Program-made: the position numbers and the translations under genes
Assembly (NCBI GenBank): GCA_964426185.1
Contig: CAYRPF010000041.1
Span: forward strand, 1 to 26,410
DNA length: 26,410 nucleotides
Source: an uncultured archaeon
Lineage (GTDB): Archaea > Asgardarchaeota > Lokiarchaeia > Sigyniarchaeales > Promethearchaeaceae
Reading direction: 5' to 3'
The notes under the pieces: model-generated
Told to the model about the DNA's origin: nothing
Database searches by the model: none
The model's input: only the letters and a program-made list of their open reading frames with translations
Shown here: positions 1 to 26,410 of the stretch, one piece after another
How positions within the stretch are numbered: the stretch's first letter is position 1
Layout of the letters: every line of letters begins with the position of its first letter

Positions 1-1425
1 TTCATTTCACATGGACATGCAGATCATTGTTCTTTTATGGGATCATTACCAGAAGTTTATGTTTCAAGCAGAGAAAATCTCCAAAAACCATACCATGAAA
101 CCAATCAATCTGAGAAAATACGATATTATCCGTTTCCAATTTTAACCACCTCCCGAAACTTTCAGATTTTGGAAACTCGATTCAATTGCCAATTTATTTC
201 ACTATTTGATTGGTATGATGCACTTTTTTCCGATCAAGAAAAGAGAAAAAATGGAAATAATATATTTGCACATAATTCATGGTCCCAATCAGAAATCCAT
301 ATAGCGTTGAGATATTTAAATAAATCAAGAAAATATTATTGTAAATTTTTCATGGGTGAAATTAAATCAAATAAAATATATATATCAAATAATTCAAATA
401 ACATTTCAATATTTTTTCCAGATGAGCAAAATTTTGAATCATGGTTAATTGGACAGCGCTATTTTTATCCGATTTTCATTGATGATTATGTTATATGGCT
501 TATCCCCTCTGGACATGTTATTGGGGCATGCTCACTCTGCATTTCCAAAAAATCAACAATTTTGGTGGAAGCTGAAAGATGTTCTGAAAATTTCGTTATT
601 ATGGATAATTTAGATAAAAATAATCAACTAAGTAAGTGTGATTTTGTTTATTATGGTGAATACTATCCTATTTTTCGTGGCCATTGTTTAATTCCACCAC
701 CAATTCAATCAAAACATATAGTTTTAGATATGTTGTATGGAGACCCAAGAAAAATATTCCCAAGTTTTACAGAAGAATTAACAAGGTTAAAAACTTGGAT
801 AATTAACAATATCAAAGAACGAAATCTCGTATTTTTTTGCCACCAGTTGGGAAAACCCCAGTTGATTTTGGAAATTCTTTGCGATGTCTTGGCTAATAAA
901 ATTTTAAATCTTCAAAAAGCAATAACCCAAGAGCAAGAAGAAGTCCAGGAAAAAAGTTTAGAAATACCCACTATCCCGTTAATTCTTCCAAATGAATATT
1001 TCAAACTCTTTGAAAGCATACTTCCAAGTTCCATTATGAAATACCTAAAAAAAAATAAAATTTTATTAAACAAGAGTTCCGCAGCCCAGTTAAAGATTAA
1101 AGATCAATCAAAGTTTATTTTATTGGAAAAACCTCGACAGAGAAATTCAAGTACATTTATCAATTTTTACCATAAATATCATCCTTTAATTGCTGAAATA
1201 TCAGGATGGTGTGGAGATCTGAAATTTCGTGAAGAACATCTTGCAGATGAGTATTTTGAAATTACAGACCATTTTCCTATTAGAGAAGCCACTTTTTGGC
1301 TAAAAAAAAGCCAATTTACGAATATTTGGATAACAAATAATTCTTCAAATTTACCAATTAAATATCTAATGGAAAATCTCGATAATTGCCATAAAAGTCA
1401 CCTTATTGAAGATTTTACGATCTAA
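1..1425 (+). CDS. MBL-fold metallo-hydrolase / beta-CASP-type nuclease, 5'-partial (starts before the window)
   Basis: Frame is open from base 1: nt 1-36 read FISHGHADHCSF (HxHxDH motif), upstream of the ATG at 37 used by the ORF track. Downstream motifs PSGHVIGA, LGKPQ, ISGW and ITDHF match the SNM1/Artemis-like, ligase-associated exonuclease group. Confidence 0.8.
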   Translation, partial: FISHGHADHCSFMGSLPEVYVSSRENLQKPYHETNQSEKIRYYPFPILTTSRNFQILETRFNCQFISLFDWYDALFSDQEKRKNGNNIFAHNSWSQSEIHIALRYLNKSRKYYCKFFMGEIKSNKIYISNNSNNISIFFPDEQNFESWLIGQRYFYPIFIDDYVIWLIPSGHVIGACSLCISKKSTILVEAERCSENFVIMDNLDKNNQLSKCDFVYYGEYYPIFRGHCLIPPPIQSKHIVLDMLYGDPRKIFPSFTEELTRLKTWIINNIKERNLVFFCHQLGKPQLILEILCDVLANKILNLQKAITQEQEEVQEKSLEIPTIPLILPNEYFKLFESILPSSIMKYLKKNKILLNKSSAAQLKIKDQSKFILLEKPRQRNSSTFINFYHKYHPLIAEISGWCGDLKFREEHLADEYFEITDHFPIREATFWLKKSQFTNIWITNNSSNLPIKYLMENLDNCHKSHLIEDFTI

Positions 1426-1538
1426 TTTTTTTATTGATATTGAAAACTCTCGGATATTTTGCACAGCGATAAAGATCCACAATTCAAAAAATCAAGATCT
1501 AATGATCACTCTAAATTTATGCTTTTTGGCAGTTTTTA

Positions 1539-2414
1539 TTATTGTTTCCTTTCTCTATACCGTTTAAAATGACCAAAACCCGCTGTTCTTCCGTTTCCTG
1601 TATTCATATCCTCTCCAAAACGGGTTAGAATATCCAACCATTTTCCCATCGGATTCTCTACATCTTCGTTAAGGTATTTAATCCAACCCATGGCGCCGGC
1701 GAATTTAACATTCTTTCCCATGCTCCAGGCATGAGTTTTCATTTGATAGGATGACACGGAAACATTCTTTGAAACCCATTCAAAGAATTCAGTAGGAACG
1801 GCCATTTCAGTGCCGGCAAAGACACTATCCCATAATTTAGCCAGATTTGGAAAGAAATATTCAGGTAACGGGAACCGCATTGTGGAATTCCTCCCCCTTA
1901 TGCTGAAGGCGGTGGGTGAGAGAAATTTAACGGATAAACTCGGTATAATCGTAGCTGATTGAACCAGATCCTTAAGACTTTTCTGCTTAATCTCGACTTG
2001 AGTAATAACTGCTTTTTGCATGGCATATTGAATGGTTGATTCTTTCTGCTGCAGGATAAAGTCTAAAAGGGTGCGCGAAATGTTATCGTTCAGTGAAGAA
2101 ATTATATATGTGATTTTTTCCACCTTAGAATTCCTTGAACCAGTAGAATTGGTAGAGCTGCGGAAACGGTTATTTCCGGACCTACGATTCAACTGCTGGG
2201 GATAATGAAGCTTTTGTTGAAGTGCATAGTCCAGAACAAACAAAGGAGAATCTTTCGGTTGTTTTTGATGAAGTAAATTGCCAATGGTGGCATTATATTG
2301 TTTCAACCAATCCATGAAGATGCCTCGGAAAATATATGCGTAAGGTTTTAAGAAAAACGGACCGGTTGACTCGTGTGGGTAGAGGGTAAAAATAAACTGA
2401 GTTAGCTGTGTCAT
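1539..2414 (-). CDS. cas6: CRISPR-associated endoribonuclease Cas6 (type I-A/I-B/III-like, not Cas6e/Cas6f)
   Basis: C-terminal Gly-rich loop TGNGRTAGFGHF, the motifs FLSPTAF, RFPLPEYFF..LAKLW and FAGAMGWIKY, and an N-terminal AYIFRGIF helix. 291 aa. Confidence 0.9.
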   Translation of the reverse strand: MTQLTQFIFTLYPHESTGPFFLKPYAYIFRGIFMDWLKQYNATIGNLLHQKQPKDSPLFVLDYALQQKLHYPQQLNRRSGNNRFRSSTNSTGSRNSKVEKITYIISSLNDNISRTLLDFILQQKESTIQYAMQKAVITQVEIKQKSLKDLVQSATIIPSLSVKFLSPTAFSIRGRNSTMRFPLPEYFFPNLAKLWDSVFAGTEMAVPTEFFEWVSKNVSVSSYQMKTHAWSMGKNVKFAGAMGWIKYLNEDVENPMGKWLDILTRFGEDMNTGNGRTAGFGHFKRYRERKQ

Positions 2415-2505
2415 TTAAGTGTCATTATTTGTAATTCGAAGGTGTTTAATAATTTATAGATCTATACATATAAATCGCATATTCGCAAATAATTCACAAC
2501 AATCA

Positions 2506-2738
2506 TGCAATTTTTTAACAATAGCCATATTATGATGCAATTATTAATCGAAATTTCTTTTACGAAAAGAGAGAGAATTGAACTTCTGAAAAAGGAAAAA
2601 TTTAGGGTTGCTGAAATTAAAATCAAGCCAATTGAGACGATTAGTGATTAAATTAATGGATTTTGGGGCTTTGAACTCTCTAATTTGATGATTTATTATT
2701 TAATATATTCCATAGCTTTTCTTCGAAGCCTTGTTCAA
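2506..2738. repeat. 233-bp direct repeat, copy 1
   Basis: Identical to 3372-3604 except for one base (C2729 vs T3595); offset 866 bp. Confidence 0.97.
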
Positions 2739-2747
2739 GTTCACAAA

Positions 2748-2834
2748 ATTATTTTCGCACATGTGGGGGTGTACCAGAACGCTGACCATTCAGCCAGTGT
2801 CTCAATGTATTCTCCCCACGCATAGGGGTGTACC
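2748..2834 (+). CRISPR. Degenerate CRISPR mini-array: 2 repeats and one 33-bp spacer (2776-2808)
   Basis: R1 2748-2775 ATTATTTTCGCACATGTGGGGGTGTACC; R2 2809-2834 ATTCTCCCCACGCATAGGGGTGTACC. The inferred consensus ATTCTCCCCACGCATGTGGGGGTGTACC forms a CCCCAC/GTGGGG hairpin. The 61-nt start-to-start period is typical of type I-E-like repeats. Lies about 330 bp from the cas6 start. Confidence 0.75.
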
Positions 2835-3086
2835 AAGTTACCTTTGCTTATGCTAGAAGTATGGATCTGGAAGAATCGATTTTAAATTTAGATATGCAAG
2901 GTAGTTTTTCATAAAAAATACACGTATTGACTTAATAAATATAAAAATTGAGAAAAAGGAAAGAAATCACGTAAAATTTAATAGATAGTTTGAATTAAGT
3001 AAGATAAGGAAATTTTTCTAATTTTAAATAATCATCAAACAGTCGTTTTTCGGCGTTTGACACTAATTATTTATGAGTTGAATTAT

Positions 3087-3233
3087 ATGACACAAGAACA
3101 ATGGATTATAGAAGAACATCAACGTCGTGATCAAGAACTCCTTGATCAACAATATGAAAATGCAATTATGCGAAAAGTCGTAAATCAATCATTATTAATT
3201 TCTAAAAAAAACGCTAGAGCATATAGTGGGTAA
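3087..3233 (+). CDS. Putative 48-aa small protein (MTQEQWIIEEHQRRDQELLDQQYENAIMRKVVNQSLLISKKNARAYSG)
   Basis: ATG..TAA ORF below the track cut-off. TATA-like TTTTAAATA at 3022-3030, inverted repeat at 3035-3060, T-rich tract directly after the stop. Confidence 0.5.
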   Translation: MTQEQWIIEEHQRRDQELLDQQYENAIMRKVVNQSLLISKKNARAYSG

Positions 3234-3325
3234 TTCTTTTTTTCTCAAAATTAACTAAATTTTAACATGGTAGATTAAATGTGCTATAGAGAAAGATTTC
3301 GATCATTTATCTTCCTGTTAAAATC

Positions 3326-3344
3326 CAAGTTCACAAAATTATTT
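3326..3344. repeat. 19-bp direct repeat CAAGTTCACAAAATTATTT (other copy 2736-2754)
   Basis: Exact match. The first copy runs into CRISPR repeat 1. Confidence 0.9.
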
Positions 3345-3371
3345 CCCTCAAAAAGAAGAGGTATATTTTTT

Positions 3372-3604
3372 TGCAATTTTTTAACAATAGCCATATTATG
3401 ATGCAATTATTAATCGAAATTTCTTTTACGAAAAGAGAGAGAATTGAACTTCTGAAAAAGGAAAAATTTAGGGTTGCTGAAATTAAAATCAAGCCAATTG
3501 AGACGATTAGTGATTAAATTAATGGATTTTGGGGCTTTGAACTCTCTAATTTGATGATTTATTATTTAATATATTCCATAGCTTTTCTTCGAAGTCTTGT
3601 TCAA
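3372..3604. repeat. 233-bp direct repeat, copy 2 (includes the last ~19 codons of the SMC-NYN gene)
   Basis: Matches 2506-2738 at 232/233 positions. Confidence 0.97.
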
Positions 3605-6551
3605 AATAAACTTGATCTTGTAAAATATTATATCTGATGGAGTGATTTTCAATGAATTCTTTCAAATTAGGGTATTTTTTCCGGTATTCATTATAATAAT
3701 CATTTGTTATTATATAACCGTTATTTCTTTTAGCAAAACTTATGATAAACCAATCATCATCTTGACCTTTTGGTGCTTGATTCACATTTGATTGCTTTAG
3801 TAATGTATTAAATGTTCCGACTTCGATTTCTGCTATATTATGCCGAATTCCTGCACCAAAAAGGATTAATATCTTTTCTTCTGGAATACCGAGTTCAATT
3901 AATCTATTTTTACATTTTATTACATCTGAAATTCTCGCAAATTTTGAATTAGTGTTATTTCTAGCAATATTTGATCCATCAAGTATGAAAGAATAATCTA
4001 ATTTTGGAGCAATTTTTGAAACGCTTAAATCTTTTCTTTCCCTTGATATTAGGTTTGTGGCATTTAATGCCAAGGTTAATGTTTTTTCATATGGGAAATG
4101 AATTTCCTGATAATATCCTAATTCTTTTACTTGTTTGTAAAAATCTGAAACGTCTAGAAATTTTTTTTGCAGGAATGCTAGTCTTTCTGAATTTCCAATT
4201 TTCTCTTCTGATCTAATGGAATTATTGAAAGCAGAGTGAATAGCAGCGATATCTTCTTTTATCGGAAGGATATTAATAAATTTTGCAATATCACCATCTT
4301 CAATCTTCTCTCGCTGAAATTTGTACAAATCCATACTGTGTTCATGATCCAATAACGCATATGATTCATCTAAAATAACAACGTTATATTTTGCAACATT
4401 AGAAGCGATTGAAATAATAGCTCGGCAATATGCGTATGTTTTTTCACCACTCGAGAAATCATTTAAATCTCTTTTTTCTTCAAATTCTTCTTTGGTTTCA
4501 AAGATGATGGTTTTTTCTGTTATATCAAATCGTTTGATTTTTCTATATTCCTTAAATACGTAATCAAAAAACTCCTTTTTACTATAGATATTCCGAAATA
4601 TTTGATCAAATTGTGAAGTAATTAATTCTTTATTCTTCAAATTCTTTGGTTTCGTTCCTTTTATTATTCGAGAAATATCTTCTTGAAGATCTTTCAATTT
4701 TTTGTATAACTTTTGAGTGTTTTTCTTATAATTTGAAAATTTATCTTTGATTTTAGAAACAAATGTAAGAAAATCTCCACAATTTTTAAATTTAAATTGT
4801 CGTGCTGATTTCTCTACTTCTTTATTTAAAATCTCAATTTCTTTTTTGATGCTTTCAATTTTTTCCTTAACATTTTCCAACTTCTTTTTATGTAGTATTA
4901 ATTTTTCATATTCTTTATTGTGTTCCTTTTCGATTTTATTTAAGATAATTTCGCATTCATCAACAGTTGAAATCTCTGATTTAATTTCCATTTTTCGAAG
5001 ATCACTTTTTATAGCAATTTCTGTAGGACTTTCATCAATTTTTTGCTTGATTTCTTCTAGATTTTGAAGTTTACTAATAATATCTAATTGCTCTTCTTTC
5101 TGATTTTTGATAAGTTCTTCAATTTGTTTCTCTTTAGTTTGAAATTTTTTATAACTTTCTTCTAAATCCAAAAATTCGTCAATACTTCTGTGAAAACCTT
5201 TTTGTTTCTTTTCAATTGAGCTAATTTTTTCTGATATTTCAGCATAATTGGATAATTTTTCTAATATATCTTTTTTATATCGAATAGAATTATTCAATTT
5301 CTTTACTTTGTCTTGATAATCCTTCAATGCAGGTTTTTCTTTGAAAATCAAACTTGATGAATTTAAAGTGTTATAAAGATCACTAAAAGAGAGTTTAATC
5401 TCAGTTTTTGGATAAGATGTATGAATAAATGATAAAATTTTTTCATCTTTCCACTTATTAGAACAAGCTTGACTACAAATATCCCTTAGTCTTGTGATGT
5501 ATGAATTAATTTTTAAAATTCGATTATTCTCGTTATTTAATTGTTCAATTTTTCTTTTTATTTCCATTATTTCTTCTTGCAGATCTTTTATATTGTTAGA
5601 AATTTCATTTTGCGTTTGTGTAATTGAATCTAAAGAAATATTATATTGCGTTTTAAGAATTTCAATTATATTTTCTTGTTTACTTTGCAACTTTTGAAGT
5701 TTGGTTAATATAATTTTTTCATCTTTGTTTAGATTCTTATCAAAATCTTTTATTTTAGTTTGGATCTCTTGTAGATTAAGGTAATTCTTATTTATTTGTT
5801 CTTGAATTGTTTTTGATTGCTCTTTTTTTAAAATTAACTGATTTTCTATATCTTCAGGATTATTTTGCAAAATAAATTTAAGTTTTTTAAGCATTTCCAA
5901 TTGATTTTCATGAAATTTTATCTTGCTTGTTCGTCTTTTTATACTATTTAATAAATCATCATGATTATCCAGAAGTTCATTATAAGTTTGTTGTAATTTT
6001 AAATAATTTTCCAAATCTGCTTGTCTTGAGGTATTTTTAAACCAATTTTCAAAATTTTCTAGAAATTCCATCTTTTTTTCTAGTTTCTGGAGTTTCTCTT
6101 CAATTTTACTTTTAAAAATATCTTGAAAAAAAGTAATTTGTTGATGTAAACTTTCATTTCCCCTTATTGTTCTTACATAGATTACCTTTCGGAATTTTTG
6201 ATAAGATATCTCTGAACCGTTTTCATAAAATTTACCTAAAGTCATAGGATTTACTCGATTAAAATTTTTATCGTATTTCCACAAATAGGGTTGCAAATGG
6301 ACCTTATAAGTTTCAGACTTTTCGGTGAGAAATTGAATAGTGCAATCCTTGATGATTTGAGAGTATTTTGAAAATTCACCTTCATTTTTAAAAGTATATT
6401 CTCCTGCTGCAATTTCCATCAATGTGGATGCCATTGATTTCCCTACACCATTTTTTCCATGAATTGTGATTATATTTTCAGGTAAAATCTTGGGGATTGT
6501 TGATCTTCCCGTTGTTTTAATTTCAATCCCGATCATTTCGGTCATCTTCAT
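3546..6551 (-). CDS. Rad50/SMC-like coiled-coil ABC ATPase fused to a C-terminal Zc3h12a/Regnase-type NYN (PIN-fold) ribonuclease
   Basis: Walker A GKNGVGKS (aa 32-39), ~480-aa coiled-coil region with central CSQAC (359-363), signature FSSGEK (699-704), Walker B/D-loop VVILDESYALLD (724-735). NYN motifs FILDGSNIA (855-863) and DDDWFIISFA...GYIITNDYYNEY (931-956). Confidence 0.88.
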   Translation of the reverse strand: MKMTEMIGIEIKTTGRSTIPKILPENIITIHGKNGVGKSMASTLMEIAAGEYTFKNEGEFSKYSQIIKDCTIQFLTEKSETYKVHLQPYLWKYDKNFNRVNPMTLGKFYENGSEISYQKFRKVIYVRTIRGNESLHQQITFFQDIFKSKIEEKLQKLEKKMEFLENFENWFKNTSRQADLENYLKLQQTYNELLDNHDDLLNSIKRRTSKIKFHENQLEMLKKLKFILQNNPEDIENQLILKKEQSKTIQEQINKNYLNLQEIQTKIKDFDKNLNKDEKIILTKLQKLQSKQENIIEILKTQYNISLDSITQTQNEISNNIKDLQEEIMEIKRKIEQLNNENNRILKINSYITRLRDICSQACSNKWKDEKILSFIHTSYPKTEIKLSFSDLYNTLNSSSLIFKEKPALKDYQDKVKKLNNSIRYKKDILEKLSNYAEISEKISSIEKKQKGFHRSIDEFLDLEESYKKFQTKEKQIEELIKNQKEEQLDIISKLQNLEEIKQKIDESPTEIAIKSDLRKMEIKSEISTVDECEIILNKIEKEHNKEYEKLILHKKKLENVKEKIESIKKEIEILNKEVEKSARQFKFKNCGDFLTFVSKIKDKFSNYKKNTQKLYKKLKDLQEDISRIIKGTKPKNLKNKELITSQFDQIFRNIYSKKEFFDYVFKEYRKIKRFDITEKTIIFETKEEFEEKRDLNDFSSGEKTYAYCRAIISIASNVAKYNVVILDESYALLDHEHSMDLYKFQREKIEDGDIAKFINILPIKEDIAAIHSAFNNSIRSEEKIGNSERLAFLQKKFLDVSDFYKQVKELGYYQEIHFPYEKTLTLALNATNLISRERKDLSVSKIAPKLDYSFILDGSNIARNNTNSKFARISDVIKCKNRLIELGIPEEKILILFGAGIRHNIAEIEVGTFNTLLKQSNVNQAPKGQDDDWFIISFAKRNNGYIITNDYYNEYRKKYPNLKEFIENHSIRYNILQDQVYFEQDFEEKLWNILNNKSSN

Positions 6552-6849
6552 TCCTCCAACTTATTCAAATACTCAAGAAAATCATCATAGGAAACTCTCG
6601 AAAAGTTATTAAATTCGATTATAGAATCAATGAATTCTTGGAAAATGCTATTTAATTCAAAGATTTGCATTGCTTTTTGAATGAATTCATCTGTAATTTC
6701 TTCATAATCCAAAATAAACACCTCTGTTTGTCTTGTTTCTTGTATTTATTTTGATATTCATACAAAAGAATATTGATTTTATTCCTATTAATACATATAC
6801 TTTCGATGATCCATTGAAATTTAGATTGATTTGTCTGAGATATATTCAT
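6548..6849 (-). pseudogene. ~100-aa middle protein of the operon, split by a single -1 frameshift (real or sequencing error)
   Basis: The 65-aa ORF 6652..6849 continues in the adjacent frame (IQETRQTEVFILDYEEITDEFIQKAMQIFELNSIFQEFIDSIIEFNNFSRVSYDDFLEYLNKLEE*). It ends at a TGA (6550-6548) that overlaps the SMC ATG (ATGA). Restoring one A near 6745-6747 gives a 303-nt ORF. Confidence 0.75.
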
Positions 6850-7450
6850 CAGCTTTCAATGGTATTAGTTTATCTGCTTCAATAATACCAAGCTTTCTTG
6901 CTTCAAGATTTATCTTCCACAGTTCAGAATGGACTAAGGTGTTTTCTCTCGCATCTGTTTCATTGAACATTCCTGGTAAACGTAGATTTCCTATGTTGAT
7001 GCTATCTATTACTCCATAAACAAAATTCGACGAGATTATTGCTCGTTTCTTTCCAAATTTGACAACTTTAAATTTAATTTGTGGTTTGAATTGATGACAT
7101 TTATATTTAAAATGAAAGACATGATTTCCTTCAATATACATTGGCATCCCACAATACATGCACCTTTTTAAGTAACCCTGAGTGCGAAGATATCGATTTT
7201 CTTCTAATAAATAATATTTAAATTTCGTATAACCATATCGTAAGGGATATCCAGTACTACATTGGAATTTTACAATATCTTGATTTTCTTTTTCTATTTG
7301 AATCAAATAACTACTTATTCTTTTAATTGAAAATTCCTCTAGAAAAATATTTCCTCTTTCTAAAAAGAAATCAGATTGAATATAATCAAATATTTCATAA
7401 GATGAACAAGGTGAGAATTCTTGCAAAATTGAGAGTATTAACTCTTTCAT
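6821..7450 (-). CDS. Hypothetical protein with predicted N-terminal winged-helix and a Cys/His Zn-finger
   Basis: MKELILSILQEFSPCSSYEIFDYI...SIKRISSYLIQIEKE pattern (wHTH-like) and CMYCG...HFKYKC. First gene of the operon; overlaps the next gene by 29 bp. Confidence 0.65.
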   Translation of the reverse strand: MKELILSILQEFSPCSSYEIFDYIQSDFFLERGNIFLEEFSIKRISSYLIQIEKENQDIVKFQCSTGYPLRYGYTKFKYYLLEENRYLRTQGYLKRCMYCGMPMYIEGNHVFHFKYKCHQFKPQIKFKVVKFGKKRAIISSNFVYGVIDSINIGNLRLPGMFNETDARENTLVHSELWKINLEARKLGIIEADKLIPLKADEYISDKSI

Positions 7451-7483
7451 CTTTTATCCCCTAATTACCTTTTAATCAATGAA

Positions 7484-7498
7484 TATATAAATTATTTC
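7484..7498 (-). promoter_or_regulatory. Putative archaeal BRE/TATA promoter of the SMC-NYN operon
   Basis: Minus strand reads GAAATAA-TTTATATA 34-48 nt upstream of the ATG at 7450. AGGGGAT RBS-like motif at 7456-7462. Confidence 0.5.
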
Positions 7499-7778
7499 TA
7501 AGCTGAATTCATGTTTTTTTTCTTTAATCGAGTTTTAGCGATCCAACATTGCCTGGGCGCCATGCAGCCTTATTGACTTATTAAGAAAATTTTTATTCAA
7601 TTCCTTTGATTCTTACATTATTCAATTATAGGAATGCCAAAAATGCAAAATATAGATTTACCGAAATTTACAAAAGATATTTACGAAAGAATCTCCGAAG
7701 AACTAAAAAATCCATTCAAAAATGCCGAGTATTCCGGGAAAACATAACATCATTTTCAAAGTTACTAAATAATGATAC

Positions 7779-7830
7779 CCTTCAGTTAGGTAAATGGAAT
7801 TCCTTCAGTTAGGTAAATGGAATTTCTTCA
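7779..7830. repeat. 23-bp tandem repeat CCTTCAGTTAGGTAAATGGAATT x2 plus partial third unit
   Basis: Exact copies at 7779-7801 and 7802-7824, followed by TCTTCA. Confidence 0.92.
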
Positions 7831-7997
7831 TGAATTATATCGAATATATCCTTCTTAGCTTCTTACCTTATATGTATTTTATTCTGCCATTTTGTGTTCT
7901 TTTGGCATATTTTATAAAGAAAATTTTACCATTTCACTCTTTTTTGAAATAAAAAGCTGAGTATTTATAAGATCTCCTTCCAAAAGATACATATTTT

Positions 7998-10643
7998 ATG
8001 ACTAGTTCGGGAAATTTGGATCTCAACTTTTCATCGGGTATCCCTGCGTTAGATGACGTCCTTCATGGCATTTTACCAGGAGACAATGTGGTGCTTAAAG
8101 TCGACGTGATTGAAGAATTTATCCCATTTGCGCATCGCTTTGCTCATTATTGCCACGAAAATAGAAAAGATTTGATCTATTTTCGTTATGCTCAACATGA
8201 TCATTTGATACCAAAGGATGTCAAAGCCCATATCTATGAACTTTCTCCAGAAAAAGGTTTTGAAAATTTTATTTCTCAAATAATTAGCGTGATTGAAGAA
8301 TTTGGGCGTGGGGCATGTTATATCTTTGATTCCCTCAGTGATTTATCTGTCGGGTGGTATTCAGATGTCATGTTAAGCAATTTTTTTATGCTAACTTGCC
8401 CTTATCTTTTTAAATTTGACACGGTTGCCTATTTTGCAGTATTTCGGAACCGTCATCACCAAAACACTATTACTCATATTCAAAATACCGCCCAAGTCGT
8501 CCTTGACATATATGAAAATAGCAGCAACCTCTATATTCGTCCTGTCAAAGTCTATAATCGATATAGCCAAACACTTTATATGCTCCACAAATGGTACAAC
8601 ACCCCAGAATTAGGTGAAGTTGTCAAACCAGTAAGGCAGAGCGCAATTATTGCAAAAACGTTAGAAAAACGATTACACCCATGGCTCGATGCAACCAATC
8701 GACGACCTGATTTCTGGCATATTACCTTCAATCGAGCTCAAGAAACCTTAGAAGGAATTTTATTGGGAGAAATTTCTCCAGTTCAAGCCCAAACCTTTAA
8801 AAATCGTTTATTGCAGATGGCAATAGTGCGTGATGACCTCCTCTTTATTTTAGCGGTTCAATATTTAGAATTAGAAGATCTGTTAGAGATCGGGAAACGG
8901 TTAATCGGAACGGGGTTTATTGGAGGCAAATCTGTTGGGATGATTTTAGCTCAAGCAATTCTTCGTAAAACGGATCCTAAATGGAATGACATCTTGGAAC
9001 CCCAAGACTCTTTTTTTATCGGATCAGAAGTCTTTTACACTTACCTGGTGGTAAACGATTGTTGGTGGATGCGCCGGAAACTCTCCCACCATGCAACATT
9101 TCTTGAAGGAGTTGAAGCGACCCAACAGAAAATTCTCTCGGGTGAATTCCCCGATTATATCATTCAACAATTTCAAAGTATGCTAGAGTATTTCGGTCAA
9201 TCACCTATTATTGTCCGTTCCAGTAGTTTACAAGAAGACGCCTACGGAAATTCTTTTTCAGGGAAATATGAAAGCATTTTCTTAGCGAATCAAGGACCTC
9301 CAGAAGAACGTCTAAAAAATTTTCTCCAAGCAATCAAAACGGTATATGCAAGTACTATTAGTCGGGATGCTTTGACCTATCGAAAGAGCAGAGGGTTATT
9401 AGAATCTGACGAACAAATGGCAATTCTTGTCCAACGAGTTTCTGGAGCAATTTATGGCGATTATTTTATGCCACAAGCCGCAGGGGTCGGATTTTCATTT
9501 AACCCTTATGTTTGGGATCATCGGATTGACCCAAAAGCGGGTGTCTTACGCCTTGTCCTTGGATTAGGAACACGTGCCGTAGATAGGACAGATGATGACT
9601 ACACACGCGTGGTTGCTTTAAGCAATCCAAAACTCCGGGTAGAAGATAAATTTGACGATATTCGGAATAATTCACAACAACGTTTAGATGTTTTAGACCT
9701 TCGTGTAAATCGGTTCATTACATATCCATTTCGTAAACTACTGGAAAAATTAGAAGATTTTCCCATTGAATTTTTTGCCATTCATGACGTAGAATTGATA
9801 GAACGGATGGAGAAACTTGGAAGAGAAGTGAAATTTGCGTGGGTACTTACATTTGATAATCTACTCACAAAAACTCGATTCACTGAAGATATGCGAGATA
9901 TGTTGCGAACTTTGCAAAATGCATATCAATGTCCCGTGGATATCGAATTTACAGTGAATTTTTACAATGAAAAGGATTATAATATAAACCTTCTTCAATG
10001 TCGACCGTTCCAAATAAAGCGTGAAATCAAAAAAATTGAATCTCCTGGTCAAATTGACGAAAAAGATTTAATGTTAGCTACGGAAGGACCAATTATTGGG
10101 ACTAGTCTTGCAGTCACTATCGATCGAATTATATATGTCGTCCCTTCAGTTTATGGAAAACTCCCGATTCGAGAACGTCACGCAGTTGCACGATTGATTG
10201 GAAAGATAAATCAAACCCCGGTAGGTGGTTCAGGGCGAGTCCTTCTTTTAGGGCCTGGAAGGTGGGGTACGTCTTCACCAAGTTTAGGGATCCCCGTGAA
10301 TTTTGCCGAAATTAATAATGTTTCGATCATTGGTGAAATGGCTGAAATGCATGAAGGATTAATCCCGGATCTCTCGTTAGGTACCCATTTCTTCAACAAC
10401 TTAGTCGAATTAGATATGTTATATTTCGCCATTCACCCAGAAAAGGCGAATAATTTTATCAATCGAGCGCTGTTTGAACAAAGTAAAAATCGATTGACAG
10501 AACTCCTCAGTGGTGTTGAAAATTGGAAAGACGCAATCAAAGTCATTGATGTCGCCGACGCTTTTCCAAATAAGGCCCTTGCTGTAAATTTCAACACAGT
10601 GAATCAAAAAGGTTATTGTTACTTGATGGATAGAGCAAAGTAA
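7998..10643 (+). CDS. PEP/pyruvate-binding (PPDK_N, ATP-grasp) domain protein with N-terminal degenerate KaiC/RecA-like domain
   Basis: N-terminal FSSGIPALDDVLHGILPGDNVV and IFDSLSDL. PPDK_N motifs IGGKSVGM, PIIVRSSSLQEDAYGNSFSGKYES, MAILVQRV, PVDIEF and LLQCRP. C-terminal GPGRWG and GTHFF. Confidence 0.85.
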   Translation: MTSSGNLDLNFSSGIPALDDVLHGILPGDNVVLKVDVIEEFIPFAHRFAHYCHENRKDLIYFRYAQHDHLIPKDVKAHIYELSPEKGFENFISQIISVIEEFGRGACYIFDSLSDLSVGWYSDVMLSNFFMLTCPYLFKFDTVAYFAVFRNRHHQNTITHIQNTAQVVLDIYENSSNLYIRPVKVYNRYSQTLYMLHKWYNTPELGEVVKPVRQSAIIAKTLEKRLHPWLDATNRRPDFWHITFNRAQETLEGILLGEISPVQAQTFKNRLLQMAIVRDDLLFILAVQYLELEDLLEIGKRLIGTGFIGGKSVGMILAQAILRKTDPKWNDILEPQDSFFIGSEVFYTYLVVNDCWWMRRKLSHHATFLEGVEATQQKILSGEFPDYIIQQFQSMLEYFGQSPIIVRSSSLQEDAYGNSFSGKYESIFLANQGPPEERLKNFLQAIKTVYASTISRDALTYRKSRGLLESDEQMAILVQRVSGAIYGDYFMPQAAGVGFSFNPYVWDHRIDPKAGVLRLVLGLGTRAVDRTDDDYTRVVALSNPKLRVEDKFDDIRNNSQQRLDVLDLRVNRFITYPFRKLLEKLEDFPIEFFAIHDVELIERMEKLGREVKFAWVLTFDNLLTKTRFTEDMRDMLRTLQNAYQCPVDIEFTVNFYNEKDYNINLLQCRPFQIKREIKKIESPGQIDEKDLMLATEGPIIGTSLAVTIDRIIYVVPSVYGKLPIRERHAVARLIGKINQTPVGGSGRVLLLGPGRWGTSSPSLGIPVNFAEINNVSIIGEMAEMHEGLIPDLSLGTHFFNNLVELDMLYFAIHPEKANNFINRALFEQSKNRLTELLSGVENWKDAIKVIDVADAFPNKALAVNFNTVNQKGYCYLMDRAK

Positions 10644-10687
10644 ACCAACAATTTTAAGAATCACTTCATGATAGCCGTACCTTGTAA

Positions 10688-12103
10688 TTAAAAATAGTAT
10701 ACAGGAATCCATAGCATGGTAAAATCATCGTGTTTTTCAATTTTAAAGACATTTAAGGTAGCAACAAAAGCCAATTTAATTCCGTACTCCCTAATGAATG
10801 AATAGAATCCGCGTGAAACCTTTTTTCCACCGAGTTTTACTTCAATTGGAATAAGAAGAGAATTACTTTTACTCACTAAAACAAAATCTACTTCAGTTTT
10901 GTTAGTGGTGCGCCAATATTTTACTTCGTAACCTTCCAAATATGGCATAAGTTTTTTCAATAATTCTCCAAATACAAAATTTTCTAGTAAACACCCCTTT
11001 TCGGGGCCGCTCCGATTATCAAACGGTGTGAAATTAGATATCAGAGCATTTCTAATCCCATGATCAAGAAAGTAGATTTTTTCTTGCTTTCTTAATTCAT
11101 TTCTCAAATTTTTGTGATATGGACTAAGTAAATGGATGATATAACTGTGTTGCAAAATTTCAAGATATGAATCAACAGTATTTCGTGATAGATGGAGCTC
11201 TGAAGATATTTCTGAATTTACTACAAAACCACCAGGTTGAGTTGCTAAAAGCGTGCTTAATTTGAAGAACTTAGTGCTATCACGTATTTTGAAGAATGAA
11301 ATGATGTCTTTTTCTAAGTATAAAGTAATTATGTTTTGAAGAATCGTTTTTTTCAATTCACCATCTGATGTTTTAATTACTTCAGGATATCCCCCCCAAA
11401 TCATGTATTCTTTTAAAAGTGCAATTACTTCATCGACAAAGGCGGGTTTGGGCATTTTGTCAATTATTTCATGGAGTAAATCATAGTTTTTTTCTTTATC
11501 TTTATCTTTAAGCAATTCGAGAGTTTTAACAATTTTTTCAAGCCCCTTTTTTCGATTGTCAATTATTTTACGAAGCCCAGTATCCCGTGCTTCAACAAAT
11601 TCACAAAAAGAGAAGCTATAAAGGTTAAAAAGGAAAAGGCGTCCTACCAACGAAGGTAGAATTCTTTTTCTAATTTCCAAAGAAGATGATCCCGAAAAAA
11701 TAATTTTAATGTGCGGGAATTCATCATATAGAAATTTTAGAATCATTCCAGCATTTTCGACATTTTGTATTTCATCCAAAAACAAATACAGTCTATTCTC
11801 ATTTCCACCATATCTTTCAATAATTGCCAATGGATTTTGTTGTAATTCTTCTCTCAAATTCATAAAATCGAGGTTTAGAAATACTATTTTTATTTTAGAA
11901 GAAGTATTTTCTAATTTTTTTGGGTTTTCAAAATCATTACAATTTCCTACTTTTTTTAGATTTTCCAATTTTTCTTGCAAAATCTTCAACAATGTAGTCT
12001 TACCAACTTGCCTTGCGCCTCTAAGCCCCAAAATTTCCTTTCGATCGATGAATTTCATCAATTTATTCAGCAAATCCCTACTATACGGCATATTTTCATA
12101 CAT
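10688..12103 (-). CDS. AAA_14 ATPase with DUF4143 / C-terminal PD-(D/E)XK-like domain (COG1373 family)
   Basis: GARQVGKTT, LFLDEIQ, SGSSS, GGYPE, KIYFLDHG, LLENFV, YWRT..EVDFV..IPIEVK. Confidence 0.9.
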   Translation of the reverse strand: MYENMPYSRDLLNKLMKFIDRKEILGLRGARQVGKTTLLKILQEKLENLKKVGNCNDFENPKKLENTSSKIKIVFLNLDFMNLREELQQNPLAIIERYGGNENRLYLFLDEIQNVENAGMILKFLYDEFPHIKIIFSGSSSLEIRKRILPSLVGRLFLFNLYSFSFCEFVEARDTGLRKIIDNRKKGLEKIVKTLELLKDKDKEKNYDLLHEIIDKMPKPAFVDEVIALLKEYMIWGGYPEVIKTSDGELKKTILQNIITLYLEKDIISFFKIRDSTKFFKLSTLLATQPGGFVVNSEISSELHLSRNTVDSYLEILQHSYIIHLLSPYHKNLRNELRKQEKIYFLDHGIRNALISNFTPFDNRSGPEKGCLLENFVFGELLKKLMPYLEGYEVKYWRTTNKTEVDFVLVSKSNSLLIPIEVKLGGKKVSRGFYSFIREYGIKLAFVATLNVFKIEKHDDFTMLWIPVYYF

Positions 12104-12377
12104 TCCTTAATTTTTTAACAGTTATTAGGGAATAATTTCTTTTTTTTTAGGTATTTGATTACTATATGTTTTAAAAAACTAAATTATTTGATCACTATAT
12201 TATTCAAATAAGTAATAAAAATATTAGAATATATGTATTTGTATTATGATAATAAGCAACAAGAATTCTATAGGGTCAGTAAGTGTTTTAAATTAAACAA
12301 ATTTATCAAAACCCGAGTAATTCTCTATCTAATATATTACCCAATATATTGGAAATCCAAGGAGTGAATAATCTACG

Positions 12378-12545
12378 ATGGAAAATAAAAAAGAACGAAT
12401 TAAGCACACCCACACTCGATATTATCAGAATAAGCAGTATTCTACGAAAATGCCAGAGCAACAACCAATCAAACAGTGTCCCGTCTGTGGAACCGAGTTA
12501 GAAGGCGATTACTGTCCGACTTGCGATGATGTAGTTTCTCTTTAA
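12378..12545 (+). CDS. 55-aa Zn-ribbon microprotein (not in ORF track)
   Basis: MENKKERIKH...KQCPVCGTELEGDYCPTCDDVVSL. GGAGTGA RBS at 12361-12367; hairpin CTCGATT-GG-AATCGAG at 12547-12562 after the stop. Confidence 0.75.
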   Translation: MENKKERIKHTHTRYYQNKQYSTKMPEQQPIKQCPVCGTELEGDYCPTCDDVVSL

Positions 12546-12655
12546 TCTCGATTGGAATCGAGGTAAACTCCAGGAAGAATTTTGTTAAAAATACCCATTT
12601 GTTAAATAAAAGAAAGTTAAAAATAATAAAAAATATAAGAAAATACTTAGATAAC

Positions 12656-12901
12656 TTAATATCTATCGTAATTTCGTTGGGAAGGGGCCTTCTCAGTAAC
12701 TACTACGTTCTGAGCTTCTAAACCCTTTTGACCCTGTCGGGTTTCGAATTCCACTTTATCGTTTTCATTCATTGAAGCGAATTCATCGCCATCGACCTTA
12801 ATTGCCGAATAATGTACAAAAACATCCTTGTCTCCTTCATCAGGAGTGATAAAACCAAAGCCCTTGCGGGCGTTAAACCATTTTACTGTTCCAGTTGCCA
12901 T
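12656..12901 (-). CDS. csp: Cold-shock protein (CspA family)
   Basis: [27 protein letters not shown] (RNP1/RNP2) and [13 protein letters not shown] at 12901 preferred over GTG at 12910. Confidence 0.95.
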
Positions 12902-13127
12902 AATTTTCACGTCATTTGGATGATACTTCTTCTTTCTCCCAGAAATCGGATATAAAAAGCCGAAACTGGTTGATCGAAGAAGATCTTATATTGTAGATAA
13001 AATATCAAACAGAATCAGAAGATTGCGCATGAAGGTAGTACAAAGGATTGAAAAATCAGATGTCGAACCCACTAACGAATATTTCTAGAACCGAAAGTTT
13101 TTACCTAAGAAGTAGAGTGTGGAATTG

Positions 13128-13142
13128 CTATAAAACCTTTCG
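13128..13142 (-). promoter_or_regulatory. Putative BRE/TATA promoter of the cold-shock gene
   Basis: Minus strand CGAAAGG-TTTTATAG, a BRE+TATA-like arrangement about 230 nt upstream of the start codon. Confidence 0.5.
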
Positions 13143-13232
13143 ATTTTAAAAAATTTGGGAGATTCGAATTTAATTATAATATAAAAGGTATAATTCGTCT
13201 AAAAAATCTTAGTTAACTCAAAAATCGGGGAT

Positions 13233-13739
13233 TTAAGTAAAAATTTTATTCCAGATTTCGCGTAATCGTTCTTTAAAATTCCCTGATTTGATTTTAGATA
13301 AATATTGATCAACTTGAGTCTGCAATTTAGCTTCAAATGGGGCAAATAAATCAAGATTTCCATCCCAATTTTTTAATTGATGAATTGGATAATTAGCAAC
13401 AAATGCATCCAAAGCATTTTCTGCTTCGTTCCGAATATTCAGCTTTTTTACTTTAGAATCAAGTAATGCAAAAATCATCAGAGGCATTCCTTCATAGGTT
13501 TTAACCAAAGTATAAATATCCGAGCTGCCCGTAGAGAAATAAAACTCTTCGGTTTCACCCATATAATTTTCGCAAAAGGTATGAACTGCGGAAAGAAAGG
13601 GAATCATCGTATTTTCATTTATATTAAAGTCGATTTTCAAAGTTACAAATGGAATACCTGCTTTATTGCTGATAATAACTGCACGTACCCCCAATGAATC
13701 GGGTAAAGGTGATTTATTGGAAGAAATGGTCTTTGACAT
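13233..13739 (-). CDS. Longin-like domain protein (Asgard eukaryotic signature protein)
   Basis: VRAVIISNKAGIPF, FLSAVHTFCE, ALDAFVANY and WDGNLDLFAPFE follow the pattern of Asgard longin/roadblock-related proteins. Confidence 0.7.
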   Translation of the reverse strand: MSKTISSNKSPLPDSLGVRAVIISNKAGIPFVTLKIDFNINENTMIPFLSAVHTFCENYMGETEEFYFSTGSSDIYTLVKTYEGMPLMIFALLDSKVKKLNIRNEAENALDAFVANYPIHQLKNWDGNLDLFAPFEAKLQTQVDQYLSKIKSGNFKERLREIWNKIFT

Positions 13740-13851
13740 ATAATATCACTGGATTCAATCTATTGAAGATAATGTATTAGCAATGTAGAAACAGTATAAT
13801 CGATAGTAATACTATTCTTAATTCAAAATGCCCAAAAAACTTTCTTCTCTT

Positions 13852-14058
13852 TTAATCCGGTTTTGAGAAGTAAACATCAGGTCGATACGGTGCGTGATAT
13901 TCTTTTCGTAGGTGTTTTATATTATAATCGCCTTTCTGTCCAATTTCTACAATTTCAACCCCTCCACAGCGTAAACATTGTTCAGGTTTCTCCAAATAAC
14001 CGGTTAAAATGCTTCCACATCGCGGGCAAAAATAATGAATATCAGACAATGACTTCAC
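13852..14058 (-). CDS. Small Zn-ribbon protein, 68 aa
   Basis: YFCPRCG...PEQCLRCGG; GTG start. Confidence 0.7.
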   Translation of the reverse strand: MKSLSDIHYFCPRCGSILTGYLEKPEQCLRCGGVEIVEIGQKGDYNIKHLRKEYHAPYRPDVYFSKPD

Positions 14059-14258
14059 TTAGAAAGAAATATAGCTTCAGAGGTTAAAAATTTATATTCA
14101 CCTTTTATTCTTATAAAAAAGTTTCTGCCAATAAATGGGCTCTACAATCTTTTAAGGAAGAATTTGATTTATTTAACATAAGGAACATAATTTCTAAATT
14201 TATTGGTAATGAAATAAATAAAAATTAATAATTTAACCCTACTGGGGAATGAAAAAAT

Positions 14259-14711
14259 ATGAAATTTTGTCACAACTGCGGTGGAAAAGTAGAAGAAAAT
14301 GTCAAATTTTGCCCTTATTGCGGAACACAACTTGAAAATTCAGAAACCAGAACTTTGCATGATTCAAATGCTAAAGTATACACTAGCGCTGATCCAAATT
14401 CGACCCTAAATTCAAGCCCAAGCTCAAGTTCAAACTATAGCACTTCTCAATCCAGGACCGTTTTTGAAGGTAATCGAAAGGATCGTATTGTAGCCGCCTT
14501 ATTAGCTATCTTTTTAGGTGGATTTGGAGTGCACAAATTCTATTTAGGAAATATTACTATGGGAATTATTTACCTTATTCTCTCCTTTACTGGAATACCA
14601 GAAATAATTGGATTTATTGAGGGAATCATTTATTTGACCAAAAATGATGAAGAATTCTATCGAGATCATGTCTTACCTATTGAAGAAAAAAGAGCTAGTT
14701 TAATGTCTTAG
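14259..14711 (+). CDS. Zn-ribbon + TM2 (NINE) domain membrane protein
   Basis: CHNCG..FCPYCG, Ser-rich linker, KDRIVAALLAIFLGGFGVHKFYLG. Confidence 0.9.
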   Translation: MKFCHNCGGKVEENVKFCPYCGTQLENSETRTLHDSNAKVYTSADPNSTLNSSPSSSSNYSTSQSRTVFEGNRKDRIVAALLAIFLGGFGVHKFYLGNITMGIIYLILSFTGIPEIIGFIEGIIYLTKNDEEFYRDHVLPIEEKRASLMS

Positions 14712-15040
14712 TTTTTTGGATTTGTTCTTTTAAATCAGAGGATCAAATATTTTCCCAGAAAGAAGCATGCTTCAATTTTCGGAACTCATGATAAGAATCC
14801 AACTTCTACGTTTTTATTTCGGGTCAAGGAATAGATTGGACAAATCAAAATCTTTAAGTACCCACAATCCTTTAATTCGTTAACTTTGAGAATAATAAAT
14901 ACAAGAAATTCTTGAAGTTAGGTGAGAAAACAAAAGTGTAATGAACTCTGTTTAAACGCCCGATGATCTGAATTTCTTAATGATTCGGAATTAATCGGAC
15001 ACCCCAAAATGGGCATTGTCCAAAAAAGGAGGAAGATCTA

Positions 15041-16066
15041 ATGAAAATGAATTATTTTATTTTACAGAAAGTGGTGGACAATCGTCCCGTTGTGGAACAA
15101 TTTTCTGTCTCATTAGATGATTTACGTAATGGCATGCATCCTGATAATATCAAAGAAAAATGCATGTGCTGCTTTTTAGATATCAATTTCGAAAATGAAA
15201 TTCAAGAAATTGAAGATGTCAAACGAAATACTGATTTACTGGATTTAACGGTATTATTAGATATTTCCTTGGATACATTAGAAGAAATCATTGAAGATAG
15301 CAGGCCTCGGTTGGATGATTATATTTCTTACATGCTGATTTTATTCAAAAGCATTAAAACTCATCCGAAAGAACGCGATGAGAAGAAGGAAAATCAGGTT
15401 GGTCTTTTGGTTTATGAAAATGTGGTCATTTCAATACATATTGAAGAGGTTATTCCTATTCCGCGTTTGTTTCAATATTTTCGTAAAAACCCCATGAAAC
15501 TCATTAAAGGTCAGATAACCTACATGATTTCGCGCTATATGGACCTTTTAATTGATCAAACGATAGATGTAATTGAAGACTGGAGAAGATTTGCAGAAGA
15601 AATTGAACAGAAAATCCTTGCCCATAAAATATCCAATGAGGATGAATTATTAGAGCGTTTGGTGGGCATTAGGCAATCAATTTTCGATACAATGAAAATT
15701 TTGAAAGCAGATAGAGAGGTATTAGTTTCCATGACTGATACTTCAATGATGCACTTCAATCGAACATATATTCCGCGGGAATTAGATGACCACGTTCGAC
15801 ATGAAATTGATGAGTTGGATATTTTGCGTCAGATTATTTCTGACTTAATGAATCTTTATTTCAACGCGGAATCCAGCAAGCTTAATTCAACCTTAGCCCG
15901 ATTTACCTTTGCTACTTCGATTTTATTGGTTCCAACAATAATAACAGGAATCTTCGGAATGAATAATAAAGAATTTCCCAATTTAAGCTTCTGGGCTGCT
16001 TGTGGCATCATGGCTGTTAGCATGGGAATACTTTGGATTTACTTTAAGATGAAAAAGCTAATTTAA
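15041..16066 (+). CDS. corA: CorA family Mg2+/Co2+ transporter
   Basis: RPRLDDY, two C-terminal TM helices with PTIITGIFGMN, KMKKLI tail; AGGAGG RBS at 15027-15032. Confidence 0.92.
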   Translation: MKMNYFILQKVVDNRPVVEQFSVSLDDLRNGMHPDNIKEKCMCCFLDINFENEIQEIEDVKRNTDLLDLTVLLDISLDTLEEIIEDSRPRLDDYISYMLILFKSIKTHPKERDEKKENQVGLLVYENVVISIHIEEVIPIPRLFQYFRKNPMKLIKGQITYMISRYMDLLIDQTIDVIEDWRRFAEEIEQKILAHKISNEDELLERLVGIRQSIFDTMKILKADREVLVSMTDTSMMHFNRTYIPRELDDHVRHEIDELDILRQIISDLMNLYFNAESSKLNSTLARFTFATSILLVPTIITGIFGMNNKEFPNLSFWAACGIMAVSMGILWIYFKMKKLI

Positions 16067-16129
16067 GCGATCTAATTTAAAGTTATTATTTTTCAAAAAA
16101 TTCATTAGTTCCCGTGTGTGTTGATCAAT

Positions 16130-17239
16130 ATGGACGAGGGCGCGGATAAACCCGAATTGTCGCTTACTATTGGTTTATTGGGAGCAAATCACGAAATTAC
16201 AAAGTTGGTGGGAGAAGCATTAGGCTCTCCGGGACAACGTTCTGATTTACAATTTTACAACCGGTTGGATTCCTCATTAAATTGCGTTTTCACTGCGGTT
16301 GCCCCCATTGGTTATCCAGAAAAAGTTAAAAGTCTAATTCAGACATGCGCAGAAACTGAAATCCATGTAATGTGTGTGGACTGTTCCACTGGTATTACTC
16401 CTGAAATTGGAGAAATTATGGTTTTGATGGATATTTTTGCACAATATTACCAAACACACCCCATTGCGATAATCGGGGGGATTAATAAAAAAAATGAATG
16501 GCAAAAAGAAAATATCCAAGTCCAATTGTCGAAATTTACCGCTCAAACAAACTTGAAAGGTATGGAAATTTTATTTTTAGAGCAGCGAAGCGATTATGAT
16601 CATTTTAAAGAAAAATTATTTCAAGTGGGTAAAGTAATTGCCCAAAAACGTCAGACAACAGCAGATGAAAAATCTGAAGTCGTCAAAGTTCTGATTGATC
16701 ATGTTTTTCCTGTTAAAGGCGTAGGAACAGTGGTTTTGGGGTTAGTAAAACGTGGGGTGGTTCGAGCGGGAGAAATGTATGACCTTGCCCCTGTTCAAAA
16801 TAAAGTAATCCTAAGGTCCATTCAAAAATTTGATCGAGACTTTAAAACTGCATATGTGGGAGATCGTGTGGGATTAGCCCTAAAAGGAGTTAAAGCACCA
16901 GAATTGGATCGAAATACGGTGTTTTCCACATTAAATTCTATGGAAAAAACAGCAGAAGTTAAGGGAACTCTTAATGTATCACCGTTTTTCAAACCACAAC
17001 ATCCTAGTGGTTGTATTACCCCTGAAGATACTCGCAATTATCATCTTATAGTGGATCTGGCCATTTCTCCTATAAAACTTATAGATGGAGACGCAATAGC
17101 CCCTGGAAAACATGGGCACCTTCACCTCAAATTGGAAAAACCGTTGGTTCACGATAAAGAAGGGTTAAGAGGGATCATAGCAGAATTTGGTCCTTTTCAG
17201 AAAAAACTTCGAATTGTAGGATATTTTCACCAAGATTAA
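16130..17239 (+). CDS. SelB/EF-Tu-like protein with degenerate G domain (archaeal SelB-like family)
   Basis: EF-Tu domain II motifs VLIDHVFPVKGVGTVVLG, ILRSIQKFD and GDRVGLALKG; GYPEKVKSL. No GxxxxGK[ST] or NKxD motif. ATG 16130 chosen over GTG 16118. Confidence 0.8.
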   Translation: MDEGADKPELSLTIGLLGANHEITKLVGEALGSPGQRSDLQFYNRLDSSLNCVFTAVAPIGYPEKVKSLIQTCAETEIHVMCVDCSTGITPEIGEIMVLMDIFAQYYQTHPIAIIGGINKKNEWQKENIQVQLSKFTAQTNLKGMEILFLEQRSDYDHFKEKLFQVGKVIAQKRQTTADEKSEVVKVLIDHVFPVKGVGTVVLGLVKRGVVRAGEMYDLAPVQNKVILRSIQKFDRDFKTAYVGDRVGLALKGVKAPELDRNTVFSTLNSMEKTAEVKGTLNVSPFFKPQHPSGCITPEDTRNYHLIVDLAISPIKLIDGDAIAPGKHGHLHLKLEKPLVHDKEGLRGIIAEFGPFQKKLRIVGYFHQD

Positions 17240-17323
17240 AATATTATGCAAATATAAATATTTGCTAACTGGAATTGGCATCTAAAAATTTTAAATGTTC
17301 CAAGTATCTATCCTTATGTAGGT

Positions 17324-18328
17324 ATGAAAATCAGTCGCCTTTTAGTCTTAATTTTTGGAATTGCCGTTCCCATTTATATTTTAATCACTTTTCTGACGTT
17401 TGATTTTTCTCTCACTTGGCTTCCTTCAGATTGGAGTTACAACAGCAAAACTGTTGATATCATCGTAAATGTTATCGCACCTATCTTCTATTGTGTATCA
17501 TGGCTATATTTTAACTTTTTATTGGGTGATAGAATTGCCAAATCCTTAGAAATTATGAGAGGTACATCTGAAGGAATTTCTACTCACTACATTATTTTTT
17601 ACGGCGTCAACGCACTTGTTTTGCTGATAGCTTTTCTGATTCCGATTTTTACTCCTATTGTGGGGATTCTTTCCTTTTCTTCCATTGTATTCAAATTATT
17701 AACCACCAAAACCAGTTGGGAAGATCTTAGTGAAAAAGGAAAAAAGACCATCAAAACTTTTTCTATTTTAGCTGCAATTCCGATTGTTTTCGTATCTATT
17801 TTTGTAGTTCCAGAATTAATCACTCAATCTATCTCTTACTCCAAAGCATTTTGGAACGTGGTTGTGAATCCACTTTTCTGGTTGGTAAAATCTTATGGCG
17901 TTGCCATTCCAATTGGTAATTTCATCAATATTTATCGCAGGGGCGTGGCTGAAGTCGAAGGAAGGCGATATGAACAGTCAAATATTGATATATTTCTGAT
18001 TGAATTGATAATCACAGGATTCTTATTTTTCTTGGAATCGCAAAAAGTGGAATTTGTAAACATCTTGTATTATGCAGGAATGGCATTTTGGATATTAACC
18101 TTTTTTACTAATCTAAGGGTGGGTAAAAAGCGAGGAGGAAAAACTACAGAAAATCCCATTGGATTAATCTTAAACGCAATATTTTGGGTTGCTTGGTTCA
18201 TTTTCGGCAATGATAACTTAGATCCCAGCTTAGCTTGGGTAAAACTTGCGTTAACAATCGTATCAGCAGTAATCTTTTTCAGTGCTTTTCTGCTAATTTT
18301 CATCGGACACCCAGATCTGGATGATTAA
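17324..18328 (+). CDS. Hypothetical multi-pass membrane protein
   Basis: 334 aa with about 9-10 hydrophobic segments; no recognised motif. Confidence 0.8.
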   Translation: MKISRLLVLIFGIAVPIYILITFLTFDFSLTWLPSDWSYNSKTVDIIVNVIAPIFYCVSWLYFNFLLGDRIAKSLEIMRGTSEGISTHYIIFYGVNALVLLIAFLIPIFTPIVGILSFSSIVFKLLTTKTSWEDLSEKGKKTIKTFSILAAIPIVFVSIFVVPELITQSISYSKAFWNVVVNPLFWLVKSYGVAIPIGNFINIYRRGVAEVEGRRYEQSNIDIFLIELIITGFLFFLESQKVEFVNILYYAGMAFWILTFFTNLRVGKKRGGKTTENPIGLILNAIFWVAWFIFGNDNLDPSLAWVKLALTIVSAVIFFSAFLLIFIGHPDLDD

Positions 18329-18590
18329 TTTATCTATTTTTTCTACAACGGAAAAGGATTAAATTTTTTCTCTTCCCTTCCTTTTCATAATTAAGATTAT
18401 TTTAAAGCAATGCTAAAAGAGAAAAGAGGTAATATGTGGATGACATGCGGATTTAGAATCTTCCCAAAAAATAATTTTAAATAAGAGGGGGATTACTATG
18501 TTAGTGTTAGAACTTCAACAACTGAAACACCCCGTGCCGACACAAAAAACTCTTGAACGTTCTGAACTACGCTCAAAAAGAGGTGTCTAA

Positions 18591-18746
18591 TTGACGATTG
18601 AAATGAAAACAATTACAATATCCGACATATGCCCGAAATGTGGGTCAAAAATGGTACCAAGACGCCGCATCTCTCATAACCGCCCAGTTCATATTCTCCA
18701 ATGTAAAGTATGTAGGCACTATATTATATTGGAAAATGAAGAGTAA
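18591..18746 (+). CDS. 51-aa Zn-ribbon microprotein (not in ORF track)
   Basis: TTG start 5 nt after GAGGTG (18580-18585); MTIEMKTITISDICPKCGSKMVPRRRISHNRPVHILQCKVCRHYIILENEE. Alternative ATG at 18603. Confidence 0.75.
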   Translation: MTIEMKTITISDICPKCGSKMVPRRRISHNRPVHILQCKVCRHYIILENEE

Positions 18747-18822
18747 TTCTGCATGGGTATTTTTAATTCGTGTTTTGCATTTTTATTTGATTTTGATATA
18801 ATATTTGAACAAAATCTGATTT

Positions 18823-19239
18823 TTATTCCAGATTTTTACATTTTTCAAGAAAATCTTGTATCTTAATTCCTGAGCACGATACAATTTTTGTGGTGGATGT
18901 ATGCCCGTGCCGAATTTGAAGATTTCCTTTGGAAATTTGAAATTTTCTAGCTAAAATATCAATTACTGCTTTATTGGCTTTACCTTTAATGGGGGGAACG
19001 CTTACTGCAACTTGTAGTTCTTCAGAAGTTAAAAGAAGACGTTCAACCTTAGCATTAGGTTTTACATGAACTTCCAACAAAAATTCGTTATCTACTGCAG
19101 AATTGAGTTTGATAAACTTATATGGAATGATCATTGGCTCTGAATCTGAAGATTTAGCATTAAATGATTTGTTTTTCTTTTTTTTTATGTTAATCTCCCC
19201 TCTTGATGTATTCAATACCGAAGGTTTCGACTCCTCCAA
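18823..19239 (-). CDS. DUF167 / YggU family protein
   Basis: LEVHVKPNAK, VSVPPIKGKANKAVI, GHTSTTK. The true start may be the ATG at 19134. Confidence 0.88.
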   Translation of the reverse strand: MEESKPSVLNTSRGEINIKKKKNKSFNAKSSDSEPMIIPYKFIKLNSAVDNEFLLEVHVKPNAKVERLLLTSEELQVAVSVPPIKGKANKAVIDILARKFQISKGNLQIRHGHTSTTKIVSCSGIKIQDFLEKCKNLE

Positions 19240-20440
19240 CCAAAATTTGATAAGTATCTATTAACTCCCATGGCCTTTCATAATCTGGAACTTGCTCAAC
19301 TCGCTGAAGCATTCCTTTAATTTCGACTTTATCTCCACTTCGATAGAAACCCACAAATTCATGTTCATAAACTAATAATCGAGTTATTTTGTCGGCATCC
19401 TTACGAAATTTTGGTGGACATTGAAGGATATTAAACACTTTAATATTAAATAAGCCCGGATAATCAAAACCCCATTCATCCGATACAATTTGAGCTTGAA
19501 CACAACAGACATCAAAAGAAATAAATCGTGAATCGGGAGTAAAAAGAGGGCATTTCGGTAATTCTAGATAACTTGGAGCAAATGTTAATGAAATTTTTCG
19601 TTCGTTATAAAACATAAGATAAGGTTTATGATAGATATAATCGAAACACTCTTCCATGGGAAGTCCGGATTTTACACTCATTTTTTGAGCTAAGGGAAGA
19701 ATTTCGAGTTTAGTATATCTTCTGACTCCTTTTTTTCTGGAGAAGGGCCCAGAAGGAGATGGAACGGAGGAATTGAGTATTTTTTTGCAATTTTGATGGC
19801 CATAAATCATAAGGTCAATATCCGATTCAGGATGATGGCCCTTCCAAAGAATTGATCCGGTTACTCCCATATCCGAAAGATCGATTTTGAACATGGCAGA
19901 AAGAAAACTGACCACTTCAATGCATTCACGTTCCAAATTATCGAATTGAGTCAATTTTTCAGCCATAATCTTTTTTTTGAGAGAGAGCGAAATCATCCAG
20001 CCAGTTAATTCTTGTAGCCTATCCTCTGGCCGCCAGTGATGAATAATTTGACTATATGGAACCATAATCATTTTTCGTTGAAAAATAGAGCAGAATTGAG
20101 AATATGAATTTTCTCTTATATTATTTTGGGCAGAAATAGAAGAATAATTTGGGAGTATGCGAAAATAGTAGTGTTTTGTCCCTTTTTGAATCCACAAACG
20201 AAATTTGTGGGGTCTAATTTCTTCTAACGGATTGTATGGAAGGTTTTTTAAAATTTCATCTGCATTAGCTCTGGAAGATTGAACACGTTTGTATTTCTGT
20301 AAGGCGAACACTTGACCACGAAGATGAAATGACCCGATTACTTGATATAAATCGCCGTGAACATCTTCAAAATAATCTCGATCCCTAAAAATTTTGGATT
20401 TTAACTCTGAATTTGATGAAAAATCTGGTGAATTCTGCAT
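19190..20440 (-). CDS. Predicted archaeal nucleotidyltransferase (COG1665-like)
   Basis: RDRDYF at the N-terminus, MGVTGSIL...SDIDLMIYG (Pol-beta GS..DxD motif), C-terminal OB-like GDKVEIKGMLQRV. Confidence 0.8.
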   Translation of the reverse strand: MQNSPDFSSNSELKSKIFRDRDYFEDVHGDLYQVIGSFHLRGQVFALQKYKRVQSSRANADEILKNLPYNPLEEIRPHKFRLWIQKGTKHYYFRILPNYSSISAQNNIRENSYSQFCSIFQRKMIMVPYSQIIHHWRPEDRLQELTGWMISLSLKKKIMAEKLTQFDNLERECIEVVSFLSAMFKIDLSDMGVTGSILWKGHHPESDIDLMIYGHQNCKKILNSSVPSPSGPFSRKKGVRRYTKLEILPLAQKMSVKSGLPMEECFDYIYHKPYLMFYNERKISLTFAPSYLELPKCPLFTPDSRFISFDVCCVQAQIVSDEWGFDYPGLFNIKVFNILQCPPKFRKDADKITRLLVYEHEFVGFYRSGDKVEIKGMLQRVEQVPDYERPWELIDTYQILVGGVETFGIEYIKRGD

Positions 20441-20449
20441 GAGAAGCGT

Positions 20450-21838
20450 TCATCCCTCAGTATACATTTGTATAATACGATCTACCTCTTTTTGTAATTT
20501 CTGATATAATGAAGTGGTAAGTCTTATCCCGCCAGCCAACCCGTGTCCTCCCCCATGCCCACCATATTGTCGGGAAAAATCATGAATAACATGAACCGCA
20601 CCATGACCTCCATGGGCTGCAATAAAATCAGGAGTACAACGCACTGACAATTTATATTCTTCTGAATCTGGATTAGTTTTCCCTCCGATAAAAAGCATTT
20701 TAGTTCCATCATAGATATGATTTACAGATGCAAAACTACCAGTATCACTCCATTGAGCCTTGTGAATTTGCCCAGTTAAATCTACAAAAATAGCATAATG
20801 GGTGGTGATCTTTGGTAAATGGAGAAATATCGTTAGGTTCTGCACTAACCTTGAAATATATTCATTATACTTCTTTTTGGCTTCTTGTGTGATAAACTTT
20901 CGCCCAATTAAAGCACGGGCTTGGTTGGGAGAATCATGGCCAAAAATGGATATCACTTGAGCATGCTCAAAGGAATACCTAAGCAAACCTTTCTTGTTTG
21001 GTAAAATTAGATATTCTCCTAAAATTTTTATGCTGGGAAAGTGTGCAGCCAATTTTTCTGCTTCAGAATATGAAAGATCCTCAATTTTTTTTGATGGATC
21101 AAGAGAAAGCGAGGATATAATCTGCTTGGCTTTTTTTTGTGAACCTTCTACCTGGGGAAGAAATGGAAAAATGGAAGATGCCATGGCGGAATCCAGTCGA
21201 AGATGCTGCCCACCATATAAGCATATTCCCTCCTTTACTTCAACTTGTTCCAATTGCACGGCTTGTTCAATTACCAACTTATTGTAAGCGCGATAATCAT
21301 CAACATGATTTAGAGTATCTCCTGCGATCCCTATTGCAGCCAACCAAGCATATTTAGAAAGTGATTCATCAACTGAAACTGTAAAAAGATAATTTAAGGC
21401 TGATCCTACTATTTCTTTAAGGCCATGAAGGCCAAATAGAGTGGGATTGGCATTATAAACATTATTAGGTGGTTCAACATCCTCTGGCCATTTAAATTGA
21501 TGATGGTCAAGAATAAAAAAATGAGTTTTTGGAAATTTCACGGCATATTCATAGAGTAAATCACTGGAAGGACATAAATCGGAAACAATCACAGCATTGT
21601 TTAGTTCAGAATTTAACTCCAGTTGAGAAAGATATGTCTTCCACGGTTTAGATAAATTTAAACATGAAGAAGAAAAGGGTTTCCTAAATTTTTGTAGAAG
21701 TCGTTCAACCAATAAGCCCGAACAGATTCCATCTGCATCAGAATGATATAATAAATAAATTTTTTCATATTTACCAATATTTTCACGAAATTCTGCTGTA
21801 ATCATTTCCAAATGGTTTTCAAATTGTGAATTTATCAT
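20450..21838 (-). CDS. DHH family phosphoesterase, archaeal RecJ/Cdc45 (GAN)-like
   Basis: YHSDADGICSG, VSDL, ILDHH, NPTLFG, IGIAGD, and DHHA1 motif GGHGGGHGLAGG. Confidence 0.88.
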   Translation of the reverse strand: MINSQFENHLEMITAEFRENIGKYEKIYLLYHSDADGICSGLLVERLLQKFRKPFSSSCLNLSKPWKTYLSQLELNSELNNAVIVSDLCPSSDLLYEYAVKFPKTHFFILDHHQFKWPEDVEPPNNVYNANPTLFGLHGLKEIVGSALNYLFTVSVDESLSKYAWLAAIGIAGDTLNHVDDYRAYNKLVIEQAVQLEQVEVKEGICLYGGQHLRLDSAMASSIFPFLPQVEGSQKKAKQIISSLSLDPSKKIEDLSYSEAEKLAAHFPSIKILGEYLILPNKKGLLRYSFEHAQVISIFGHDSPNQARALIGRKFITQEAKKKYNEYISRLVQNLTIFLHLPKITTHYAIFVDLTGQIHKAQWSDTGSFASVNHIYDGTKMLFIGGKTNPDSEEYKLSVRCTPDFIAAHGGHGAVHVIHDFSRQYGGHGGGHGLAGGIRLTTSLYQKLQKEVDRIIQMYTEG

Positions 21839-21944
21839 GATAGTATACCTATTTAATTAATGCACCATAGATTTTTTTTGCTTGTTAAAATTTTTGAGTA
21901 TAATTGCATAAATAAGTTGCGAAAAATAACCTTACTGATGAGAA

Positions 21945-23720
21945 ATGAAGAAATCCAATATATCTCTTGTATCCCTTTCGGTTTTATTTATCTTTGCATT
22001 TTCCTTATTAACACAAGCCTTGGTATTTAATCCTCAAACCACCTCTTTCCAAGGTTTCCCTACAAGTTTACCCAATTCTCCTTTGGGAGCTGCAAATGGA
22101 ACCACTTCAGAACCGATACAACCCCATGAAATTAAAGAAGACCAGTTAAACGATTTAGGACACATTGAAATTTACGGTTTTTCGGTTCGAGAAGAAATTA
22201 GAGCTACTAACTTTTTCCGAGATGATATCGCTCATATTACTTACGATCATGATGTTGAAACGGTTAATCCCAAATTTGATTCAACAATCCGTGCTGCTAG
22301 TGCAGAATATGCAACTGGAAATGCCGAAAATCGCAACAGCTCTGTGGTAATTCTGCTGAACGAAACTGTAAAATGGACATATACTGAAGATGCTAGTTCA
22401 TTTATGGTTGGTTTTGCGCCTTTAGTTCAACCTGCTACATTTCATGCCATGTTTATGAATGATACTCAATTAACCGAAGATAATTACACTATTGAAAGTA
22501 AATTTACTGGCGGAATCTTCTACACTTGGTTTTATTATAACTTTACCACCTTATTCAATCAATATTCAAGTGGAGAATTCATAATAAAATACCAATATAC
22601 CGTTGAAATTCCAATTTCTGAATGGAAAGTTATTAATCAACCCATAATTCCCGATGAAGATTCGGATGAATACCAAAATCCTTTCCAATATATCACCGGA
22701 ATCAAGAATAATTTCACGATGCCCTATATAATGAATATAACATTTGGTGAAGAAGGTTGGCTATTCAACGTGAGTGCAAAATTTCGCATTATCTTTCCTG
22801 ATCCAGAGGATATTTTTGATGTTGAATTAACCAATTACTCCGATACTCCAATTGATGAATTACCTTATTCACTAGAAAATAATACTCTCACATTAAATGT
22901 CTGGACTTTTTTGGATCAACGAAAAACTTTGAGTGCAAATTTCAAAGCAAATTTTACCGTAGAAATCTTGGAAAGTATTGATGGAAAACAATTCTGGTGT
23001 GAAGATCGTTTAGTTTCAGGAATAAGAAATCGTGAAAGAGATTATAAAATTACTGTTTCAGAAGGTCCCGCTGATCTAATGGTTGCAATGTTCGGATTGA
23101 ATGATACCACCATCTATTTCGATGATTTGAATGAAGATCGTGATGATCGAATTTCCAGTGCATTGAATCGAGAAGTGGTAGTTATTGACATGAATCGGTC
23201 AACAGGACAGCCTTCCGGGACAATCATTTCTGGAAATGAAACTTTGGAGTATATTGATGGAATTTCCATGCTGATTTCAGGTGAATCTTACTTAACTCCT
23301 TATTTGTTATTCAAAGATGAAGTAGATATCATTACCGTCAAATATCAAGCCACACGAGATTTGAATTTAGTTATTACAGATAACACAAAAACTCCAATTG
23401 CTGGGGTAAAAATGAATATTTATCTGGCAAACCACAGATTTGGTTCCAAAATGAGTGTGTATGAGAATTTACCCTATCCCAGCAAAACATCGGATAATAC
23501 AGGTAGAATTGTAGTTTACGGTGTTCCAATTGGAGACTATACCATCGAAATTTTGGACTCTGAGGGAAATCCCTTACAAAATCTTACCGCTTCTTCCTTG
23601 CAAGCAGAAAATCAATTGGTTACACAAATTCCGCATTTTCCCTTAATAATTATTATTTTCAGCGCAGTTAGTGTGACCAGCATAATTGCAGGTATCATCA
23701 TCTATAAGAAAAGGCAGTAA
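21945..23720 (+). CDS. Cell-surface glycoprotein with signal peptide, beta-rich/Ig-like domains and C-terminal TM anchor
   Basis: MKKS plus hydrophobic signal, many N-x-S/T sequons, carboxypeptidase-regulatory-like segment (TPIAGVKMNIY...SDNTGRI...VPIGDYTI), IPHFP-TM-KKRQ tail. Confidence 0.8.
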   Translation: MKKSNISLVSLSVLFIFAFSLLTQALVFNPQTTSFQGFPTSLPNSPLGAANGTTSEPIQPHEIKEDQLNDLGHIEIYGFSVREEIRATNFFRDDIAHITYDHDVETVNPKFDSTIRAASAEYATGNAENRNSSVVILLNETVKWTYTEDASSFMVGFAPLVQPATFHAMFMNDTQLTEDNYTIESKFTGGIFYTWFYYNFTTLFNQYSSGEFIIKYQYTVEIPISEWKVINQPIIPDEDSDEYQNPFQYITGIKNNFTMPYIMNITFGEEGWLFNVSAKFRIIFPDPEDIFDVELTNYSDTPIDELPYSLENNTLTLNVWTFLDQRKTLSANFKANFTVEILESIDGKQFWCEDRLVSGIRNRERDYKITVSEGPADLMVAMFGLNDTTIYFDDLNEDRDDRISSALNREVVVIDMNRSTGQPSGTIISGNETLEYIDGISMLISGESYLTPYLLFKDEVDIITVKYQATRDLNLVITDNTKTPIAGVKMNIYLANHRFGSKMSVYENLPYPSKTSDNTGRIVVYGVPIGDYTIEILDSEGNPLQNLTASSLQAENQLVTQIPHFPLIIIIFSAVSVTSIIAGIIIYKKRQ

Positions 23721-23863
23721 TTGCAGTAATTGCTGTTTTTCATCTTTTTTACTATCTTTATATTCTTCAATATCCTTTTCTAGATTTAATTGAATATTTC
23801 TTACTAAAATTCAATATAAAATTTTTATTCACAATTGCGCAATAGATATTAGTTGAGAACTAG

Positions 23864-24187
23864 ATGATTATTTTTCATTACGATGTATTAGAACAATTCT
23901 TAAATCAACTTCCCCGAAATATTTCTTCAGAAGTATTTATTCAATATTTAGAACCGAATCCAGAGCTAGAACTGCAAGATCTAAATAGTCATCAGATTAT
24001 CCTTCAATTTTTAGGCAGGCCTGATGATAGTAATGCCCATTTAAACATCTTACATCAATGTGTGATTAACATCAATTCAAAGAAGGAACGAAAAGAAGTT
24101 GTTCAAAGAATTGAAACCGCCTTAAATTCGCTTCAAAATTTCAAGGTTGTGCGGGGGAAAATTTCTGAAGTCGTACATTCATATTAG
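23864..24187 (+). CDS. Hypothetical protein, 107 aa
   Basis: ATG ORF filling an intergenic gap; no motif recognised. Confidence 0.65.
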   Translation: MIIFHYDVLEQFLNQLPRNISSEVFIQYLEPNPELELQDLNSHQIILQFLGRPDDSNAHLNILHQCVININSKKERKEVVQRIETALNSLQNFKVVRGKISEVVHSY

Positions 24188-24252
24188 TTGATTGTTAGAA
24201 ACAGTCTTTAAGGTTATAATTGTCGGTGGATGAAGTTGGCGCGTCTATAACC

Positions 24253-24606
24253 TTAAAGACTTTTTTTATCCTCGGGAATAATCCAGCTTTTTTTATCCTC
24301 GGGGATATACTGTTCCTTTATGAAGATTAATTTTGCCCGTTGACCAGTTTTGTTAAGCAAACCATGAGGTTCACCCGGATCTAGTCGAATTGCAGTTCCG
24401 ACAGGAATATCTAGTTCCTCATCTTTTAATAGAAAAGTGATCACCCCTTCAATAGTATAAAAAGTTTCAGCCAATTTTTCATGATAATGAGCACTTTTTC
24501 TTTCACCTGGCTGTAAGGTAATGGTACCCCAATCGATATTTGGGCCACGAATCATATAAACAACTCCTTCTTTGTTTGTTTGCTTGTTTTCGTGAACTAT
24601 CTGCAT
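24253..24606 (-). CDS. Cupin domain protein
   Basis: LQPGERKSAHYHEKLAETFYTIEG and LDPGEPHGLLN; AGGTG RBS. Confidence 0.9.
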   Translation of the reverse strand: MQIVHENKQTNKEGVVYMIRGPNIDWGTITLQPGERKSAHYHEKLAETFYTIEGVITFLLKDEELDIPVGTAIRLDPGEPHGLLNKTGQRAKLIFIKEQYIPEDKKSWIIPEDKKSL

Positions 24607-24650
24607 TTTAATTCACCTACATTTTAAAAAAAAAAACTATCATTCTATTG

Positions 24651-26057
24651 CTACCAAGCAGCTTCCAAAAGTTTTCCGATTTCTTCGGGAGTTGGTGTTC
24701 TGGGATTAGAATTTACTGAACCTCCTTTCGTATTTTGAACGATCCATGGAAAGTCATCTTGCAAAATACCTAGATCACGCAAGCGGAGCGGTAATTGAAT
24801 TTGAGCGAAAATTTCTTTGATCATTCCTGCCAATCGACGCGCATTTTCATAATCTTTGCAATTAGGCTCATATTTAGTGAAAAAATCTAATTGATTAATC
24901 ACTTTAGCAATTTGTGTGTATTTCAAAGGAAATTTTTCTGCGTTATATTCAATAACATAAGGTAACAAGGCGGCACATATCTTTCCATGGGGAACTTGAT
25001 ATTTGTAACCTATTGGATGAGCTAATCCATGGACTAGCCCTAATCCGACATTAGACAAGGCAACTCCCGCAAAGAATGAGCCCAACATCATTTCAGCACG
25101 TGCAGAATAATCATTTCCATTTTCAACCACCCTTTTTAAATTCGGAGCGATCAGCATAATAGCCTGCATGGCATAAATATCAGCAATAGGATGGCTACGT
25201 TTAGACACATAGGCTTCAATGGCTTGAACCAAAGCATCTGTACCACTAGCAGCTGAAACTTCGGGAGGACAAGAGAAAGTTAATTCTGGATCAAGCAATA
25301 TATATTTCGCAACTATTTGATTTCCTCGAATACTACGCTTAAAACCTCTAAGTGGGTCGATAAGTACGGAATTATTAGTGATCTCAGAGCCTGTTCCAGC
25401 AGTGGTTGGGATCGCAATAAAAGGCAGGCCAGGAACTTCAAACGGCTTTCCATCATGATAATCTTCCGCCAATCCTCCGTTTGTAGTAATTCCCGCAACC
25501 GCTTTTGCTACATCCAATACCGACCCACCTCCAACACCTACCACATAGTGAGGATTTTCTAAGAGAGCCAACTTAACCCCTTCATTCACCATATCAACAG
25601 TAGGTTCTCCAGGGGGAATTTGATAATGGATGCTTTCAATGGCGTTATTTTGACATGCTTCTACAATTCGCGCATAAGCGCCATTATTAACCGAAGATCG
25701 ACCGGTGACAATCAATACTTTAGGTTGGGAAATCTCGGCTTTTTTAATATATGGAAGCATTGGATCGAGCAGTTCAAAGATAGCTTGAGGAACTTCACGA
25801 GAGATACCTTTACCAAAGCGAATTTTAGGGGCGGGAAATGTGAATTGAACATCTTCCCATTCAGTGTGGACTATAATTGGTTTTCCAATAAAATTTAATA
25901 TAGGAGAAAGTTGTTCTTTTCGAGGTGTTTCTTGTTCAGAATTATGAGAATTTATTATTTTTTCTTTGCTTTCTTTACCTTCTAACTTATCAGAATGTTC
26001 TGGTATCTTTTCCGATGACTCTTTAGTAGGATGAGATTGTTTTTTTTCTGTATTCAT
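24651..26057 (-). CDS. Iron-containing alcohol dehydrogenase
   Basis: GVGGGSVLDVAKA, IPTTAGTGSEIT, DALVQAIEAY, GLVHGLAH, VPHG. Charged N-terminal extension; ATG 26057 preferred over TTG 26102. Confidence 0.9.
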   Translation of the reverse strand: MNTEKKQSHPTKESSEKIPEHSDKLEGKESKEKIINSHNSEQETPRKEQLSPILNFIGKPIIVHTEWEDVQFTFPAPKIRFGKGISREVPQAIFELLDPMLPYIKKAEISQPKVLIVTGRSSVNNGAYARIVEACQNNAIESIHYQIPPGEPTVDMVNEGVKLALLENPHYVVGVGGGSVLDVAKAVAGITTNGGLAEDYHDGKPFEVPGLPFIAIPTTAGTGSEITNNSVLIDPLRGFKRSIRGNQIVAKYILLDPELTFSCPPEVSAASGTDALVQAIEAYVSKRSHPIADIYAMQAIMLIAPNLKRVVENGNDYSARAEMMLGSFFAGVALSNVGLGLVHGLAHPIGYKYQVPHGKICAALLPYVIEYNAEKFPLKYTQIAKVINQLDFFTKYEPNCKDYENARRLAGMIKEIFAQIQLPLRLRDLGILQDDFPWIVQNTKGGSVNSNPRTPTPEEIGKLLEAAW

Positions 26058-26152
26058 CTCATTACTAAATACGCCAAGATGCTTTAAATGTATTTTCACC
26101 AAATTGGGAATAACTTTACTAATTACAAAAAAATATCAACACAATAATTGTA

Positions 26153-26410
26153 TTACCAATAGTAGAAAAAATGCTTCTGAACCAATTTCTTGGCAGGAGA
26201 GAAAAAAGCCTGATCAATTATTTCATTCTTTAAGGCATCTTCAAAAAAATCCCCAAACTCTTCCAAAAAAACCTGCATTTTTTGGCGAATTTTGGATAAC
26301 TCTTTAGTGGTAAATACCACCATAAACACATTTTGATACTCTTCAATTAGAATGCTCAACCCTTCTCTTTTAATAACCTTCAAAGATTTTTGGGAGTGAA
26401 CAATTTCATC
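26153..26410 (-). CDS. 5'-partial protein ending in a longin-like domain
   Basis: Frame is open to the window edge (DEIVHSQKSLKVIKREGLSILIEE...FLEEFGDFFED...FSPAKKLVQKHF). Pattern matches Asgard C-terminal longin-like domains. Confidence 0.6.
   Translation of the reverse strand, partial: DEIVHSQKSLKVIKREGLSILIEEYQNVFMVVFTTKELSKIRQKMQVFLEEFGDFFEDALKNEIIDQAFFSPAKKLVQKHFFYYW

Follow-up and report, generated by a model that had tools for sequence, protein, structure and literature searches.

What does a single CRISPR-like spacer, held between two worn repeats and lying beside a stand-alone cas6 gene of another type, do in a Lokiarchaeia genome? The original prediction offered two answers, i.e. 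a crRNA-like regulatory RNA of the CreA/CreR kind acting in trans, or the remnant of a deleted CRISPR locus. We analysed the whole stretch of DNA that carries this unit (the window; nt 1-26,410 of the 27,841-nt contig C41), together with the genome to which it belongs (3.26 Mb, 155 contigs, 34% G+C, 92% complete).

The arrangement was confirmed as described. cas6 is the sole cas gene in the window; in a profile search, none of the other ORFs of at least about 100 aa matched a cas family. The two degenerate repeats, R1 and R2, with their one spacer had been placed about 330 bp upstream of cas6 and lie on the opposite strand at a measured gap of 333 bp, and the spacer counted as 33 bp in a 28-nt register is 32 nt in the 29-nt register of the repeat (Table 1). 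No tRNA was found in the window, and Rfam, searched at the gathering cut-off and at E ≤ 1, gave no match in 2400-3700 or in the element of the relative G002 described below.

Table 1. Positions of the mini-array and surrounding features in the window
Feature	Position	Strand	Description
cas6	1539-2414	-	stand-alone; 291 aa, generic Cas6
B1	2506-2738		233-nt direct repeat, copy 1; corresponds to a duplicated 3′ end of the 1001-aa gene plus sequence downstream of it
A1	2736-2754		exact 19-nt direct repeat, copy 1; overlaps the first 6-7 nt of R1
R1	2748-2776	+	degenerate/truncated type I-E repeat
Spacer	2777-2808	+	32 nt, normal length; single copy in the genome
R2	2809-2835	+	type I-E repeat; carries one substitution, and its 3′ hairpin arm has a 2-nt deletion
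Shared flank	2836-2958	+	18-nt linker and first 105 nt of the conserved element; common to the C82 mini-array
Conserved element	2853-3270	+	contains the 48-codon ORF
48-codon ORF	3087-3233		
A2	3326-3344		exact 19-nt direct repeat, copy 2; identical to A1
B2	3372-3604		233-nt direct repeat, copy 2; overlaps the stop-codon end of the 1001-aa gene
SMC-like/NYN gene	3546-6551	-	1001 aa; B2 covers its stop-codon end
PDC-S01-type ATPase	10688-12103		

The mini-array and the type I-E system of the genome

E. coli-type canonical type I-E arrays have an 8-nt 5′ handle and a 3′ hairpin. The genome-wide check for a parent array and a Cascade that had been proposed found both: canonical arrays are present on contigs C82 and C108, and C82 encodes a complete type I-E set consisting of Cas3 (1124 aa), Cse1, Cse2, Cas7e, Cas5e, Cas6e (2977-3843; PF08798, 179 bits), Cas1, and a Cas2e bearing a long C-terminal extension. 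Like a canonical type I-E array, the parent arrays have a 29-nt repeat with a 7-bp stem (CCCCAC/GUGGGG), a tetraloop (GCAU) and an 8-nt tail, GUGUACCA, as well as 32-nt spacers, a 61-nt period and a complete cse-type operon. The C108 array comprises seven canonical repeat copies with a trailer at its end, and the main C82 array comprises two copies adjoining cas2 and runs off the contig start. A k-mer scan of the genome detected no other type of CRISPR array; the genome contains one Cas1 locus and one PF10040 Cas6, and no RAMP genes were found in it. Thus, an intact type I-E system is documented in a Lokiarchaeia genome. Moreover, the same repeat family, together with Cas7e, is scattered among related Lokiarchaeia; the lack of similar repeats in relatives had been named as what would argue against a CRISPR origin of the unit.

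The repeats of the window unit match those of the arrays adjoining this operon. In R1, the last 17 nt (2760-2776) are identical to the consensus and correspond to the 3′ stem arm and the would-be 8-nt 5′ handle, while the first 12 nt have diverged, as had been described; five of the six changes are transitions that convert Watson-Crick pairs to G·U pairs. R2 is identical to the C82/C108 array repeat at 26 of the 29 consensus positions and keeps the 3′ tail; its 2-nt deletion, also recognised originally, reduces the stem to 4 bp, the hairpin still having four G-C pairs. The 10-mer GGGGTGTACC occurs 12 times in the 3.26-Mb genome, in every case within a CRISPR repeat, and thus the identity between the unit and the arrays is far beyond chance. 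With respect to the type I-E-like character proposed for the unit, the repeat shape was borne out by the parent arrays, which adjoin a type I-E operon; by contrast, the 61-nt period belongs only to those arrays, the distance from R1 to R2 being 59 nt owing to the deletion in R2.

Unlike a canonical type I-E array, the window unit contains a single spacer between two repeats with damaged hairpins; it lacks a leader and an adjacent type I-E cas gene, and it has neither an intact 7-bp Cas6e hairpin nor a regular 61-nt periodicity. The predicted hairpin energies are -11.9 kcal/mol for the canonical repeat, -5.3 kcal/mol for R1 with its G·U-rich stem and -6.2 kcal/mol for R2 with its 4-bp stem; the change in R2 is predicted to be structurally damaging, weakening the hairpin. 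The region upstream of R1 (2415-2747) has no similarity to the cas2-adjacent leader on C82. By eye, a putative TATA-like motif, TTTAATATA, is present about 40 nt upstream of R1.

The neighbouring cas6

The Cas6 encoded beside the unit had been judged not to be Cas6e, and we reached the same conclusion: it matches PF10040 (3e-11, 44 bits against a cut-off of 25) and has no match to PF08798. Its best PADLOC models are Cas6d (1e-19) and Cas6_IIIa (6e-15); BLASTP detected no similarity to the C82 Cas6e, and a sequence search against solved structures gave no meaningful match. In G001, a genome of the same genus, an orthologue with 67% identity is found at a syntenic site, in a neighbourhood that is partly syntenic and inverted (the same left-hand gene, a 168-aa gene and CorA). 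This orthologue lies 8.6 kb from cas1, with several RAMP genes at 30-60 kb; these partners were not found in the present genome. Because the G001 orthologue is near cas1 and type III genes and such partners were not found here, the window cas6 looks like a leftover, the survivor of a type III-containing CRISPR region as it exists in the same genus. As such, it documents a cas6 outliving its own CRISPR system.

These observations explain the mismatch in repeat type that had been remarked on, since the cognate Cas6e and Cascade of the repeat are encoded elsewhere in the genome; it is the adjacent cas6 that does not fit. As this Cas6 is of a different, type III-associated lineage, its adjacency to the mini-array is coincidental and the two do not form a functional pair; the adjacency reflects a variable, defence-rich region, the neighbours of which include the PDC-S01-type ATPase and the SMC-like/NYN protein. 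We consider recruitment of the stray Cas6 to the type I-E-like RNA, for processing or for binding, extremely improbable. The adjacency and divergent orientation of the two would fit such a recruitment, and in Thermus a type III-associated Cas6 has been reported to engage in cross-talk with a type I system (PMC12102369); however, the G001 orthologue keeps its place at a site without any mini-array unit, the same flank and a mini-array adjoin cas3 on C82, and a dedicated Cas6e exists.

A paralogous array end and a probable local rearrangement

C82 carries a second array (11796-11885) with one spacer. It is divergent from cas3 and sits upstream of that gene, 46 nt from the start codon. This mini-array is near-intact, R1 having one mismatch and R2 being perfect. 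Window positions 2809-2958 align to C82 positions 11857-12008 with 91% identity over 152 columns, covering R2 and 123 nt of flank, and the junction between repeat and flank is identical in the two units; their spacers are unrelated. The shared R2 and flank support that the window unit is a displaced, decaying paralogue of the C82 array end.

The differences between the two copies amount to 3 of 29 columns in R2, 3 of 18 in the linker, seven in the 56 nt that follow the linker and none in the final 49 nt of the shared flank. Thus, R2 is no better conserved than its non-repeat surroundings. The identity of the final 49 nt (2910-2958), next to a part that is about 12% diverged, hints at selection or gene conversion acting on something beside the unit.

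This flank is the beginning of a conserved element, which is present at 77-84% nucleotide identity in G002 (same genus), G010, G011 and G012, i.e. across genera. It occupies single loci in G002, G011 and G012 and three loci in G010, and it was not found in G001 (same genus, single contig, 93% complete). In the four relatives, the element is about 0.6 kb long, extends about 180 nt further upstream than in the window and has no CRISPR repeat beside it; in the window, the CRISPR unit stands in place of these 5′ approximately 180 nt. On C82, the first 105 nt of the element survive as a stub directly after R2, and the window keeps the remainder. Because four relatives have the element without a CRISPR repeat, the repeat/flank junction is derived and arose once, and both copies in the genome descend from that one junction. 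The junction was not found in public metagenome and genome collections, from which the window's own records may be excluded, and the window unit was absent from the relatives searched.

Two small ORFs are associated with the flank, one of 19 codons on the minus strand within it and the 48-codon ORF of the element. A CreT-like toxin reading of these ORFs was rejected, as neither promoter region matches the window spacer or the C82 mini-spacer. As CreT-like genes, a 17-codon plus-strand ORF in the flank (five non-synonymous versus one synonymous change between copies) and the 19-codon ORF (three versus three) were likewise rejected, the promoter regions of both being untargeted. The 48-codon ORF and the element are also present in genomes in which no type I-E system was found.

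The whole mini-array unit is bracketed by a duplication. The two copies of the 233-nt repeat, B1 and B2, are identical at 232 of 233 positions and are the only ones in the genome, and B2 includes the last 59 nt of the 1001-aa gene. Similarly, the 19-mer of A1 and A2 has only these two copies in the genome. A simple 866-bp tandem duplication was rejected as the source of the 233-nt repeat, as the sequences following its two copies are unrelated. Judged from its sequence context, A1 would mark a rearrangement junction. R1 is either a point-decayed repeat, which fits the five of six changes that are transitions giving G·U pairs, or a 3′ repeat fragment joined to local sequence, which fits the overlap with the 19-mer.

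The direct repeats and the patchy element also bear on whether the unit is cargo of a small mobile module, in which the approximately 0.6-kb Lokiarchaeia element would have taken the repeat-spacer-repeat at the end of the cas3-proximal array along to its present site. The RNA might then work for the element, either as a guide directed at competitors or as a Cascade decoy; if so, this would be an Asgard mobile module whose mini-CRISPR exploits the host Cascade or acts as its decoy. The element, not found in G001, present three times in G010 and 77-84% identical across genera, is patchily distributed, in line with this reading; it is bracketed here by the 19-nt and 233-nt direct repeats and in G012 by direct repeats (300 and 135 nt) unrelated to these, and C82 retains its stub right after R2. 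However, its mobility is putative, no integrase or transposase was detected near the window element, no flanking direct repeats were seen in G002 and G011, and the copies in other genomes have no CRISPR repeat. We therefore regard a mobile origin of the unit as very unlikely.

In total, we consider it probable, from sequence comparison, that the window unit is a displaced and decaying copy of the cas3-proximal end of the genome's own type I-E array, and that it is non-functional or nearly so. An ancestral short array beside the small conserved element would have been copied, and repeat-to-repeat deletions would then have left a different spacer in each copy. Subsequently, the local rearrangement seen in the 233-nt and 19-nt duplications may have split the window copy from the cas genes, cutting into R1. 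Drift since then would have proceeded at about the neutral rate and would include the 2-nt deletion that shortens the Cas6e-binding hairpin. With regard to the relic alternative of the original prediction, the decay of the unit stands, but a deleted locus or lost system does not, as a type I-E Cascade, Cas6e and the parent arrays are all present in the genome. G017 (98% complete), in which no Cas7e was detected, provides a precedent: a one-spacer unit belonging to the same repeat family stands isolated there and is a clear relic.

Several features of the unit run counter to a relic. Cas6e, Cascade and Cas3, which would be needed to use the RNA, are all encoded in the genome; the spacer is full-length and the 8-nt handle in R1 exact; R1 can still fold by way of G·U pairs and R2 keeps its four G-C pairs; and the putative TATA-like motif and the identical 49-nt flank block are present.

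Target searches and comparison with known systems

What defines CreR and CreA RNAs is a pseudo-spacer that partly matches the promoter of a cas or toxin gene in the same locus, the match including the seed and being flanked by a PAM (bioRxiv 10.1101/2023.03.10.532045; PMC10120712; PMC12055562). We searched for self-targets with the full-length spacer, with the seed only (position 6 free), and by comparing the longest common words with those of shuffled spacers. The 11-nt seed of the window spacer, with position 6 free, had no mismatch-free match genome-wide. There were 20 one-mismatch seed matches, which is about chance level, and neither C82 nor C41 carries any of them. With these two contigs, the spacer shares words of at most 9-10 nt, as do shuffled spacers, and a looser scan of both gave few matches, all of them in coding sequence and with two seed mismatches. 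Specifically, cas3, cse1, cas6, the flank and the unit itself showed no motif-flanked match to the seed or to part of the spacer. The C82 mini-spacer likewise had no regulatory target in the same tests; a 13-nt seed match of this spacer on contig C6 was dismissed because it lies inside a 615-aa ORF. Finally, the array spacers had no self-matches from which a PAM could be inferred.

The search for a protospacer of the window spacer was equally negative, both in viral contigs (two sub-patterns) and metagenome contigs and, at up to three mismatches, in 161 genomes of the class. Such negative results say little, as neither a genuine array spacer nor the C82 mini-spacer had a match in the viral collection. 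The missing targets are therefore uninformative with respect to a still-working one-spacer defence array, for which Cas6e and Cascade would act in trans to make a crRNA against a virus or plasmid. A spacer of canonical length with a foreign-like G+C content (about 48% in a genome of 34%), the intact 8-nt handle and the complete type I-E machinery in the genome would suit such an array. By contrast, both hairpins are predicted to be weakened, no leader similar to that of the main array is present, and R2 has drifted as fast as its non-repeat surroundings. On balance, we consider a working defence array unlikely.

With two degenerate repeats, one spacer and a 5′ handle kept in the first repeat, the unit has the anatomy of a CreR or CreA. 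However, the promoter check that had been proposed did not reveal a seed-and-PAM match of 10-15 nt, and thus the defining feature of CreR/CreA is lacking; the unit is on another contig than the type I-E operon, at a position that is not conserved in the relatives searched, and no small gene has a promoter targeted by the adjacent pseudo-spacer, as would be the case for CreT. As a short seed suffices for regulation and the genome is 92% complete, such a target may still lie elsewhere or in the 8% that is missing.

According to the regulatory reading, the unit would be transcribed, trimmed by Cas6e and used to park the C82 Cascade on a partly matching cas, toxin or host promoter, which would thereby be repressed. 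The degenerate repeats around one spacer, the exact handle in R1 and a cognate Cascade in the genome are compatible with this scenario; moreover, mini-arrays are found in about 8% of archaeal type I-E loci, and CreR has been shown for type I-E (bioRxiv 10.1101/2023.03.10.532045; PMC10120712). Nevertheless, no seed or partial motif-flanked match beyond chance was found anywhere in the genome; the unit lies outside the type I-E locus; and the spacer, had it been conserved as a regulator, should be common to both copies, whereas that of the paralogue is unrelated. In addition, R2 retains the dispensable 3′ tail and has lost part of the hairpin needed by the 3′ handle, the unit was not found in the relatives searched or in public collections, and G014 has no mini-array in the 7 kb upstream of cas3. 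For these reasons, the regulatory alternative that had been put forward is quite unlikely. Should the RNA be made and loaded into Cascade, it would represent a rare case in archaea of a crRNA-like type I-E regulator whose gene lies apart from its cas locus.

With no leader, no nearby type I-E cas gene and no regulatory target, the displaced array end most likely has no function or could, at best, serve Cas6e and Cascade poorly as a substrate in trans, and the window mini-array is fairly ordinary. Its main value is that of a worked negative: a CreA-like look, i.e. one spacer, worn repeats and an adjacent cas gene, is insufficient alone. This negative stands because the whole-genome context provides the parent type I-E system, a paralogous array end and no regulatory target. 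Moreover, the locus illustrates how array ends may be duplicated and stranded by way of local rearrangements.

The unit shares with CreTA of the Haloarcula hispanica type I-B system (Li et al. 2021, as cited in bioRxiv 10.1101/2023.03.10.532045 and PMC12055562) and of the Citrobacter rodentium type I-E system (PMC12055562) a crRNA-like unit beside a small ORF. It differs from them in that neither spacer matches the promoter region of the 19-codon or 48-codon ORF, and in that the 48-codon ORF and the element also occur where no type I-E system was found. The type I-E CreR of Salmonella enterica is, similarly, a degenerate type I-E mini-CRISPR in which the first pseudo-repeat carries an 8-nt handle; it is located in the cas locus, and an AAG-flanked site upstream of casA is identical to the pseudo-spacer over a run of 15 nt (Liu et al., bioRxiv 10.1101/2023.03.10.532045). 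By contrast, no such target was found here and the window unit lies outside the type I-E locus. The unit also resembles the degraded or stand-alone mini-arrays of Shmakov et al. (2023, PMC10120712), which likewise have two repeat-like sequences, one of them degenerate, around one spacer; their origin was proposed to lie in duplication of the terminal unit, and those without conserved position or targets were read as degraded, non-functional repeats. The window unit differs from these mini-arrays in that the upstream repeat is the more damaged one, and in that it lies off the contig of the cas operon and beside a cas6 of a different type. Moreover, here a donor-like paralogue can be identified by the shared repeat/flank junction.

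Cas3-proximal array on contig C82 and its flank

In the genome that contains the window, contig C82 (locus L001) encodes a complete type I-E operon and also carries a one-spacer array. The array is positioned 46 nt upstream of the operon's cas3 gene and points away from it. The palindromic TTTATAAA is located ~30 nt 5' of the first repeat of this array, and a search for a self-target of the spacer in its own genome found none.

The flank of this array is paralogous to that of the window mini-array. While the flanks diverge by ~12% over the ~100 nt before a 49-nt block, the block itself, which includes the TATA-like AAATATAAAA, shows no differences between them, and the homology of C82 to the window flank ends exactly where the block ends (L001 12008). 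The identity of the block could reflect selection on a promoter or recent gene conversion.

Two other features of the C82 operon stood out. Cas2e carries a fused C-terminal extension, ~300 aa long, for which no match was detected in Pfam or NCBIfam. Moreover, the gap between cas6e and cas1 is unusually long (434 nt; L001 2543-2976).

The repeat family of the window and C82 arrays was also detected in an isolated one-spacer unit in the related genome G017, which is 98% complete and in which neither Cas7e nor a further copy of the repeat was found. This unit is a stranded relic array.

Features of the window and of related loci
Feature	Location	Strand	Remarks
One-spacer array	L001 (contig C82) 11796-11885		near-intact; divergent from cas3
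Cas2e with C-terminal extension	L001 323-1501	minus	Cas2e domain, residues 6-89
49-nt block	window 2910-2958; L001 11960-12008		identical in both
Isolated one-spacer unit	L033 (G017:C288), repeats at about 1440-1530 of the locus	minus
Second, truncated cas6 copy	L026 (G001:C1 180001-199000) 11245-11775		176 aa
Conserved ~0.6-kb element	window 2853-3270; ORF 3087-3233	plus	48-50-codon ORF
1001-aa protein	window 3546-6551	minus	SMC-like coiled coil, C-terminal NYN ribonuclease domain
209-aa protein	window 6821-7450		no family
881-aa protein	window 7998-10643		PPDK_N domain
AAA_14/DUF4143 ATPase	window 10688-12103

A conserved element beside the mini-array

Copies of a ~0.6-kb element in the window, with 77-84% identity between genera, were detected in G002, G011 and G012 (one each) and in G010 (three), and none in G001. 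Direct repeats of 233 nt and 19 nt bracket the window copy, and direct repeats of 300 nt and 135 nt, unrelated in sequence to those of the window, bracket the G012 copy. An Rfam search gave no match. The element may represent a small module capable of mobility or integration.

cas6 copies and candidate defence genes compared with G001

In G001, a genome of the same genus, the truncated cas6 copy lies 1.6 kb past the full cas6, is 67% identical to residues 102-217 of the window Cas6 and is adjoined by transposase fragments. The last four genes in the table are candidate defence-island content, and counterparts to all four are absent from the corresponding region of G001. An AAA_14/DUF4143 ATPase is present there, but it differs from that of the window, which matches the PADLOC candidate system PDC-S01.

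Follow-up and report, generated by a model that had tools for sequence, protein, structure and literature searches.

A coiled-coil ABC ATPase with a C-terminal NYN RNase domain in a three-gene Asgard locus: a probable defense system, Lamassu-like in logic

Immune systems in which a coiled-coil ABC ATPase works together with a nuclease have precedents in Lamassu and Wadjet (PMC10586767; bioRxiv 10.1101/2025.04.02.646746). The operon grammar of Lamassu consists of an accessory protein, a small middle component, an ATPase, and a modular effector (bioRxiv 10.1101/2025.04.02.646746). ABC ATPase and nuclease pairs can also act on RNA, as in Retron-Eco7, where PtuAB is reported to degrade a host tRNA (tRNA-Tyr) upon infection (PMC12673091).

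Here we analyze a locus present in a stretch of 26,410 nucleotides (the window, from here on) from an uncultured archaeon of the Promethearchaeaceae (assembly GCA_964426185.1, contig CAYRPF010000041.1). Our reading, to which we give a probability of roughly 60%, is that its three genes constitute an undescribed Asgard-specific SMC-like sensor-effector defense system, which follows the logic of Lamassu and is not a member of it.

Gene structure and protein domains

Three genes called from the sequence, A, B, and C, occupy the minus strand at 3546-7450, as a preliminary description of this DNA had also noticed. All feature coordinates below are on that strand. Gene A (6821..7450) encodes a basic protein of 209 aa (pI 8.8). 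It is followed by gene B (6548..6712), whose TGA stop shares an ATGA at 6548-6551 with the ATG of gene C (3546..6551, 1001 aa). This junction had been reported before, and through it B and C are, as read from the sequence, translationally coupled. The preliminary description had also proposed a 29-bp overlap at the first junction. That overlap comes from a 65-aa basic ORF (6652..6849) in a different frame from B, which we judge to be a non-gene and reject as the middle gene: tblastn finds in 14 homologous loci no conserved counterpart, barring alternative-frame matches over the DNA of B, and in none of the homologous loci is a gene called in the matching region. The middle gene being 6548-6712 and not 6652-6849, it does not overlap A, and a gap of 108 nt lies between the two. 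The small middle protein is acidic, as had been claimed, but it is the 54-aa product of B and not that of the basic ORF. A frameshifted middle gene of ~100 aa is likewise not supported, since the homologues have 54-65 aa, and independent contigs from two metagenome runs span 6482-7010 without any indel.

A TATA-like box, TTTATATA, is found at 7484..7491, which is 34-41 nt 5′ of the first ATG (that of gene A), with an A-rich stretch further upstream. It may serve as an archaeal promoter for gene A, and perhaps for the whole A-B-C block. From the upstream BRE/TATA proposed earlier we recover this box, and it is weak as promoter evidence because the motif is not enriched in such an AT-rich window, where TTTAWATA has 9 matches (TTTATATA being one of them) vs. 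12 expected by chance.

Gene C encodes a coiled-coil ABC ATPase that ends in an NYN RNase domain, which bears out its earlier assignment as SMC-NYN: it belongs to the SMC/Rad50 superfamily, with an N-terminal Walker A motif (GKNGVGKS), extended coiled coils, and the NYN at its C-terminus. According to its motifs and an AlphaFold2 model, the N-terminal half of the head (aa 1-130, 6162..6551), with the Walker A HGKNGVGKS and the Q-loop ESLxQQ, is followed by an ascending coiled coil (aa 135-362, 5466..6149), a small apex domain with two short β hairpins and a helix (aa 363-405, 5337..5465), a descending coiled coil (aa 406-656, 4584..5336), and the C-terminal half of the head (aa 659-830, 4062..4577), which includes the signature FSSGEK, the Walker B VVILDES (IVILDES in most homologues), the D-loop SYALLD, and the H-loop EHS. 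Walker A and Q-loop are nearly invariant in 31 sequences, and the whole set, with the signature, the Walker B and its Glu, and the D- and H-loops, is invariant or nearly so among homologues. Judged by this conservation, the ATPase looks active. By model and alignment, the apex is neither an SMC hinge nor a CxxC zinc hook; it has a single semi-conserved Cys (DICS), and a second Cys is not conserved. Foldseek matches of the model to Smc4 (3e-11), Rad50 (3e-10), JetC (8e-6), and LmuB (2e-5) confirm a predicted Rad50/SMC-superfamily architecture. There is also a weak SbcC_Walker_B match, and a 233-nt direct repeat at the 3′ end of the gene.

A low-confidence linker (aa 835-849) tethers the head to the NYN domain (Zc3h12a/Regnase-type, PIN-like; aa 854-996, 3564..3992), which matches PF11977 with an E-value of 4e-11, exceeding the gathering score. 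It keeps the DGSN, DD, and ND acidic motifs, and looks catalytically competent. NYN/PIN-like nucleases serve in housekeeping RNA processing as well.

Gene A has an N-terminal winged helix (aa 1-80), a β-rich middle domain with an invariant CCHC metal site (C97/C100/H113/C118), and a C-terminal helix that carries a conserved SELWxIN motif, which supports its description as a wHTH-Zn finger protein. Seven of 25 members marginally match PtuB models (best E-value 0.0035). In the model, the zinc region is all-β and its hairpins are not followed by a helix, and A is therefore not an HNH ββα-metal fold. The fold of A is similar to those of Fur- and PadR-type winged helices, and A could be a transcriptional regulator only. 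Regarding that view, the position of A varies relative to B-C, and there is one orphan A without B-C (L050/G157).

Gene B starts at a TTG preceded by GAGGTG. Its product is strongly acidic (pI 4.05, net charge −11.5), its N-terminus fits the M(D/N)YEEITD start found in 7 homologues, and those homologues (26-61% identity), each directly upstream of C, keep the acidity across the family. A complex prediction of B with the head and neck of C scored 0.60 vs. 0.01 for the best control, with one of three runs scoring only 0.05. In calibration, the 0.60 mark was reached by 58/80 solved complexes and 2/110 mismatched pairs, and a pass at that mark is graded as weak. The prediction weakly supports the idea that the small proteins are accessory subunits.

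Distribution and genomic setting

The relatives that we find are all Promethearchaeota (Asgard), a family of ~40 proteins, all from metagenome-assembled genomes. Homologues of C, full-length or truncated by the contig, are present in 8/400 Asgard species genomes (~2%), and the distribution is patchy within genera: a closed genome of the same genus (G135) has no C homologue. Gene A is also in 8/400 species genomes, in six of them next to C on one contig; of the remaining two, one has the orphan A and one a pseudogene fragment (G164). A, B, and C occur together in each of the 11 distinct loci whose flanks are complete, and in 15/15 distinct loci with flanking sequence A adjoins a C-type ATPase. 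Thus, the three-gene coupled operon of the preliminary description is co-inherited. The gene order is A-B-C or B-C-A, with A after C in about half of the loci, and B is always immediately 5′ of C.

The nuclease is a swappable module, either the fused NYN or a separate MBL/β-CASP RNase gene. In one relative (L040), C stops before the NYN, and a protein with MBL, β-CASP, and RMMBL domains is encoded 24 nt downstream. A 49%-identical NYN domain is found fused to a different, BrxC-like NTPase. In two other loci (L044, L045), C terminates at YYQE(V/I), and downstream of it come an A-like gene and a conserved protein of 374 aa, which may be the effector in a distant NYN-less subfamily.

The trio has a GC content of 26.4%, in comparison with a genome mean of 34.3% (SD 2.3% in same-size windows), and only 0.25% of genome windows are equally AT-rich. 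The neighboring PPDK_N gene has 39% GC, so the contrast in composition noticed earlier is real. The window also encodes Cas6d and PDC-S01, and cas6 is separated from gene C by a degenerate mini-array of two repeats. The flanking genes differ at every locus, and in other loci they include Cas genes, an MmeI-type restriction-modification enzyme, NucS, DpnII, TIR_2, PRTase-CE, DUF4365, GIY-YIG, and AAA_16. By composition, and by an association with defense islands judged by eye on ~8 loci, the trio sits in an AT-rich island among defense genes.

Alternative explanations and a proposed mechanism

Could the locus be a divergent member of Lamassu/ABC-3C or Wadjet? We consider it unlikely. As Lamassu, A would be an effector-less LmuA, B would be LmuC, and C an LmuB with a captured nuclease; as Wadjet, A would be the KITE, B a mini-kleisin, and C JetC. 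The A-B-C order mirrors LmuA-LmuC-LmuB, with the small component just before the ATPase, and both an effector-less LmuA clade and zinc-hook-less LmuB are known. Solved structures of LmuB and JetC are among the Foldseek matches, and full-length members of the C family weakly match the PADLOC models for LmuB (18/31, best E-value 9e-9) and JetC (20/31). But the C heads alone give no LmuB or JetC match at E < 0.1, therefore the full-length matches come from the coiled coil, and those to JetC span the coiled coil only. And because comparing the head sequences with defense ATPase models gives no significant match, the analogy with Lamassu, Wadjet, or Rad50 is one of fold class alone. Moreover, neither A nor B matches any LmuA, LmuC, JetA, JetB, or JetD model, or any PDB sequence; A has a single winged helix where KITE proteins have two in tandem; B is too short to bridge two heads kleisin-style; and C is hingeless, with A so often after it. 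Sequence comparison does not establish C as LmuB or JetC. The likeness to Lamassu is a parallel in operon grammar, and membership of either system is not supported. The earlier idea that the nuclease moved onto the ATPase presupposes a Lamassu ancestor, which none of our results demonstrates.

Somewhat less likely still, the trio could be cargo serving a plasmid or an integrated element, with a role in maintenance or addiction, competitor exclusion, or anti-defense. The AT-rich, island-like composition and the direct repeat at the end of C would fit, as would genes for ParA-like ATPases and for a DUF5615 (PIN-like) protein close by in two loci, and a GIY-YIG gene that adjoins the locus in L033 and, in L050, the orphan A. 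But neither the window nor the examined flanks show an integrase or any genes for replication or conjugation, 2.9 million IMG/VR viral contigs include no relative of A or C, and immune roles have been reported for ParA-like genes too (bioRxiv 10.64898/2026.10.19.760177). The window and its nearest relative have CorA, a TM2 protein, Cas6, and PDC-S01 as common neighbors, which indicates a chromosomal island.

More doubtful is a housekeeping complex for nucleic-acid maintenance in some Lokiarchaeia, be it in Rad50-like DNA repair, as a chromosome-organizing machine, or as an RNA-surveillance factor. The SMC/Rad50 fold class and the NYN RNases both have housekeeping members, and the family is highly conserved (40-65% identity, invariant motifs). 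However, a housekeeping complex is hard to reconcile with so rare and patchy a family, in a strongly AT-rich island, with gene order and flanks that vary by locus, an effector swapped among relatives, and one relative pseudogenized.

Finally, that the trio is an ancillary Cas6-linked RNase machine of the neighboring type I-D-like CRISPR-Cas is very improbable: Cas6 adjoins it both in the window (across the mini-array) and in L031, while L039 has a Csc1-Cas3-Cas6 block 4.6 kb away, but most loci (L033, L035, L037, L038, L040, L044, and L045) lack cas genes within 8 kb, the orientation to cas6 is not the same in the window and L031, and A, B, and C do not have CARF, SAVED, or other CRISPR-signal sensor domains.

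For the Asgard-specific defense system that we favor, we infer that the three proteins act as a complex, with viruses or other mobile DNA as the target. C would be both motor/sensor and executioner, each head carrying a flexibly tethered Regnase-type NYN RNase. After dimerization of C, the basic winged-helix/zinc protein A would be the nucleic-acid-binding partner, acidic B would sit at the head or neck of C, and ATP-driven head engagement would recognize an invader-specific nucleic-acid structure. This presumed trigger could be DNA ends or replication intermediates, as for Rad50 and Lamassu. Head engagement would then pair two NYN domains and turn on the cleavage of the putative RNA substrate, and the destruction of transcripts would lead to growth arrest or abortive infection.

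Comparison with known systems

Septu and Retron-Eco7 PtuA-PtuB, like the trio, pair an ABC-type ATPase with a nuclease. PtuA does not have the long SMC-like coiled coils of C, and the zinc region of A, despite its marginal matches to PtuB, is not an HNH fold. Rad50-Mre11/SbcCD also links a nuclease physically to the head of its ATPase, and C has its weak SbcC_Walker_B match. The trio differs in that it has no CxxC zinc hook and no Mre11-type phosphoesterase, its nuclease is an NYN and is covalently fused, and its spread is patchy and island-like, as opposed to that of a core repair gene.

The eukaryotic Zc3h12a-family NYN RNases (Regnase-1/MCPIP1, ZC3H12B/C, KHNYN, N4BP1) degrade viral and immune-related RNAs. 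Their DGSN, DD, and ND acidic motifs are conserved in C, which unlike them has neither a CCCH zinc finger nor a KH or ubiquitin-binding domain, and has its NYN appended to an ABC ATPase.

Wadjet (JetABCD/MksBEFG) resembles the trio in having an SMC-family ATPase of comparable length with small partners, one of them a winged helix, and a nuclease, and in its action against mobile genetic elements, which for the trio is presumed. The trio does not have a hinge, a kleisin-sized subunit, a tandem-winged-helix KITE, or a Toprim JetD, and its nuclease has an RNase fold, in contrast with the DNA-cleaving Toprim.

The differences with Lamassu (LmuA-LmuC-LmuB; ABC-3C, DdmABC), besides the absence of any detectable resemblance of A and B to LmuA or LmuC and the C heads missing the LmuB HMMs, are in size (C has 1001 aa vs. 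~600 or 800 aa for LmuB) and in the effector, which in Lamassu is the N-terminal domain of LmuA, and here forms the fused C-terminal end of the ATPase or is a stand-alone gene. An RNase-type effector (NYN, MBL/β-CASP) is absent from the Lamassu effectors in bioRxiv 10.1101/2025.04.02.646746. What the trio and Lamassu have in common is a coiled-coil Rad50-like ABC ATPase as sensor, a presumed role in the trio (some LmuB being also without zinc hook), a small middle component encoded just before it, a third accessory protein, a modular nuclease effector, and a location in defense islands.

A three-gene module of Asgard archaea

Genes A (6821-7450, minus strand, 209 aa), B (6548-6712, minus strand) and C (3546-6551, minus strand, 1001 aa) form a real and conserved module that is restricted to Asgard archaea. 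The preliminary description proposed a three-gene unit, and we find A, B and C together in 11 of the 11 distinct loci that have complete flanks. The order is A-B-C in the window and in the homologous loci L031, L037 and L040, and B-C-A in L033, L035, L038, L039, L002, L003 and L004; B lies immediately upstream of C in all 11.

Every named homologue of A or C comes from Promethearchaeota/Lokiarchaeia (Candidatus Harpocratesius, for example), and an exhaustive profile search of 1.84 billion representative proteins with A retrieves just 26 clusters. When 400 Asgard species genomes are surveyed, homologues of C (full-length or contig-truncated) appear in 8 and homologues of A in 8, and the two are side by side in 6. 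The discordant genomes show contig truncation (G136 and G138), an orphan A (G157) or a pseudogenised fragment of A (G164). One closed genome from the same genus has neither A nor C, and no relatives of A or C are found in IMG/VR viral contigs. The fragment in G164 (contig C190, 9536-9775) has 7 stop codons, and the orphan in G157 (locus L050, 7995-8600) is intact, has neither B nor C beside it, and has a GIY-YIG/T5orf172 gene and genes of sugar modification as neighbours. The two cases speak for decay of the module or its replacement.

That the three genes share a strand is borne out by the ORF listing and by direct reading of the minus strand. For B we read a TTG start at 6712 behind GAGGTG, and the ORF listing begins at a GTG at 6721. 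The ATGA junction is the B stop overlapping the C start, by which B and C are translationally coupled. The 29-bp overlap that had been assigned to B belongs to an ORF in another frame (6652-6849, minus strand), which would encode a basic protein of 65 aa. Nothing corresponding to it is present in 14 homologous loci, and annotated relatives have no gene call at the equivalent place, so that A and B are separated by a gap of 108 nt. A frameshifted middle gene of about 100 aa is not supported: the 65-aa ORF lacks conservation, 7 homologues encode B proteins of 54-65 aa beginning M(D/N)YEEITD, and independent metagenome contigs from two runs have no indel over 6482-7010.

The promoter expected upstream has a candidate in the TATA-like TTTATATA, 34-41 nt 5' of the A start, though the genome is AT-rich and the evidence accordingly weak. 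That the trio itself is AT-rich is clear: its GC content is 26.4%, versus a genome mean of 34.3% and 39% in the neighbouring PPDK_N gene, and a GC profile finds equally low values in only 0.25% of genome windows of the same size. Rfam and tRNA scans of the window find nothing. No RNA sequencing runs containing the sequence are listed, and the two best-matching DNA sequencing runs are labelled hydrothermal vent metagenomes.

An ATPase with exchangeable nucleases and two small partners

Protein C is, as first proposed, an SMC-NYN protein: a coiled-coil ABC ATPase of the SMC/Rad50 superfamily fused to a PF11977 NYN domain. In an alignment of 31 family members the motifs of the split ABC head are invariant or nearly so: HGKNGVGKS (Walker A), ESLxQQ (Q-loop), FSSGEK (signature), VVILDES, which is IVILDES in the majority of homologues (Walker B), SYALLD (D-loop) and EHS (H-loop). 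An AlphaFold2 model (pLDDT 81) places the two halves of an SMC/Rad50-like head at aa 1-130 and 659-830, joined by a long antiparallel intramolecular coiled coil (aa 135-362 and 406-656), and followed by a low-confidence linker (aa 835-849) and the NYN domain (aa 854-996), which is tethered to the ATPase head. The apex (aa 363-405, about 43 residues) consists of two short hairpins and one helix; it has no globular hinge dimerisation domain of the Smc, MukB or JetC type, and no CxxC zinc hook is seen in the apex alignment of the 31 sequences. Foldseek matches the model to Smc4 (3e-11), Rad50 (3e-10), Smc5/6, MukB, JetC (8e-6) and LmuB (2e-5), a structure comparison that cannot tell LmuB from other SMC-like heads.

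The match to PF11977, RNase_Zc3h12a, covers aa 856-988 (E=4e-11, 43.3 bits against a gathering cutoff of 23) and is found in 30 of the 31 family members; Pfam otherwise gives C only weak matches of coiled-coil type. The NYN domain has a PIN-like fold with conserved acidic catalytic residues, and both the ATPase and the NYN domain look catalytically competent.

The nuclease is not a fixed part of C. As an example, the C protein of locus L040 has 823 aa and no NYN domain, and its gene is separated by 24 nt from the next one, which encodes a 493-aa protein (10497-11978) with metallo-beta-lactamase, beta-CASP and RMMBL domains, that is, a nuclease of RNase J/CPSF type. The precomputed Pfam list of this gene also has Anti-Pycsar_Apyc1. 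In loci L044 and L045, a C-type ATPase of 26-33% identity ends at a conserved YYQE(V/I), where the NYN linker begins, and is followed by an A-like protein and then by a conserved 374-aa protein (L044 1585-2709 and L045 2430-3365, 35% identical between the two loci), which could serve as a fourth component or stand in as the effector. The 374-aa protein has no Pfam match or known domain, and an Atlas feature search with it gave uninformative scores of at most 0.77-0.78. Moreover, a 1615-aa protein of Promethearchaeota (P0090) carries an NYN domain that shares 49% identity with the one in C, and a weak N-terminal BrxC/BrxD-like P-loop match, which indicates that the same RNase module is reused with another NTPase. 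A word-based search with the NYN region reached Promethearchaeota proteins only, and is thus uninformative on eukaryotic or bacterial relatives. Such a pattern, in which the ATPase core stays the same and the nucleases change, marks sensor-effector conflict systems, and Lamassu is likewise described as a constant core with swappable effectors (bioRxiv 10.1101/2025.04.02.646746).

Proteins A and B are new protein families. The reading of A as a winged-helix protein with a zinc finger holds up: aa 1-80 form a three-helix bundle with a beta wing, followed by a beta-rich region with the invariant C97, C100, H113 and C118, and by a helix at the C terminus. Members of the family are basic, their median pI being 9.0. 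Searches of Pfam, PADLOC and PDB sequences find no relatives of A beyond marginal matches to PtuB, a Septu/Retron-Eco7 protein (best E 0.0035), and in the model no helix comes after the Zn-binding hairpins of A, where the beta-beta-alpha-metal fold of HNH nucleases, with its catalytic His, would have one. When the A model is compared with the PDB by Foldseek, nothing reaches E<=0.001 and just weak Fur-family rows come up, and the Fur-family clusters from an ESM Atlas shape search (TM 0.33-0.46) are too weak for use; the wide VIA-align search of A covered aa 1-81.

B is a small acidic protein, as described, with a pI of 4.05-4.65 across its family. No relatives of B are detected in Pfam, PADLOC or PDB sequence searches, and the A and B profiles find nothing below E=1 among PDB sequences. 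A complex prediction, which covered B against the head and neck of C, scores 0.60 versus 0.01 for the best control, a pass that calibration rates as weak at this value. Two of three runs agree, with partner pLDDT of 80-82 in those and 50 in the third. B may therefore be a binder of the C head and neck, with weak support from these models.

Genomic surroundings and a proposed function

In the window, the trio is flanked on one side by a Cas6d-like gene and a degenerate mini-array, and on the other by a PPDK_N gene and then PDC-S01. The cas6 gene (1539-2414, minus strand; Pfam Cas6 E=3e-11, PADLOC Cas6d E=1e-19) is the only cas gene in the 26 kb; Cas4-like and Cas2-domain genes lie a few kb off in L031, the nearest relative. 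Between cas6 and C, at about 2750-2836, there are two degenerate CRISPR-like repeats (...GCACATGTGGGGGTGTACCA and ...CCCCACGCATAGGGGTGTACCA) and one spacer. They resemble 30-nt repeats (AATTCTCCCCACGCATGTGGGAGTGTACCA) in another locus of the same genome (L042, G000:C82, 1439-1529), and a 150-nt stretch of the window (2809-2958) is 91% identical to that contig. The PPDK_N gene (7998-10643, plus strand) encodes an 881-aa PEP/pyruvate-binding ATP-grasp protein; it lies between the trio and PDC-S01, its 39% GC is in the top 3% of genome windows, and L031 lacks it at the equivalent position. Between A and PPDK_N, at 7779-7830, there are 2.3 tandem copies of the 23-nt unit CCTTCAGTTAGGTAAATGGAATT. 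The candidate defence family PDC-S01 is represented by an AAA_14 and DUF4143 ATPase (10688-12103, minus strand; PADLOC E=5e-91), and a homologue adjoins the trio in L031 too.

The window and L031 have CorA, a TM2 protein, Cas6 and PDC-S01 in common, and the trio is oriented differently in the two, so that the cassette moves as a unit inside a chromosomal island. The genes found around the trio at other loci include Cas genes, an MmeI-type restriction-modification enzyme, NucS, DpnII, TIR_2, PRTase-CE and DUF4365, as well as GIY-YIG, AAA_16 and ParA-like genes. The ParA-like (CbiA/AAA_31) ATPase genes beside the trio in L035 (12168-13625) and L037 (3331-5321) each have a neighbour of 189-195 aa, and these gene groups could be a further module, for defence or for partition. 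A NucS_C gene is present in L037 as well, and a DUF5615 (PIN-like) gene is near the trio in both.

A 233-nt direct repeat occupies 2506-2738 and 3372-3604, with one mismatch (2729/3595) and 633 nt between copies. The second copy includes the last 59 nt of C, so that the 3' end of C is duplicated 866 nt downstream. Independent metagenome contigs cross both inner repeat junctions (2565-3127 and 3313-3553), so this is no artefact of genome assembly, and it could be a duplication or insertion scar.

Most likely, the module represents a new form of immunity that is built on an SMC-like ATPase and has an RNase as its effector, and we give a defence role a probability of about 60%. Its part in defence, the assembly of a complex, the trigger and the substrate are what we infer. 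By analogy with Rad50-Mre11 and Lamassu, C would dimerise, the basic A would supply nucleic-acid binding, and the acidic B would be seated at the C head or at the base of the coiled coil. B could be a structural adaptor like the Rad50-binding domain of Mre11 and the SbcD C-terminal domain/LmuC, or it could be a gate covering a DNA-binding surface. ATP- and ligand-dependent head engagement would unite two NYN domains and switch on RNA cleavage.

On the other hand, A may do no more than regulate transcription. It is conserved together with C even where C is down to 26% identity, which favours A as a subunit; the orphan copy of A and its variable position keep a regulator plausible.

A role of SMC-like ATPases in sensing foreign DNA is emerging both in bacteria (Wadjet, Lamassu) and in humans (Smc5/6, Rad50). 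If the immune reading is true, an Asgard-specific version with its own partners and an RNA-cutting effector extends this theme to the archaea closest to eukaryotes, and supplies a case in which an RNase is covalently joined to an SMC-like motor, something the literature searched did not show. The NYN fold serves antiviral RNA decay in eukaryotes (Regnase-1, KHNYN, N4BP1), and since the C effector shares it, the locus offers a concrete, testable way to ask whether that arm of immunity has Asgard roots. A bolder proposal, which we hold to be rather unlikely as a whole, is a new SMC-based immune family beside Wadjet and Lamassu, found only in Lokiarchaeial Asgard archaea, in which a Rad50-like motor directly carries and gates a Regnase/KHNYN-type NYN RNase and turns the sensing of foreign nucleic acid into RNA destruction, with partners A and B that have no known relatives; in its strongest form, the antiviral NYN RNases of eukaryotes would have their prokaryotic root in this effector lineage.

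Comparison with known systems

We found no description of the module in literature on Asgard and NYN, on NYN, SMC and defence, or on ABC-3C, a comparison that stops short of the ABC-3C classification of Krishnan et al. 2020, nor by term searches of two Asgard defensome papers (PMC11291487 and PMC13700489). The module is like Lamassu, Wadjet and Rad50-Mre11 in broad logic, and it lacks, or cannot be shown to have, the features that define membership in each.

The Rad50/SbcC pattern differs in its zinc hook and its Mre11, both absent from the C module; neither the window nor any of 8 homologous loci with annotation has a Metallophos gene for an Mre11/SbcD partner. Membership in Wadjet, which the preliminary description brought in for comparison, is not shown: no protein of the locus matches JetA, JetB or JetD, and C has no hinge. 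Whereas the JetB KITE protein is a tandem winged helix, A has a single one; B has only 54 aa, and neither the JetA kleisin nor the JetD Toprim nuclease has a match.

Membership in Lamassu/ABC-3C is likewise not shown. Full-length C of the window matches the PADLOC LmuB model at E 1.7e-4 to 6e-4, and 18 of 31 relatives match it too (best E 9e-9), but a head-only scan gives no LmuB or JetC match at E<0.1. We therefore attribute the LmuB and JetC matches to the coiled coil, and they do not carry membership by HMM. Neither A nor B matches PADLOC LmuA, and a separate LmuA with an N-terminal effector and a conserved C-terminal domain is not seen. Like LmuC, B directly precedes the ATPase gene; it has no PADLOC or PDB sequence match, and LmuC is reported as too divergent for sequence methods (bioRxiv 10.1101/2025.04.02.646746). 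In contrast to the effector of LmuA, the effector here either forms one chain with the ATPase or has a gene of its own, as the MBL/beta-CASP protein does, and in both forms, fused NYN or stand-alone beta-CASP, it is an RNase outside the Lamassu effectors listed in that same work.
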